The position numbers and the translations under genes were made by a program. From the NCBI GenBank assembly GCA_963677065.1, contig OY781872.1, forward strand, positions 241,419-305,418: a stretch of 64,000 bases of DNA. Reading direction: 5' to 3'. The notes beneath the pieces were generated by a model, which worked only from the letters and a program-made list of their open reading frames with translations, was not told where the DNA came from and made no database searches. The DNA comes from an uncultured Methanoregula sp. (GTDB lineage Archaea > Halobacteriota > Methanomicrobia > Methanomicrobiales > Methanospirillaceae). Positions 1 to 64,000 of the stretch are shown piece after piece. Numbering within the stretch: position 1 is the first letter of the stretch; every line of letters starts with the position of its first letter.

Positions 1-183
1 AGTACCCGCAGCCCGCCGCTGCTGATATAGCTGACGCCGGAAAAGTTCAGGAGGATTCTGCGGTGCCCGAGATCGATCTCCTTGTTGATTGCCTGTTCAA
101 GTGCCGGGGCTGTTGCGGTGTCGATCCTTCCGGTGAGGGTGAGGATCGTTCCTTTTTCCTGGGTAGATGATGAAATCTCCATG
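1..183 (-). CDS. STAS-domain protein (SpoIIAA/RsbV-like antagonist), 5' part only; gene continues beyond the left edge
   Basis: Hand translation of the reverse strand from the ATG at 181-183 gives MEISSSTQEKGTILTLTGRIDTATAPALEQAINKEIDLGHRRILLNFSGVSYISSGGLRV. This has the STAS layout with the S.ISS.G phospho-serine context. It is truncated, so it is absent from the ORF track. Confidence 0.7.
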
Positions 184-547
184 CGAATCCCTCTGAAGTT
201 TAATAATAATCTGCTGTGAATGTCGGCGTTGTAAAAAGATAATCCTATCCATACACCCCACACGGAAAACAGGCAGACGGGAGACTATTAAATTAATGGA
301 TGTTTAATGCGATATAGAGAAGAGCAATGGCATCCGGGATCCTTTCATCACTGTTCATCCGCCTCCAGCTGATCGGTGTCAGGGTTCTCGCCGCCGGCAT
401 GCCTGCGCGGAGAACGTTCTTTTATGACATTCGGGACCGCCATTCGTTCCTGAAGAGCCAACTCCAGCCACATTTCCTGCCAGATACCATCACGCGGGCC
501 GGGAGATTCGATATCACGCTGATCGCGATTTTTGGAGTCTGATCCCC

Positions 548-976
548 ATGAACAACTCGTTTACCCTGACGATCAAACCGGATCTCAATGAGATCCCCGT
601 GATCTCAGCGGCTCTTGAGGACGTGATGAAGAACCATTCCTTCACGGACGAGGAGATCCTTGATACCCAGCTTGCCGTGGAGGAGGCGATAACAAACGCG
701 ATCGTGCATGGGTACCACGAGACAGGGACAGAGGGAGAGATCTCTATCCGGTGCCAGGCAACAAAGGGAATCGTGGAGATCCAGATCGAGGATACGGCAC
801 CACCATTCGATCCGCTCTCCCTGCCTGAGCCGGACCTGACGAGCGATATCGATGAAAGGCAGATCGGGGGTCTTGGGATCTTCTTAATCCGGCAGGTGAT
901 GGACGAGATCGTGTACCGGTATGAAAAAAATAAAAATATCCTTGTTCTTGTCAAGCGCAGGCCGGCGGAATCTTAA
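548..976 (+). CDS. RsbW/SpoIIAB-like serine protein kinase (GHKL ATPase of partner-switching modules)
   Basis: 142 aa with an ATG start. It has an N-box-like EEAITNAIVHG and a G-box-like IGGLGIFLIRQVMDE. Size and motif order are typical of anti-sigma-factor-type kinases. Confidence 0.8.
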   Translation: MNNSFTLTIKPDLNEIPVISAALEDVMKNHSFTDEEILDTQLAVEEAITNAIVHGYHETGTEGEISIRCQATKGIVEIQIEDTAPPFDPLSLPEPDLTSDIDERQIGGLGIFLIRQVMDEIVYRYEKNKNILVLVKRRPAES

Positions 977-979
977 CAC

Positions 980-2290
980 TCATATTTCCCGCGCAATCTC
1001 CTGGATATAGGAGACCCCGATCTTTACCTTCCGGAGCCGGGTGGAATCGAGCAGGTGGCGCATGTCCACGAATTCCCCGTCGGTTACAATCTTTTTTACC
1101 TGCGTGTTGAGATCGAGGGAGGCATTGTACGGGATGTTCCGGAAGACAACGCCATGGTTGTGGAGGTACATCTCTTTTGCCGCGCCCTTGTTCAGGGGAT
1201 TGGCATAATACAGGGACGCGAGATCTTCTTCTCTGAAGAACGAGAGGTCGCTTGCCAGGTCGAGTCCTATGCCGAAACCAACGAGCGTATCCCCTTTATA
1301 GGGCGAGACGGTCTCCGATGCCAGCCATTCATGGACATGGGTGGGGGCCATGATCGACTGCCCGTCCTTCGGGGCCGAACTGGCAATGGGGGATTTTTTG
1401 AGACCGGAACTGGCAAGGCCCGCAAGAACCCCCCAGAACGTCACGGCCACGATCCCGTGATAACTCCGGACCCGGCCTTTTGCGGAGGAGAATATGATCC
1501 GGTAGATGTCCGAGACGGAGACCCCTTTCGGATCCGCTGCATCCAGCGTGTAATACTCGTTGAAGGGACCGTCGAGCGTGATGTTATACCCGGTATAGAC
1601 CGGCACATCCCCGCCGGCAGTGTCAAGAGGCGTTAAGAAATCGGGGGTGTTGTTGCCATCGGTCGGGAGCCAGACCATGGAGCCGTGGAGGGTGATCATC
1701 TCGCCAAGGAGCTGCATGGCATCAGCCTTGTCGGCGCCAAGAGCGCCAAGGCCCAGGGAGTACGTGACTTCCGAGAATTTCTTCTCCTTCACATCCTTCT
1801 CGGTGAACCGGGAGAACATGACGTTTTTAAGATCCCCCATCACGCGGAGCACCGGGGGGGAAGTCATCCACCCGGGTTCGATCGTCAGGTTCACGCCATC
1901 CCCGACGATCTTCTTGTAGAAGAGCTCGTTGAAAAGGGAGGGGTTCTTACGCTTGCTGACGATATCGGCAACCGCATCTTCCGGTGTCGGGAAGAGGTCA
2001 AAGACCGTGGTGAAACCGGCCATGTCCAGGACCTTTTTCGGGTATTCTCCAACACCGCACAGGGCGAGCCGGCCGTTCCTCCGTTTCATCTCGCGCTTTA
2101 AGCTGTTGAAGCTCCGGATCCCTCCGCTACTCAGGTACGGTGAAGAGGTCATGTCCAGGACGAGTTCCCGGTCATCGTCATTCAATGCCTCCCGGGCCCA
2201 GGCATCCAGCTGCTGGGCGCCGAAGGCATCGAGCCTGCCGCTCACGTAAAAGATCAAAACTCCCTCTTTCCTCTCGCTCCTCGCTTCCAC
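980..2290 (-). CDS. STAS domain fused to an unrecognised C-terminal domain of about 330 aa
   Basis: 436 aa. GTG start at 2290 preceded by CAGGAGA. The N-terminus VLIFYVSGRLDAFGAQQLDAWAREALNDDDRELVLDMTSSPYLSSGGIRSF is STAS-like. The remainder matches no family I can name. Confidence 0.75.
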   Translation of the reverse strand: MEARSERKEGVLIFYVSGRLDAFGAQQLDAWAREALNDDDRELVLDMTSSPYLSSGGIRSFNSLKREMKRRNGRLALCGVGEYPKKVLDMAGFTTVFDLFPTPEDAVADIVSKRKNPSLFNELFYKKIVGDGVNLTIEPGWMTSPPVLRVMGDLKNVMFSRFTEKDVKEKKFSEVTYSLGLGALGADKADAMQLLGEMITLHGSMVWLPTDGNNTPDFLTPLDTAGGDVPVYTGYNITLDGPFNEYYTLDAADPKGVSVSDIYRIIFSSAKGRVRSYHGIVAVTFWGVLAGLASSGLKKSPIASSAPKDGQSIMAPTHVHEWLASETVSPYKGDTLVGFGIGLDLASDLSFFREEDLASLYYANPLNKGAAKEMYLHNHGVVFRNIPYNASLDLNTQVKKIVTDGEFVDMRHLLDSTRLRKVKIGVSYIQEIAREI

Positions 2291-2507
2291 GGTTGCACGT
2301 CTCCTGATGAAGTATTACGTGTCCCGGATTTTTAACATTGGGGTACATCTCCCTGCAGGTATGAAGTCTGGGACTGGAGACATGAACGCACAAGAGAGAA
2401 TCCAAAAAGGTCAGGAACGGGAAGTGGGGAATTCTTTCTTTTATTGCACCGGAACAGGCGGATTCAATCCCGCGGCATTCCGGATACGGTTTAAAAAAAG
2501 CAGAGCA

Positions 2508-3062
2508 TCAGGATTCAGCAGATACAAACGCAAGGAGCGGGGTTCCGTTCCGGTCGTACAATCTGAGCTGCCCGGCATTGACCCGGAACTCCTTTGCAAT
2601 CGCGAGGTTCTGGAGATAGAGGGTCTCATTGTCCATGACGCCCGGCGCCGGGCAGGATTTCAGCGACGTTACCGGCGGGGAGATCTCGATTGCATAGTTG
2701 TAAGTGGTGTACGTTGCGCTGTAGTCGTTGCAGCCGGCATTGCCGCCAAGCCGGCCATCCCTGCCGAACCGTGCAACGATACCCTGATTGGCGGGTGACA
2801 GGTTCCCGCCCGGATTTGCGAGGGATGAAAGCTGCCAGGGGGTTGTTGTCAGGGTAGTCCCGGCTGAAGCCTGGATTGCCGGGATATTCAGGATCACAAC
2901 CAGCAGGACTGCGCACCCGAGAAGGGCAATGGCGATGTACAAATAGAGGCCCGGCTTCTGCGATTCCCGGCACGGGTTATCTGCATCGGGGTCATCCTCC
3001 GCATCGTTTGGATCATACGCATAGTCCGAATCTTCCGGATCGGGTCCGTGCTCGCCGGTCAT
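2508..3062 (-). CDS. membrane-anchored META/HslJ-like domain protein
   Basis: ATG at 3062, with an in-frame GTG at 3068. It has an acidic N-terminus, one TM helix (LYLYIAIALLGCAVLLVVIL) and a META-like core (WQLSSL...GNAGCNDYSATY...LKSCP...ETLYLQNL). Confidence 0.65.
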   Translation of the reverse strand: MTGEHGPDPEDSDYAYDPNDAEDDPDADNPCRESQKPGLYLYIAIALLGCAVLLVVILNIPAIQASAGTTLTTTPWQLSSLANPGGNLSPANQGIVARFGRDGRLGGNAGCNDYSATYTTYNYAIEISPPVTSLKSCPAPGVMDNETLYLQNLAIAKEFRVNAGQLRLYDRNGTPLLAFVSAES

Positions 3063-3275
3063 GGTCACACATTGGATGCAGGCGGCATTAACATTTATTG
3101 CAGCAGAAAAATTCCGTCCGTGATGGGGAGCCGGATGAATTTATTCCGGAAACGATTGCGTAACAGGGTACAGATGAAGAAAAATTCCCTGGTGAAAAAA
3201 ATTCTTCTGTCCTTGCCGGCATATACTATTCCCCATTGCCGGGCCCGGAGAATTGATCACGTGAAGCTGCCAGGG

Positions 3276-3641
3276 ATGAGAACCGATCTTCGCATATACG
3301 CCCTGATTGCCCTGGGCGGATTCCTCGGGGCGGTCCTGCGGTTCCTCATCGATGAACAGATCCCATCGCTCCCCGGGACACTTGGGGTCAATTTCCTCGG
3401 CTGTATCGCGATGGGCATGTTCATGTACGAATCGATCTACATAGGGAAATTCAGCCGTGAGACCCGGATTTTTTTTGGCGTGGGCCTGATCAGCGCCTTT
3501 ACCACATTCTCTACCCTTGCAGTGCAGAGTTTTGCTTCATCACCCGCAGTTGCAGTCCTGAACATTGCAGCCAATCTCGTACTCGGGCTCTTCGGGATAT
3601 TTGTCGGCAGGTACATCATCACCTACCAGAGAGGAATCTGA
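3276..3641 (+). CDS. crcB: fluoride channel CrcB/FluC, copy 1
   Basis: An internal ATG at 3276 in ORF 3048-3641 gives a 4-TM protein of about 121 aa, [23 protein letters not shown]...NFLGC...AFTTFSTLA. Confidence 0.85.
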
Positions 3642-3642
3642 T

Positions 3643-3996
3643 ATGGAACCGTTCATGCTCGTGGGATGCGGCGGGGCGATCGGATCGATCTTCCGGTACG
3701 AACTGGCAAAACTGCAACCGGTCCGGGGAATCCCGGCAGGAACGGCTCTCGTGAACATCCTGGGCAGTTTTTTATTCTCGCTTGTGGTCTTTTCAGCACT
3801 TTCACAGGATATCTACCTGCTCATCGGGATCGGGGCCCTGGGGGGGTTCACCACGTTCTCGACCTTCTCGTTCGAGACATTCCGGATGCTCGAAGACCAG
3901 GATTATCATGCAGTGATCACAAATACACTCATCAATGTTGCCGGCAGCCTTGCGGGAGTTGCCGCTGGATATCTTCTGGTCTTGTGGCTTGTGTGA
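3643..3996 (+). CDS. crcB: fluoride channel CrcB/FluC, copy 2
   Basis: The ATG at 3643 lies 1 nt after the stop of copy 1. Sequence [21 protein letters not shown]...[13 protein letters not shown]. The tandem pair suggests a heterodimer. Confidence 0.85.
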
Positions 3997-4005
3997 GGGA
4001 AACAA

Positions 4006-4332
4006 ATGCTGACCGATGGCAAACTGTTACGAATCTACATTGCAGAATCTGCACGTATAGGAGAAAAACCGGCATATAAATTCCTGCTGGACTATTTCAG
4101 GGAGAAAGGATTTTCCGGCTGCACGGTCTTCCGGGGGATGGCCGGGTTCGGCCACGAGAACAAGCTCCGGACCGTGGACGTGCTCCAGCTCTCGCTCGAT
4201 CTCCCGATCGTGATCGATGTCATCGATGCCAGCGAGAAGATCCTCTCCGTTCTGCCCGAGATCGAATCGATGGTGGAGCACGGGCAGGTCATGATCCAGG
4301 ATGTCAGGACCGGCAGGAAAACCAACCGGTGA
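4006..4332 (+). CDS. DUF190 (PII-like fold) protein commonly linked to crcB
   Basis: 108 aa, LLRIYIAESARIGEKPAYKFLLDYFREKGFSGCTVFRGMAGFG. It sits directly downstream of crcB. Confidence 0.8.
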   Translation: MLTDGKLLRIYIAESARIGEKPAYKFLLDYFREKGFSGCTVFRGMAGFGHENKLRTVDVLQLSLDLPIVIDVIDASEKILSVLPEIESMVEHGQVMIQDVRTGRKTNR

Positions 4333-4383
4333 TCCGCGGCAGACTCCCTCTGAAATTTAATAGTCCGGCGCCCAAGTACTGGT

Positions 4384-4608
4384 ATGGATAGTGCAGTTGT
4401 AAAAAAATGGGCGATCTTCTTTCTTTGCATCCTCATTGCAATCCTGGTCGCGGACCGGCTTGCAGGGATCATTGTCGGCGCCCTGAACGTAACCGGAGGG
4501 ATCGGGATCGTGCTGAACTTCGTTGCCTACGCCCTGATCTTCTTTGCCGTGCTCTTTGTGATCGAGAAGGTATTCAAGATCGACTTTTTCGGGTTCTACC
4601 GGGAGTAA
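4384..4608 (+). CDS. small hydrophobic membrane protein (hypothetical)
   Basis: 74 aa with two or three predicted TM helices. No family recognised and no clear SD. Confidence 0.4.
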   Translation: MDSAVVKKWAIFFLCILIAILVADRLAGIIVGALNVTGGIGIVLNFVAYALIFFAVLFVIEKVFKIDFFGFYRE

Positions 4609-4640
4609 GGGAATTCACGGATCGGGGTGTACTCTCCCAC

Positions 4641-4928
4641 CCTAATCCGAGCCCTTAACGAGCTCCGTTTCCCTCTTCCCGGATACCACTGCAGGTTTCC
4701 ACGGGAAATGATGCCAACCAAACAGAAAAAGTCACCATTTTTCGCCCTATTTTAAAAAATAATGGCAATTTAACGAATTCAAGCGTGCAATATAGCAGCC
4801 TTCCAATGGCCGTCATTTTTGTCACCTGCATCATCCCATCCAATGGGAGAAATGCCCGCAGAACGCGAATATGAACGTTTTTCAAATTTACGTCGGAGAA
4901 CTAGTCCGGATTCAGCCGGGGATATAAA
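4641..4928. repeat. dispersed non-coding repeat, copy 1 (about 290 bp)
   Basis: Aligns by eye along its whole length with 12659-12946, roughly four-fifths identical with a few small indels. It has an AT-rich core (TTTTAAAAAATAATGGCAATTTAACGAATTCAAGCGTGCAATATAGC) flanked by GC-rich arms. Boundaries are approximate. Confidence 0.8.
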
Positions 4929-4931
4929 CGT

Positions 4932-5150
4932 TCAGTCGATATCTGCCGTTTCGTGCTCTTCCTCATAACTGAACACTTCTTCGATATTCACATCAAAAAA
5001 CCGGGAGATCCTGAAAGCAAGGTCGAGCGAGGGGACGTATTTTCTGTTTTCTATGGCAAGAATGGTCTGCCGGGTGACACCGGTAGCCTGCGCCAGATCT
5101 TCCTGAGTGAGATCGTGCATTGCCCGGAAAACTTTGATCTTATTCTTCAT
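4932..5150 (-). CDS. XRE/Cro-C1 family helix-turn-helix regulator
   Basis: The ATG at 5150 gives 72 aa, MKNKIKVFRAMHDLTQEDLAQATGVTRQTILAIENRKYVPSLDLAFRISRFF. The start overlaps the stop of the upstream membrane-protein gene by 11 nt. Confidence 0.85.
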   Translation of the reverse strand: MKNKIKVFRAMHDLTQEDLAQATGVTRQTILAIENRKYVPSLDLAFRISRFFDVNIEEVFSYEEEHETADID

Positions 5151-5586
5151 CGGTCTCCCAGTCCCCGTATTTCCGGGCATAGTACATCCGGAACCCGACA
5201 TAGAGAAAGATCATCAGACAGAGAAGCCCAAGCTGGAGATATCCGATCATCTTCGGGGTGAAGAGTCCCACCGGGCGCCCGATGAAACGTTCCTTTGAGA
5301 ATTCCGGAACATAGAGGAGCTCCATGACCGCCAGGATCGAGATCGCACAAAACCCGACCCAGAAGATCTGGAATGTCCGCAGCACGGCCTGTTCGGTGAT
5401 CTTTGCACTGCGTTCATCCTCGCTCATATCAACGACCATTCTCCGGATCAGATACGCGAGCGCAACCGCTATGATAAACGCAGCTTCGATGATGAGAGGA
5501 TTATGGATCTCCACGGAATACCAGAAAATGGCAAGAAGGATGAGAGAGATGCAGCCGATCAGGAGATAGAATACATTTTTTTTCAT
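5140..5586 (-). CDS. 4-TM membrane protein, DUF2178-like (partner of the XRE regulator)
   Basis: 148 aa with hydrophobic helices and a MSEDER segment. The pairing of a membrane protein with a small XRE regulator is as I recall for DUF2178. The family call is from memory. Confidence 0.65.
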   Translation of the reverse strand: MKKNVFYLLIGCISLILLAIFWYSVEIHNPLIIEAAFIIAVALAYLIRRMVVDMSEDERSAKITEQAVLRTFQIFWVGFCAISILAVMELLYVPEFSKERFIGRPVGLFTPKMIGYLQLGLLCLMIFLYVGFRMYYARKYGDWETDEE

Positions 5587-5677
5587 GGCAGCCCTTTCCA
5601 GAGACCGTGGTTATCTGACATTATGAAAACACCTCCGCCAGCAGGGTTGTGGATCTTCTGGTGCCAGCATCGGTACT

Positions 5678-5700
5678 AAAAAAACGGGGAGAATCCCCGT
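5678..5700 (-). terminator. hairpin followed by a T7 run (read on the minus strand)
   Basis: The plus strand reads AAAAAAACGGGGAGAATCCCCGT. On the minus strand this is ACGGGGA-TTC-TCCCCGT followed by TTTTTT(T). It lies about 100 nt downstream of the stop at 5801. Confidence 0.5.
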
Positions 5701-5800
5701 CCCTGGCTTTGGAGGGTGAAAGGTGCTGATTCTTTTGGAAGTTGTGCTTGTTGGGTCATTGCTTACAGGTGTTCATATGGCTGTGCTGCAAATACCCGCA

Positions 5801-6115
5801 TCACAACACACGGGTATTTGTATAGTATGTTTTACATTTTGTTTCAAATACTTTCCGATTGTGCCAATAAAAAATCCGCAGGGGCCAGGGGAAAAAGACC
5901 TGGCGGGTCCCGTTGAAGTTGCTGTTCCGGGCTCCCCGAGTGGCAGAATTACAGTCCTCCCCACGGGGGGTAAAATGGTGCTGGCGCTTTGCATTCGGAA
6001 CTGAGCGGCTGCTGCCATCCAGCATACATCCGGCAATGATAATACCAGCTGCGAGTATGGCCGCAACTAGAAGCGCAAGGATACGTTTTTTTTCACGGGT
6101 ATTACCCCAAGTCAA
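5801..6115 (-). CDS. possible small lipoprotein (hypothetical)
   Basis: TTG start. The N-terminus KKRILALLVAAILAAGIIIAGC looks like a signal peptide plus lipobox. The C-terminal half is compositionally odd. The terminator at 5678-5700 supports transcription through this region. Confidence 0.3.
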   Translation of the reverse strand: MTWGNTREKKRILALLVAAILAAGIIIAGCMLDGSSRSVPNAKRQHHFTPRGEDCNSATRGARNSNFNGTRQVFFPWPLRIFYWHNRKVFETKCKTYYTNTRVL

Positions 6116-6146
6116 AATCCACTACAGAAAAAAGGAAAAAACGTGG

Positions 6147-6977
6147 TTACGCCCCTGCTGTGCGTGCGGGAACATTTTTACCGGCAGCGAAACTCGGATG
6201 GGTTACCGTCTGGTTGCCGGAACCCGGGGTGTGGGGCTGGAACGAACCGTTTTTCTGCCATTTTGTACGGTTACTGCTGTTCAGGGCAGTGAGGTTACCG
6301 GACTTGACCGGCGGATGTGCTTTCATGTACGCTGCCATCCACTGCATTGCTCCGTTGATATTGCCGGAAGTAAGATTCGCCTGAACCCCGCTCACATCAA
6401 CGCCCTGCTGCGAGAGCCGGGTGACGCGGGCCTGGAGCTGCTCTGCCTGGCGGGTGCTGTTTGCAACTGCAACCGGGCGATCCCTGATAGCCATGAGATC
6501 TTTTGTCGCTCCGGGGATATCGCCCGCGGTAAGATCGGCAAGAACTTTTGTTACATCCACACCCTGCTTTGAGAGTTTTGTAACTTCATTCCGGAGTCGC
6601 TCTGCCTGGGCTGTGGCATTGACCGCATGCTGGCGGGTGCTGTTCGCGGCGCTGATGGCCGGGTGATCTCTTGAATAGGTCCTGAGCCACCGGGCTGCTG
6701 CGGTCGTGTTGCCTGCGGCGAGCTCCGCCTTTGCCGCGCTGACATCGACCCCTTGCCCGCTGAGGTTGACAAGAACTGCCTGGAGCCGCGCAGTCTGCTG
6801 CGTGCTGTTGAACATATGATGTGGGCTTGAGTTTCCGGCAGGAGTTCCTGCCCCTGCAATCGATCCTGATGTGGAGACTGCAGCCGCGGCGCTGACCGGA
6901 CTCATGATAAGTCCGATCACCGACAGCGCGATCGTTATGAGAACGACTGCCTTTGAACGTGTATTGGTGAGTTTCAT
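6147..6977 (-). CDS. secreted repeat protein with many N-glycosylation sequons (hypothetical)
   Basis: ATG at 6977 preceded by GGAGGT. Signal peptide MKLTNTRSKAVVLITIALSVIGLIMSPVSA. Three repeats of about 55 aa with the pattern NST.Q...L......LS.QGVDV......L..G. Confidence 0.65.
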   Translation of the reverse strand: MKLTNTRSKAVVLITIALSVIGLIMSPVSAAAAVSTSGSIAGAGTPAGNSSPHHMFNSTQQTARLQAVLVNLSGQGVDVSAAKAELAAGNTTAAARWLRTYSRDHPAISAANSTRQHAVNATAQAERLRNEVTKLSKQGVDVTKVLADLTAGDIPGATKDLMAIRDRPVAVANSTRQAEQLQARVTRLSQQGVDVSGVQANLTSGNINGAMQWMAAYMKAHPPVKSGNLTALNSSNRTKWQKNGSFQPHTPGSGNQTVTHPSFAAGKNVPARTAGA

Positions 6978-7258
6978 TCCTGGAACCTCCGAATGGAAAG
7001 GATTCCGATGCGGACTGAGAGGGAATGGCCGCATCGTGTAAAGTACATTTTACATTTTGTAATATAAATTTTCAGTTTTATCGAACATTTGTTACAATTT
7101 TTAGGAGAACAGGATCTGCTGACAATTCTGCAGGGATTTTTTTTATCTGCGGAAAGCAGTCTCACATCAATCTGCTCTGGAGGTACAAGCAGAACGCAAA
7201 TATGTCCATTAAAAATTCATGTTAATACTACAGGGGAGAAGTTTAACCCGAAACGTAT

Positions 7259-7888
7259 TCACTCCCGTTCCCGGCTCCCGTCATCCCAGGTTCTGAGAAT
7301 ATCCAGGTCCCGCATCAGCGTTGCCCGGCTCATTGCCTGGGCCCGGGTCAGCATCCGCTCCTGGATAAAATCATACTCGCAGAGTATTTTTGAATTCCGG
7401 AGCAGGGTTGCCCGGATCGGGTGGTGCCGGTGAATGACCGGTTCCTGGTTCCGGAAATACCATTTTATCCGGTGGAAGGTGAGCCAGTCCAGTTTCATCG
7501 CAAGCGTTGCGTGGAACGCAAAGTCTTCAAGCGAGTCCAGGTCATATTTCCGCAGCGAGCAGTACGGGGCAATCGCTGCTGCGAGATCGTACCGGAACTG
7601 CCGGAGAGTATCGTCGGGAGTGATCGTGACATACACCACCCTTGTATCGTCAAAAAATCCATAGCCCCCGACCTCGTATTTCGGGATCTTTTTCTGGTGT
7701 CTGCAGATTGCGGTAAAGTCCTCAACGAGTTTTTCTTCATCCTCGCAGGAGAACGGGCCGGCAAGCGTGATATGCGGGACAACCAGGTTGTTCCCGAGGC
7801 TGAATTTCTCCGTTAAATGATCGCTCAGCTGCCGGATCTGGTTCTTCACGGAGCCCATCAGGCGGATATCGATCAGATAGTGAGTCAT
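7259..7888 (-). CDS. 2H phosphoesterase superfamily protein (LigT / 2'-5' RNA ligase-like)
   Basis: 209 aa with two H-x-T-x motifs, VVPHITLAGPF and AFHATLAMKL. Confidence 0.75.
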   Translation of the reverse strand: MTHYLIDIRLMGSVKNQIRQLSDHLTEKFSLGNNLVVPHITLAGPFSCEDEEKLVEDFTAICRHQKKIPKYEVGGYGFFDDTRVVYVTITPDDTLRQFRYDLAAAIAPYCSLRKYDLDSLEDFAFHATLAMKLDWLTFHRIKWYFRNQEPVIHRHHPIRATLLRNSKILCEYDFIQERMLTRAQAMSRATLMRDLDILRTWDDGSRERE

Positions 7889-8098
7889 TGCTCCCGCCCG
7901 GTTACCAGCGCCAATCCGACAACCTCATGCTCTTGGTCCGGGTATTCTTTCACGATCAAATGCAATAAATCCTGTTCTGTAATGGTCCTGGAACTTATCC
8001 GGATTACCCGTTCACTGACAGGCGGGCAGTTTTTTGGGGTACGTATCTCCGCAGATTGAGGAATGATTTTTTGAGAATAAAAAGGGGGAAAAGAATGA

Positions 8099-9574
8099 TC
8101 ACATATCGAAATACAGGTGAAACTCCCACGGGTGGGGCCGGAGCCTGACCGCATCGATCTCCGAACGTTTGTACTCGATCCAGACATCGATGACATCCTG
8201 GGTGAAGACACCGCCTTCAAGCAGGAACTTGTGATCCGCTTCGAGTGCATCGATAGCCTGCTCAAGTGAGCCGGGAACGGTCGGGAGCTTTTTTGCCGCC
8301 TTTCCTTCGAGTTCGTAAGTATTGCCTTCAAACGGCTGTCCGGGATCGATTTTTTTCTTAACCCCATCGATACCTGCCATCAGCAGGGCCGAGAAAGAGA
8401 GATACGGGTTGCACATAGGGTCCGGGGGCCTGAACTCGATCCGTTTCGATTTGGGATTCTCCGAATACATCGGAATCCTGACTGCCGCGGAGCGGTTCCG
8501 GAGCGAGTATACAAGGTTGACCGGAGCTTCATAGCCGGGTACGAGCCGTTTGTACGAGTTGGTTGAAGGTGCGCAGAATGCCATGAGTGCATTTGCGTGC
8601 TTGAGGAGCCCGCCGATATAGTACTTAGCGGTCTGGCTTATCATGCCGTATCCCTTTGCATCAAAGAAGAGATTTTTTCCTTCCTTCCACAGGGACTGGT
8701 GTGTGTGCATACCGGATCCGTTATCTCCGAAGAGAGGCTTGGGCATAAATGTCGCAACCATGCCGAACTCCCGGGCCATATTCTTAACAATATATTTGTA
8801 CATCATGCAGTGGTCTGCCATCTTGACAAGAGATCCATAACGCATATCGATCTCGTTTTGTCCGGCAGTCGCAACTTCATGGTGATGCACCTCGACAGGA
8901 ATACCGGTCTCGATCATTCTGAGAATCATCTGACTCCGTATGTCCTGGAGCGAGTCATGCGGAGGTACCGGGAAATATCCTTCTTTGTAGCGCGGCTTAT
9001 ACCCAAGATTCGGCTGCTCGTCCCGGCCGGAATTCCAGCTGCCCTCCATTGAGTCTACAGAATAAAATCCCTGGTTGACCGTCTGAGAGTATCGTACATC
9101 ATTAAACAGGAAGAACTCGTACTCCGGCCCCCAGAAACTTTCATCTGCAATACCGGTTGATTTGAGGTATTCCTCCGCCTTGCGGGCAATAAACCGGGGG
9201 TCACGGGTGTATGCCTGTTTCGTAAGAGGATCAAACACATCACAGATGATCGAGAGCGTGGGAACTTCACAGACCGGATCGACAACTGCTGTGGAGGTGT
9301 CCAGATAAAGGAGCATGTCGGACTCCTGGATCTTCTGGAATCCCCGTATGGATGAGCCATCGAATCCAATCCCATCCGACCAGATCCCGGCCTTCGGATC
9401 CGAAGAACCATTCAGTTCTGAGGCCGGGATTGAGAAATGCTGCCAGAGGCCAGGAAGATCATTGAATTTTAAGTCGACAATCTGGATATTTTTCTTTTTG
9501 ATAAGAGCGTGAACACCACTTATCTGTTCTTTTGTCATTTCTGACTGTTTTTTTTGTTTAGTTGCATGTGCCAT
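8099..9574 (-). CDS. glnA: glutamine synthetase, type I (beta-like, enterobacterial type)
   Basis: Colinear with my recollection of E. coli GlnA: [72 protein letters not shown]. The ATG at 9574 has an upstream GGTG. The alternative ATG at 9538 aligns better with the canonical N-terminus. Confidence 0.95.
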
Positions 9575-9928
9575 TCTAACACCAATCCAACATACGGAAG
9601 CACTGATAAGGTGCTCAATGCATGTGCAAACCAGGTCAGGGATTCCTGTATGCCAGATCTGCACCAGTAAATATCTTTCAAATTGGAAATATTTAAATAT
9701 GCAGGAACGAATATTCTTTCCTACAAATCTTACCCATGGATCAGGAGAGGAAAACAGACATGATGATTTCAGGCATGAGGGGGAACACCGGTTTTTGGGA
9801 TATTCCGAATTACCGGTCCCTCTTGTGCACCCACATGCAGAGTTCTTCCCCGATCAAAAGCAACGGTCCGGAACCAACCGGTCTGGACTGGAGCAAACAT
9901 TACAGTATGTTCATTACAGGTGAAATGA

Positions 9929-11146
9929 ATGGCAATTGATTCAGGAGCAACAGCATGGATCCTCGCCTCAACGGCGCTCGTCATGATCATGACGCCGGGC
10001 GTTGGTCTTTTCTACGGGGGTCTTGTCCGGAAGAAAAACTTCATCAACATGATCACCCTTTCGTTCGTTGCCTTTGCACTCGTCAGCATCCAGTGGGTGC
10101 TCTTCGGGTACTCGCTGGCATTCAGCAATGATCCCACAAGTTCGTTCAACGGGTTCATCGGCAACTTACAGTATCTCGGATTAAACAATGTGGGCATGGA
10201 TCCCGGGCCGTACAGTTCGGTAATACCAGGTCTTCTGTACATGGTCTTCCAGCTGGTCTTCGCAACAGTGACCATGGCCATAGTGACATCGGGATTTGCA
10301 GAACGTATCAAGTTCAGCTCGTACCTCATCTTTGCACTTCTCTGGACCACGATTGTCTATGATCCGCTGGCCCACTGGGTGTGGGGCGGTGGCTGGACAG
10401 CCCAGTTCGGCGCAGTGGACTTTGCAGGAGGCACGGTCGTCCACATCAGTTCGGGTTTTGCGGCGCTTGCGCTTGCGATCGTGATCGGCAAACGTGTCGG
10501 ATATGGCAAGTACGCCATGGAACCGGCCAACATCCCCTGGTCGATTCTCGGTGCGGCACTGCTCTGGTTTGGCTGGTTCGGATTCAACGCGGGTAGTGCA
10601 GTTGCAGCAAACGGCCTTGCATCCGTTGCATTCGTTACAACCAACACGGCAGCTGCAGCAGGTGCCCTTGCATGGATGCTCGTTAGCTGGGCTCACGGCG
10701 GCAAACCAAGCTCGCTCGGGTTTGTCAGCGGTGCAGTAGCCGGTCTTGTCGCGATAACTCCGGCAGCAGGTTACGTGACACCAATGGCATCGATCATTAT
10801 CGGGGCAGTAGGCGGTATACTGTGCTACAGCATCATGCTCTGGCGCCAGAAGAAAGGTGTTGACGAAAGCCTCGATGCCTGGGCAGTCCACGGTATGGGC
10901 GGCCTCTGGGGCGCCCTTGCAACCGGTATCTTTGCCGTGGCATCCATCAACGGCATATCGGGCCTGATTGAGGGTAATACAAACCAGTTCATTGCACAGC
11001 TTGTCGGTGCCGGTGCGGCGGTCATCTACGCATTCGTAGTTACCTATATACTCGCGGTTATCATCGACAAAACGATCGGATTGCGTGTATCGGAGGAGGA
11101 AGAATATGTCGGACTTGACATATCGCAGCATGGGGAACGGTGCTGA
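9929..11146 (+). CDS. amt: ammonium transporter (Amt family)
   Basis: 405 aa multi-TM protein with [36 protein letters not shown] and [10 protein letters not shown]. Confidence 0.95.
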
Positions 11147-11491
<345 letters not shown>

Positions 11492-11535
11492 CAACACATC
11501 CATAAAAACACCTCTGTCCTAAATCACATCCGCTT

Positions 11536-11567
11536 CCGGCCCGGGAAAATCCCCCGGGCCGGTTTTT
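11536..11567 (+). terminator. perfect 10-bp GC hairpin followed by T5, after glnK
   Basis: CCGGCCCGGG-AAAATCC-CCCGGGCCGG followed by TTTTT. Confidence 0.55.
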
Positions 11568-11725
11568 AAAAAACTGATTCGGAGCAGGAAACACCGGAGA
11601 CAGAATGTATGGTTGTCTGTAGCGGAATCATGTCTGCAGGACAAAAAACACCACGGGATTTCTTCTTTTCTCATGACAGATCCACCCTTTCCCGAAGGGT
11701 CCGGATCGGGAAGTGAAAACCGGTT

Positions 11726-12073
11726 ATGAAGATGATATGGGCAGTCATCCGGCCAGAGTCGGCGCAAAAGGTGATAACCGCTCTCGATACCGCCGGGATC
11801 GGGGGGATGACCCGGCTCCACGTAACAGGGCACGGCAGGGAGATGGGAATTGCCCTTGGAACAGTCCGTTATACGGAAATTCCCAAGGAGATGCTGATGC
11901 TCGTTGTTCCGGACAATGAAGTAGCAAGAGCGGTGACAATCATCCGGTCGGAAGCAAAGACCGCTGCGAAGAGTACACTCGCTGAAGGCTCAATCGGCGA
12001 CGGAAAGATCTTCGTTACCTTTGTTGATGATTCATTCCCGATTCGTACAGCTGGAAAAACCGGCGGAGCATGA
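11726..12073 (+). CDS. PII-superfamily protein, NifI1-like (second copy, outside the nif operon)
   Basis: 115 aa, MKMIWAVIRPESAQKVITALDTAGIGGMTRLHVTGHGRE...[11 protein letters not shown]. It parallels the nif-linked NifI1 at 53568-53894. Confidence 0.75.
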   Translation: MKMIWAVIRPESAQKVITALDTAGIGGMTRLHVTGHGREMGIALGTVRYTEIPKEMLMLVVPDNEVARAVTIIRSEAKTAAKSTLAEGSIGDGKIFVTFVDDSFPIRTAGKTGGA

Positions 12074-12525
12074 AAATGAAGCAAATCATCGCCATCCTCC
12101 GGGAGGAACAGGTTGAGAATACCAAACAGTCCCTGCTCGCCATAGGAATTATGGGAGTAACCTTCCTGTATGCCACCGGCCGAGGCCAGCAAAAGGGGAA
12201 AGTCAGCGCACGGGAACTGGGTAACACATTAACCAGAAATATGAGGATGCAGCTGGTAAACGCCCCTTCCAGGAATGGCGCACCGGAAGCCGGAGCCGGA
12301 ATAACCGGATCTGCAGATCACATGGATACTGAGTTCTCGTTCGGGTTTTTGCCAAAACGGATGCTCATCATCGTTGCATACGATGAAGATGTCAACCGGA
12401 TCGTTCAGGCAATCGTGGATGCCAACCAGACCGGCCGCCATGGCGACGGGAGGATCTTCATCTGCCCGATGATCAGTGCCATGCGGGTCAGAACCGGGGA
12501 GCTGGGCGATATGGCCCTGTCATGA
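12070..12525 (+). CDS. PII-superfamily protein with a long T-loop insertion, NifI2-like (second copy)
   Basis: 151 aa with an ATGA overlap with the preceding gene. MKMKQIIAILREEQVENTKQSL...ATGRGQQKG, then a long insert, then RHGDGRIFICPM...RVRTGE. The architecture matches NifI2 at 53900-54325. Confidence 0.7.
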   Translation: MKMKQIIAILREEQVENTKQSLLAIGIMGVTFLYATGRGQQKGKVSARELGNTLTRNMRMQLVNAPSRNGAPEAGAGITGSADHMDTEFSFGFLPKRMLIIVAYDEDVNRIVQAIVDANQTGRHGDGRIFICPMISAMRVRTGELGDMALS

Positions 12526-12658
12526 AAAGGGTGAATCATACCCGTGGGAAAAAACCGGTTCGATCTCAAGAGCCCCCACAACATCATGGTGAACACATCA
12601 GAACCTTCATTATGATTTGGTCCTGAAATGCAGGGAGTGGGAAGACACGCACTTCCAT

Positions 12659-12946
12659 GCTAATCCGGGCCCCGTACGGGCTCCGATTGCCCAGAACCGG
12701 ATCCGGGTGCGGGGTTCCACGAGAAATGATGCCAACAAAAATGGAAAAATAACCATTTTTTACCCTGTTTTAAAAAATAATCGCAATTTAACGAATTCAA
12801 GCGTGCAATATAGCGGCCTTCCCGTGGCCGTTGTTTTTGGCACCTGCAGTATCCCGTCCGGGCAGAGAAATGCCAGCAGAACGCGAATATGACCGTTTTT
12901 CAAATTCACGTCGGAGAATTGTGGGCCGATTGGGGAATAATACGAC
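12659..12946. repeat. dispersed non-coding repeat, copy 2
   Basis: Full-length alignment with 4641-4928 in the same orientation. It lies between the convergent amt-glnK-nifI-like unit and the minus-strand small-protein operon. Confidence 0.8.
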
Positions 12947-13142
12947 ATATGCGGGTGAAGCTTCCCGCTGAGCCGCATCGCTTGGTCATGACTTTGGAAT
13001 CATGCCGGCAGGATTCTGTTTTTCAAAAAGTCCGGGAAGGCAGATGCACCGCGGAAAACCCGGCAAATTTTTTGTCGTGTGGGACACCGCCCGCACAGAA
13101 AAATTCTGATTCACGTTTCTTTAAAAAAAATAAAAAAAATCT

Positions 13143-13355
13143 TTATTCCTTCGCTCTCAGCGAATGAATCTTGATTATCCCGGCGCAGGACTTGCAGGTA
13201 TAGAACTCGTCCTTCCAGCACTTCTCGCAGCCCCACCGGCCGCAGAGCACGCACTGCCGGAGCTCCGAGACCGCGTGCGGCGTATTGCAGAGATCGCAGA
13301 TGTACCGGGAGAAACTCCCGGACTCTTTTGACGGCGGCTCTCCCTGCTTGCGCAT
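13143..13355 (-). CDS. small zinc-ribbon protein with four CxxC pairs (hypothetical)
   Basis: The ATG at 13355 gives 70 aa, avoiding overlap with the upstream gene. The ORF extends to 13472. Cysteine pairs are CDLC, CVLC, CEKC and CKSC. It is the last gene of the operon. Confidence 0.5.
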   Translation of the reverse strand: MRKQGEPPSKESGSFSRYICDLCNTPHAVSELRQCVLCGRWGCEKCWKDEFYTCKSCAGIIKIHSLRAKE

Positions 13356-13401
13356 GACCGGGATCTGCTCTTTCAAATCCCGGAAGAGATCGCCCGTTGG
13401 A

Positions 13402-13758
13402 TTACTTTTTGGCGGTTCCTTTCGAAACAAGCTCTTTTTCAACACGGTCAAGCCGGGCCTCCAGCTGCACAAGATCGTTCTGCATCTCTGCTTCGAATTT
13501 TTTCAGGTCAGCAAGACGGGCCTCGTCCTGTTCGAGCTCCTGGTACTTCGCTGCCTTGAAACTGCCGAGCTTCTTCTGGTCCACGAGCTGCCACTCTTCG
13601 ACCAGGCTCTGGAACCGGCGGTCGAGATACTCGTCCACCCTGCTCTCGATCGGGCGGGAGAGATCGATGTCGCCCTTTGCTCCCCGTATGTAATAATACA
13701 CAAGGAAGAGGATGACGACAAGGATGATGACGAGAATGATAAAGGTCAGAAGATCCAT
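13402..13758 (-). CDS. single-pass membrane coiled-coil protein, EEW-motif paralog (hypothetical)
   Basis: ATG at 13758 (GTG at 13767 also possible), 1 nt after the upstream stop. TM helix LLTFIILVIILVVILFLVYYYI, then DEYLDRRFQSLVEEWQL and a heptad-rich helix. Confidence 0.6.
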   Translation of the reverse strand: MDLLTFIILVIILVVILFLVYYYIRGAKGDIDLSRPIESRVDEYLDRRFQSLVEEWQLVDQKKLGSFKAAKYQELEQDEARLADLKKFEAEMQNDLVQLEARLDRVEKELVSKGTAKK

Positions 13759-13759
13759 C

Positions 13760-13981
13760 TCAGACACGCTCCTTCAGCCGCTTTGCACGGTTCTCGAGCT
13801 CGGTGAGCTTGTCCGAGGCCGCATGCGACGATGCTTTCAGGGACGGGATCTGCCGCTCGACTGCATCCAGCCGGCTCGTGAAATCCGCGATATCGATGGA
13901 CCGGGCAAGATCCCATTCCTCGACGATCATCTGCATCCGGCGGTCAACATAGGCATTGAGATAATCAGTCATGCCGATCAT
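13760..13981 (-). CDS. small soluble coiled-coil protein, EEW-motif paralog (hypothetical)
   Basis: 73 aa with an ATGA overlap with the upstream gene. Motif NAYVDRRMQMIVEEWDL. Confidence 0.55.
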   Translation of the reverse strand: MIGMTDYLNAYVDRRMQMIVEEWDLARSIDIADFTSRLDAVERQIPSLKASSHAASDKLTELENRAKRLKERV

Positions 13982-14289
13982 ACGGACTTCTCCAGCGAGG
14001 TTATGAGTTCATCCAGGTTTTTTGTCCGTTTCTCAAGCACGCTCTTCTCTGCGATCAGGTCGCTTATCTCGTTTGTCACGCTCGCGAGGCGGTTCTCCAG
14101 CTTGTGCAGGTCGGTCTCGGTCAAGAGCTCCCATTCCTCGATGACCGATGCGAACGTTGTATCGAAATAGGCATCGAGCGTCTTGTCCATCGAGGGGAGC
14201 CTCGACTCGATGGCACCGGGGAGTTCTGAGACCTGGTCCCAGAAAGCAGGGGCGGTCGGGTTCTGGTTCTGGTTTACTACCGGGTACAT
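13978..14289 (-). CDS. small soluble coiled-coil protein, EEW-motif paralog (hypothetical)
   Basis: 103 aa. The ATG immediately follows the TAA of the upstream gene. Motif DAYFDTTFASVIEEWELLTETDLHKLENRL. Confidence 0.6.
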   Translation of the reverse strand: MYPVVNQNQNPTAPAFWDQVSELPGAIESRLPSMDKTLDAYFDTTFASVIEEWELLTETDLHKLENRLASVTNEISDLIAEKSVLEKRTKNLDELITSLEKSV

Positions 14290-14691
14290 TTATTTCACCT
14301 TCTTCTCCTCTTCGCTGATCTTGCCCATCATGTTGTCGAGCTTCCTTGTCTTGACATAATTCTCAAGCCGGGTCAGCCTTGTCTCGACGAGCTTTTCCTT
14401 TGCAAAGATACCGGTCTCAAGAGTCCTGTTCTCATCCTCAACGGACCGGATATCTGCGGTCTGCTCCGGGGACAAGCGGGTGAACGGGAAGTTCTTGGCA
14501 TCCGCATGCTGCTGGAGCAGCTTGAGTTTGTCCTTCTCAAGTTCTATCTCAATCTGGCGGTTGGACGTTTTCATCAAGCGCACTTCACGGATCATGAGGT
14601 ACACGATGAAGATGCCGATAACTGCCAGGGCAATGATGATGACGGTATCGTTGATCACCGGGGCCTGGACGATAACGGTCGGGTCTGCCAT
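14290..14691 (-). CDS. single-pass membrane coiled-coil protein (hypothetical)
   Basis: 133 aa with a strong SD (GAGGTGAGG) before the ATG. TM helix VIIIALAVIGIFIVYLMI followed by a charged helical region. Confidence 0.6.
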   Translation of the reverse strand: MADPTVIVQAPVINDTVIIIALAVIGIFIVYLMIREVRLMKTSNRQIEIELEKDKLKLLQQHADAKNFPFTRLSPEQTADIRSVEDENRTLETGIFAKEKLVETRLTRLENYVKTRKLDNMMGKISEEEKKVK

Positions 14692-14747
14692 ATTACCTCA
14701 CCTCAATGCAACAGGAAATAATTTCATTCATTCCCATGCATCCTGTT

Positions 14748-15311
14748 TCAGAGCTCATCTTTTCCCTTCAGGCGATTCTTGACAGCAGCCGAGGTCTCGC
14801 CGGCAACTTTTCCGGCCGTGTCCGCTGCTTTTTTTGTTCCGGTCTTGACAGCATCAGCGGTCTTTGCAGCACCGGTCTTCACGGATTCTGCAACTTTTTT
14901 TGTCTGGGTTTTCACGGTGCCGGCAGTCTTTGCAGCCTCGGCCGAGACCGTTTCGCCTGTTTTACGGATCTTCGTGTCGAGCTTCCCGACACCTTCTGAA
15001 AATGACTTGTTGGCATCGCCGGCAGCTTTCTGCACCTTCTCCTTTAAGGGAGGCGTCCTCTTCACGGTCACTTCAGCGCCTTCCTTAAGGCCGAGGGCTT
15101 TCAAATCTTCCCCGCTGATGCGGACTTCGCCTTCCCCAACCATGCGGTCGGCGATCACGGTTACGGTAACTGTCTTCTTGCCGGCCTCGTTTACGAGGTC
15201 CACGTGATCTCCTTCAGCAATCCCAAGCTCGGTGAGCTTTGATTCATGGAGACGTACTCTCCCGTGGCTCGGGAACTTCCGCTCCTTTATGATCAATCGC
15301 AAGTCAGCCAT
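14748..15311 (-). CDS. CDC48/VAT-N-like (AbrB-related) double-psi barrel domain fused to a K/T/A-rich 11-mer repeat tail
   Basis: 187 aa. The N-terminal domain has two similar halves, GRVRLHESKLTELGIAEGDHVDLV and GEVRISGEDLKALGLKEGAEVTVK. The C-terminal tail has an 11-residue period: AAKTAGTVKTQ / TKKVAESVKTG / AAKTADAVKTG / TKKAADTAGKV. Confidence 0.7.
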   Translation of the reverse strand: MADLRLIIKERKFPSHGRVRLHESKLTELGIAEGDHVDLVNEAGKKTVTVTVIADRMVGEGEVRISGEDLKALGLKEGAEVTVKRTPPLKEKVQKAAGDANKSFSEGVGKLDTKIRKTGETVSAEAAKTAGTVKTQTKKVAESVKTGAAKTADAVKTGTKKAADTAGKVAGETSAAVKNRLKGKDEL

Positions 15312-15402
15312 ACTAGCTTACCTTCACCGGAATACGATATAGGTTTTGCGTATCCGGTATTGCAGAAAAATACCGAGTGTAAGCGGGAAAAGAGATTCGA
15401 AT

Positions 15403-15858
15403 TTACGATCCGGGAAGTTTCAGGGGAATTGTTGTGACGTGCACGAAGGGAATTTTCGGGGAGAGGCCGAGCAGGCTCAGCGTGGCAGTGCCTTTAACCC
15501 GGAGGGTGATCTTTCCTTTTGCTACAGTGAAGACGAGAGCGCTCATCAGTTTCATGTTGTTGAGGGTCACCGGGATGGTGATCTCACTCTCGCCTTTCTT
15601 CACCGCAATATCGTTCTCGCTCCCGCAGGTTAAGTACGTCCAGTTGTCGCCATCCTGGTAGAAGACATTGAAACTGAGGGTCTTGATCGTTACCCCGATC
15701 AGGTTCGGGTTCACCACCGAGAGCTTGACACCAAGCGAGAGTGAATCCAGGGACAGCGATGTGAGCACGACATCTTTCACATCGATCTTCGGATCCCTGA
15801 CAAAAAGCCCGCAGCCGGAGTGCGCTGTTCCCGCAGATACGAGGGAAAGCCAGATCAC
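15403..15858 (-). CDS. LEA_2 / LEA14-like (WHy) domain lipoprotein
   Basis: 151 aa with a GTG start and a short signal ending in SGC. All-beta pattern VKDVVLTSLSLDSLSLGVKLSVVNPNLIGVTIKTLSFNVFYQ, typical of LEA_2. Confidence 0.6.
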   Translation of the reverse strand: MIWLSLVSAGTAHSGCGLFVRDPKIDVKDVVLTSLSLDSLSLGVKLSVVNPNLIGVTIKTLSFNVFYQDGDNWTYLTCGSENDIAVKKGESEITIPVTLNNMKLMSALVFTVAKGKITLRVKGTATLSLLGLSPKIPFVHVTTIPLKLPGS

Positions 15859-15907
15859 AGAACCACCCGGAAGGGAGACATAAAAAAGAGATTGGACGGT
15901 TGCTGCC

Positions 15908-16471
15908 TTATGCAGCGGCCTGGGCCTTTTTCACCGTGAAGGAGTAAGCAATCGCGATGATACCCATGACAATGCCAAACGCACCGGCAATGAACGGCAG
16001 GAGTGCGGCGACAATGAGCGGCATGCACAAGAGAAGAAGACCGAAGATGATGCTGATTATCCCGAGCACAGCGTTTCCCGCATCCTTTGCAGAAAAGCCC
16101 TGGAACAGGTGGGCGGCCCCGATGAAGATGGCCCAGAACCCGACAAAGATGACGAAGAACGAGAGCACGAAGACGGTGCTGTACAGCGGGTAACAGAGGA
16201 TCACGATACCGGCGATTATGTTGATGATCGCAAGGAAGATCTTCCAGCCCATATTCGTACGGTCGACTGCAAGACTGCAGAGGGCAAACAGCCCGCCCAC
16301 GAGCCAGTACGCTCCCATGAGCGTGATCAACAGCACCGTTGTCATGCCGGGAGTTGCAAGCAGCATGCATCCGATCAGGAGGGTCAGGATACCCCAGACG
16401 AGGAGCAGCCACCAGGGAAAGAGTTTTGCGTCAGTTATATCCGGGACAACAGAAGGAACTACGTCAGCCAT
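15908..16471 (-). CDS. HdeD/DUF308 family membrane protein
   Basis: 187 aa with six TM helices and the repeated DUF308 pattern (WWLLLVWGILTLLIGCMLLATPG...). Confidence 0.75.
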   Translation of the reverse strand: MADVVPSVVPDITDAKLFPWWLLLVWGILTLLIGCMLLATPGMTTVLLITLMGAYWLVGGLFALCSLAVDRTNMGWKIFLAIINIIAGIVILCYPLYSTVFVLSFFVIFVGFWAIFIGAAHLFQGFSAKDAGNAVLGIISIIFGLLLLCMPLIVAALLPFIAGAFGIVMGIIAIAYSFTVKKAQAAA

Positions 16472-16741
16472 CAGTCTATCACATGTGAATCATACTCCGA
16501 TTAAGTATATCTAGACTCCGGTTTTTGTTCCCGACGGGCACGTGGCGCCGCCATCCCCGGGCCGGACAGGAACGTCAGGGTTTATTATCCATGCCGCCTA
16601 GAGACCATGTGAGGCCGGATATTTTCTTTTATACATCCAGTTGAGTGATCCTGGAAAATACCCGTCGGGGTACGTAAAAGACCCCCGCCCTGTCCATGAA
16701 CACCGTTCCCTGCCGTTTTGCAGGAAGAACCGGAGGAATCC

Positions 16742-19048
16742 ATGAACCTTGAAGAAAAACTCGTGGTTGGAATAATTGATGACTGCATGCATACGGACAC
16801 CCCGCACGGGCGGGCCATCCAGCGGATTGCAGAAGGTCTTGAAGAATTCGGGATCTATGTAGGCGATGTTGCCTCCCCGTCTGACGCCCGGGCTGCGTAT
16901 TCGAATCTCCCGGCAGTCGACTGTATCCTCATCAACTGGAATCTCGGGGGAGATACCGAGAAGAAGCACAAGGAGACGCTCGGGCTTATCCACCAGATAC
17001 GGGAGCGCAACGGGGATATCCCGATCTTCCTCATGGCAGAACCCACAAGCGAGGCCCCGGCGTCGCTGACCGTGGATATGATCCGGGAGATCAGCGAGTA
17101 CATCTATGTCATGGAGGATACGCCCGAGTTCATTGCCGGGCGCATCATTGCCGCTGCCCGGCGTTACAAGGAGCGTCTCCTTCCGCCGTTTTTCGGGGAA
17201 CTGGTAAAGTTCTCGGAAGATTTTGAATATTCCTGGCATACCCCGGGCCATGCCGGGGGAACCGCGTTCCGGAAATCCGCAGCCGGCCGGCTTTTCCACG
17301 AGTTCTTCGGCGAACAGCTCTTCCGGTCCGATCTCTCCATCTCAGTTGGCGAGCTTGGATCCCTCCTCGACCACTCGGGGCCGGTGGGCGAGGCCGAGCG
17401 GTACGCAGCCAAGGTGTTCGGCGCCGACATGACGTACTTTGTCACGAACGGGACGTCGACTGCAAACAAGATCGTGTACTTTGGCAGGGTGACCAGGGAC
17501 GACATCGTTCTCGTTGACCGGAACTGCCACAAGTCGGCCGAGCATGCCCTGACGATGACCCATTCCATTGCGATCTACATGATACCGACACGGAACCGGT
17601 ACGGGATCATCGGCCCGATTCCCCTGGAGGAGATGGCTGCAGCCGCAATTAAGAAAAAGATTGCAGCCTGTCCGCTCGTAAAGCCCCTGAAAAACAAAAA
17701 GCCGGTCCACGCGGTTGTCACCAACTCGACCTACGACGGGCTCTGTTACCATGCAACTCAGGTGGAGGAACTGCTCGGTAAGAGCGTGGACAGCATCCAC
17801 TTTGATGAAGCCTGGTATGCCTATGCCCGGTTCAACCCGCTGTACCGGGACCGGTTTGCCATGCGGGACGGGGCAAAGGATGAGAAAGGCCCGACCGTCT
17901 TTGCAACCCAGTCCACCCACAAGCTCCTCGCCGCCCTCTCGCAGGCATCCATGATCCATATCCGGAACGGGCGGGTCCCCATCGATCACGGGAGGTTCAA
18001 CGAGGGGTTCATGATGCACAGCTCCACCTCGCCGCTCTACACGATCATCGCGTCTCTCGATGTATCCTCAAAGATGATGGACGGCGCCTCCGGCCGGCAC
18101 CTTACCGGTGAATCGATTGAAGAAGCGATCCGGTTCCGCCGCACCATGGCCCGGGTGGGAAAGGAGCTCTGTGCCGGGAAGAAGAAGACCGACTGGTGGT
18201 TCCCCATGTGGCAGCCGGACACGGTTGTCGATCCCAGGACAAAGAAGAAGATCGCCTTTGCCGATGCTGCAATCGAGACGCTCCGGGACAATCCCTCGTG
18301 CTGGGTGCTCCACCCGGGCGAGACCTGGCACGGGTTTTCAGGGCTTCCGGATGACTACTGCATGCTCGACCCCATCAAGGTCACGGTGCTGATGCCCGGC
18401 GTAAATACCGATGGTTCCCTTGCAGACTGGGGAGTCCCCGCAGCGGTTGTCGTGAAGTTCCTCGACACCCGCGGGATCATCAACGAAAAGTCCGGCGATT
18501 ATTCCATCCTCTTCCTCTTCTCGATGGGGATAACAAAAGGCAAGTGGGGCACGCTCGTTACCGAACTCTTCGAGTTCAAACGGCTGTATGACGAGAGTGC
18601 GCCGCTCGATCTGGTATTCCCCGACCTGGTGAGGAACTTCCCGGATACGTACGCGGGCAAGACATTGCGGGATCTCGTGGACGAGATGCACGCGTTCAAA
18701 AAGGAGAACCATATGTGCGAACGGCTCCAGAAAGCCTTCTCGATCCTGCCCGAACCGGCCATGACCTATGCGGAGACGTACTCCCATCTGGTCCGGGGCG
18801 ATGTCGAGCACCTGCCGCTTGCAAAAGCAAAAGACCGGATCATTGCAACGGGGATCGTTCCTTATCCCCCGGGAATCCCTCTGCTTGCCCCGGGCGAGAA
18901 AGTCGGCGGCAAAAACGAACCGGTGCTCCAGTACCTTTCCGTGCTGGAAGCGTTTGACCGGCGGTTCCCGGGTTTCGAGCACGACACTCACGGGATCGAA
19001 TGTGAGAAAGGCGAGTACAGGATGTACTGCCTCAAGGAGAATCTATGA
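16742..19048 (+). CDS. biodegradative Orn/Lys/Arg decarboxylase, AdiA/LdcI type (wing domain plus PLP fold-type I)
   Basis: ATG at 16742 preceded by GGAGG, giving 768 aa. PLP-lysine motif ATQSTHKLLAALSQASMIHIRNG. Long colinear matches to recalled AdiA/CadA blocks: NCHKS, FDEAWYAYARFNP, WHGF, MLDPIKV, FLFSMGITKGKWGTLV, PYPPGIP, FPGFEH. Confidence 0.9.
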   Translation: MNLEEKLVVGIIDDCMHTDTPHGRAIQRIAEGLEEFGIYVGDVASPSDARAAYSNLPAVDCILINWNLGGDTEKKHKETLGLIHQIRERNGDIPIFLMAEPTSEAPASLTVDMIREISEYIYVMEDTPEFIAGRIIAAARRYKERLLPPFFGELVKFSEDFEYSWHTPGHAGGTAFRKSAAGRLFHEFFGEQLFRSDLSISVGELGSLLDHSGPVGEAERYAAKVFGADMTYFVTNGTSTANKIVYFGRVTRDDIVLVDRNCHKSAEHALTMTHSIAIYMIPTRNRYGIIGPIPLEEMAAAAIKKKIAACPLVKPLKNKKPVHAVVTNSTYDGLCYHATQVEELLGKSVDSIHFDEAWYAYARFNPLYRDRFAMRDGAKDEKGPTVFATQSTHKLLAALSQASMIHIRNGRVPIDHGRFNEGFMMHSSTSPLYTIIASLDVSSKMMDGASGRHLTGESIEEAIRFRRTMARVGKELCAGKKKTDWWFPMWQPDTVVDPRTKKKIAFADAAIETLRDNPSCWVLHPGETWHGFSGLPDDYCMLDPIKVTVLMPGVNTDGSLADWGVPAAVVVKFLDTRGIINEKSGDYSILFLFSMGITKGKWGTLVTELFEFKRLYDESAPLDLVFPDLVRNFPDTYAGKTLRDLVDEMHAFKKENHMCERLQKAFSILPEPAMTYAETYSHLVRGDVEHLPLAKAKDRIIATGIVPYPPGIPLLAPGEKVGGKNEPVLQYLSVLEAFDRRFPGFEHDTHGIECEKGEYRMYCLKENL

Positions 19049-20487
19049 GCGATGCAGCAGCACCGGCGAGTCCGGTTGTCTCAAAAAAAGTCCTCGGGCT
19101 CTTTGCGCTTGCCATGATCAACGTGGCCGCAGTCCTGAGCATACGGAATTTCCCCTCCATGGCCATCTACGGGTGGCAGTGCATAGGGTGGTATATCATC
19201 GGGGCAGTCCTCTTCCTCATCCCGATCTCGCTTGCGGGTGCGGAGCTTGCCACCGGCTGGCCGCAGGGCGGCGGTGTTTATGCCTGGGTGAAGCAGGCAT
19301 TCGGGGAGAAAGGCGGGTTCACCGCCCTCTTCTGCGAATGGTCGAACAACCTTGTCTGGTTCCCGACTGTCCTCTCGTTCATCGCGTCCACCCTTGCGTT
19401 TGCCCTGACACCGGCGCTTGCGAACAGCTCCTGGTACATGTTCACCGTGATGATGATCGCCTTCTGGGGCACGACCATCATCGCATTCTTCGGTGAGGAA
19501 GTCTCCACGAAGTTCGGGAACGTGGGAGTTATCATCGGGAGCATCATCCCGTCAATCCTGATCATCCTGCTCGGGCTGTGGTGGATCGGTTCGGGCCAGA
19601 CGCTCGTCATCCCGCATTTCACCCTCGGGGCAATCGTTCCCGACATCAACGCTTCGACGCTCCCGTTCTTTGCAACGATCATCCTGCTCTTTGCCGGCAT
19701 GGAGATGGCCGGGTTCCACGCTCTTGAGACCAAGAACCCGCAGAAGGATTTCCCGAAAGCAATGGCCCTCTCGGCCGTGATCATCGTTGTCTGCACGGTC
19801 CTTGCCACGCTCGCGATCGCAGTCGTGATCCCGGCTGACCAGCTCAACCTCGCATCGGGAGTCATGCAGGCCATCCAGTACTTCTTCACGGCCGCCGGGA
19901 TCCCCTGGCTGGTTGCACCCATGGCAGTACTGATCACGCTCGGTGGAGTTGTCTCGCTTGCAGCCTGGCTGATTGGCCCGGCCAAGGGACTCGGCATCGT
20001 TGCCGAGGAAGGCAACATGCCGCCCCTGTTCGACAACACCAACAAGTACGGGGCACCGGTTGCGGTCCTCATCATCCAGGCCCTGATCGGATCGGCCATC
20101 TCGCTCCTCTACGTCTTCCTCCCGTCCGTCAACCAGGCCTACTGGATCCTCTCGGCAATGACGGTCGAACTTCTCTGTATCGTGTACATTCTCGTCTTTG
20201 CATCCGTGATCAAACTCCGGTATTCCCAGCCTGACACCCCGCGTCCATTCCGGATCCCGGGGGGTCTGCCGGGAGTGTGGCTTGTCGGCGGACTCGGCCT
20301 CTTCGGCACGGTCTTTGCCTTCTTCGTGGGCCTCATGCCGCCGTCATACTTCACCACGGGATGGATCACGTACGTCGGGGCAGTACTGCTCGGGACATTC
20401 CTCCTTGCCGTGCCGCCCCTGGTATTCCTCAAACTCAAAAAACCCGGCTGGCTGAAAAGTGCCAGGCAGACGGAGGGAAAAGAATGA
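19045..20487 (+). CDS. APC-superfamily amino-acid antiporter, GadC (glutamate:GABA) subfamily-like
   Basis: 480 aa with an ATGA overlap with the decarboxylase. The blocks ELATGWPQGGGVYAWV, NPQKDFPKAMALSAVIIV...VIPADQLNLASGVMQAI and FRIPGG resemble recalled E. coli GadC more than AdiC or CadB. Confidence 0.85.
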   Translation: MSDAAAPASPVVSKKVLGLFALAMINVAAVLSIRNFPSMAIYGWQCIGWYIIGAVLFLIPISLAGAELATGWPQGGGVYAWVKQAFGEKGGFTALFCEWSNNLVWFPTVLSFIASTLAFALTPALANSSWYMFTVMMIAFWGTTIIAFFGEEVSTKFGNVGVIIGSIIPSILIILLGLWWIGSGQTLVIPHFTLGAIVPDINASTLPFFATIILLFAGMEMAGFHALETKNPQKDFPKAMALSAVIIVVCTVLATLAIAVVIPADQLNLASGVMQAIQYFFTAAGIPWLVAPMAVLITLGGVVSLAAWLIGPAKGLGIVAEEGNMPPLFDNTNKYGAPVAVLIIQALIGSAISLLYVFLPSVNQAYWILSAMTVELLCIVYILVFASVIKLRYSQPDTPRPFRIPGGLPGVWLVGGLGLFGTVFAFFVGLMPPSYFTTGWITYVGAVLLGTFLLAVPPLVFLKLKKPGWLKSARQTEGKE

Positions 20488-20524
20488 GCCTGTTGTATAT
20501 CATCAAAAACAGCGGAGGGCGGTT

Positions 20525-20980
20525 ATGAGCAGAATTACCGTGGAGCACGGCCTTGTCCTGTTCATCGTTATCATGTTCCTCATACCCTGCGCCCTCATCA
20601 TCTATGCTTCCGAAGAAGCCGGTTACCACCAGGTGAGCGGGGAGCCGGTTGCAGAAGCGGCGCACATGAACAATATCACGGTTGTCAGTTCAAAGGATTC
20701 GCAGTGGAACCTGCCGGGGGCAACCGGCGGCAAGACGTACGTTCTTTCGGATAACAATGGCAATACCCTGACGCTCGCAACCCAGGCATTCGACAGCGCG
20801 GAATCCCGCGATGCTGCGATCCGGTCGTACAATTCCCACCCGGTAGGACGCGGCAAACCGGTCACCGGCCTGATCGTTGTCGGGCAGCACGTGATCTATG
20901 CTTCTCCTGCAAACAGCCCGATCCTCAAAGAACTTGCCCCGGCGCTGAAAGGAAAAACCGTTGTTCAGCAGGCAAAATAA
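20525..20980 (+). CDS. membrane-anchored hypothetical protein
   Basis: The ATG at 20525 gives 151 aa. N-terminal TM helix LVLFIVIMFLIPCALIIY, then a probable extracellular domain. No family recognised. Confidence 0.5.
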   Translation: MSRITVEHGLVLFIVIMFLIPCALIIYASEEAGYHQVSGEPVAEAAHMNNITVVSSKDSQWNLPGATGGKTYVLSDNNGNTLTLATQAFDSAESRDAAIRSYNSHPVGRGKPVTGLIVVGQHVIYASPANSPILKELAPALKGKTVVQQAK

Positions 20981-20990
20981 TTTTTTTTTT
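20981..20990. terminator. T10 run between convergent genes
   Basis: TTTTTTTTTT lies directly after the stop at 20980. Archaeal termination commonly uses oligo-T. Confidence 0.5.
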
Positions 20991-21134
20991 GATAATCCTT
21001 CAGAAAAATTAATTAAAACACGTACCTTGCAACAGGTGTTGAGCGGAAACAGTGTCACGCCCGGGTCAGGAGAAGCCCGTGAAAAGCACAATTCCGGAAT
21101 TTTTTTATGAGCACGTGAACTCTTCCCGCATTTT

Positions 21135-22223
21135 TTACGTTCTTTTGTCCTGGATATAACCCCGGATCGCGGTCATGGTCGTGCTGTCGAGCATCACGGA
21201 AAGGTCAAGGTCGACAACACATACGGGGAAGGCGCCGAGAAGGGTGTGCTGCCGCACCTGGTAAATACGGGACTCCAGCAGGGTTGTAATATCGGACGGG
21301 TTCCTCATATTATCATCAGACTTTTTTGCGCTCTCCTGGATCAGGCCCCGGAGCATGTTCTCCTTATAATCGAGGAGCCTCCCTGCCATTAAGCGGCTGC
21401 TGAAGCCATGGATGTACCGGATGACAAAATACTGGCTGATGGCAAGGATGACGATGAGGCCCACCAGATGCCCGAGAGCCTCGAGACCGGATTCGTCCAG
21501 GAAGGCTGCAACCGTCATCCCCGGAAGAAGGATGATCGTTGTCAGGATCAGGATCACGCCAAAAGCGAACCCGACCATGAACAGGGCCGAGATGAAGTAT
21601 TGCGGAATATTGAAAAGCGAGAGCCGGGTCTTCACCTCCTCGACATTCTTTACAAACGTTGAGGAGAACGGCTCAACTTTCCAGATCAGGAGATAGAAGA
21701 GGGCAATTGCAGCGCACTGGAAGATAACAACAACGGTACCCCAGAAGGAGACCCGTGCCAGGGTATAATCGATCAGGGCGAAGAGGATATCGATGGTGAA
21801 GATCATGCCGATCCCAAGGGAGAGCGACCGGCTGTTGATGAAAAATGCATTCAGGAAGAGCCGGGTGAACCGCGTGGTCCCTCCCATGATGCCCATCTCC
21901 TGGAGCCAGGTCCGGGATTTCCTGATATCCCCCCGGGGGATCAACGCCGATTCACGGCTCGTCGGGATGAGGAGGGAGATGAAATAGAACATGTTGAGGT
22001 AGAAACTGGCAGCGATGAAAAGTGCAAAGTAATCCCACCGTACGAGAATAAAAATCACATTGACCAGGATACAGCTGAAAAGGATCAGACCGTGCAGTGT
22101 GCCGAACCGGGTCTCTGCGGCAATGAGCCTGCGGCTCTTCTGAACGGACACAAGCTCTTCCTGGATCGCACGATTGAATGCGAGTATCTCAGGTTTGGCG
22201 GTCTCTTCTCCTTGTCCTGGCAC
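21135..22223 (-). CDS. polytopic membrane protein (hypothetical)
   Basis: 362 aa with a GTG start and at least six hydrophobic helices. No family recognised. Confidence 0.55.
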   Translation of the reverse strand: MPGQGEETAKPEILAFNRAIQEELVSVQKSRRLIAAETRFGTLHGLILFSCILVNVIFILVRWDYFALFIAASFYLNMFYFISLLIPTSRESALIPRGDIRKSRTWLQEMGIMGGTTRFTRLFLNAFFINSRSLSLGIGMIFTIDILFALIDYTLARVSFWGTVVVIFQCAAIALFYLLIWKVEPFSSTFVKNVEEVKTRLSLFNIPQYFISALFMVGFAFGVILILTTIILLPGMTVAAFLDESGLEALGHLVGLIVILAISQYFVIRYIHGFSSRLMAGRLLDYKENMLRGLIQESAKKSDDNMRNPSDITTLLESRIYQVRQHTLLGAFPVCVVDLDLSVMLDSTTMTAIRGYIQDKRT

Positions 22224-22347
22224 AGGAATTCCTTTCCGTTTTGTATTCTGGTTTGGTCCTGCTCATCCAATAGGGTTACGGTTGCCCAAAAAAACGGGAT
22301 CGGATAATAGGGGGCATGATCGATGCCCCGGGGGGTCCAGTCCCCAT

Positions 22348-23235
22348 TCACCGGGTTTTTTCCGGATTCCGGTTCTCCAGGCCGGTCAGCTGGACGGTTG
22401 TTAAGGGGAACGGGATCTCAAGACCGGCCTCCTCAAGGGCGGACTTGATCTTCGGGAGGAATTCGGTCTTTAAGGACAGATCGTCCTGGGTGTTGGCCCA
22501 GACCGACGGGACCCAGAACCGGCACTTGATCCGGATTGAGCAGGGATCGATATCGCTGACAAATACCTCAGGCACCGGGTTTCTGAGAACAAACGTATGG
22601 CTCTCCAGTATCCCCCTGATGATGCTGATGGCCCGGGAAGAATCATCCTCGTACCGGATCCCGAACTCGTACGAGTACCGGCGGGCGACATGGGCATGGA
22701 AGTTGGAGAGCGTGGTACTGTAGAGCATGTTGTTGGGGATCCTGACCAAAACTCCGGTCGGCGTCCGGATGATCACCGAGAGGAGATGGACGGCAACAAC
22801 CGTTCCCGAGACATTGTTGACTTCAATAAAATCCCCGGGACCAAAGGTGTGCTCGTAGAGAAGGCCGACCCCGGCTGCAGCGTTCCCGACAACCGCCGAA
22901 CTCGACATAGCGATAACAATGATACATCCAAGAACGATCAAAAAGACGATAGTCATGCTCAGGTTGAAGAGGCCCGGCAGGGCAAGGGCAAGGGCTATGA
23001 AAACAATGAGGACCCGGACGATCGTTGACGCGAGTTCCACCTGCTCTTTTTTCAGTTTGTGGCTGAGCCGCAGCTTCATGAAATGGGCAACGACTAGGCC
23101 GATTACATACGCGGCAGCGAGGAGGAGGAGGACAAAGACGAGATCGCCCCAGGTGAAGTCCGAAGTTATCGCTTCGGCATTCTGTGAAACCTCGCTTATC
23201 GTTGAATTGAAATTCAAGAGGTCGCCAAGTATCAT
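22348..23235 (-). CDS. mscS: small-conductance mechanosensitive channel (MscS family)
   Basis: 295 aa with three TM helices and the conserved beta-domain block FGPGDFIEVNNVSGTVVAVHLLSVIIRTPTGVLVRIPNNML. Confidence 0.85.
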   Translation of the reverse strand: MILGDLLNFNSTISEVSQNAEAITSDFTWGDLVFVLLLLAAAYVIGLVVAHFMKLRLSHKLKKEQVELASTIVRVLIVFIALALALPGLFNLSMTIVFLIVLGCIIVIAMSSSAVVGNAAAGVGLLYEHTFGPGDFIEVNNVSGTVVAVHLLSVIIRTPTGVLVRIPNNMLYSTTLSNFHAHVARRYSYEFGIRYEDDSSRAISIIRGILESHTFVLRNPVPEVFVSDIDPCSIRIKCRFWVPSVWANTQDDLSLKTEFLPKIKSALEEAGLEIPFPLTTVQLTGLENRNPEKTR

Positions 23236-24086
23236 GTCACACCTGATTCCATGTAGAATCCCTGTTCGGGAATGATCGGCAGTTTGCGGCTGGAGTACAG
23301 GTCGATGCCCCGGTTCGGGCAGTCGGAAGGCGGCAGCGCTTCAAACGATGTGACCGCAATGGCCGAGGAGATTATCTCCATTGTCGCACTCATGCCCACG
23401 TGCGATCCATAGAACAGCTTCATGCCATGGCATTCGAAGACTGCCCTTGATACCTCGACTGCCCCGGCATAGCGGTTCCGTATCGCAAGGGTCATCACCC
23501 CCTCGCGATGCAGGTCGGTCGGTGGCGGCTCCTGGAAGATGTCGCTCTCGTAGTAGCGCGTGATGAGCCCGGTCACCGGCTTCCCGTACAGGGAATACTT
23601 GGCAGTATTGAGGGAGAAGATATCGATGACCGAAGTATCGGTACCGGTCTGCAGGAAGACCCCGATCTCCACCGGGAACTTGAGGCTCACGGTCCTGGCT
23701 TCCCCGGGCTGCATTACGATACGGGGAAAGACGATCTCGAGATGATGCGCGATCTCCTCGGGCAGATTGACCGGCTCGACTGGGCTTATGATGATGACCG
23801 CGTCGGGCTTTATTGCAAGGATCGTCTCGATCCGGCTCTCCCCGCACCGGCGCTCGTACCGCGGCACCGGACCTGACCGGTTGATCGTAATGGCCAGGTC
23901 CTTTTCCGCATAGGAGAGATCCCCGGCATGATATCCGAACACAAAAAGGGGTGGGTCTCGCGGGCAATAAAGGTGACGAAACCTGCGGTCAGCGGGCCGG
24001 CCGGAATTCCGGAGTTCGAACGGTATGCAGGAGATTTTCTCTTTTGCTCCGGATAGGATGAATTTTGTAGTTGTATCGCAAATCAA
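23232..24086 (-). CDS. hypothetical protein co-transcribed with mscS (possibly DUF432-like)
   Basis: 284 aa with a TTG start and a 4-nt overlap with the mscS start. The family name is a weak recollection only. Confidence 0.45.
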   Translation of the reverse strand: MICDTTTKFILSGAKEKISCIPFELRNSGRPADRRFRHLYCPRDPPLFVFGYHAGDLSYAEKDLAITINRSGPVPRYERRCGESRIETILAIKPDAVIIISPVEPVNLPEEIAHHLEIVFPRIVMQPGEARTVSLKFPVEIGVFLQTGTDTSVIDIFSLNTAKYSLYGKPVTGLITRYYESDIFQEPPPTDLHREGVMTLAIRNRYAGAVEVSRAVFECHGMKLFYGSHVGMSATMEIISSAIAVTSFEALPPSDCPNRGIDLYSSRKLPIIPEQGFYMESGVT

Positions 24087-24127
24087 GTAGACAGAAGCGA
24101 ATATATCGCTGCCGTGTTGGTGAACTT

Positions 24128-24697
24128 ATGTTGGACACAAAGACGTCGTGCCTTCTCAGGGGCATCGTGGGGGTAATTTTTGGGTTTCTGGCACTTATTG
24201 TTCCTGAATTCATCCTTGGAGCGTTTTCCGGCCTTTTTTTAATACTGGTCGGACTCGGTATAGCACTCTTCCTCTTCCTTGCCATAACCTCAAGAAACGA
24301 TGAAGCGCTCCTCTGGTTCGGGCTTGCTGCAGCGCTTCTTATCATAGGGGTTCTCTCGTTTATCTTCTCAGGATTTGTTTCAATCCTCTTCATCCTGATA
24401 ATCGCGGCGATTGCCATCTATAACGGGTTCACCGATATCACGCTCGCACTCACGCACCCGAGGACAAAATTCATCCTGATCCCGGCAATGATCGCTACCG
24501 GCATTGTCTTTCTCGGCATCCTCTTCTACTACTTCCCGGATTTTGAGAAACACCTGTACCTCTCGATCGTTGCAACGTTTGCCCTGGCCTTTGGTCTCTT
24601 CTCGATCATCCTTGGCTATTACAAATCCGAGAGTCCCGCCGAGCCAACAATCCAGAGTGCAGCCTGCTCGTTTAGCAGCGAGAACATAAAAAAATAA
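24128..24697 (+). CDS. HdeD/DUF308 family membrane protein, second paralog
   Basis: The ATG at 24128 avoids overlap with the divergent gene. LLRGIVGVIFGFLALIVPEF... across six TM helices. Confidence 0.7.
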   Translation: MLDTKTSCLLRGIVGVIFGFLALIVPEFILGAFSGLFLILVGLGIALFLFLAITSRNDEALLWFGLAAALLIIGVLSFIFSGFVSILFILIIAAIAIYNGFTDITLALTHPRTKFILIPAMIATGIVFLGILFYYFPDFEKHLYLSIVATFALAFGLFSIILGYYKSESPAEPTIQSAACSFSSENIKK

Positions 24698-24749
24698 ATC
24701 CTCTTCCTTTCTGGCCCGAATTTTTTAATTTATCCGGTAGAGCAAAACT

Positions 24750-25895
24750 ATGACGTTCGATGTAGTGGTTGTCGGTGCAGGACCTGCGGGAAGTGCAGCG
24801 GCAGGGGAGTGCGCCCGGCTCGGGCTCTCGGTCCTCTGCATTGAAGAGCACGGTACGATCGGCCAGCCGGTCCAGTGCGCCGGCCTTCTTTCGAATGCCG
24901 CGTTTGCCGAGTGCCGGGTCTCGGAGAGGCCGGTCCTCAACCGGGTGACCGGGGCACGGATCGAATCGCCCGGGGGCAGAAGCATTCTTATCGATGCCAG
25001 GAAGACCATGGCCTGCGTGGTGGACCGGTGCGCCCTTGATTACGAGATGGCACAGCAGGCCGCTGACCAGGGTGCAGAGTTCCGGCTCAGGACCGGCGTT
25101 TACGGGATCCAGGGCGACACCCTCCTGACCCGGGGAGCAAACGGCCATGAGGAGATCCCGTTCCGGATCCTGATCGCAGCGGACGGCGCACGGAGCAGCA
25201 TCGCGCGATTCCTCAGGATGGAACGGGCTCGGCTCTTCCTTGCCGGGATCCAGGCCGATATTCCCTGCGCATCGGATCCCCGGTACGTGGGACTCTACCC
25301 GGATGCAGCTCCGGACTTCTTTGGCTGGGCTATTCCGGTAACACCGGCGGTGACCCGCATCGGCCTCTGCACCGGCTCCCATGTGCCGGAGAGGTTTTTG
25401 CAGTTCCAAAGAAAATTCGGGGAGAACTGCCTGCACCTTGTCACCGGCACGCTCCCCATGGGCGTAATGCCCAGAACCTACGGTCACCGCACGCTCTTTG
25501 TCGGCGATGCAGCCGGGTTCCCGAAACCAACGTCGGGAGGAGGGATTTACACGGGCGTCAGGTCCGCCCGCCATGCTGCGGCAGTTGCAGCCGAGGCCTG
25601 CACAAAGGGCGCGTTCGATGACGGGGTCCTTGCCGGGTACGAGCGGCGCTGGCAGGCCGATTTCGGGAACGAACTCGAACTGGGCTTCCGGCTCCTGGGC
25701 ATGCGCCAGCGCATGACCCGCGAGGATCTCGAGGCGATCCTTGCTGCGCTCGATGATCCAGAAATCATCCGGACCATCGAAGAGTACGGGGACATGGACC
25801 GGCCGGGAACCGTTGTGAAAAAGCTGCTCTTCAGGCCGGGAATGCTCCGGCTCCTCGGCCCCCTGCTTGCTACAGGACTCCGGTCGTTCCTGTAA
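24750..25895 (+). CDS. geranylgeranyl reductase family FAD-dependent oxidoreductase
   Basis: 381 aa with the dinucleotide fold FDVVVVGAGPAGSAAAGE and a GDAAGF motif. Confidence 0.85.
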   Translation: MTFDVVVVGAGPAGSAAAGECARLGLSVLCIEEHGTIGQPVQCAGLLSNAAFAECRVSERPVLNRVTGARIESPGGRSILIDARKTMACVVDRCALDYEMAQQAADQGAEFRLRTGVYGIQGDTLLTRGANGHEEIPFRILIAADGARSSIARFLRMERARLFLAGIQADIPCASDPRYVGLYPDAAPDFFGWAIPVTPAVTRIGLCTGSHVPERFLQFQRKFGENCLHLVTGTLPMGVMPRTYGHRTLFVGDAAGFPKPTSGGGIYTGVRSARHAAAVAAEACTKGAFDDGVLAGYERRWQADFGNELELGFRLLGMRQRMTREDLEAILAALDDPEIIRTIEEYGDMDRPGTVVKKLLFRPGMLRLLGPLLATGLRSFL

Positions 25896-25912
25896 TAATG
25901 CCGGATCCCGGT

Positions 25913-28165
25913 TTACGGGGTTTCCTTGAGCAGGATATGGCAGCAGTCGCTTTTATTGCCTGAGGGGGATCGGAACGCTCCGTGGGGAACCGTCAGTTCG
26001 AACCGGGCGCCTTTCTGGTATTCGCCGGTCTCTTTTATGGTGATCCCCGTGATGGAGAGGATCTCTTTGACAAGGAACAGTCCAAGGCCGGTATTCTTGC
26101 CAAAACCTTTTGAGAAGATCTTCTCCTTGTCAAATGGAGGGACTCCCGTTCCATCGTCCTCGATGATGACCGTTGCCGACTCTTTGCCGGTCCGGGCGGA
26201 TACCCGGATCGTGCTGACCCGGTTCCCGTGCTTGAGGGAGTTCTCCACAAGATTGTAAAAAGCCCGTTCCAGCAGCGGATCGGCAAAGATCTCGATCCCG
26301 CCCACATCGGACTGGACGCAGATCTTCTTGATGTCCACGTGGGTGCAGGCATGGAAGAAGGCATCGTGGATGTTCTGCCAGGACGGGGCAGTTGCGCCCA
26401 GGTTCTGGTACACCCGGGTAAACTCGATGTTCTCGCTGATGGTCCGGACCGTGTCGTTGATCTTCCGGAGATACATGGAGTATTCCGGCTCGTCCGGCCG
26501 GTCCCGTACAAGATCGAGATAACCCCCGATGACCGTCAGCTTGTTCCGGATATCGTGCCGTGTTATCTCCGAGAGCAGGTTGAGTTTCCGGTTCGAGAAC
26601 TGGAGGGCTTCCTGCGTCATCTGGATCTCGGAGATATTATGGGCAATGCCCATGATGCACCGGCGTTCCCCATGATAAATCGCTGTTGCGTTGATGATGA
26701 CCGGCACCTGCCGGCCGTCCCGGTCAAGAACGGGCAGCATCTGGGAGCCGGATCCTTCCCGTATCAGCCGTGCGAGATAATCCAGCGATTCGGATCGGAA
26801 TTCGGGAGGATGGAGCTCGTTGAAATGCAGGGTGCGGATCTCTTCGAGAGTTTTGCCAACAAGCTCCTGGGCTTTCCGGTTCGCTTCGAGCAGCATCCCC
26901 GTCTCTGCATCGGTAATGAAGATGGCGTCGTTGGCATGATCCATGAGCCCCCGGTTCTTCTCGTTCTCGATCCGGAGTTCGTCCTCGACCCGTTTGCGGT
27001 CCGTAATGTCGATGGCCGTAAACGTGATACCCTGCGAGATATCCCCCGGTATCAGGGGAGCCGAGCTGAGCAGGATATCGAGGATAGTGCCATCCTTCCG
27101 TTTCCACCGGGTCTCGATCTTGGCAAGGCCCCGCTCCAGGATCTGCCGGTCCCGCTCCCTCTGGACAAAATCATATTCCTCGTCGTCCGGGTAGATCATA
27201 CGGGAATTCTTTCCCATCAGTTCTTCAGGTGCGTACCCGAGAATGTCGCAGAAGTACTGGTTGATCTCGCGGAATTCCTTGTTGACAGAGACGCCGATCC
27301 CGCCGGGCGCAGCGGCAAAGATGCTTTTGAGTTCCGCCTGGCGCTCCTCCAGGGAGATCTCGTTCTTCTTGCTCTCCGTTATGTCCCGCACCGATTCGAT
27401 TGCGCCTGCAATATCCCCGTTCTTGTCATACAACAGGGAGGCTTTTACCTGGAAGACACCGGGTTTTCCCCGGGGACAGGGTGCATCGGTCTCGGCAACC
27501 AGGACGCCTCCCTCCTTCTCGAGGATCGTATAGCCGAGGTCTTTGAGGGTTTCGGACGATTCCAGGATGAGATCGATAAGTATAGGGCGGCGGGTCGGGA
27601 AAAATGCAAGCGCATATTCATAATTCCCTTTCCCGATCATGGAAGAGGCAGGAATTCCGCTCATCACTTCGAATGCCTTGTTCCATGCGATAACAACTCC
27701 TTCCGTGTTGATTGCAAACGTGGCATCCGGCAGAAAATTGATGATATCGGAAAGGCGCTGTTCGGAATTCCTGAGGGCTTCGACTGCCCGCCTTCGTTCA
27801 AGGGCTATCAGGAGCTTGTGCCGGAGTTCGGCAAACTGGGCTTTGGGATCCCCGCCTTTCTGGAGATAAAAATCTGCGCCATTGTTGATGGCCTCAATAA
27901 CAACCTCTTCCCGGCCCCTCCCGGTGAACAGGATGAACGGTATTTGAGCAAAACTGGTCCGGACCTGCTTGAGGAACTCGATACCGTCCATGACCGGCAT
28001 CTGGTAATCGGAGATGATGGCGTCGAATACATGGCTGTTGAGAAGTGCAAGGCCTTCCGCAGCCGAAGAAGCGGTCTGAACGAAAAAATCCCCTCCCCTC
28101 TCAAGGAAGATCTTGCCGAGCTGCAGAAGCTCCGGCTCGTCATCCACATAGAGGAGCGTTATCAT
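25913..28165 (-). CDS. hybrid sensor: receiver domain, multiple PAS domains and a histidine kinase
   Basis: 750 aa. Receiver LLYVDDEPELL...DAIISDYQMPVMDGIEF. Several PAS-like segments. H-box ITRHDIRNKL, N-box NLVENSLKHG and G-box DDGTGVP...GLGLFLV. Confidence 0.9.
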   Translation of the reverse strand: MITLLYVDDEPELLQLGKIFLERGGDFFVQTASSAAEGLALLNSHVFDAIISDYQMPVMDGIEFLKQVRTSFAQIPFILFTGRGREEVVIEAINNGADFYLQKGGDPKAQFAELRHKLLIALERRRAVEALRNSEQRLSDIINFLPDATFAINTEGVVIAWNKAFEVMSGIPASSMIGKGNYEYALAFFPTRRPILIDLILESSETLKDLGYTILEKEGGVLVAETDAPCPRGKPGVFQVKASLLYDKNGDIAGAIESVRDITESKKNEISLEERQAELKSIFAAAPGGIGVSVNKEFREINQYFCDILGYAPEELMGKNSRMIYPDDEEYDFVQRERDRQILERGLAKIETRWKRKDGTILDILLSSAPLIPGDISQGITFTAIDITDRKRVEDELRIENEKNRGLMDHANDAIFITDAETGMLLEANRKAQELVGKTLEEIRTLHFNELHPPEFRSESLDYLARLIREGSGSQMLPVLDRDGRQVPVIINATAIYHGERRCIMGIAHNISEIQMTQEALQFSNRKLNLLSEITRHDIRNKLTVIGGYLDLVRDRPDEPEYSMYLRKINDTVRTISENIEFTRVYQNLGATAPSWQNIHDAFFHACTHVDIKKICVQSDVGGIEIFADPLLERAFYNLVENSLKHGNRVSTIRVSARTGKESATVIIEDDGTGVPPFDKEKIFSKGFGKNTGLGLFLVKEILSITGITIKETGEYQKGARFELTVPHGAFRSPSGNKSDCCHILLKETP

Positions 28166-28498
28166 TCATGTATGGTCTTATGTGACAATGGAAATAATTT
28201 TTTTTATGTGTGATTTTTATATAACTTATTATTTATCCTGCGCACGTATAGTCCGGGAGCGGCAATGGCGTTTTTCGCCATGAATAAAAAAACGGTCCCC
28301 GCCAGGGAGAACATATATTTTTTTATTAAGCGCATGGTGGACCCGTTCGGAGTGAGACCGAAACAGAACCGGGCGAACAGATACAGGGACACTCCTGCCC
28401 GCCAGTATGTGCCCGGGACAATCCCCCGCCATAGATGGTGGCAGAAGGACAGACAAAAAAGGGATCCTGATAATTTCGGTCCCACACCGCCCATAATT

Positions 28499-29173
28499 TT
28501 ATTCTTTCTTTTGCGGAGAATCTGCGGAACAGGCCCGCATCGAGCGGATTATGCCGATGATGATCGAGGCAACAGCAATGAACGAGATCCCGATGATGGC
28601 ATAGATGATGTAACTGAAGTTCTCCTTGACTATCGGCATCTGGCCAAAGAAGAAACCTGCGAGGGTGAAAGCCAGGATCCAGAGGATGCCGCCGATGATG
28701 TTGTAAGAGAGGAACCAGCGGTACGGCATCTTGCCTACACCTGCAAGGAAGGGGGCAAATGTCCTGATGAACGGGATGAACCGGGCAATGACAATGGTGA
28801 ACCCCCCGTATTTTTCAAAATATTCGTGGGTCTTTTCAAGATGGTCCTTTTTTACAAAACTGCACTGTATGTCAAAGAGTTTCATCCCGACTTTGTTCCC
28901 TATCCAGTAATTTACCGTATCGCCCAGGACGGCTGCAAGGATCAGGGTTCCTATCAGGATCTCAGGATTGAGATACCCGGCGCCTGCCAGTGCACCTGCG
29001 ACAAAGAGGAGCGAGTCTCCCGGCAGGTACGGCATGACAACGAGACCGGTCTCGCAGAAGATGATCACAAAGAGGATGAGGTAGGTCCAGAAACCGTACG
29101 TCTCGATGATCCCCGGCAGGTACTTGTCGAAGTGGAGGACGAGATCGATGAAAGTCGAGAACAGCAGATCCAT
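28499..29173 (-). CDS. DedA family membrane protein
   Basis: 224 aa with the VTT/SNARE-associated signature MPYLPGDSLLFVAGALAG...R..P.IRTFAPFLAG. Confidence 0.85.
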   Translation of the reverse strand: MDLLFSTFIDLVLHFDKYLPGIIETYGFWTYLILFVIIFCETGLVVMPYLPGDSLLFVAGALAGAGYLNPEILIGTLILAAVLGDTVNYWIGNKVGMKLFDIQCSFVKKDHLEKTHEYFEKYGGFTIVIARFIPFIRTFAPFLAGVGKMPYRWFLSYNIIGGILWILAFTLAGFFFGQMPIVKENFSYIIYAIIGISFIAVASIIIGIIRSMRACSADSPQKKE

Positions 29174-29299
29174 TTCCGGTTATCTGTGCTTTTGTCTGGC
29201 ATAAATGAATGCCTTTCCGGGCAGGGTGTTGCACGGGTACAGAAAAAAGGTGCGGACTTGTACCGGATATCACCCGGGAACAGGCCTGGAATTAAAAAA

Positions 29300-31885
29300 T
29301 TATTCGGTTTGCCCGGTTTTTCCTGCAGAATACCGGTGATACGCCAGCCTCAGGACAAACCCGACAACAAGGATCGATGCGGACGCAATGATGATCCGGA
29401 TCCACTGCTCAGGCGAGAGCGGCACCGTCCCGAAGATCGCCCCGCCGAACTGGACGATTGCTATCTGGATGAGAACGATCGCCCCCATTACGGCAAAGAA
29501 CGTCGGGTTTCCGCGGAAGAAGGCGGGCATCTTCCCGTCAAGGGCCCGGCAGTTGATCCCGTTCCAGACCGCAGCAATGATGAAGGCAGAGAAGAAGACC
29601 GTGCTCACTTCCGCGGGAGTCTGGCCGCCAAGGAATCCGGTCCCGAGCTGGAGGATGCCGGCCAGGATCAGGAACGTTGCCGTCACGATGATCGAGAGCC
29701 ACATGAACGGCGTGACTATCTTCGCGTCCTGCGGCACGGGCCGGTGGTTCATAAGCCCGCCGTGGGGTGCTTCCGAGCAGAGGGCAAAGGCGGCAAGGGT
29801 GTCCATGATGATGTTGATCCAGAGGATCTGGATGATGGAGAACGGCTCGGGAAACCCAAGAAGCGGGGCGATGAAGACAAGGATGCAGGCGCAGAAGTTG
29901 ATCGTGAGCTGGAAGAGGATGAACCGCTGGATGTTCTCGTACAGCGATCGTCCCCACCAGACAGCGCTCGTGATCGAGGCAAACGAATCATCAAGAAGGA
30001 TGATATCGCTTGCCTCCCGTGCCACTTCCGTTCCCGCGATACCCATGGCAAGGCCGACATCGGCATGCTTGAGGGCGGGGGCATCGTTCGTACCGTCACC
30101 GGTCACGGCCACGACCGCACCGGTCTTCTGGAGCGCTTCGACCAGCAGGAGCTTGTCCATGGGTTCCGCCCGGGCCATCACATCGAGGTTCCGGGCTGCT
30201 TCGACCTGCTCCTCTTTGGAAAGGGCCCGGAAGGCTCCCCCGGTCATGACCGTCCCGTCCGTTAAGATCCCGGCCTCGCGGGCAATGGCCCGGGCAGTCT
30301 CGGGATTGTCGCCGGTCACCATCCTCACGCGGATGCCGGCAGAATGGCAGGTTGCAACCGATTCGGCGATATGGTCCCGGAGGGGATCGCGGATACCAAC
30401 GAATCCGTCCCAGGTCAGATTCTGCTCGCTCTCGTCGCCGTCCGGGATCTCCCGGTGGGCGAACGCGAGCGTCCGCATGGCCCGCGAGGCAAGGGCACTC
30501 ACACCGGAGAGATCCGGTTTTGCCGTACAGAGCGCAGCGATGATCTCGGGGGCGCCCTTGACAAGCAAAAACGATCTGCCTTCGAGCCGGATGACCGTGG
30601 ACATCCGTTTCCGGTTGCCATCGAAAAGATACTGCTTGGTCACGTGGTTCTCGGCCCGGATCTGCATATAATCGAGCGATTCGCCCCGGAGCCAGCGGAG
30701 CAGGGCGCCTTCCGTGGAGTTCCCGATCACGATGATTTTTCCGTCGCGCTCATCCAGGTGTGCGGTCCCGTTCACCGCAGCATTGAGCGTGATCCATTCT
30801 GCCGCAGTTGCCGGAATATCCGGGGGATTTGCGGGTTTTCCGGCTGAAGATTCCACGACCTCCATCTGGTTCTTTGTCAGCGTGCCGGTCTTGTCCGTGC
30901 AGATGGTGGTTGCCGACCCGATAGTCTCGCAGGCAATGAGTCTCCTGACAAGGCAGTTGGCCCGGGTCATCTTGCGCATGGCAAGCGAGAGCGAGAGCGC
31001 AACGCTCATCGGGAGGCCTTCGGGCACGGCGGCGACGACGATTACAACCGCAAGCATGAAGTACTGGAGGACATTGTTGGCAGAATCGAGGTTGAGCCCG
31101 GTCACGTCCCCGACCAGAACGCCCCGGATGAAGAGCGTGACGCAGATGAGAACCGCCATGGCGTACCCGAACCTGCTTATCACGCCGGCAAGAGACGTGA
31201 GTTTTTGTTCGAGGGGTGTCTCGGTGGCATGGTCGATCCCAAGCGACGCGGCAATCACGCCCATCTGGGCGGAGTCGCCGACTGCTGCTGCAATCATATG
31301 CCCTTTTCCGGCCGTGATGAACGCGCCCTTGAGAACCTTGTCCCGCACCTCTTTTTTCACCGGCTCCGTCTCTCCCGTGAAGGCCGATTCATCAGAAGAG
31401 AGATCGTCGGACAGGAGAACCCAGCCGTCCGCCGGGATTGCGTCACCGGCCTCAAGAAGGATCAGGTCGCCGACAACGATCTCCCGCGAGGGGACCGAGG
31501 CTGCATGGCCGTTGCGGATCACCTTCACGGCCACGTCGTCCCGGTGCGCGTTGAGGACGTCGAACTCCCGGCTGCTCCGGTACTCGTTGAAGAACGCAAT
31601 GCCGGTTGCAAGAAGAACCGCGACAATGATCCCGATGGTGTCGAGGAACCCGCTTCCCTTGATCACCGATACGATCAGGGAGACAGCGACCGCAAAGAGC
31701 AGGATCCTTATGATCGGGTCGTTGAACTTTTCCAAGTACTGTTTCCAGAGCGGCTCGCGTACCGGGGGGGTCATGGCATTGGCGCCATAACTTGCTCGGA
31801 GGCGCGGCACATCCTGTGCGGCTATACCGGAGGTACCCGTGAGGGTAGCGAGTTCATCAAGAGGAATGAGGGCGGGTTCTTTCAT
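29300..31885 (-). CDS. P-type cation-transporting ATPase (P2, Ca2+-ATPase-like)
   Basis: The ATG at 31885 gives 861 aa starting MKEPALIPLDEL. Motifs PEGLP, CTDKTGTLT, KGAPE, MVTGDN and GDGTNDAPAL. The ORF-track extension to 32272 would run through the divergent regulator's promoter and start. Confidence 0.9.
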   Translation of the reverse strand: MKEPALIPLDELATLTGTSGIAAQDVPRLRASYGANAMTPPVREPLWKQYLEKFNDPIIRILLFAVAVSLIVSVIKGSGFLDTIGIIVAVLLATGIAFFNEYRSSREFDVLNAHRDDVAVKVIRNGHAASVPSREIVVGDLILLEAGDAIPADGWVLLSDDLSSDESAFTGETEPVKKEVRDKVLKGAFITAGKGHMIAAAVGDSAQMGVIAASLGIDHATETPLEQKLTSLAGVISRFGYAMAVLICVTLFIRGVLVGDVTGLNLDSANNVLQYFMLAVVIVVAAVPEGLPMSVALSLSLAMRKMTRANCLVRRLIACETIGSATTICTDKTGTLTKNQMEVVESSAGKPANPPDIPATAAEWITLNAAVNGTAHLDERDGKIIVIGNSTEGALLRWLRGESLDYMQIRAENHVTKQYLFDGNRKRMSTVIRLEGRSFLLVKGAPEIIAALCTAKPDLSGVSALASRAMRTLAFAHREIPDGDESEQNLTWDGFVGIRDPLRDHIAESVATCHSAGIRVRMVTGDNPETARAIAREAGILTDGTVMTGGAFRALSKEEQVEAARNLDVMARAEPMDKLLLVEALQKTGAVVAVTGDGTNDAPALKHADVGLAMGIAGTEVAREASDIILLDDSFASITSAVWWGRSLYENIQRFILFQLTINFCACILVFIAPLLGFPEPFSIIQILWINIIMDTLAAFALCSEAPHGGLMNHRPVPQDAKIVTPFMWLSIIVTATFLILAGILQLGTGFLGGQTPAEVSTVFFSAFIIAAVWNGINCRALDGKMPAFFRGNPTFFAVMGAIVLIQIAIVQFGGAIFGTVPLSPEQWIRIIIASASILVVGFVLRLAYHRYSAGKTGQTE

Positions 31886-32049
31886 ACAGGTTCCACGCGG
31901 GACAATTGGGTGAACAGAATGGGTGCTTGGAGATAATAGCAGTTCGTCAGATCCGCGTGCATCCCGGGCTGCCCGGTACGCGAGGGTTCGCTGCATAAAG
32001 GTCCGCCGTCTTTGGGCAATACCGGATCCTGCAGGGCTTGCTGCGAAAA

Positions 32050-32066
32050 TTTGGGATGATCCCAAA
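32050..32066. promoter_or_regulatory. perfect 17-bp palindrome, candidate operator
   Basis: TTTGGGAT-G-ATCCCAAA ends 33 nt upstream of the DtxR-type regulator's ATG. It lies in the divergent region shared with the P-type ATPase. Confidence 0.4.
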
Positions 32067-32098
32067 CATTCATGAGCAGCGCCGGATAACTTCCATGC

Positions 32099-32530
32099 AT
32101 GGAAATCCGCAACGGCCTTGAACTCTCTCCAAGGAAATCCGCGTACATCCGGTACATCCACGAGAAAGGGGGACCGGTCCGGACAAGCGAGATCGCATCG
32201 CGCTTCCGCGTTGATCCCTCGACGGTTACAAAAACGATAGCCGAACTGGTCGAGAGCGGCCTCCTCACCCATACACCCTATTACGGGGTCCGGCTTTCAG
32301 ATGACGGCCGGTCGTACGCCGGGTTTCTCGTTAAAAGGCACCGGATCCTCTCGCTCGTCTTCACCCATTACGGCCTCTCGGACGAACAGGCCTGCGAGGA
32401 AGTTTCGCGGTTCGAGAGTCTCGTCTCCAAGGACGCCATCGACCGGATGTGCCATGCCATGGGACATCCCCGGCAGAGCGTCTGCGGCGAGATTACGCAC
32501 GATCACGGGTGCCTGGATCATGTCAGGTGA
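32099..32530 (+). CDS. DtxR/MntR-family metal-dependent transcriptional regulator
   Basis: 143 aa. Winged HTH SPRKSAYIRYIHEKGGPVRTSEIASRFRVDPSTVTKTIAELVESGLL, then a dimerisation and metal-binding region rich in H, C and E. Confidence 0.8.
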   Translation: MEIRNGLELSPRKSAYIRYIHEKGGPVRTSEIASRFRVDPSTVTKTIAELVESGLLTHTPYYGVRLSDDGRSYAGFLVKRHRILSLVFTHYGLSDEQACEEVSRFESLVSKDAIDRMCHAMGHPRQSVCGEITHDHGCLDHVR

Positions 32531-32590
32531 TCCGCTGCGGGTGCGGGCCGTACCGGTTAGAATATACCAGAAAAAACGAGGCTGTCTCCC

Positions 32591-33406
32591 ATGAGTTCCG
32601 CTGCATTCTCCCCCCATATCCCCGATCTCGATCTCATCACGTACTATGCCGAGAAGCAGGCAACGTTCTTCTCTCGGGTGAGCCCCTGGACAAAGTTCGG
32701 CAGCCTGATCTTCCTCGTCCTGGCCATCACCCTCACCCGCAACCTCGTCCTCCTCCTCGGGCTGTACCTCATTGTCGTGTCCCTGTACGTGCTGGCCGGC
32801 CTGCCGGTGCGAAAACTGGTTGCCTGGTACACCCTCCCCCTCCTCTTCGTCATATCGCTCATCGGCCTCATGATCTGGAGCGAACCGGGCATTCCCCTGT
32901 TCAGTCTCTCTCTCTGGGGATTTACCCTGAGCCTCACGGACAACGGTCTTCTCCTCATATTGACCCTGACCCTGAAGGCATTCATCTCAGTCACCTTCTC
33001 GCTCTTCTTCTTAATGACGACACGGTACCAGCACTTTGCAGCCATGATCTCGCGGATCTTCCCGGCCCCGCTCGACCAGATCTTTCTCATGGCGTACCGG
33101 TTCCTCTTCCTCACGCTTGCGATGACTGCATCCGTCATCAAGGCCGTCCGCTCGCGGGGCGGGGGCCTCATCCACAGCGTGCGGATGCAGGGCCGGCTCT
33201 TTGCCGGTGTCTTTGCCCATGTCTTTATCCGCTCCTTCGAGCGCGGCGAACGCGTGCACAAGGCCATGACCGCCCGGGGATATTCCGGATCATATGCTTC
33301 GTACGGGGATGTGCCAAGGCCGGCCCTCGCCGGATTCAGTCTCCTCTTCGCTCTTGCGGTCATCTCGTGCGTACTTGTGATCACTTCGCCATACCGGGGG
33401 TGGTGA
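32591..33406 (+). CDS. cbiQ: ECF transporter transmembrane (T) component, CbiQ family
   Basis: 271 aa multi-TM protein placed directly before the ATPase. Shows a CbiQ-like ARG-type segment (AVRSRGG). Confidence 0.8.
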   Translation: MSSAAFSPHIPDLDLITYYAEKQATFFSRVSPWTKFGSLIFLVLAITLTRNLVLLLGLYLIVVSLYVLAGLPVRKLVAWYTLPLLFVISLIGLMIWSEPGIPLFSLSLWGFTLSLTDNGLLLILTLTLKAFISVTFSLFFLMTTRYQHFAAMISRIFPAPLDQIFLMAYRFLFLTLAMTASVIKAVRSRGGGLIHSVRMQGRLFAGVFAHVFIRSFERGERVHKAMTARGYSGSYASYGDVPRPALAGFSLLFALAVISCVLVITSPYRGW

Positions 33407-33410
33407 TCGT

Positions 33411-34304
33411 ATGACATCACAACCACCGGTCTCCGCACCGCACCACTGCCTCCCCCCTGACCCGGAGAACGAGCTGATCCACGTGGATTGCGCAAGCCAC
33501 GTGTATCCCGACGGCAGTGTAGGGATCCACGAGATGTGCTTCTCGGTGAAAAAACACGAGATCGTGGCGATCTGCGGTCCCAACGGATCGGGGAAGTCCA
33601 CGCTGATCGAGCATCTCAACGGCCTGCTCCGACCGACCATGGGCCGGGTCTGGGTGAACGGCAAGACCATTTCTGAGGGCGATCAGGCAAACCTCTGGAA
33701 AGAGGTAGGCCTCGTCTTCCAGCAATCCGATGACCAGCTCTTTGCCCCGACCGTGATCGACGACGTGATGTTCGGGCCGCTGAACATGGGAATGTCAAGG
33801 GAAGAGGCACTGGCCCGGGCCACAAAAGCCCTTGAGACGGTCGGGGCCGGGGATCTTGCAGGCAAACTCCCCAATTATTTGAGCGGCGGCCAGAAACGTC
33901 TCATCTCGATCGCCGGCATCCTTGCCATGCAGCCGCGTATCATCGCCATGGACGAGCCCACGTCCGATCTCGACCCCATCCATACCGCACTTGTCGAATC
34001 GATCATCCGGGATCTCCGCGACCGCCAGAACATATCGGTGGTCATTGCCACGCACGACCTGGACCTGGCAGCCCGGATTGCCGACCGGGTCTGCCTGGTC
34101 CAAAATGGCGCCGTGTATATCCAGGGAACGCCGCAGGAGATCTTTTACAACCCGGACCTTGTACAGGAAGCCGGACTCGCCCTTCCCTCGACCGTCAGGA
34201 CCTATCTTGATTTCTGTAAAGCATCAGGTACCAGGCCTGCCGATCGCCCGGTCCGGCGGGACGAGCTGACGCAGGCGCTCCTGAGGATCCGGTCAGGTAC
34301 CTGA
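33411..34304 (+). CDS. cbiO: ECF/ABC transporter ATP-binding protein, CbiO family
   Basis: Walker A GPNGSGKST, signature LSGGQKRL and Walker B IIAMDEPTSDLD. Confidence 0.9.
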   Translation: MTSQPPVSAPHHCLPPDPENELIHVDCASHVYPDGSVGIHEMCFSVKKHEIVAICGPNGSGKSTLIEHLNGLLRPTMGRVWVNGKTISEGDQANLWKEVGLVFQQSDDQLFAPTVIDDVMFGPLNMGMSREEALARATKALETVGAGDLAGKLPNYLSGGQKRLISIAGILAMQPRIIAMDEPTSDLDPIHTALVESIIRDLRDRQNISVVIATHDLDLAARIADRVCLVQNGAVYIQGTPQEIFYNPDLVQEAGLALPSTVRTYLDFCKASGTRPADRPVRRDELTQALLRIRSGT

Positions 34305-34427
34305 GCCCGGCAATTTTTGGGCTCTTACCAAAATTCCCGCAACCTTGATATCCGCTCCCGTGAGATGTGTGGATAGACAGACCGGGCGGATCAATTTTGC
34401 CCGGGATATCTCCGGGGTCTCATAATC

Positions 34428-35078
34428 ATGGCGCATATCCATCTCGAGGACGGTTCCTTTTCCCTCCTGTGGGTTTTGATCTGGTGGGCATCGGCCCTCA
34501 TTCTTCTCGGCTTTGCCCTCTATTTCCTGCGCACATCGAAAAAGCCGGATCCCCGGCGCATCACGATAGCAGCATTCTGCACGGCAGCCGCGTTTGCGAT
34601 CTTCCAGGTCGACATCCCGATCGCCGGGGGAGTCCACATCAACTTAACCCCGCTCATCGGGATCCTGACCGGCCCCCTGGTCGGGTCGCTGATCGTCTTT
34701 ATCACAAACATCCTCTCAGCAGCAATCGGCCACGGGGGATGGGGGATGATAGGAGCAAACACGCTTGTTAATTTCTCGGAAGTGGTCTCTGCCTATGCGA
34801 TTTTCCGCATCCTTAAGCGCAGGCTCCCCGATCATTTCTCCCGGGCCGCTCTTGCCACCCTTGCCGGCCTCTTCATCGGGAACTGCGTGATGATCGCAAT
34901 CATCATGGTCTCCGGCATCCAGGGAGTGACCCAGGGAAGCTCCCAGATCCTTGCCGGCCTCTCCCTCATCTTTGCCATCAACATGGCAGTCGCGGTCATC
35001 GAGGCATTCGTAACAGGCCTCACGGTCGCCTACATGGGCCGGGTCCGCCCCGATCTTCTGGACGAGGGAAAAGCATGA
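34428..35078 (+). CDS. cbiM: cobalt/nickel ECF substrate-capture component, CbiM/NikM family
   Basis: 216 aa. The N-terminus MAHIHLEDG resembles the metal-binding MHIPDG terminus. Seven TM helices. Confidence 0.8.
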   Translation: MAHIHLEDGSFSLLWVLIWWASALILLGFALYFLRTSKKPDPRRITIAAFCTAAAFAIFQVDIPIAGGVHINLTPLIGILTGPLVGSLIVFITNILSAAIGHGGWGMIGANTLVNFSEVVSAYAIFRILKRRLPDHFSRAALATLAGLFIGNCVMIAIIMVSGIQGVTQGSSQILAGLSLIFAINMAVAVIEAFVTGLTVAYMGRVRPDLLDEGKA

Positions 35079-35353
35079 GCAAAGAGGAAGAGAAGAAAAC
35101 TTTTCATGGGATAGCACTCTTCCTCCTGCTTGCGGGGATCATCGGGATAATCGCTATCATCGCTCTCGGCATAACCGGGCCTCTCGGGATCGAGGAACGG
35201 TTTGCTTCCGCAGTCGGCCAGCAGCCGGGCGATGCAGTGCATGAAGATGATGGAGGTGGGTTCTCCATTGAGGGACAGCCTCTCATCTATGGAGCTTTTC
35301 TGGTCATTCTCATCCTTGTATGCATTTTCATGTACCGGAAATTTCGCATATGA
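35075..35353 (+). CDS. cbiN: small two-TM partner of CbiM (CbiN/PDGLE-like)
   Basis: 92 aa with an ATGA overlap with cbiM. It has TM helices at both ends with a loop GPLGIEERFA, resembling the PDGLE motif as recalled. Confidence 0.5.
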   Translation: MSKEEEKKTFHGIALFLLLAGIIGIIAIIALGITGPLGIEERFASAVGQQPGDAVHEDDGGGFSIEGQPLIYGAFLVILILVCIFMYRKFRI

Positions 35354-35433
35354 GGGGAGATGAAGGATTCGCGGAGAGACCCGGCCCCCATCCACCGGGT
35401 ATTTAAGGACCCGGACAGATCACTCATCTGAAC

Positions 35434-36909
35434 ATGAACCGACACCGCACCGTGGATCTCAGAGCCATTGCCTGGTCTGCAATGGAGAAGTACGGGTTCA
35501 AACCGGCATTTCCTCCCCAGGTTATCCGGGAAGTCGAAGCCATCGAGGAGTTCGCACCCGCGGACGAGGGAGAAGCCCTCGATCTCCGTTCCCTCCTCTG
35601 GTCCTCGATCGACAACAGCGATTCAGAAGATCTCGACCAGATCGAGTACTGCGAAGAGAACCGGGACGGCTCGATCCAGGTCTGGGTTGCCATCGCCGAT
35701 GTGGACGCCTATGTCCCCAAGAACTCGAAAGCCGACCAGTACGCAGCCCACAACGGCACCTCGGTCTACCTCGATGTCCGGACCTTTCCGCTCTTCCCCG
35801 ACCGGCTCTCGAAGGGAATCACCTCGCTGCTCCCGGGCCGTGACCACCGGGCAATCGTGATCGAGTACACGGTCCGGACCGACGGAAGCTTCGAGCCTGC
35901 CGGCGTGTACCGTGCCCTCGTGCGCAACCAGGCAAAACTCGTGTACGAGGTGGTGGGGGACTGGCTGGATGAGATCGGGAAGATCCCGGCAGGCGTCCGG
36001 AACACCCCCGGCATGGAAGAACAGGTCCGGCTCCAGGACAAAACTGCCCGCCTTCTCAAGCAGAAACGGCTGGAGCAGGGGGCGCTCGATCTCGAGACCA
36101 TAGAGCCCAGAGCGGTCATCGAAGATGGCTCGGTCCGGGAGATCGTGGTTGTAAAGAAGAACCCGGCCCGGAGCATCATCGAGGAGTTTATGGTGGCGGC
36201 AAACGGGACCATGGTGAGAGTCCTCGGGAAAGCGAATGTCTCCATGATCCAGCGGATTGTCCGGGTGCCCAAGTACTGGGACGAGATCGTGCTCACCGCT
36301 GCAAGCTATGGTGCGCACCTGCCAAAGGAACCGGATGCAAAAGCCCTCTCCGACTTCCTCTTCCGGCAGAAGGACAAGGATCCCGAACGGTTCCCCGATC
36401 TCTCGCTCACCATCATCAAACTCCTCGGGCCGGGGGAGTACCTGGCGCTCGATTCTGGTACTCCTCCCACCGGCCACTTCTCGCTTGCTGTCACCGACTA
36501 TACCCACTCGACAGCCCCCAACCGGCGGTACGTCGATCTTATCAACCAGCGGATGGTAAAAGCGGTCCTGGATCATAAGGAAAGTCCGTATTCTTCGGAC
36601 GACCTGGCCGATGAATCAGCATGGCTGACCGACCGCGAGAAAGCTTCCAAGAAAGCAGAACGGTTCATGCGAAAAGCGGCAGCAGCGGTCCTCCTGCAGA
36701 ACCGGATCGGCGATACTTTCGATGCACTCGTGACCGGCGCAACAGAGAAAGGCGTGTACATCCGCCTGCTCGATCCCCCGGCGGAAGGAAAAGTCGTCCA
36801 GAACAGCCAGGGACTGCGGGTGGGCATGAAGATCCGTGTGCGACTGCAAAAAACCGATCCTGTCCACGGGTTCATCGACTTCGAACGGGTTGGCGGGAAC
36901 GTGCGATAA
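35434..36909 (+). CDS. RNB-domain 3'-5' exoribonuclease (RNase II/R family) with a C-terminal S1 domain
   Basis: 491 aa. Catalytic blocks IDNSDSEDLDQ and HFSLAVTDYTHSTAPNRRYVDLINQR. S1-like C-terminus GDTFDALVTGATEKGVYIRL. Confidence 0.85.
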   Translation: MNRHRTVDLRAIAWSAMEKYGFKPAFPPQVIREVEAIEEFAPADEGEALDLRSLLWSSIDNSDSEDLDQIEYCEENRDGSIQVWVAIADVDAYVPKNSKADQYAAHNGTSVYLDVRTFPLFPDRLSKGITSLLPGRDHRAIVIEYTVRTDGSFEPAGVYRALVRNQAKLVYEVVGDWLDEIGKIPAGVRNTPGMEEQVRLQDKTARLLKQKRLEQGALDLETIEPRAVIEDGSVREIVVVKKNPARSIIEEFMVAANGTMVRVLGKANVSMIQRIVRVPKYWDEIVLTAASYGAHLPKEPDAKALSDFLFRQKDKDPERFPDLSLTIIKLLGPGEYLALDSGTPPTGHFSLAVTDYTHSTAPNRRYVDLINQRMVKAVLDHKESPYSSDDLADESAWLTDREKASKKAERFMRKAAAAVLLQNRIGDTFDALVTGATEKGVYIRLLDPPAEGKVVQNSQGLRVGMKIRVRLQKTDPVHGFIDFERVGGNVR

Positions 36910-37411
36910 ACCGTAGTCCGGGATCATGTATCCCGGATTTTTCCTTTTGCCCGCATTTTTTTGGAGATTACGGTTCCGTAGAGATCATACGTGTTGCATT
37001 CTCAGCAGAATTTGTGAGGTCCTCTCTCCCTTAAAGGGGGAGGCAGCCCAAGATGGCGAACCTCCGTGACCCAGATATTAAAAAACCATATGGGTTCTCG
37101 TAAGGTCGTTCTCCACGGGGAGAGACCTGGCGAGAGGGCGAGCGCCCTTGGTCCCATCCCCATCCCATTCCAACTTTTACTGGTTTTCTCAAGAGCAGAA
37201 ATTACCCCCTCCAGCTCCCAGCTTTGAAGGAATGATAGGACAGAAACGGCCTGCTGTGTAATTTTCCATACCAAACTATAAATGATACGGAGATAGATCC
37301 CCTCATACCAGGATTTTTCGGTCATTATGAATGAACGGGGCCGGAGACTGGAGGGGAGAGAGGGGCGGGGCCGGCTCTTTCCAGATTGCTTCTGATAACA
37401 AGGGGTGCAGG

Positions 37412-38035
37412 ATGGAATTTACCGCAGTTCAGATGGATGCAATGCAGGAGCTCGCCAATATCGGGGCCGCCCACGCGGCCACAACGCTCTCGCAGATGCT
37501 CGATACCCAGATCGGGATGAGCGTGCCGGAGATCAATGTCGTGGACATCTCCCAGGTGGGTGAGTTCCTCACCGATGAACTGACCACCCTCGTTGTCTTC
37601 GAGCTCCAGGGCGACATTCCCCACGGGGGATTTTTAATTTTGCATCTCCCCCGGGATTCCGCCCTCAGGACCGCAAATATCATGCAGGGCAGCGAGCAGA
37701 CCGAACACCCGTTCGGCGAGATGGACAAGAGCGCCATCCTCGAAGTCGGGAACATCATGGTCTCCTCCTTCTTAAGCGCCACCTCCGACCTGCTCGGGTT
37801 CATCATGCTCCCCTCCCCCCCCGCTCTTGTTTTCGACATGGCCCATGCTGCGATCACCTCCCTCATCGCCCAGATGACCGTTGAAGTGGACGACGTGATC
37901 CTTTTCAGGGTCAAGCTCACTTCGGAGGAGCACAATATCGCCGGCAATATCCTCATCTTCCTGGAAGTCTCCACGCTCGACAAAGTTGCAGCGCGGCTGG
38001 AAGAACTGACAAAACAGACGCCGTCCTCAGCGTAA
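37412..38035 (+). CDS. cheC: CheC-family CheY-P phosphatase-like protein
   Basis: The ATG at 37412 gives 207 aa. Duplicated CheC motifs DAMQELANIGAAHAATTLS and SAILEVGNIMVSSFLSA. Confidence 0.8.
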   Translation: MEFTAVQMDAMQELANIGAAHAATTLSQMLDTQIGMSVPEINVVDISQVGEFLTDELTTLVVFELQGDIPHGGFLILHLPRDSALRTANIMQGSEQTEHPFGEMDKSAILEVGNIMVSSFLSATSDLLGFIMLPSPPALVFDMAHAAITSLIAQMTVEVDDVILFRVKLTSEEHNIAGNILIFLEVSTLDKVAARLEELTKQTPSSA

Positions 38036-38043
38036 GAACCGGT

Positions 38044-38091
38044 CGCCCGGGAGACAGCAGGGCCCGGGCGTGAGCCCGTAATGTTTTTTTT
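38044..38091 (+). terminator. 8-bp GC hairpin followed by T8, after cheC
   Basis: CGCCCGGG-N11-CCCGGGCG, then TTTTTTTT at 38084-38091. Confidence 0.5.
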
Positions 38092-38302
38092 ATCGTAGTT
38101 ATCTCCGGGTGAATACGCAGACAACTAAAAACGCAGGCCGGGTTTATCGGGTTCTCATTCGTGAAACGTGGACCGGTCATGGTACGGGTCATGGTAGTGA
38201 TCAGGGTGCCGGTCTATGCACTCAGGCAGGTTGCCCGGTTCATCCACCTTCACCCTGCACCCCCACATCCATAAAACCCACAAGCGCCAATACTGGGTAC
38301 CA

Positions 38303-40309
38303 ATGGAGAGCATCGATACCTACTTCCCGTACAGCGGATACCGGCCGGGCCAGCGCCACATGCTTGAAGTCGCGGCGCAGGTGGCAAAAGAAGGCGGCAT
38401 CGCGATGATCGATGCCCCGACCGGCAGCGGGAAATCGAGTGTCATTGCATCTCTCCTTGCCGAGCGGAACAAACGAAAGATCGTAGTCGCGGTCCGGACC
38501 GTGAGCCAGCTCGCAACCTTCATCCGCGAACTTGAACTCGTGCGGAAGAAGAGACCGGACATAAAGAGCGTGTACCTGGTAGGGAAAGGAAGCATGTGCC
38601 CGCTCGGGGGCGAAGGCGATATATACCGCAGGTGCGAAGGGGTCAAAAAATTCTCAAACGCCCTCATGCGGGACCGGGCCGACAAAGGCGCCCTCACGCC
38701 GTCAAAAGATCCGTTCATCATCCAGCAGATCCGCATGATGGACAAGGAGCACCCGCTCCTCTGCCCCTATTATATTGCAAGCAAGATGTTCGTTCCCGCC
38801 GAGAGCATGGGAGTCAAGATGGTGCCGTCAACTGCATTGCGCACCAAAGCCGACCGGGTGATCGCAAACCCGGTTCCTCCCCGGGAACTCGCGGAGTTCT
38901 GTGCCGAGATCTGCCCCTACGAGCTGATGATGCAGGCGGCAAAGAACACGGACATCGTGATCCTCAACTACTACCACCTCTTCGACCGGGAGATCCGCGA
39001 ACAACTGTACGCGAATCTCGGGGTGGAGCCGCAGGACGTTCTTCTCCTCATCGACGAGGCCCACAACTGCGGGGATGTTATCACCGCAATCGAGAGCGTC
39101 TCCCTGGAGCAGCGCGATCTCGAACAGGCGGCCCGGGAACTCTCCGGCCTGCGCAAGCGCCACAAAGGGGCGGAAGCCGTCCACCATGTCCTTCCCCGGC
39201 TCACCGAATTCATGAAAGGCCTTGAAAATTCCATCGAGGCAGAGGACTGGTTCGATCCCGCCATCTTCGACCGGATGGTTGTCCGCGAATCGCTGTACAA
39301 GGACATGGACGAGATCGTCGACGACCTGATCGGGATCTCCGAAGTGATCCGGGAGAACAGCCAGAAGACCGGGCAGTTCCGGGAGACCGCGATCGAACGG
39401 CTGACCGAGTTCCTCTTCCGGCTTTCCCAGTCCTCCACCGACCCGGCCTTCCTGACCGTGTACAGGAAAGATGAAGCAGGCATAACTCTCGAAGTCCGCA
39501 ACATCGACCCGGCAGCGCCCTTAAGTGAGGTCTGCGGGATGCACGCCTGCTGCATCCTCATATCGGGGACCCTCTCGCCGGTCGAGAGCTTCCGCCGCTA
39601 CTACTTCGGCAATGCCCCCGTGACAACGCTTGCCCTGCCCAATGCATTCCCGAGAGAGAACCGGCTCGTGGCCTGTGCAAACGATATCACGACCGCTTAC
39701 TCGATGCGGCAGAATGCGGAGAACACGACCAAGATCACCGATTATATCCGGGCATTCTCCTCCCTCAAAGGGAACCGGGCAATCTATTTTCCCAGTTACC
39801 AGATCCTTGAATCGTACGCAAACCTTGCCGCTCCGCACATACGGGGAAGGAAAGTCTTCATCGAACCCCGGGATTCAGCAGAGGCCGGCGCAGCGCTCAA
39901 AGAATTTCTCTCGCTCCCGATGCGGGGGGATTCGGGAGTCATGTTTGCGGTCTGCGGCGGCAAGTGGAGCGAGGGGCTCGATTACCGGGGCGAGATGCTG
40001 AACGGGGCAATGGTGGTCGGCCTTCCCCTTGCGCCCTTCAACCGGGTGCGCAGGATGATGATCGAATATTACCGGCACAAGTTCGGCAACGAGGGCGAGT
40101 TCATCTGCTACACGCTGCCGGCCATCAACCGGTCCCTCCAGGCGCTCGGCCGGGTGCTCAGGACGCCCGAGGATCGCGGCGTTTTGGTCCTTGCCGAGAA
40201 GCGGTTCCTGGAGAACCGCGTGAAAGGGGCACTGCCCGGCTGGATGCAGGAAGAGATGATCGGATGCGATGTGAAAAAATTCCGCGAGGTGATCGGATCC
40301 TGGAAATGA
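38303..40309 (+). CDS. xpd: XPD/Rad3-family ATP-dependent 5'-3' DNA helicase with a 4-Cys Fe-S domain
   Basis: The ATG at 38303 gives 668 aa. Walker A DAPTGSGKS and DEAH box LLIDEAHN. Four spaced cysteines lie between them: CPLGG, RRCEG, LLCPYY, EICPYE. Confidence 0.9.
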   Translation: MESIDTYFPYSGYRPGQRHMLEVAAQVAKEGGIAMIDAPTGSGKSSVIASLLAERNKRKIVVAVRTVSQLATFIRELELVRKKRPDIKSVYLVGKGSMCPLGGEGDIYRRCEGVKKFSNALMRDRADKGALTPSKDPFIIQQIRMMDKEHPLLCPYYIASKMFVPAESMGVKMVPSTALRTKADRVIANPVPPRELAEFCAEICPYELMMQAAKNTDIVILNYYHLFDREIREQLYANLGVEPQDVLLLIDEAHNCGDVITAIESVSLEQRDLEQAARELSGLRKRHKGAEAVHHVLPRLTEFMKGLENSIEAEDWFDPAIFDRMVVRESLYKDMDEIVDDLIGISEVIRENSQKTGQFRETAIERLTEFLFRLSQSSTDPAFLTVYRKDEAGITLEVRNIDPAAPLSEVCGMHACCILISGTLSPVESFRRYYFGNAPVTTLALPNAFPRENRLVACANDITTAYSMRQNAENTTKITDYIRAFSSLKGNRAIYFPSYQILESYANLAAPHIRGRKVFIEPRDSAEAGAALKEFLSLPMRGDSGVMFAVCGGKWSEGLDYRGEMLNGAMVVGLPLAPFNRVRRMMIEYYRHKFGNEGEFICYTLPAINRSLQALGRVLRTPEDRGVLVLAEKRFLENRVKGALPGWMQEEMIGCDVKKFREVIGSWK

Positions 40310-40761
40310 TGAGCGGGTCCTGCCGGCTCGGGCTCTGGCATGTCCAGGTCCGCTGGTGCGGGGATACCATCCACCAGGTAAGGTTTGCCCGCGAAGGTAT
40401 ACCGGGTACGGTTCCCGAACCGATCCGGCAGTACTGCGCCGGACAGCCGGTCGACCTGACCACGCTCGACACCATCCCGCTTCACGATACCGGGACGTAC
40501 AGCCGGATCTACCGGGAGGTCCGGAAGGTTCCCTATGGCCGGACGGCAAGCTATGGCGAGATCGCACATCTTGTCGGGACCGGCCCCCGCGTGGTCGGGC
40601 AGGCCATGGCCCGCAACATAACCCCGCTCGTCATCCCCTGCCACCGGATCACCGCCGCAAAGGGCATCGGGGGATTCTCGCCATCGATCGAGATCAAGGA
40701 AGCCCTCCTGGCCCTGGAACAGAAAGGGCTTCATAAAATACTATTGCGCAAAAAGATCTAA
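40306..40761 (+). CDS. ogt: O6-alkylguanine-DNA alkyltransferase (Ogt/MGMT)
   Basis: 151 aa with an ATGA overlap with the xpd stop. Active site IPCHRI, and YGEIA in the DNA-binding region. Confidence 0.85.
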   Translation: MMSGSCRLGLWHVQVRWCGDTIHQVRFAREGIPGTVPEPIRQYCAGQPVDLTTLDTIPLHDTGTYSRIYREVRKVPYGRTASYGEIAHLVGTGPRVVGQAMARNITPLVIPCHRITAAKGIGGFSPSIEIKEALLALEQKGLHKILLRKKI

Positions 40762-40844
40762 GAATCAGGCAGGGAAATCCTGACACGAAGGATATCTCCA
40801 GAACAGGCAGATTCCTTATAAGAGACGTATCGGCAGGTGAGCAG

Positions 40845-41459
40845 GTGAGATCGGCAATTATTCTCGTTGGAGGCGAGGCCCGGCGTGCCAATGGACAGGA
40901 GAAGTACTTCTTCGTGTACGAGGGAAAGACGTTCATCCGGCGCCTGATCGATTCGCTCAGTTCGGTCGTGGACGAGATCATCCTGGTTGCCCGCGATCCG
41001 GATCAGTGCCAGAGGTTCCACGGGATCAGTGGCGTGCGATGCATAACCGATATCCGCACCGGGATCGGCCCCATCGGGGGTCTCCATGCCGGTGCCCTTG
41101 CAGCCAGGGGCGATTACCTGTTCGTCTCAGCCTGCGACATGCCCTGCATCGATAACAAAGTTGTCGAGTATCTCTTCCTGGAACTTGGCTCCTCGGATGC
41201 GGCAATTCCCAGCTGGAACTTCGATATGATCGAGCCCCTCCACGCAGTATACCGCCGGGCCGTGCTTCTGGATTACTTGAAAAACCACGAATCGCTCTCC
41301 CTGCGCCCGATGATCCGCAGCATCAATACCCGGTACGTTCCCGTTGAGGCAATCAGGCAGTTCGACCCGGAACTCCGCACATTCACCAACATCAACAAGC
41401 TTGAGGATCTTGAACAGATCAACGGCAGTACCGGAAAAGGGAACGATGTTGTGGAATGA
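40845..41459 (+). CDS. mobA: molybdenum cofactor guanylyltransferase
   Basis: 204 aa with a GTG start. Sequence AIILVGGEARRANG...GPIGGLHAGL...SACDMPCI. Confidence 0.85.
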   Translation: MRSAIILVGGEARRANGQEKYFFVYEGKTFIRRLIDSLSSVVDEIILVARDPDQCQRFHGISGVRCITDIRTGIGPIGGLHAGALAARGDYLFVSACDMPCIDNKVVEYLFLELGSSDAAIPSWNFDMIEPLHAVYRRAVLLDYLKNHESLSLRPMIRSINTRYVPVEAIRQFDPELRTFTNINKLEDLEQINGSTGKGNDVVE

Positions 41460-41572
41460 CCGGGTAAGTCACTCTTTTTCTCATCCGGGGTTACAAAAAT
41501 ATATGTGATGAACTCCCGAGTATACATAATGGCCCGGCCGTACCGGCGCATTTCCTGCAGGCTGCAGAACGG

Positions 41573-42424
41573 GTGATTCAGACCGTGAGAAGCGAAAACG
41601 ACGAGGCCCTGCGTTTTTTTATCATCGCCGCCGCATCCATCGGGGCTGTTGTCAGCACGGTTTTTTCCTTAACCCACGGGATCTTTGAGGTCTTCCCGTT
41701 TCTGTATATCCTCCCCATCATCCTTGTTGTGTACTTTTACCCGGATCGCGGCGTGGTCTTCTCCCTGGGTATCAGCCTGATGTATATCTGCCTTGTCTAT
41801 CTTTTCGGATACAGCAACCCGGGACATATCGCCATTGCCACGGCATGGTTTGCCATTTTTATCATCATCGGCGTTGTCGTCTCGTCCTACGCCACCAAGC
41901 TCCAGCAGGAGAAGGCACGGATCCACCAGATCCTGAATAACTCCCAGGACGGGATCTTCTGTTTCGACATCAGAACGGAACAGATGCTGGAGATCAATGC
42001 CAAATGCGCCCAGTGGCTCCGCTACGAAAGGGAAGAACTGCGCGGGACAAGCCTTGCAATGATCTGGTCGGATACAGGGGAGCGCGAAGGATTTATTGCG
42101 AGGGTGAAAAAAGATCCGTGGAACACCGAGACAGAGGGAATGTTCCGGGCAAAAGACGGGACCATGCTCAGGTTTGTCATCTCTGCGGTCCTTGTCCTGC
42201 CGGACAGGATACTCTGTTCAGCCATTGATATCACCGGCAGCAAGATCGTGGACGAGGAGATACGAAAGACACTCGAAGACCTGGAGGAACAGGTGCGGGC
42301 CCGCACGGCCCATCTCGAGGAACTCAACGAGAAACTCCGGGCCGAGATCCTTGAGCGCAGGCAGTTCGAACAGAAGATGCTGGCCGAGACCATGAGAGCA
42401 GCCCGCGATGAGGACGAGATCTGA
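41573..42424 (+). CDS. membrane-PAS sensor lacking a kinase core (paralog of the next gene)
   Basis: 283 aa with a GTG start. The membrane module SLTHGIFEVFPFLYILPIIL, a PAS domain and a coiled coil are colinear with residues 1 to about 280 of 42424-43887. The protein stops just before where the H-box would be. Confidence 0.7.
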   Translation: MIQTVRSENDEALRFFIIAAASIGAVVSTVFSLTHGIFEVFPFLYILPIILVVYFYPDRGVVFSLGISLMYICLVYLFGYSNPGHIAIATAWFAIFIIIGVVVSSYATKLQQEKARIHQILNNSQDGIFCFDIRTEQMLEINAKCAQWLRYEREELRGTSLAMIWSDTGEREGFIARVKKDPWNTETEGMFRAKDGTMLRFVISAVLVLPDRILCSAIDITGSKIVDEEIRKTLEDLEEQVRARTAHLEELNEKLRAEILERRQFEQKMLAETMRAARDEDEI

Positions 42425-43887
42425 TGACCGCATCCCCGTCCGTACAGCGCCAGGCATTCTGGGCGGTCGTCATTCTTGCAGTAACCATCTTTGCCATTTA
42501 CTCGACCATCTTCTCCTTAACCCACGGCATCTACGAGGTGTACCCGTTCCTCTATTTCCTGCCCATCATCCTCTTTGTCTACCAGTATCCGCGCTGGGGA
42601 GTTCTCTTCTCCCTCTTCATGAGCTCCATCTACCTGCTCTTTGTCTATTACTTCAGCGGGTTTGACCCGGCTTATATTGCCGTCTCAACTGCCTGGTTTG
42701 TCATCTTTGTCACAATCGGCGTTGTCACCTCCTCGTTTGCCGAAGGGCTCAAGGCGGAAGAGAGAAAATACCGGGGAATCTTCGAGAACTCGCAGGCAGG
42801 TATCTTTACGGTTGACCTGACAACCGGAAGGATCCGCGAGCTCAATCTCAAGTGCGCAAGGATGCTCAAGTACACGCGGGAGGAACTCATTGACAAGGAC
42901 CTGTCCGTGATCCTCCCGGGGGTATATGACCGGGATACCTTCCTGCACGATATCAGACTCAATGAAAAGTCCGGCGATGTCGAGCTCCGGTTCCAGACCC
43001 GGGATGCTGCAGTCCGCCATTTTCTCATCTCTGCATCCCTCTCGCCCGACAATCTCGTGATCTGCTCGGCTATCGACATCACCGAACGCAAGCTGGCCGA
43101 GCGGGTGATCCAGAAAGCAAAAGACGATCTCGAACAGCGGGTGCGGGAGAGGACGGACGAACTGCTCAGGGCAAACGATGCCCTCAAGGCCGAGATCCAG
43201 GAGAGAGAGCGGTTCGAGGCTGCAATAAAACTCACCAACCGGAAGCTGAATACCCTCTCCTCGATAACCCGGCACGATATCCTCAACCAGATCAGCGCCA
43301 TCGTCATGTACCTCTCGCTTGCAGAGGAGACCTCGACCGAGCCGGTGGTGATCGATCATCTCAAGAAGATCGAACAGCTCACCGAACTGATCCAGGCCCA
43401 GATCCGGTTCACCCGGGATTACCAGAGTATCGGGGCCAATGCCCCCATCTGGCAGCTCGTGGCAGCAACGGTCAGGAGCGCCATCCAGAATCTCAACATG
43501 GGCACGATCCGGGTGGAGAACCTGCTCGGCAGCCTGGAGATCTATGCCGATTACCTGCTCGAGAAAGTTTTCTTCAACCTGGTCGACAATTCCCTCCGCC
43601 ATGGCGGGAACGTCTCGGTCTGCCGGTTCCTGTACCGGAAGGATCCGGGCGGGGTAACCATCCTGTACGAAGACGATGGTATCGGGGTGCCGGCCGGCGC
43701 CAAGGACAAGATCTTCAAACGGGAATATTACCGGAATACCGGGTACGGCATGTTCCTTGCCCACGAGATCCTCAGCATCACCAATCTTTCGATAAAAGAG
43801 ACGGGGGATCCCGGGCATGGGGTCCGGTTCGAGATCTTTGTCCCTGAAGGGACATACCGTTTCACAGACGGCAGCGAAGTAACGTAA
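42424..43887 (+). CDS. membrane-PAS sensor histidine kinase
   Basis: 487 aa. The ATG shares its A with the upstream TGA. H-box ITRHDILNQ, N-box NLVDNSLRHG and G-box DDGIGVP...GYGMFLA. Confidence 0.85.
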   Translation: MTASPSVQRQAFWAVVILAVTIFAIYSTIFSLTHGIYEVYPFLYFLPIILFVYQYPRWGVLFSLFMSSIYLLFVYYFSGFDPAYIAVSTAWFVIFVTIGVVTSSFAEGLKAEERKYRGIFENSQAGIFTVDLTTGRIRELNLKCARMLKYTREELIDKDLSVILPGVYDRDTFLHDIRLNEKSGDVELRFQTRDAAVRHFLISASLSPDNLVICSAIDITERKLAERVIQKAKDDLEQRVRERTDELLRANDALKAEIQERERFEAAIKLTNRKLNTLSSITRHDILNQISAIVMYLSLAEETSTEPVVIDHLKKIEQLTELIQAQIRFTRDYQSIGANAPIWQLVAATVRSAIQNLNMGTIRVENLLGSLEIYADYLLEKVFFNLVDNSLRHGGNVSVCRFLYRKDPGGVTILYEDDGIGVPAGAKDKIFKREYYRNTGYGMFLAHEILSITNLSIKETGDPGHGVRFEIFVPEGTYRFTDGSEVT

Positions 43888-44180
43888 AACGAGTGTTAAG
43901 AATTTTGTTCCGCCGGTTTTTCATTCCCGGCTCCTCTATTTTCGAGGGGGACTCCATCCGCCGGCAATGATGGGATCGGCCAACCGGTTAACGACCACCT
44001 CACGGGGCACGGAAACCGGTTATCAGATTGTGTCCGGTTCCTGAAAGTGCCGGGGGGGCGCCAGTCCGGGGCGGCGCTGCTTATCGCAACATGAGAGTAT
44101 AGGGGGGGCAACCCTATTCGTGGATCTGATACGGGCGGACCGTATGCAAAACAAATAGCGATCCGTACCAGATATCCAGG

Positions 44181-44945
44181 TCAGAGATTCTTTTTCCGGC
44201 CGCTCGCATCCCGCATGTAGTGCCCGAACTCGCTCTTCTGCAGGACATCCCCCGAGAAGACCGGGCCGTCCCTGCAGACCCGGAGACCGGAAGAGTCCGT
44301 GCAGCACGACCCGCAGACCCCGACGCCGCACTTCATGTACCGGTGAAGGGAAAATTCCGTTTTATGGGCAAGGCCTTTCTCGCTGACTTTTGCAAGAACC
44401 GCCCGCATCATGATCTCGGGCCCGCAGACCGCAAGCCGGTCGTAGGCGGCAAGGTTCAGGTCGTCCATGAGAGTAGTTACAAATCCGTGGTGCCCGAGCG
44501 AGCCGTCATCCGTTGCAATGATCACATCGGTGCACTCGTCCAGCTGATCGAGGAAGAGAAGTTCGGTCTCGCTCCGTGCGCCAAGGAGAAGCGTCATCAC
44601 GCAGTCCGACCGGGCGAGCGGCAGGAGCGGGGCGGCGCCAACGCCTCCCGCGATGGCAAGCACCCGCTCTCCTTTGGTAAAACCATTGCCGAACGGGCCG
44701 CGGATACCGAGCCTGCTCCCGGGCTCAAGATTGAACAGGGCATTCGTTGCATCGCCCACGTTCTGGACCGTGATGCTGTTCTCGGAAGAGAGCGCCATGG
44801 GGATCTCGTCCACACCCGGTACCCAGACCATCACGAACTGCCCGGGGGCGAACGCAAAGGAGGTATCGAATACAAAAGTCCGGATCAGCGGCGTCTCCTT
44901 CTTTATCCGGAGGATGCTGACCGGAACCGGCAGACCCTCACCCAT
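44181..44945 (-). CDS. pyrK: dihydroorotate dehydrogenase (class 1B) electron-transfer subunit
   Basis: The ATG at 44945 overlaps the pyrD stop by 8 nt. The ORF extends to 44990. It has an FAD/NAD-binding fold and the C-terminal 2Fe-2S motif CGVGVCGSCC. Confidence 0.85.
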   Translation of the reverse strand: MGEGLPVPVSILRIKKETPLIRTFVFDTSFAFAPGQFVMVWVPGVDEIPMALSSENSITVQNVGDATNALFNLEPGSRLGIRGPFGNGFTKGERVLAIAGGVGAAPLLPLARSDCVMTLLLGARSETELLFLDQLDECTDVIIATDDGSLGHHGFVTTLMDDLNLAAYDRLAVCGPEIMMRAVLAKVSEKGLAHKTEFSLHRYMKCGVGVCGSCCTDSSGLRVCRDGPVFSGDVLQKSEFGHYMRDASGRKKNL

Positions 44946-45825
44946 GGGCGCACCCCACGATCCCGGCATGTTCGAGCCCGTCTTTTGCATACAGATCCTT
45001 CTTTATGGAGTCGAACACGTTCACATCCCCGTGTACAGCGCTCCCGATCTCAACGGCGGAAGCTCCTGCCATCATCATCTCGATCACATTGTCGGCCGAT
45101 GAGACGCCCCCGCAGCCGATGATCGGGACCTTGACCGCTTCGTACAGTTCGTACACGCACCGGACTGCTACCGGGAAGATGGCCGGCCCCGAAAGGCCGC
45201 CGAACCCGTGCCCCAGAACCGGCCGGCGAAGCCCGGTCGAGATCCGCATTGCTTTTACGGTGTTGATGGCGACAATCGCACCGGCGCCGCCTTTTTCGGC
45301 AGCCCTCCCGATAGCCGTGATGTCGGTCACGTTCGGGGTCAGCTTGACCCATGTCGGGACTCCGGTTTTGCTCACCGCCCGGGTGCAGGCCTCGACAAGC
45401 GCCGGATCGCTCCCGATCGCGGCACCGTACCCTTCCGCATGCGGGCAGGAGAGATTGAGTTCAAAGCCGGCAGCTTTTCCCCTGAACCAGCTGGCCACTT
45501 CCGCAAACTCCTCCGGGTTGCCGCCAAAGATGCTCACCACTACCGGTTTTTTGGCAAGACCGGTCAGCTCCTCAACAAAATCCTTCGAGGGATTGGGAAG
45601 CCCCATCGCGTTCATGAGCCCGTCTTCCAGCACCACAAGGCAGGGGCCTGCATGTCCCTCCTTCGGGGCCGGTCCTATCGACTTGGTCACAACGCCGCCG
45701 GCGCCAAGAAGCAGCATCCGCGAGAGCGATGCCCCGGTTGTCCCCAGGACCCCGGCTGCAAGCAGGAGGTGATTGTCAAGGGCGATCCCCCCCACGGTTA
45801 CCGGGCCCGGCCTGATCTGTACCAT
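44938..45825 (-). CDS. pyrD: dihydroorotate dehydrogenase (class 1B) catalytic subunit
   Basis: 295 aa TIM-barrel flavoenzyme pattern (NLSCPH, GGLSGPAIFPVA, GCGGVSSA), with pyrK downstream. Confidence 0.9.
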   Translation of the reverse strand: MVQIRPGPVTVGGIALDNHLLLAAGVLGTTGASLSRMLLLGAGGVVTKSIGPAPKEGHAGPCLVVLEDGLMNAMGLPNPSKDFVEELTGLAKKPVVVSIFGGNPEEFAEVASWFRGKAAGFELNLSCPHAEGYGAAIGSDPALVEACTRAVSKTGVPTWVKLTPNVTDITAIGRAAEKGGAGAIVAINTVKAMRISTGLRRPVLGHGFGGLSGPAIFPVAVRCVYELYEAVKVPIIGCGGVSSADNVIEMMMAGASAVEIGSAVHGDVNVFDSIKKDLYAKDGLEHAGIVGCAHG

Positions 45826-45877
45826 TCATCAGGAAATGGTTGTTAATTTATTATTAGCATACCCATACTGTAACCAG

Positions 45878-46744
45878 ATGGCGCGCCTGGCAGTTGTCGG
45901 AGTCGGAAGGATCGGGGGCGAGGTCGCATACCTTGCAGCATCGCTGGGGATTGCCGACGAACTGGTCCTGTACGACAGCGCCCGGGATCTCCTCAGGGCC
46001 CAGGTGCTCGATATCGAGCACACCGGCCTTGACATGAGCATCAGCACGGACAAGAACGATATCAGGGACGCGGATGTCTGCGTCTTCTCGGCAGGACTCC
46101 CCCGCAACCCGTCGGTCAGGACGCGGGCAGATCTTCTTGAGACCAATCTTCCGGCGCTCAGAGAATACACCGGACTCCTTGCCGGGTTTGGCGGGATCTT
46201 AGTCACCGTCACCAACCCCATGGATATCAATAATTTTTATCTCTGCAAACAGACGGGCCTTGCACGGGAGCGCTGTATCGGGTTCGGCGGCCAGCTGGAC
46301 AGCGCACGGTTCGGCATTGCGCTCCGCAACCGCTCCATCAAGGGGTTCCCGTTCGTTCTCGGGGAGCACGGGGAGCATCAGGTGCCGGTCTTCTCCCGGC
46401 TCGATGACCCGGTCGGTGAGGCGCAGCGGGAAGAGATTCTCGCGGAACTCCGGGGGGCGAGCATGGAAGTCATCAAAGGCAAGGGAGGTACGGTATTCGG
46501 TCCTGCCCTTCACCTCGCCCACCTGGTGCGGATGATCCTATCCGACAAGCGGGAGCTTACGATCTGTTCCTCCGTGCTGGAAGGTGAATACGGCCTTTCC
46601 GGTTGCTCGCTTGGCGTACCGGCGCGGATCGGGCGGAGGGGCATTTGTGCAATCGAAGAGTGGCCGCTCGATTCCTGGGAGCAGAAGAAGATGGACGAGG
46701 CGGGATCCTTTGCCTGCAAACTTTCCCGGCACGCGGTGTCCTGA
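45878..46744 (+). CDS. mdh: malate/L-lactate dehydrogenase family enzyme (probable malate dehydrogenase)
   Basis: The ATG at 45878 gives 288 aa. Rossmann fold LAVVGVGRIGG, plus VTNPMD and GEHGEHQVP. Confidence 0.85.
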   Translation: MARLAVVGVGRIGGEVAYLAASLGIADELVLYDSARDLLRAQVLDIEHTGLDMSISTDKNDIRDADVCVFSAGLPRNPSVRTRADLLETNLPALREYTGLLAGFGGILVTVTNPMDINNFYLCKQTGLARERCIGFGGQLDSARFGIALRNRSIKGFPFVLGEHGEHQVPVFSRLDDPVGEAQREEILAELRGASMEVIKGKGGTVFGPALHLAHLVRMILSDKRELTICSSVLEGEYGLSGCSLGVPARIGRRGICAIEEWPLDSWEQKKMDEAGSFACKLSRHAVS

Positions 46745-46745
46745 T

Positions 46746-49211
46746 ATGGCGCCGGGAACAGAATGTGCGAACACAGCGCTCGACAGCACCCGCACGCTCG
46801 ACTCGTTCTGCGGTCTCCGGATTGCAATCAACCAGGTGGAGTACAGCAATTCGCCGGATGGCCCGGTCATCCACATATTCGGGAGGGATACATCGGGAAA
46901 GGCCAGGCGGCTGGACATCACGGGTTTTCGTCCGTACTTTTATGTTGCGGCCGAGCAGGCTGAGACACTCCCCCTTCCCCCGCAGGCGGATCTTGAGACG
47001 GGGACCAGTTACCGCTCGATCCGGAACGAACCGCTCCGCCGGATCTACACCCAGCGGCCGGGCGATGTCCGGGACGTGCGGGAGCGCTACCGGCATTTCG
47101 AGGCCGATATCCCGTTTGCCACCCGGTTCATGATCGACTCCGGGCTCACCGGGGGCGTGACCGTCCCGCAGGAGACCGCGGACTTCCATGAGATATCCCC
47201 GGCCGATGTCGATGCCCCGGCCCGGAACTGCATCATCGATATCGAGTGCGAGGACGAGCGGGGCTTTCCCGATTCCCAGCGCGACAAGATCACCTGCATC
47301 ACCTGTTTCGATTCCTTTGACGAAGACTACACAACATTCCTGCTGGCAGACGGAATGCCGGGCGATCTCACCGGCAGGCTGGGCGGGGATGGCCTGGAGA
47401 ACGGATGCTTCCGGAAAGGAACCCACACGATCTGCCCGTACGCGGACGAGACCGAGATGCTCCGGGCGTTCTCGGCCTACATCATTGCCCGCGACCCGGA
47501 TGTTCTCTCGGGCTGGAACTTCGTGGACTTCGATATGCCCTACATCACCGGCCGGATGGAGCGGCTCGGACTCCGGCCGGACTCGCTGGCCCGGATCCCG
47601 GGGCAGACCGAGAGAAACGCCCTGCGTGGCCGGGCGCTCTTCGATCTCCTGACCGCATACAAGAAGATGCATTCCTCGCTCAAGGAATCGTACCGTCTCG
47701 ATGCGATCGCCATGGAGGAGCTGGGCGAGCAGAAAGTCCGCTACACCGGCACCGTCTCCGATCTCTGGAAGAAGAATCCGGCGCTCTTTGTCGAGTACAA
47801 TTTCAAGGACGTGGAGCTCTGCGTCAAGATCAACAAGAAAGACAACATCATCGGGTTCTACCGCGAGATCGCCCGGTACGTGGGCTGCCCGCTCGACCGG
47901 ACCCTGAACTCCTCGAACGTGATCGATATCTATGTCCTGAAAAAGGCGTTCGGCAAGTACGTGCTGCCCTCCAAGGGTTTTGCCAATGCCGAGGAGTTCG
48001 AAGGCGCAACCGTCTTCGAGCCGAGCAGGGGTGTCCGCGAGAACGTGGTAGTGCTCGATCTGAAATCCCTCTACCCGATGGCGATGATGACAATCAATGC
48101 CTCGATGGAGACCAAAGATCCAAATGGCGAGCTCCATGCCCCGAACGGGATCCGGTTCCGGAAAGAGCCGGACGGTTTGACAAGGAGCATCATCGCCGAT
48201 CTCCTCAAGGAGCGGGACGAGAAGAAGCGCCTGCGCAACACGTTTGCCTTCGGTTCGCCCGAGTACCTGATGTACGACATGCAGCAGAACGTGCTGAAAG
48301 TGATCATGAACACGTATTACGGGGTTTCGGGATACGTGCGGTTCCGTCTCTTCGACCGGGAGATCGGATCGGCCGTGACCTCGGTGGGCCGGGCGATCAT
48401 CGAGCACACAAGGCGCACGATCGAGGCGCAGGGCTACAAGGTAATTTACGGCGACACGGACTCCTGCATGATCCAGCTCCCACCGGTCGACCGGGAGAAG
48501 ACGATCGAGCTGGCCCGCTCCATCGAGAAGACGCTCAACGCAAGTTACTCGGAGTTTGCAAAAGCCGAGCTGAACGCAGATGTGCACTTCTTCTCCATCA
48601 AGTTCGAGAAGATCTATGCCCGGTTCTTCCAGGCCGGAAAAAAGAAGCGCTATGCTGGATCGCTCGTCTGGAAAGAAGGAAAAGAAGTCAGCGAGACCGA
48701 TATCGTCGGGTTCGAGATAAAACGGAGCGACACGCCCCAGATCACAAAAATTGTCCAGATGCGGGTGATGGAGATGATCCTGGCCGGGGAAGAGTATTCC
48801 GTGATCAAGACGCTCCTGTCGGATGTGATCAAAAAATACCGGGCCGGCAAGTACACGCTTGACGAGATCGGTATCCCCGGCGGCATCGGGAAAGCGCTTG
48901 ACGATTACGAGTCCGACGATGCCCAGGTCCGGGGTGCAAAATATGCCAACGAATATCTCCACACGGAGTTTGGCAAAGGCAGCAAACCGAAGCGGATCTA
49001 CATCAAGACCGTGACTGCGAAATATCCCAAGACCGATGTCCTCTGCTTCGAATATGCCGACCAGGTACCAAAAGAGTTTGTCGTGGACTGGGAGCTGATG
49101 CTCGAGAAGACCATCAAGCAGCCCATCTCCCGGATCATCGAGTCGCTGGGATGGAACTGGGACGATCTCGATCCCACAAGGACAACGTTAGCTCAGTGGG
49201 GACTGGGGTAA
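46746..49211 (+). CDS. polB: family B DNA polymerase
   Basis: The ATG at 46746 lies 1 nt after the mdh stop and gives 821 aa. Exo I IIDIECE. Polymerase motifs DLKSLYPMAMM and IYGDTDS. No intein-sized insertion. Confidence 0.9.
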   Translation: MAPGTECANTALDSTRTLDSFCGLRIAINQVEYSNSPDGPVIHIFGRDTSGKARRLDITGFRPYFYVAAEQAETLPLPPQADLETGTSYRSIRNEPLRRIYTQRPGDVRDVRERYRHFEADIPFATRFMIDSGLTGGVTVPQETADFHEISPADVDAPARNCIIDIECEDERGFPDSQRDKITCITCFDSFDEDYTTFLLADGMPGDLTGRLGGDGLENGCFRKGTHTICPYADETEMLRAFSAYIIARDPDVLSGWNFVDFDMPYITGRMERLGLRPDSLARIPGQTERNALRGRALFDLLTAYKKMHSSLKESYRLDAIAMEELGEQKVRYTGTVSDLWKKNPALFVEYNFKDVELCVKINKKDNIIGFYREIARYVGCPLDRTLNSSNVIDIYVLKKAFGKYVLPSKGFANAEEFEGATVFEPSRGVRENVVVLDLKSLYPMAMMTINASMETKDPNGELHAPNGIRFRKEPDGLTRSIIADLLKERDEKKRLRNTFAFGSPEYLMYDMQQNVLKVIMNTYYGVSGYVRFRLFDREIGSAVTSVGRAIIEHTRRTIEAQGYKVIYGDTDSCMIQLPPVDREKTIELARSIEKTLNASYSEFAKAELNADVHFFSIKFEKIYARFFQAGKKKRYAGSLVWKEGKEVSETDIVGFEIKRSDTPQITKIVQMRVMEMILAGEEYSVIKTLLSDVIKKYRAGKYTLDEIGIPGGIGKALDDYESDDAQVRGAKYANEYLHTEFGKGSKPKRIYIKTVTAKYPKTDVLCFEYADQVPKEFVVDWELMLEKTIKQPISRIIESLGWNWDDLDPTRTTLAQWGLG

Positions 49212-49219
49212 TAGAGCCG

Positions 49220-49228
49220 TTTTTTTTT
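49220..49228 (+). terminator. T9 run directly after polB
   Basis: TTTTTTTTT begins 9 nt after the stop codon. Confidence 0.5.
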
Positions 49229-50092
49229 AAATATTCTTGAGAAAACCTGCGAAGATTAAAGACGATTGACCCGGCAGGAATTTTTCCACGGATACGAACA
49301 TTGGTACCGATCTTCTCCGGACCAGCAGTACACAAAAATCCATTGAGTTACCCGACTATCGGGTTGTCAATATCCGGGGGAAGTCTGGTGCTGCTTCCGG
49401 ACGGTGCCGGCCTGCCGGCTCCCGCAAACGGAGCGATCCCCACTCCCGTAGGTCCCGCCGCAGGGGGGTAATTGGTGAGTTCGCTTTTGCAGGTTGTGGG
49501 GGGTGAACCCCCCATATCCAGGAGACCGGGGAATCCGGGCTCGTGTCAGGCTCCGTTTATCCTTTTTTATTGGATCGTGACCGGAGAGTTTCGGCCTTTT
49601 TCGGAGGTAGTTTCCCGAAAATCGTGCTATCGTACCGGATTGGTAAACCAGGGGTTTTGCGCTGAGAATAACCGGAGAATGTATAATTGTTACAGCAGCG
49701 ATGGAGGTCAAAAAGCCTAGTTCTGGATAGGGAGGGAAAAGGGCCAAAAAACGGGGTATGGGGGATCTATCGATTCGTCAGCCAGCCAGAATTTTCAGAT
49801 ATTGCGATGAACGCCGCCGCCCCCGACGGGGCGCCCCCGCGGCGGATCGATTACCTGCCAGCACAAAAAAAAGAATTGCCTTGCCACAACACGTGTTATC
49901 CTGCCGTTAGATATCATCGGCACCGGTGCAGAAGAAAATCGCCGGGGGTCACGGGGACGCTCCCCTTGGGATGCCTCCCCCTTTGGGGGAGCGAGGGGGT
50001 CACCCTCGCACCTTATTGGCACTACACAACAAGCGCAGAATTAACAGGAAGAAAAATTTGTTGCAGTCAAACACTCAGTGATCCAAACCGGC

Positions 50093-52021
50093 TCATCCAA
50101 GCCTCGCATGCAGCTGCTTGATCTGTTCCCGCAGGGCAATCGCCCGCTCGAAGTCGAGCCGCCCGGCCGCATCCTGCATCTCTTTTTCAAGTTCGATGAC
50201 AACGTTCGGGATCTCGTTCTTCGGCACATGCTTGGTATCGGTGATCTCGACTTCTTTCTCCTTGACCGGTTTTATGATGGTCTGCGGCACGATGTTGTGC
50301 TTTTTGTTGAACGCCACCTGCAGGGTGCGCCGCCGTTTCGTCTCGGCAATTGCCCGCTTCATCGAATCGGTCATGGTGTCGGCATAGAGCACCACCTTCG
50401 AGTTCACGTTCCGGGCTGCCCGGCCTATGATCTGGATTAAACTCTTAGTATCCCGGAGGAATCCTTCCTTGTCCGCGTCCAGGATCCCGATGAACCCGAC
50501 TTCGGGGATGTCGAGCCCTTCCCGGAGCAGGTTGATCCCGACCAGCACATCGAACTTGCCAAGCCGGAGCTCGCGGATGATCTCGGTGCGCTCAAGGGTC
50601 TGGATCTCGGAGTGGAGATACCGGGTCTTGACTCCCCGGTCAGATAAAAATTCGGAGAGCTCCTCGGCGAGTTTCTTGGTGAGCGTGGTGATGAGGACCC
50701 GGTCGCCCCGCTCGATCGTCTTCTGCACCTCCCGGATAACATCGTCGGTCTGGCCTTCTATCGGCCGGACCTCGACTTCGGGATCGATAAGCCCGGTCGG
50801 GCGGATGATCTGCTCGATCGCTTTCTTCGATTTTTTAAGCTCATACTCCTGCGGAGTTGCCGAAACGAAGATCACCGAGTTCATGTACTGCTCGAACTCG
50901 TGGAACTTCAGGGGCCGGTTGTCGTACGCGCTCGGGAGCCGGAAACCATAGTCGATGAGCGACTTCTTCCGCGAGCGGTCGCCGTTGTACATGCCGTGGA
51001 GCTGGGGGATCATCTGGTGGCTCTCATCGATGATCATCAGGAAATCGTCCGGGAAATAGTCGAGCAGGCAGTAGGGTTTCTCACCCTCGCTCCGGCCATC
51101 GAAGTGCCGGGAATAGTTCTCGATGCCCTTGCAGGAGCCGGTCTCCTGGATCATCTCCAGGTCGTACCGCGTCCGCTGTTCGAGCCGGTACGATTCGACA
51201 AGACCGAGCGTTGGAAGGACTTCGGCAAGTTCCTTCTGGATCGAGGCTATTGCCGCTGCCCTTGCACTCTCTGGCGTGACGAAGTGACGGGCCGGGTAGA
51301 CATAGAAATATTTCAGCTGCTCTTTCCGGTTGCCGGTATTCTTGTCCACTTCGCTGATCCGCTCGATCTCATCGCCGAACAACTCGATCCGGATGATATC
51401 GTTGAAGTAACCGGGGATGATATCGATGGTGTCCCCCTTGACCCGGAACCGGCCCGGCATAAGTTCGAGATCGTTTCGCTCAAAGAGAATATCGAGGAGC
51501 CGGCTCATGATCTCGGTCCGCGAGATCTTCTGGCCAACCGAGAGCTCAAAGCCCATGTTCCGGAAATTCTCGGGGTTGCCGAGACCGTAGATACAGGAGA
51601 CCGAGGCTACCACGATCACGTCCCGGCGGTTCGAGAGCGATGCCGTTGCCGAGAGCCGGAGCATCTCGATCTTGGGATTGATGGCCGAGTCTTTCTCGAT
51701 ATACTGGTCTTTGGCCGGGATGTAGGACTCGGGCTGGTAGTAATCATAATAGGAGACGAAGTACTCGACCCGGTTATTCGGGAAGAAGTCGCAGAATTCC
51801 GAATAGAGCTGGGCAGCCAGCGTCTTGTTGTGCGCAAGAACGAGCGTTGGCCGGTTGGCTGCCGCAATCACGTTTGCCATCGTGAAGGTCTTGCCGGAAC
51901 CGGTGACACCGAGAAGCGTCTGGTACTGCTCGTCTCTCTTGAGCCCTTCGGTCAGTTGCCGGATCGCTTCCGGCTGGGAACCGGCCGGTGCAAAACCGGA
52001 TACGAGCTGGAATTCTGTCAC
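50093..52021 (-). CDS. uvrB: excinuclease ABC subunit B
   Basis: The GTG at 52021 gives 643 aa starting (M)TEFQLVSGFAPAGSQPEAI, the canonical UvrB N-terminus. Motifs GVTGSGKTF and IIDESH, plus the C-terminal UVR motif FERAIALREQIKQL. The ORF-track N-terminal extension to 52207 is not UvrB-like. Confidence 0.9.
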   Translation of the reverse strand: MTEFQLVSGFAPAGSQPEAIRQLTEGLKRDEQYQTLLGVTGSGKTFTMANVIAAANRPTLVLAHNKTLAAQLYSEFCDFFPNNRVEYFVSYYDYYQPESYIPAKDQYIEKDSAINPKIEMLRLSATASLSNRRDVIVVASVSCIYGLGNPENFRNMGFELSVGQKISRTEIMSRLLDILFERNDLELMPGRFRVKGDTIDIIPGYFNDIIRIELFGDEIERISEVDKNTGNRKEQLKYFYVYPARHFVTPESARAAAIASIQKELAEVLPTLGLVESYRLEQRTRYDLEMIQETGSCKGIENYSRHFDGRSEGEKPYCLLDYFPDDFLMIIDESHQMIPQLHGMYNGDRSRKKSLIDYGFRLPSAYDNRPLKFHEFEQYMNSVIFVSATPQEYELKKSKKAIEQIIRPTGLIDPEVEVRPIEGQTDDVIREVQKTIERGDRVLITTLTKKLAEELSEFLSDRGVKTRYLHSEIQTLERTEIIRELRLGKFDVLVGINLLREGLDIPEVGFIGILDADKEGFLRDTKSLIQIIGRAARNVNSKVVLYADTMTDSMKRAIAETKRRRTLQVAFNKKHNIVPQTIIKPVKEKEVEITDTKHVPKNEIPNVVIELEKEMQDAAGRLDFERAIALREQIKQLHARLG

Positions 52022-52042
52022 GATGCATAGATCTCGAATTGT

Positions 52043-52052
52043 GATATTAAAA
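52043..52052 (-). promoter_or_regulatory. TATA-box-like element placed for a leaderless uvrB transcript
   Basis: The minus strand reads CCC-TTTTAATATC, centred about 26 nt upstream of the GTG at 52021. Confidence 0.4.
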
Positions 52053-52277
52053 GGGATCGGGATGCGGCAGGAAAGTATAACGGGACCGGTTCTCTCCCGC
52101 ATCGATCCGCTCATGCGAGAATATCGCTTCAGATTTTCTCCTGTTATGATTACCCGCCAGCAAACACTGCAGAAGGGATGGTAAACGGAGCTCATTCTCA
52201 CCGACACTACCTGCTGAAGGCATTCTGTCGGTTGCAGGATCTTCGTTCCATTGATGGAAGGAAGGTTCTTACCAGTG

Positions 52278-52290
52278 AATATAAATATTT
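52278..52290 (+). promoter_or_regulatory. TATA-box-like element upstream of the small ORF and the nif region
   Basis: AATATAAATATTT lies about 40 nt upstream of the ATG at 52330, which is itself preceded by GAGGAG. Confidence 0.35.
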
Positions 52291-52329
52291 GCTAAAACAG
52301 AATGAATAGTGTAACAAAGAGGAGACCAC

Positions 52330-53528
<1,199 letters not shown>

Positions 53529-53567
53529 GGTGTACGAACAACGGACAGATCAAAGGTGTGTGTGACA

Positions 53568-53894
53568 ATGTTACTGATAAGAGCAATCGTACGGCCGGAA
53601 AAGAAAGATGAAGTGCTTGCGGAACTCTCGGGCGCGGGATTCAATGCCGCAACCATGGTCGATGTTGTGGGTCGCGGAAAGCAGAAGGGCATCAAGATCG
53701 GGGGCATGGTCTATGACGAGATCCCCAAGATCCTCATCCTCATGGTGATCCCGGACGAGGAGAAAGAAAAAGTCGTGAAGATCATCCTTGGAACCGCCCG
53801 GACCGGAACCGACGGGACGTTTGGCGATGGCAAGATCTTCGTGAGCCCGGTTGAGGAAGCGTACACCATCTCGCGGAACAGCAAAGGCCTCTAG
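53568..53894 (+). CDS. nifI1: PII-family nitrogenase switch-off regulator NifI1
   Basis: ATG at 53568, with a GTG at 53556 also in frame. MLLIRAIVRPEKKDEVLAEL...GRGKQKG...FGDGKIFV. Located between nifH and nifD. Confidence 0.9.
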   Translation: MLLIRAIVRPEKKDEVLAELSGAGFNAATMVDVVGRGKQKGIKIGGMVYDEIPKILILMVIPDEEKEKVVKIILGTARTGTDGTFGDGKIFVSPVEEAYTISRNSKGL

Positions 53895-53899
53895 AGGCG

Positions 53900-54325
53900 A
53901 TGGCAATGAAAGAGATCATGGCCATCGTGCGGATGAAAAAGACCGGCGCAACCAAAAAAGCCCTTGTCGCAACCGGCGTTGCCGGGTTCACTGCGGTAAA
54001 AGTGCTGGGCCGGGGAAAGCTGGTCACCGATCCAAAGGAGCTCGACAAATGCAGGGAGAAACTCCTTGCCATGGGACTCGACGACTTCAGCGATGCGGGA
54101 GATACCGAGAAGCTGGTCACCAGTTTCCTGGACGGGTCCAGGTTCTTCCCGCGGCGTCTCTTCACGATCCTGGCGCACGATGACGACGTGCCCCGGATTG
54201 TCGAGGCAATAACAAAAGTAAACCGGACAGAGTACGGGATTGGCGACGGCACCATCTTTGTCCTGCCGGTTGAGGATGCGGTCCGGGTCAGGACCGGTGA
54301 AGCAGGAGAAGCAGCTATCTGGTAA
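53900..54325 (+). CDS. nifI2: PII-family nitrogenase switch-off regulator NifI2
   Basis: 141 aa with a PII fold and a long T-loop insertion. IMAIVRMKKTGATKKAL...GRGK...GIGDGTIFVLPV...RVRTGE. Confidence 0.85.
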   Translation: MAMKEIMAIVRMKKTGATKKALVATGVAGFTAVKVLGRGKLVTDPKELDKCREKLLAMGLDDFSDAGDTEKLVTSFLDGSRFFPRRLFTILAHDDDVPRIVEAITKVNRTEYGIGDGTIFVLPVEDAVRVRTGEAGEAAIW

Positions 54326-54337
54326 GGAGGTGTCAGA

Positions 54338-55960
54338 ATGGCAGGAATCGATGTAACCATAGAGGAGATGCTCGAACCTTACCCGGATACCGTAAAGAAA
54401 AACCGGAAAAAGCATCTCATTGTAAAGAACGAGGCAGCGGAATGCTGCCCCCAGATCGAGGCGAACACGCGGACCATCCCCGGCATCATCTCGCAGCGCG
54501 GCTGTGCCTATGCCGGGTGCAAAGGTGTCGTGGTCGGTCCCATCAAGGACATGATCACCATCACCCACGGCCCGGTCGGCTGCGGGTACTACAGCTGGGG
54601 CACCCGCCGGAACAAGGCGCGGGCGAATGACACGACCCCAAAAGACAAGGTCTACTCCCAGCTCTGCTTCACGACCGACATGCAGGAGCCCGACATCGTC
54701 TTTGGCGGCGAAAAGAAACTCGCAAAGATGATCGACGAGGTCGTTGCAACGTTCCACCCAAGAGCTATCAACATCTGCGCAACCTGTCCCGTAGGTCTCA
54801 TCGGGGACGATATCAACGCGGTGGCAAAAGCAGCCGAGGAACGGCACGGGATCCAGGTTCTGGCCTACAACTGCGAGGGCTACAAAGGGGTCAGCCAGTC
54901 GGCAGGCCACCATATCGCAAACAACAATCTCATGGAGAAAGTGATAGGCACCGGTACCGAGAGAAAACCTGGGAAACATGTCATCAACATCCTGGGCGAG
55001 TACAACATCGGCGGCGACGGCTGGGAACTGGAGCGGATCTTAAGAGAGATCGGCTACACAGTCAACTGCGTCCTCACCGGTGACTCGAGTTATCTCGATA
55101 TCAAGAACCTGCACCTGGCCGATCTCAACCTCGTGCAGTGCCACCGCTCGATCAACTACATCGCCGAGATGATGGAGACAAAGTACGGCACGCCGTGGCT
55201 CAAGGTCAACTTCATCGGTATCGACTCAACAAACCAGTCGCTCCGGCAGATGGCGAAATGTTTCGGCGACGAAGAACTGGAGAAACAGACCGAGATCGTG
55301 ATCGAACGCGAGACCGCCCGGGTCCTGCCCGCAATGGAGCAGTACCGCAAGATCTGCACGGGCAAGACAGCGTTTGCGATTGTCGGGGGTTCCCGGAGCC
55401 ACCACTACCAGTACCTGCTCCGCGACCTCGGCATGGAGATGATAATCGCCGGCTACGAGTTCGCCCACCGCGACGATTACGAAGGCCGGCAGGTCATCCC
55501 CACCATCAAGAGCGACGCGGACAGTAAAAACATCCCCGAACTCCACCTGACCGCAGACGAGAAGATGTACCGGGAAGCCCATGTCCATCTCAACCTCTCA
55601 AAAGAGAAGTACGAGGAACTCAAGAGCCAGGTGCCGCTCAACTACTACGAAGGCATCTACCCGAACATGAAAGACGGCCAGGTCATCATCGACGACGCCA
55701 ACCACCACGAGGTCGAAGTACTGATAAAAACAGCAAAACCCGATCTCTTCCTCTCCGGCGTCAGGGACAAGTACATTGTCCACAAGATGGGAGTTGCCTC
55801 CAAACAGCTCCATGCCTATGACTACAGCGGGCCGTACGCCGGTTACAATGGGGCGCTCAACTTTGCCCGCGATGTGGCAAATGCCCTGACAACCCCGGCC
55901 TGGAACCTGATCGTACCCCCCTGGGAACAAAAGATTGAAGGAAGTGAGAACAATGCTTGA
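54338..55960 (+). CDS. nifD: nitrogenase molybdenum-iron protein alpha chain
   Basis: 540 aa with CAYAGCKGVVVGPIKDMITITHGPVGC, the cofactor Cys context QCHRSINY and the His context LHAYDYSGPYAGYNG. No G subunit lies between D and K, so this is Mo-type. Confidence 0.95.
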   Translation: MAGIDVTIEEMLEPYPDTVKKNRKKHLIVKNEAAECCPQIEANTRTIPGIISQRGCAYAGCKGVVVGPIKDMITITHGPVGCGYYSWGTRRNKARANDTTPKDKVYSQLCFTTDMQEPDIVFGGEKKLAKMIDEVVATFHPRAINICATCPVGLIGDDINAVAKAAEERHGIQVLAYNCEGYKGVSQSAGHHIANNNLMEKVIGTGTERKPGKHVINILGEYNIGGDGWELERILREIGYTVNCVLTGDSSYLDIKNLHLADLNLVQCHRSINYIAEMMETKYGTPWLKVNFIGIDSTNQSLRQMAKCFGDEELEKQTEIVIERETARVLPAMEQYRKICTGKTAFAIVGGSRSHHYQYLLRDLGMEMIIAGYEFAHRDDYEGRQVIPTIKSDADSKNIPELHLTADEKMYREAHVHLNLSKEKYEELKSQVPLNYYEGIYPNMKDGQVIIDDANHHEVEVLIKTAKPDLFLSGVRDKYIVHKMGVASKQLHAYDYSGPYAGYNGALNFARDVANALTTPAWNLIVPPWEQKIEGSENNA

Positions 55961-57317
55961 ATGTATCCCGGAGAATGCAGCCGGACACACGACCGGCAAG
56001 ATCAACCCGGCCAAAACCTGCCAGCCGATCGGCGCCATGTATGCTGCGCTCGGTATCCACGGGTGCCTGCCCCACAGCCACGGCTCGCAGGGCTGCTGCG
56101 CGTACCACCGGATGCACCTGACCCGGCATTTCCGGGACCCGGTGCTGGCCTCATCGAGCTCGTTTACCGAAGGAGCTTCCGTCTTCGGCGGGGCAGCGAA
56201 CCTCAAGACCTCGATAAAAAACATCTTCAAGATCTACAATCCCGAGATAATAGCTGTCCACACTACCTGCCTCTCGGAGACCATCGGCGACGACATCCCC
56301 AACATCATCAAACAGTCCGAGATCCCCGAGGGAAAAGTCGTCATCCACATCAACACCCCGAGTTACCAGGGCTCCCATATCACCGGTTTCTCCGGCATGT
56401 GCAAAGCCATGGTCTCGTACCTGGCCCGGAATGACGGAACGCAGAAAGATCAGGTCAATATCCTGCCGGGATTTGTCAACCCCGGCGATATGCGGGAGAT
56501 CCGGCGGATCGTAGGAGAACTCGGAATTAAAATGATCATGTTCCCGGACACCTCCGGTGTCCTCGACACCCCGCTGACCAGTAAGTATCAGATGTATCCC
56601 GAGGGCGGCGCAACGATTGATGAGATCCGCGATGCCGGCAACTCGGCCCTGACCCTCGCCCTTGGGTCGTTTGCCTCGAACGATGCGGCCGAAGTCCTGC
56701 AGGAGAAATGCGGTGTCACCGGTATCCCGCTCAAACTGCCCATAGGTCTCAAAGCAACGGACGACTTCATCATGGCCCTCAAAAACTGGTTCGGCGTCGA
56801 GGTCAAAAAGTCCCTCACGATCGAACGGGGCCAGGTAGTCGATACGCTGATCGACACCCACTTCCACTACCAGGGCAAGAGCGTTGCCATCTTCGGCGAC
56901 CCGGACCATGTGATCGCGCTCACCGAATTCGTGCTCACGATGGGCATGATCCCGAAATACGTCCTGACCGGTACCCCGGGTAAAGCATTCGAACCGGAAA
57001 TCCGGAAGATGCTCGAAGAAGCAGGTATCACCGGCGCGAAAGTCAAAGCGGAAGGCGATCTCTTCGAGCTCCACCAGTGGATCAAGGAAGAGAAAGTGGA
57101 TCTCCTGATAGGCACGAGCTATGGCAAGTACATTGCCCGGGCCGAGGACATCCCGCTTGTCCGGGTCGGCTTTCCCGTTCTGGACCGGGCAGTCCACCCC
57201 CTGATGCCGGTTGTCGGGTACCGGGGATGCCTGCGCCTGATAGAGCAGATCTCAAATGCGCTCCTGGAACGGCGGGACCGCGACTGCCTTGACGAGGACT
57301 ACGAACTGGTATTGTAA
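55953..57317 (+). CDS. nifK: nitrogenase molybdenum-iron protein beta chain
   Basis: The ATG at 55953 overlaps the nifD stop, with a TTG at 55935 also in frame. CQPIGAMYAALGIHGCLPHSHGSQGCC. Confidence 0.9.
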   Translation: MLECIPENAAGHTTGKINPAKTCQPIGAMYAALGIHGCLPHSHGSQGCCAYHRMHLTRHFRDPVLASSSSFTEGASVFGGAANLKTSIKNIFKIYNPEIIAVHTTCLSETIGDDIPNIIKQSEIPEGKVVIHINTPSYQGSHITGFSGMCKAMVSYLARNDGTQKDQVNILPGFVNPGDMREIRRIVGELGIKMIMFPDTSGVLDTPLTSKYQMYPEGGATIDEIRDAGNSALTLALGSFASNDAAEVLQEKCGVTGIPLKLPIGLKATDDFIMALKNWFGVEVKKSLTIERGQVVDTLIDTHFHYQGKSVAIFGDPDHVIALTEFVLTMGMIPKYVLTGTPGKAFEPEIRKMLEEAGITGAKVKAEGDLFELHQWIKEEKVDLLIGTSYGKYIARAEDIPLVRVGFPVLDRAVHPLMPVVGYRGCLRLIEQISNALLERRDRDCLDEDYELVL

Positions 57318-57357
57318 AAAAATTATCAGCAAAAACAAGTTTGACGGAGGAAACGAG

Positions 57358-58743
57358 ATGGAGGATAGTTGTACCCTGCCGGCAGCACAGCCGGCGGCCT
57401 GCATCAGCGAACGCGAACAGTCCATCATCACCGCAGGCAAGAGCAAGACCGCTATCCACTGCGCAGACGACAGCCTGGCCGGCTCGGTGAGCCAGCGGGC
57501 CTGCGTCTTCTGCGGGGCCCGGGTTGTCTTAAACCCGGTAACGGATGCGGCCCACCTGGTCCACGGCCCGATAGGCTGCGCAACGTACACCTGGGATATC
57601 CGGGGCAGCCTTTCAAGCGGGCCCGAGATGTACCGCAACAGCTTCTCGACCGACATGAAAGAGCGCGACGTGGTCTTTGGCGGCGAGAAGAAACTGGCCT
57701 CCTGTATCGACGAGATCGTGGAGAAGTACCACCCGCCGGCCATCTTCGTATATGCAACCTGCGTCACCGGCATGATCGGCGACGATATCGTGGCCGTCTG
57801 CAAAGAAGCCTCACGCCACCATGCGATCGATGTGATTCCCGTTGAGTCGAGCGGCTTCATCTCCGGCAACAAAGTGGTCGGGTACCGGGCCGCTGCCGTT
57901 GCCCTGATGAAACTCATCACGCCGAAGGAGGGCGAACAGGTCGAAAAGACCCGGAAGCTCAACTTCCTCGGGGAGTACAATCTCGGCGGCGAGACCTGGC
58001 TTACCAAACGCTACCTCCGGGAGATGGGCATCGAGATCAATGTCGCCTTCACCGGTGACTCAACCGTTGCAGCGCTCAAACAGGCGCCCGGCGCGTGCTT
58101 AAACCTGGTCCAATGCACCGGGTCCATGCACTGGGTTGCGATGCAGCTCGAAAAGACGTTTGGGACCCCGTTCATGGATGTCAACTTCTTCGGGGCGGAG
58201 AACACCGCAGAAAGCCTCCGGAAGATCGCCCGGTTCTATGATGACCCGGAGATAACGGAGCGGACCGAGGCACTCATCGAGCGGGAGATGGCAACGATCC
58301 GGCCGGAGATCGAACGCTACCGCGGAAAACTTGCCGGCAAACGGGCAGCGATCTACGTGGGCGGGGCCTACAAGGCAGTTGCCATCATCCGGCAGCTCCG
58401 CGAGCTCGGGATGGAGATCGTAATCACCGGCACCCAGACCGGCAAGAAAGAAGAGTATGCAGCGATCAGCGGGATGCTCGATGAAGGCGCAATCGTGGTC
58501 GACGATGCGAACCCGGCCGAGATCGAAAAATTCCTGCTGGAGAAGAAGGTCGATGTCATGGCCGGTGGTGTCAAGGAGCGGGTGCTTGCCTACAAACTGG
58601 GCATCGGCTTTGTTGACCACAACCATGACCGGAAGGAATGCCTTGCCGGTTTCGAAGGGGCCGTCACGTTTGCCCGCGAGGTGTACGTAACCACGTGTTC
58701 ACCGGTCTGGAAACACCTGCGGCCCGAAGCCGGGGGTGCATGA
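57358..58743 (+). CDS. nifE: nitrogenase cofactor biosynthesis scaffold NifE
   Basis: ATG at 57358 preceded by GGAGG. NifD-like fold with ACVFCGARVVLNPVTDAAHLVHGPIGCATY. Confidence 0.9.
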   Translation: MEDSCTLPAAQPAACISEREQSIITAGKSKTAIHCADDSLAGSVSQRACVFCGARVVLNPVTDAAHLVHGPIGCATYTWDIRGSLSSGPEMYRNSFSTDMKERDVVFGGEKKLASCIDEIVEKYHPPAIFVYATCVTGMIGDDIVAVCKEASRHHAIDVIPVESSGFISGNKVVGYRAAAVALMKLITPKEGEQVEKTRKLNFLGEYNLGGETWLTKRYLREMGIEINVAFTGDSTVAALKQAPGACLNLVQCTGSMHWVAMQLEKTFGTPFMDVNFFGAENTAESLRKIARFYDDPEITERTEALIEREMATIRPEIERYRGKLAGKRAAIYVGGAYKAVAIIRQLRELGMEIVITGTQTGKKEEYAAISGMLDEGAIVVDDANPAEIEKFLLEKKVDVMAGGVKERVLAYKLGIGFVDHNHDRKECLAGFEGAVTFAREVYVTTCSPVWKHLRPEAGGA

Positions 58744-60134
58744 TGGCGCCCGTCCGGACTGCCGGCAGTGTCCGGCAGGTGAACGAGAACCAGTGCCAGC
58801 AGTGCATGCCGCTTGGCGGAGTTATCGCGTTCAAAGGGATCGCGGGAGCAATGGCGCTCGTCCACGGTTCGCAGGGCTGTAGTACCTACATGAGACTGAC
58901 AAATGTCGAGCATTACAACGAGCCGGTGGATATCGCATCCTCGTCCTTGAACGAGAAACAGACTATCCATGGCGGCGAGGCGAACCTGAAAAAAGCGCTC
59001 GACAACGTGAGCCGGGTCTATGCCCCGTCCGTGATCGGCGTCCTGACCACCTGCCTTGCCGAGACCATGGGCGAGGATCTCGACCGGATCATAAGGGACT
59101 ACAAAAACGAGCGGGGTCCGGCCGGTGCCGATATCATACCGGTGCCAACACCCAGCTACAGCGGCAGCCACACGGAAGGGTTCTGGGCGGCAACAAAAGC
59201 CATCATCGCCCATTATGCCCGGCCAACGGAGCCGCACCGGCGGATCAATGTCATCATCCCGCACATCAGCCCTGCCGATATCCGGGAGATCAAACGGATC
59301 CTCTCACTCATGGGGCTCGCGTACACCCTCATTCCGGATTACTCGATGACGCTCGACCGGCCGTATGGCGGGAAATACCAGAAGATCCCGTCGGGCGGGA
59401 CACAACCGGCGGAGATCGCAGCCATGCCGGGGGCGCCGCTCACGATCCAGTTCGGGGAGACCTGCCCGGACGAACTCTCGCCGGGGCTCTGGCTTCAGCA
59501 GGAGTACGGCGTCCCGCTCGTAAACCTGCCCCTGCCCATCGGGCTCCAAGCAACCGATCGTCTCATGGAACTCCTGCAGAAACTCAGCGGGCGGAGCCTG
59601 CCTGAATCTCTCGCAACCGAACGCGGCTGGCTTCTCGACGGGATGGCGGATGCCCACAAGTACAATGCAGAAGGCAGGCCGGTCATCTACGGCGAGCCGG
59701 AACTCGTGTACGCCATGACCCGGGTCTGCGCCGAGAATGGTGCGGACCCTGCGGTCATTGCCAGCGGGACCCGGAACAGCCGGCTTTCCCTCTGCCTTGA
59801 ACCGCTTCTCGCGGGGCTGGATGAGCAGCCGGTCATCCTTGAAGAGACGGATTTCGCAACGATTGAGAGTGCGGTCTTAAAAACAGGAGCAAATATCGCG
59901 ATCGGCCATTCGGGCGGGAAGTTCTTGACCGAGCGGCACAGCATCCCGCTTGTCCGCATAGGTTTTCCCGTCCATGACCGGATCGGGGGCCAGCGGATCC
60001 TCTCGGCCGGCTATGCAGGTACGCTCGCCCTTATCGACCGTCTTACGAACACCCTGCAGGAAGCCAAGTATGCCACATACCGCCAGCTCCGCAGGGAAGA
60101 GATGAACGCTATCCACATAACGGAAGGTATCTGA
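58740..60134 (+). CDS. nifN: nitrogenase cofactor biosynthesis scaffold NifN
   Basis: ATGA overlap with nifE. NifK-like CMPLGGVIAFKGIAGAMALVHGSQGCSTY. Confidence 0.85.
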   Translation: MMAPVRTAGSVRQVNENQCQQCMPLGGVIAFKGIAGAMALVHGSQGCSTYMRLTNVEHYNEPVDIASSSLNEKQTIHGGEANLKKALDNVSRVYAPSVIGVLTTCLAETMGEDLDRIIRDYKNERGPAGADIIPVPTPSYSGSHTEGFWAATKAIIAHYARPTEPHRRINVIIPHISPADIREIKRILSLMGLAYTLIPDYSMTLDRPYGGKYQKIPSGGTQPAEIAAMPGAPLTIQFGETCPDELSPGLWLQQEYGVPLVNLPLPIGLQATDRLMELLQKLSGRSLPESLATERGWLLDGMADAHKYNAEGRPVIYGEPELVYAMTRVCAENGADPAVIASGTRNSRLSLCLEPLLAGLDEQPVILEETDFATIESAVLKTGANIAIGHSGGKFLTERHSIPLVRIGFPVHDRIGGQRILSAGYAGTLALIDRLTNTLQEAKYATYRQLRREEMNAIHITEGI

Positions 60135-60135
60135 A

Positions 60136-60444
60136 ATGCAAAAACCGAAGTATCACATTTTCGTCTGCACCAGCTCCCGGGCCAACGGGCAGCAGAAAGG
60201 GTTCTGCCATGCGAAGACCAGTGTCGAGGTCATGGCAAAATTCATGGAAGAGATCGAAGAACGCGGCATCACGGGGGAGGTCTTCCTCTCCAACACCGGC
60301 TGTTTTGGCATCTGCGAGAAAGGCCCCGTTGTCGTAGTCTACCCCGACAATGTCTGGTACGGGTCGGTGACGCCCGATGACGTGGCCGAGATCCTCGACC
60401 AGCACATCGAAGGCGGGACACCGGTGGAACGCCTTGCCCTGTGA
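60136..60444 (+). CDS. thioredoxin-like [2Fe-2S] ferredoxin
   Basis: 102 aa with Cys spacing C-x12-C-x31-C-x3-C (FVCTSS, GFCHAK, TGCFGIC). It starts 1 nt after the nifN stop. Confidence 0.8.
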   Translation: MQKPKYHIFVCTSSRANGQQKGFCHAKTSVEVMAKFMEEIEERGITGEVFLSNTGCFGICEKGPVVVVYPDNVWYGSVTPDDVAEILDQHIEGGTPVERLAL

Positions 60445-60458
60445 GGGCAGGAGCTATC

Positions 60459-61094
60459 ATGTGTATTGCAGAGATCGCAACATTCCTTGGTGAAGAAGGC
60501 ACAACAATCCCGCTGAACGAGCCGGGTACTGTCACGGTATTCCGGCGGGAGCGGGGCGCCTGGGTAAAGAGCCGGGAGAGAGCTTTCGCACTCAACCCGG
60601 CCCATGGCCTGCGGGAACTCAGGCAGGATGTCAGCGGGCTCTTAGAGTTTTTTGGAGGCTGCCGGGTTCTTGTGGTGAAATCGGCCAGCGGGGCATTATA
60701 TTTCGAGCTTGAAAAGGCCCGGTGTTCCATCTGGGAAATTTCCGGCGTTCCAAAGGAATTCCTTGACGAAGTCTGGCACGACGAGAAGGCAAGCGAGGAG
60801 ACCCTCTCCCTGCCGGCAGATGCCGGCATTCCCTCGCCGCTCGAGATATCCCCGGGCAGATTCTCCATATCCATCCTGGAGATCCAGGGAAAACGGCCCG
60901 AAGTGAGCAGCAAGCAGGTGCTCCAGAGGTTCGTGCAGCAGGGTGCGTTCTTGGAGCTCGAGATCGTATGCGATCATATGCCGCCCTGGATCGAGATGGA
61001 AGCGGAGCGTCGCGGGATCCGAATTGAGACCACGTATGCCGGCCCGCATGAAGTCCGGGTCGTACTCAGGACATCGCAGGAAGGAGCGTGCTGA
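60459..61094 (+). CDS. AnfO-like nitrogenase accessory protein (tentative)
   Basis: ATG at 60459 preceded by AGGAG, giving 211 aa. The N-terminal pattern IAEIATFLGEEGTTIPLNEPGTVTVF...GAW...GLRELRQDV...CRVLVVKSASGALYFELE...WEISG resembles AnfO as I recall it. It does not look like NifX. Confidence 0.5.
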   Translation: MCIAEIATFLGEEGTTIPLNEPGTVTVFRRERGAWVKSRERAFALNPAHGLRELRQDVSGLLEFFGGCRVLVVKSASGALYFELEKARCSIWEISGVPKEFLDEVWHDEKASEETLSLPADAGIPSPLEISPGRFSISILEIQGKRPEVSSKQVLQRFVQQGAFLELEIVCDHMPPWIEMEAERRGIRIETTYAGPHEVRVVLRTSQEGAC

Positions 61095-61126
61095 CAAGGG
61101 AGAAAATGCCGGGATACCTGATGATT

Positions 61127-61326
61127 CACCTGCCGGTTTGACCGGACAATACCAAGCCCGGATAATTCTTTTTGCGCATCCGGTTTTGGCGGACAATAAC
61201 AAAACCGGATACCTTTTTTGTTCACCGGTTTCTTCCGGATTTTACCGGACATTACCAATACCCGACAACGTCTTATTCACCGGTCGTCTGCCGGACAAAA
61301 ACAGAACCCGAAAAACTGCATTTTTG
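61127..61326 (+). repeat. four degenerate tandem repeats (periods about 50, 46 and 55 bp)
   Basis: Units start at 61127, 61177, 61223 and 61278. Each has CA(C/T)C-CGGT, then a short CCGG-N5-7-C(C/G)GG inverted repeat, then a core CGGACA(A/T)(T/A)A(C/A)CA(A/G)..CCG(G)A. Most end in a T-run. Confidence 0.7.
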
Positions 61327-61402
61327 AATCGCCAGCGGGATCCGGATCCTGCAGATCCTGCATCGACTGCCGGAGACATGCCGGCCTGCACTGCCGCATC
61401 AC

Positions 61403-62110
61403 TCAGGGCTGTGCTTCCGGTTCCGGCTCCGGTTCCGGGGCCGGCGGACAATCGTACGAGAGGCCGACAAAGAGGATGACCGGAACAAGATAGAGGAACA
61501 TGGCCGGCACTTTCGAAAACGTGACATACCACCCGTCAAGGACCATCCCCACGAGGGCTGTTGCCGGGAAGAGGAGCGTACGCACCGAGAGGTTCCGGAT
61601 CACCCGGGGGTCGATGACGGAAACGCACAGCCGGGGGGATGTTGTCACGTACCGCCAGAGAAGGTACACGAGGCTGCCGGCAATCAAGATATTGACATGG
61701 AGGATGATGCCGTACGGGACGGGGGCTGCCGACAGCGCATAGAGGAGCGAGGTCAAGGGTATGAAGAGAAGCGAGAGGAGGAAGAGAAACGTCAGGCAGA
61801 CCATGACCCGGTCGATGATCCGGTTGCAGCCCATGATCTCGAAGAACTGGATATAGAAGAACGCGAGGATGATGAAGAGAAAGAGGAAACTGATCCCGTC
61901 GTTGACGATGTTTCCCAGATAAGAGCCGAAGAAGACCGCTTCGTCCGTTGGAACGCTTGCCGGGAGTTGTATGTTGTTGCGGACAATCAGGGTTATCGCA
62001 AACGCAAAGACACCGTTGACGAGAATCTCGAACATGTCCTTGGGAACCACCCCGTCTTTTTTCTCCCGGGACATGCCCGCGTTCTCAGCAGTACCTTTAT
62101 CCCCGGTCAT
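61403..62110 (-). CDS. DUF1211/TMEM175-like membrane protein, paralog B
   Basis: 235 aa. The first helix FEILVNGVFAFAITLIV resembles the DUF1211 signature (R..AFSDGVFAIAITLLV), with LVN replacing FSD. C-terminal PAPEPEPEPEA tail. The family call is tentative. Confidence 0.55.
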   Translation of the reverse strand: MTGDKGTAENAGMSREKKDGVVPKDMFEILVNGVFAFAITLIVRNNIQLPASVPTDEAVFFGSYLGNIVNDGISFLFLFIILAFFYIQFFEIMGCNRIIDRVMVCLTFLFLLSLLFIPLTSLLYALSAAPVPYGIILHVNILIAGSLVYLLWRYVTTSPRLCVSVIDPRVIRNLSVRTLLFPATALVGMVLDGWYVTFSKVPAMFLYLVPVILFVGLSYDCPPAPEPEPEPEAQP

Positions 62111-62754
62111 AGGTTATCCCTCAGGAATTTTTTTGCCCGTCCGGCCAGCCCGGTCCCGGTGATGGCAAGGACGAGCATGGTAACGAAATACAGATACTGG
62201 GTATCGGGGAGATCAAAATAGACCATCAGGCATCCCGCCACCGCAAAGGCCGGGATGAGCAGCACAATTAAGTCGGTGCTGGTCCGTTCGCCCGCCGTAA
62301 CGCCGGGCCCGATAAGATACGGATTTTTGATGCAATGCCACCATTCAAGGGCAATCAGGATCCCGATCGCGAGCATGTTCAAGTGAAAGAGGTAAAAGAC
62401 ATCCGGGATGCTCGAGAAGAGGAGGGCGTGCTGGCTTGTGATCGGGATGAAGATGATGAACATCAAAAGGCTGAAGTGGAGGTAGAGGTACCCCCGGTCG
62501 AAGAGCCGGTACTGGTGGAAGACATGGAACACGATAATCCAGATCATCGCAAGGATCAAAAAGACGTTGAGAAAATTGACAATGATGGGAGACTGCATAA
62601 GCCCGAACTGGTCTGCCGTGGCATTTGCCACCCAGTCATCGTACGTCGGGGTCCGGATATTCCGGAAGAGGAGGAAAAAGGCAAAGACAAAGATGGTGTT
62701 GGTGAGCCGCCCGATGTTGGTCTTCGTCACCGGCCCTTCGGCATCTCTTTGCAT
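62107..62754 (-). CDS. DUF1211/TMEM175-like membrane protein, paralog A
   Basis: 215 aa with an ATGA overlap with the downstream paralog. First helix GRLTNTIFVFAFFLLF. Confidence 0.55.
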   Translation of the reverse strand: MQRDAEGPVTKTNIGRLTNTIFVFAFFLLFRNIRTPTYDDWVANATADQFGLMQSPIIVNFLNVFLILAMIWIIVFHVFHQYRLFDRGYLYLHFSLLMFIIFIPITSQHALLFSSIPDVFYLFHLNMLAIGILIALEWWHCIKNPYLIGPGVTAGERTSTDLIVLLIPAFAVAGCLMVYFDLPDTQYLYFVTMLVLAITGTGLAGRAKKFLRDNL

Positions 62755-63274
62755 ATCGTCTTATTTCTCTATCCTTGGACGAGATAAGGATCGCGATGGG
62801 CAAAGGTCATGGAGGAGACCCCGTAAAAACCGGAAGCGGTCATCCGGAAAAAAATTCTGCCGGTTATTACCGGCCTCTCATGAAAGGATTCTTCCGGCTT
62901 ATCCCATTCCGCCCCTGCAGATGCCCCCCCAGCATCCGTTTGCAGGAGTTGTGAGTGCAGCCTGCTGGATCGGGAGGTCGACGGCAAAATACCACCCGAA
63001 TGCCACGAAGGTCCCGATAACGGCAAGTCCCAGGATGAACAGTACAAGGTTTTTCATTGCATCAGATTGTTGTGCTCCGGTCATTGAATTCACGCCATAC
63101 AATTTGTTCATAACAATTGCTTTTCCCGGATAATATCTCTTCGTGAGCCGGGAGGTAAAGGGATCTTCCGCCACCTCTGCGTCTGGGTGAGATGAAGTCA
63201 TTGTTCTTTGAACTAACCCTCCCCAAACGAAAATACGCCCTATAAGGGCCCGGATTGCTGTTTTTGGGTTGTGA

Positions 63275-63497
63275 CCCATTCCGGAAAACCCCGCATTTCG
63301 CTCCGTTTCTGTTCACGTGGAGAATACGCCAGCATCTTGCCCCGTTTGCCAAAATACGGCTGAAATGCACCTCGTAGAATGGCCCATAATGGCCTTCCGG
63401 CAGGGGTTTTTCCGGGCAGGTTGTTTCCCCAATCCGGACTAAGAAACGCCACCAGAAAGCGAATACGAGGGCCGGTTTTTCCGGGGAGTAACAAAAA
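63275..63497. repeat. dispersed non-coding repeat, diverged copy 3
   Basis: Same orientation as copies 1 and 2. Shared blocks are GCTCCGTTTC, CACG.GGA.AAT..GCCA.C, GGCCTTCC, AGAAA.GCC..CAGAA.GCGAATA.GA and GTTTTTC. It appears to carry two internal deletions. It ends a few nt from the nikR stop. Confidence 0.55.
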
Positions 63498-63504
63498 AAG
63501 TGGA

Positions 63505-63921
63505 CTAGTCCTCAATCGATATCGTGGTCAGTTTCACCGACTCGACACCCTTGTGCGACATCAGCTTCTCGGCAAGGGCCTTGAGCTGGGATCCATCGCC
63601 ATGGACCAGGATGACTTCCAGGCACCGCTCATGGGTCACATGGGAATGGAGGGAGGCCTTGATGATATCGTGGTACTCGTGCTCGACCTCGGTAATGGAT
63701 GAGAGGAGATTGCGCTGCTCGTGGTCGTAGACCATCGTGATGACGCCCTCGCGTTCGCCCTTGACATCGGACATCCATTTGTAATACGTGATGTACGTGC
63801 GGATTGCATCGCGGATACCTTCCGAGCGCGACGAGTACCCGCGATAGTTCAGGATTTCATCGAACCGGTCGAGCAGGTTCTTCGGCAGTGATATTCCGAT
63901 ACGGGAGAGATCGTCATCCAT
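63505..63921 (-). CDS. nikR: nickel-responsive ribbon-helix-helix regulator
   Basis: 138 aa. RHH N-terminus RIGISLPKNLLDRFDE...GYSSRSEGIRDAIR. ACT-like C-domain with metal-binding His and Cys (HSHVTHERCLEVILVHG). Confidence 0.9.
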   Translation of the reverse strand: MDDDLSRIGISLPKNLLDRFDEILNYRGYSSRSEGIRDAIRTYITYYKWMSDVKGEREGVITMVYDHEQRNLLSSITEVEHEYHDIIKASLHSHVTHERCLEVILVHGDGSQLKALAEKLMSHKGVESVKLTTISIED

Positions 63922-64000
63922 GGATTAACTCACCAATGATGGAAATATCTTTGCTGATAGGCTTTTAATGTTTTGAAAAAAAGCGCGGAGAGTGTTACTC

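Follow-up and report, generated by a model that had tools for sequence, protein, structure and literature searches.

What does a chain of six small genes, none of which encodes a recognisable enzyme, build in a methanogenic archaeon? The window analysed here, a stretch of 64,000 nucleotides from an uncultured Methanoregula species, carries such a chain on its minus strand. We propose, with a probability of roughly 0.55, that the products of this operon assemble into a non-enzymatic protein structure at the cytoplasmic side of the cell membrane. The six open reading frames, listed here as A to F together with the elements that flank them, are the following.

15336..15347, minus strand: putative BRE/TATA element AAAACCTATATC, about 28 nt upstream of the ATG of A, read from the sequence
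14748..15311, minus strand: gene A, 187 aa, comprising a barrel (residues 1–88) and a repeat tail (residues 89–187)
15048..15311, minus strand: barrel of A, residues 1–88, a stand-alone double-psi beta-barrel of the Cdc48/VAT-N type
14751..15047, minus strand: tail of A, residues 89–187, with about nine 11-residue amphipathic repeats and a conserved K-D-E-L C-terminus
14290..14691, minus strand: gene B, 133 aa, a predicted single-pass membrane anchor with a cytoplasmic helical region
13978..14289, minus strand: gene C, 103 aa, a soluble member of the 'EEW-motif' family
13760..13981, minus strand: gene D, 73 aa, the smaller of the two soluble EEW-motif paralogs, with a start codon (ATG) that overlaps the stop codon of C
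13402..13758, minus strand: gene E, 118 aa, a predicted membrane-anchored EEW-motif paralog
13143..13451, minus strand: gene F, 102 aa, with TTG 13451 as its start codon, a basic N-terminal region, one helix and an eight-cysteine binuclear zinc finger
13123..13139, minus strand: two runs of eight T directly after the stop codon of F, read from the sequence

The chained arrangement described in the original prediction was borne out by the sequence in both coordinates and spacing, and the gene call made independently for the identical contig in the public record, with products of 187, 133, 103, 73, 118 and 102 aa for A to F, agrees with it except at the last gene. A gap of 56 nt separates A from B, upstream of which lies GAGGTGAGG; the TAA of B is followed by the ATG of C without a spacer, C and D are joined by an ATGA overlap, and D and E lie 1 nt apart. 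The last gene had been taken to be a 70-aa frame at 13143–13355. We place its start at TTG 13451 rather than at ATG 13355 because its homologs are 99–107 aa long, share the conserved N-terminus MTLWKKNW and in some cases lack the internal Met, and because a GGAGG, inside E, precedes the TTG by 6 nt. With this start, F overlaps E by 50 nt, an overlap retained in nearly all related loci, and translation of F is likely to be coupled to that of E through the overlap and the GGAGG within E.

A/T-rich boxes equivalent to the putative BRE/TATA element (GAAGATATTTACC, AAAATATATAAA) lie equally far from the ATG of A in nearly all related loci. From this placement we infer a promoter function for the element, which would predict an operon mRNA that is leaderless or has a very short leader. 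The T-runs likewise recur after the stop codon of F in most related loci and are likely to be an archaeal oligo-T terminator marking the end of the operon; the next genes beyond F, P-II/Amt, lie on the opposite strand.

We compared 91 related loci, comprising 81 of the Methanoregulaceae type (L001–L081) and 10 Thermoplasmata-like sister loci (L082–L091). The order A to F is identical in 75 of the 81, which come from different species, so that the synteny in relatives for which the original prediction had proposed a check is indeed present, and the six-gene block is conserved across the family Methanoregulaceae (Methanoregula-type methanogens). Values of dN/dS between 0.06 and 0.24 across all six genes indicate purifying selection on each, and the flanks of related loci place the cassette at varying chromosomal sites, without mobility genes. 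Given the spacing and overlaps, the conserved BRE/TATA element before A, the oligo-T tract after F, the conserved gene order and the dN/dS values, we conclude that the six genes are real and form a single, tightly coupled operon that has a promoter and a terminator of its own. As had been claimed from the first, none of them encodes a recognisable enzyme: scans of Pfam, NCBIfam, PHROG and PADLOC returned no enzyme domain, only CDC48_N, Prok-RING_2 and weak coiled-coil matches, and the hits to PADLOC defence and PHROG phage-family profiles were coiled-coil noise (E >= 1.9e-4). No characterised system equivalent to the six-gene cassette was found.

Judged by their sequences, C, D and E are true paralogs in which a predicted aromatic, amphipathic 'EEW' head helix is followed by a heptad coiled coil. 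Cross matches between their family HMMs reach 1e-8 to 1e-13, and hhalign relates E to the C family with a probability of 96.8% (E 2e-10). In the alignments, C reads LDxYFDxxFxxxIEEWxL, then an N-cap and the heptad coiled coil, and E reads a transmembrane segment (residues 3–21), then RPxESRVDEYLDRRFxxxxEEWxL and the coiled coil. The heptad pattern after the motif is reached by at most 1 in 300 shuffles for each of the three proteins, with scores of 0.78 for C (shuffle mean 0.42) and 0.75 for D (shuffle mean 0.40). Two products, B and E, are predicted to be single-pass anchors with an N-terminal transmembrane helix and the remainder of each protein in the cytoplasm. The hydrophobic segment of B spans residues 16–34, with a Kyte–Doolittle mean of 3.03 (3.46 for residues 3–21 of E), and is flanked by no K or R on its N side and by four on its C side, which by the positive-inside rule suggests an N-out/C-in orientation. 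The three motif-sharing paralogs, the heptad-rich helix after each motif and the two single-helix membrane proteins of the original prediction thus all hold up. B is conserved in 76 loci and appears to be a family of its own, with no detectable paralogy to C, D or E (hhalign probability 2.9%). By the crude measure applied, its heptad signal is not significant against shuffles, a point against its joining a coiled-coil bundle.

What does gene A bring to such a set? Residues 10–86 match Pfam CDC48_N above its curated cut-off (36.2 bits against 35.1; E 7.1e-9), the AF2 model has a pLDDT of 81–88 over residues 1–88, and Foldseek matches it to the double-psi beta-barrels of p97/VCP/VAT N-domains (E 2.5e-8 to 4e-7; rmsd 1.1–1.5 Å over 83–90 residues), with an Aeropyrum VCP-like barrel, p97/VCP N and MSMEG_0858 at the top. 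The barrel is therefore alike in sequence and in structure to the Nn subdomain of Cdc48/p97/VAT, which in Cdc48/VAT belongs to the N domain that binds substrates and adaptors. Unlike in those proteins, it stands alone: beyond residue 88 there are only helical 11-mer repeats, and the Nc beta-clam and the D1/D2 ATPase domains are absent. Weak AbrB/MazE-type matches of A (E about 1e-3 to 0.08) reflect the kinship among cradle-loop barrels.

The tail fused to this barrel is what the original prediction had recognised as the one amphipathic-repeat protein, and its periodicity is one of 11 residues. Autocorrelation is 0.50, 0.63 and 0.42 at lags of 11, 22 and 33, the hydrophobic moment peaks at 98.2 degrees, and homologs measure 132, 143, 154, 165, 176 and 187 aa, that is, they differ in 11-residue steps, with the number of these 11/3-helix amphipathic repeats varying between species. 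LEA group 3 proteins, apolipoproteins and alpha-synuclein share with the tail the 11/3 periodicity, a K/A/T/G/V-rich composition and a variable repeat number, but its sequence does not match these families significantly (Apolipoprotein: 17.7 bits, Pfam cut-off 90; ApoLp-III: 18.5 bits, cut-off 36.3). Repeat proteins of this type bind reversibly to membranes or lipid surfaces; to our knowledge none of them carries a Cdc48-N barrel.

The product of F fits Pfam Prok-RING_2 (PF14445) end to end: it scores 117.5 bits where the cut-off is 22.4 (E 2.9e-34), and the alignment spans profile positions 4–56 of 56. The match is precomputed for all 102 F homologs; the family, which carries no function annotation, is essentially this protein. 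Prok-RING_2, or prokaryotic RING finger family 2, reportedly stems from the survey of RING and treble-clef domains in prokaryotes that Burroughs, Iyer and Aravind published in 2011. The four CxxC pairs noticed at the outset (CDLC, CVLC, CEKC and CKSC) supply eight zinc-binding cysteines, of which C52, C67, C70, C75, C78, C86 and C89 are invariant and C55 nearly so among 39 homologs. Their all-cysteine spacing, C-x2-C-x11-C-x2-C-x4-C-x2-C-x7-C-x2-C, is no less compatible with FYVE/PHD-type fingers than with classical C3HC4 RINGs. The AF2 model has a mean pLDDT of 83 (94–98 in the core); its best Foldseek matches are FYVE, PHD and RING domains, at E values of 0.27 or worse that are not statistically significant, a point against the assembly proposed below. 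The earlier statement that no family could be assigned no longer applies to F (Prok-RING_2) or to A (CDC48_N, confirmed by structure); the EEW-motif family has no Pfam family above threshold, and 7 of 23 E orthologs touch Pfam DUF7607 (best E 1.8e-5).

Divergent EEW-motif proteins, found by profile search, occur in a sister cassette on Thermoplasmata-like metagenomic contigs, a lineage identified through a LysRS identical to one of 'Thermoplasmatales archaeon ex4484_6'. Its ten loci share a fixed order of a barrel protein, A', three EEW paralogs and a PRC-barrel protein, and here a double PRC-barrel protein replaces the zinc finger of F. The assignment rests on a match to Pfam PRC in L082 (E 2.9e-10) and on an HMM built from the sister cassette, which recovers 9 of the 10 sister loci and has no match in the window or in any of the 81 Methanoregulaceae-type loci. 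A homolog of B occurs in one sister locus, L088 (E 4e-12). The short tails of A' are not convincingly amphipathic and the repeat tail is missing there; the tail is lineage-specific, so that membrane binding may not be a core feature of the barrel protein. The barrel protein and the three EEW paralogs would form an older core of the cassette.

We propose the following model for the assembly. A hetero-oligomeric bundle would form from the coiled coils of B, C, D and E, with the two anchors fixing it to the membrane. Protein A would rest on the membrane surface through its repeat tail, leaving the barrel exposed as a docking site for peptides or proteins, much like the barrel of Cdc48/VAT. F, made in step with E by virtue of the 50-nt overlap, would dock on the bundle as a second protein-interaction module, and we infer that ubiquitin ligation is not its function. 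What these parts most reasonably suggest is the structural or scaffolding role that the original prediction had already put forward, and we favour a membrane-organising scaffold or an adaptor that brings a client to the membrane.

Could the client or process be named? Our leading specific guess, a tentative one made by analogy, is cell division or envelope organisation, since archaeal PRC-barrel proteins (CdvA, CdpB) act in cell division (bioRxiv 10.1101/2023.03.28.534520). CdvA joins a PRC barrel to a coiled coil at the membrane, and the sister cassette, like CdvA and CdpB1–3 of Haloferax, has a PRC barrel, here beside a barrel protein and EEW coiled coils. The likeness has its limits: the Methanoregula operon lacks a PRC barrel, the cassettes show no linkage to ftsZ, sepF or ESCRT genes, and the sister protein consists of two barrels on a separate polypeptide. 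That the PRC barrel belongs to the sister cassette and is absent from L001–L081, and that ftsZ is missing from the flanks of every locus, speaks against a part in division, as does the use of PRC barrels in translation-related contexts as well (bioRxiv 10.1101/2023.03.28.534520). Just as speculative is the broader idea that the cassette represents an unrecognised archaeal membrane scaffold, cytoskeleton-like or organising division or the envelope, with a Cdc48-N-type barrel and EEW core common to Methanomicrobia and Thermoplasmata and with lineage-specific docking modules, a RING/FYVE-like finger in one and a double PRC barrel in the other. If true, two signature domains of eukaryotic ubiquitin and membrane-traffic pathways would be found in a ubiquitin-independent archaeal membrane complex.

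Among other explanations, the one that survives best, although we consider it unlikely, is a module protecting the membrane or envelope from stress, in which the tail of A and the anchored coiled coils would, alongside LEA_2 and HdeD, coat and stabilise the inner face of the membrane when acid, osmotic stress or desiccation threatens it. It draws on the 11/3 periodicity and weak ApoLp-III/Apolipoprotein matches of the tail and on the neighbourhood in the window, where LEA_2 and DUF308/HdeD genes lie directly upstream of the operon; from these neighbours and a decarboxylase/antiporter pair the original prediction had taken a hint of an envelope-stress role. The hint weakens on comparison. LEA_2 adjoins the operon only in the three closest loci (L001–L003), and the decarboxylase/permease pair is not a recurrent neighbour in related loci. 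HdeD/DUF308 does turn up in the flanks, on one side or the other and in three different arrangements, at 29 of 80 loci, but is outside them in most Methanoregula loci, and the operon has its own conserved promoter before A. The older core of the Thermoplasmata-like loci lacks the repeat tail, and profile scans of the six proteins found no PspA and only noise-level PspB matches (E 0.05–0.12). Should the assembly prove to be a stress coat only, it would still be a new kind of stress coat.

The families of A and F, best known from the ubiquitin/Cdc48 pathway, also invite a reading as a membrane-proximal quality-control or Cdc48/proteasome adaptor hub, in which barrel and finger pass clients to an unfoldase or protease encoded elsewhere, or in which F is an E3-like factor for an archaeal ubiquitin-like modifier. 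We regard this as rather improbable. Of the Cdc48 architecture A offers the Nn barrel alone, the Nc subdomain and the ATPase being absent, and prokaryotic RINGs are said, in the same 2011 survey, not all to be ubiquitin-related. Neither E1, E2, Ubl and JAB genes nor AAA+ and protease genes recur in the flanks of the 81 loci. A Cdc48 ATPase gene does lie just upstream of the cassette in L053, but this is 1 of 91 loci; PRC-barrel genes, whose product stands in for F in the sister cassette, often adjoin Cdc48 ATPase genes (Zhao et al., bioRxiv 10.1101/2023.03.28.534520).

More improbable still is a phasin-like coat, with the EEW proteins and the apolipoprotein-like tail of A covering a hydrophobic storage inclusion or lipid body. 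A faint likeness to phasin or UbiK-type coiled coils had been suggested. The phasin part stands below threshold: 12 of 23 C orthologs match Phasin PF05597 (best E 8e-5), and a distant relative, P0492, comes to 28.5 bits against the cut-off of 28.8. The UbiK part does not stand, UbiK/BMFP (PF04380) being absent among the Pfam matches of all six proteins at E <= 1. PhaF/PhaI-type phasins share with EEW-motif proteins the layout of amphipathic helix, N-cap (T/S-x-x-D) and zipper helix, and A has weak apolipoprotein and phasin_2 matches. Within the window, however, all members of the family stay under the Pfam threshold (C scores 17.2 bits), and the match is confined to the zipper part of the profile, its C-terminal 70 positions (55–125). 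Two of the subunits, one of them an EEW paralog, are predicted integral membrane proteins, unlike phasins, and none of the flanks examined showed a PHA synthase or another storage gene. PHA is not known to occur in Methanoregula-type methanogens. Least probable of all, and already disfavoured, is a mobile, defence or toxin–antitoxin island or a chance run of small unrelated frames, suggested by the small, unannotated genes and the AbrB/MazE-type matches of A, since the cassette is a single block kept family-wide at varying sites without mobility genes, every gene is under purifying selection, PADLOC and PHROG gave no significant match, and the structure of A fits a single-chain Cdc48-N barrel rather than a dimeric antitoxin.

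A membrane-associated scaffold of the kind we favour would matter to archaeal cell biology, in which very few membrane-organising components are known, and the cassette, whose six proteins are deeply conserved as a compact set, is directly testable. If the complex forms as predicted, it would establish the EEW-motif proteins as a new archaeal coiled-coil family and give Prok-RING_2 and stand-alone Cdc48-N barrels their first functional context; it could show RING/FYVE-like and Cdc48-N-like modules in use before, or outside, the ubiquitin system. The exchange of a zinc finger for a PRC barrel in another class provides a natural experiment on the role of the docking module. As to the surroundings of the operon, the neighbours that recur among the 81 loci are CbiZ, PyrF, an R-M methylase, a PAS kinase, DedA and DUF308.

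The six minus-strand genes A to F, transcribed in that order from window position 15311 down to 13143, constitute a real, conserved and uncharacterised archaeal membrane-associated module. Gene calling carried out independently on the identical public contig (locus L001) gave products of 187, 133, 103, 73, 118 and 102 aa, and the six reading frames lie where the original prediction located them. Its account of their spacing was likewise correct when read from the sequence: a gap of 56 nt separates A from B, with GAGGTGAGG preceding B, the TAA of B stands immediately 5' of the ATG of C, C and D are joined by an ATGA overlap, and a single nucleotide separates D from E. Gene F requires revision, having been taken as a 70-aa frame starting at ATG 13355. 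Its homologs are 99–107 aa long with a conserved N-terminus (MTLWKKNW...), some of them have no Met at the internal position, and GGAGG precedes TTG 13451 by 6 nt in the window; we therefore place the start at this TTG. The gene and the elements bounding the operon are as follows.

13143-13451, minus strand: gene F, 102 aa, TTG start, overlapping E by 50 nt
15336-15347, minus strand: BRE/TATA-like box AAAACCTATATC, from sequence and conservation upstream of A
13123-13139, minus strand: T runs after the stop codon of F, also present in most loci

A locus scan restricted to one genome per species yielded 80 loci. Gene order in relatives, which the original prediction had proposed to check, is kept: the six genes occur in identical order, with near-constant lengths and overlaps, in 75 of 81 loci, the exceptions being interrupted by contig ends or damaged. 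Together with pairwise dN/dS values of 0.06–0.24 for each of the six genes, this conservation places A to F far beyond chance ORFs. An A/T-rich BRE/TATA-like box lies upstream of A in nearly every locus (elsewhere GAAGATATTTACC or AAAATATATAAA), and its distance from the ATG, about 28–36 nt, suggests that the transcript would have a short leader or none; with the T runs following F, the conserved box argues for a self-contained A-to-F unit. Just upstream of the putative box, a 6-bp inverted repeat, CGGTAT-N9-ATACCG (window 15353-15374, minus strand), may serve as the binding site of a regulator or form the hairpin that terminates LEA_2 transcription. In one Methanoregula MAG (L048:3406-4885), gene B is apparently split by an insertion of ~1.3 kb, with B-like matches at 3470-3604 and 4879-5166; the insertion is possibly a mobile element within the operon.

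Protein A is the amphipathic-repeat protein recognized earlier, and it consists of two parts. Residues 1–88 match Pfam CDC48_N (36.2 bits against a cut-off of 35.1), are predicted with confidence (pLDDT 81–88), and superpose on the double-psi beta-barrel of the p97/VCP/VAT N-domain with an rmsd of 1.1–1.5 Å. A homologous barrel binds peptides or proteins in Cdc48/VAT, but A is without everything that makes Cdc48 an ATPase. Beyond residue 88 follows a helical tail of 11-residue repeats, with autocorrelations of 0.50, 0.63 and 0.42 at lags 11, 22 and 33 and a hydrophobic moment maximal at 98 degrees, the signature of an 11/3 helix. The lengths of A homologs (132, 143, 154, 165, 176 and 187 aa) indicate gain and loss of whole repeats. 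Orthologs carry a conserved K-[D/E]-[D/E]-L terminus (KDEL, KDDL, KEL or KDL; window 14748-14762, also L057, L062, L070 and L075), which looks like a short docking motif; a subgroup (P0125, P0126, P0131, P0166) has the acidic C-terminal stretch DDPVFDDAGFDDEHH instead. In a MAG labeled 'Thermococci' with a complete cassette (L065:3873-4760), the A ortholog is 295 aa long: barrel and repeats are followed at the C-terminus by TrkA_C (RCK-C), a ligand-binding domain (Pfam E 2.6e-12), a fusion suggestive of regulation by a small ligand or of a connection with ion transport.

Protein F covers the whole Pfam Prok-RING_2 model at 117.5 bits. Of its eight cysteines, seven are invariant and one is nearly invariant, and its core is predicted at pLDDT 94–98. 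Foldseek returned no significant match for F, the nearest solved folds being FYVE, PHD and RING fingers, and a PDB profile search produced generic noise only. The family was reportedly defined in the 2011 survey of Burroughs et al. in Mol Biosyst. From their domain types, A and F could belong to a hub serving quality control or acting as a Cdc48 adaptor, or F could act like an E3. Yet F stands outside any ubiquitin-system context, and no gene for an E1, E2, Ubl, JAB, ATPase or protease is a recurrent neighbor of the cassette. The sole Cdc48 ATPase gene near any of 91 loci, full-length and of the Cdc48/VAT AAA+ type, lies ~900 nt upstream of A at L053:630-3278.

The two products thought to begin with a single transmembrane (TM) helix are B and E (Kyte–Doolittle means 3.0 and 3.5). 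The N-terminal flank of either TM segment has no basic residue, against three or four in the C-terminal flank, and the helical regions of both are therefore predicted to face the cytoplasm. The paralogy of the three motif-sharing products, C, D and E, is borne out by cross matches between family HMMs (1e-8 to 1e-13) and an hhalign probability of 96.8%. Each carries an aromatic amphipathic motif helix, x-L-D-x-Y-F/L-D-x-x-F-x-x-x-I-E-E-W-x-L, after which come a T/S-x-x-D cap and a coiled-coil segment; the heptads described there outscore at least 299 of 300 shuffles. B was considered as a fourth paralog of this EEW-motif family and ruled out (hhalign probability 2.9%); it is a family of its own. 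Neither family reaches a Pfam threshold, and PDB profile searches with either returned only generic coiled-coil or zinc-finger noise. Apparent natural fusions that might have served as interaction evidence, P0308 ('E-F'), P0231 ('C-D') and P0362, proved to be frameshifted reads.

How old is this system? An exhaustive HMMER search with a profile of the C/D/E core retrieved 203 proteins at E <= 1e-3. Besides orthologs from Methanoregulaceae, these include several divergent groups with the EEW motif, some TM-bearing and some soluble. In P0473 (198 aa), a divergent member, ~four TM helices precede the motif, which can thus be joined to larger membrane domains. Scanning metagenomes with one divergent group uncovered ten Thermoplasmata-like sister loci (L082–L091) with tightly packed genes on a single strand. 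They encode a Cdc48-N-type barrel protein of 114–125 aa, A', which the family-A HMM detects at E 4e-8 to 1.5e-12. Alongside it are three proteins with the EEW motif, of which one has a membrane anchor, and a protein with two PRC barrels (E 2.9e-10 for Pfam PRC); F is absent from these loci. At L088 a clear B homolog comes next in the cassette (E 4e-12). The LysRS on one sister contig exactly matches the one from 'Thermoplasmatales archaeon ex4484_6'. The presence of barrel and EEW proteins in these contigs implies that the core predates Methanoregulaceae and is common to two classes; the zinc finger and repeat tail are lineage-specific additions, with the PRC barrel occupying the corresponding slot elsewhere. 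A membrane-targeting C-terminal helix was sought in A' and discarded, its hydrophobic moment not being convincingly above shuffles (fraction of shuffles reaching it 0.04–0.5). Two sister loci (L084:476-2744 and L091:4111-6620) have CRISPR arrays, recognized by repeated 'SPWPTGRGPIEA'-type translations, immediately upstream of the cassette.

Genes for LEA_2 (151 aa) and DUF308/HdeD (187 aa) stand upstream of the operon (window 15403-16471, minus strand); divergent from them is a gene for a 776-aa Orn/Lys/Arg decarboxylase (16718-19048, plus strand), followed in L001 by an amino-acid permease. From these neighbors the original prediction drew a hint of envelope stress, and together with the LEA-like tail of A they could point to a stress-protective membrane coat. 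The case is weak, since the operon has its own putative promoter and is self-contained, the linkage is patchy, and the repeat tail is absent from the older core. Adjacency of LEA_2 is confined to the three most closely related loci. A DUF308/HdeD gene flanks the cassette in 29 of 80 loci, and its arrangement takes three different forms. It stands upstream in some Methanoregula, immediately downstream in Methanolinea-type loci, and is absent from most others, a linkage that is noteworthy but not strong. Other recurrent neighbors (CbiZ, PyrF, a restriction–modification methylase, a PAS kinase, DedA) are unrelated housekeeping genes.

The faint phasin likeness noted at the outset recurs below threshold: Pfam Phasin is matched in 12 of 23 C orthologs (7 of 23 E orthologs touch DUF7607), and the best divergent group (P0449/P0475/P0492), for which no genomic context was found in viral contigs, reaches 28.5 bits, just short of the 28.8 cut-off. 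What speaks for a phasin-like granule coat is this similarity close to the threshold, which involves the zipper portion of the phasin profile; two integral membrane subunits conflict with such a coat. The literature on phasins in methanogens and Methanoregula proteomics yielded nothing usable. A defense island, a mobile element or chance ORFs can be set aside, PADLOC and PHROG giving no support to a defense or phage origin.

We favor a scaffold or adaptor. The absence of a recognizable enzyme holds across Pfam, NCBIfam, PHROGs and PADLOC, and the original reading of a scaffold rather than metabolism is still the best available. One operon encodes a pair of anchors whose helices are cytoplasmic, three zipper proteins paralogous to one another, a barrel protein with an amphipathic tail and a binuclear zinc finger translationally overlapping E. 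B, C, D and E would associate through their helices into a hetero-oligomeric bundle anchored at the inner face of the membrane. A would be held on the membrane by its repeat tail and present a peptide- or protein-binding barrel, by analogy with Cdc48/VAT, and F, probably made in step with E, may serve as a second docking module; the whole assembly would recruit a client to the membrane. Bacterial divisomes typically include small proteins that combine a TM helix with a coiled coil. The archaeal PRC-barrel proteins CdvA and CdpB1-3 act in cell division (bioRxiv 10.1101/2023.03.28.534520). From these parallels, cell division or envelope organization would be the most specific defensible role, on thin evidence and at a probability of about 0.2; a division-gene linkage check of the 91 loci found no ftsZ nearby and no tubulin-signature ORF.

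That no family could be assigned was right for the EEW and B families; A and F do have one. Described domain families (CDC48_N double-psi barrel, Prok-RING_2) thus cover two of the six proteins, and no function follows from them here. As a system the cassette matches no characterized kind. We found no published description or test of it, although the 2011 survey defining Prok-RING_2 may already show the neighborhood, and an archaeal 'dark matter' review does not mention it. With its function inferred, the cassette is of interest mainly as a well-defined experimental target. Elsewhere in the window, an ammonium transporter gene is followed by three P-II genes (9929-12525, plus strand), with glutamine synthetase further along in L001; compared with ordinary P-II proteins, the last of the three (12070-12525, 151 aa) has ~40 additional residues inserted.
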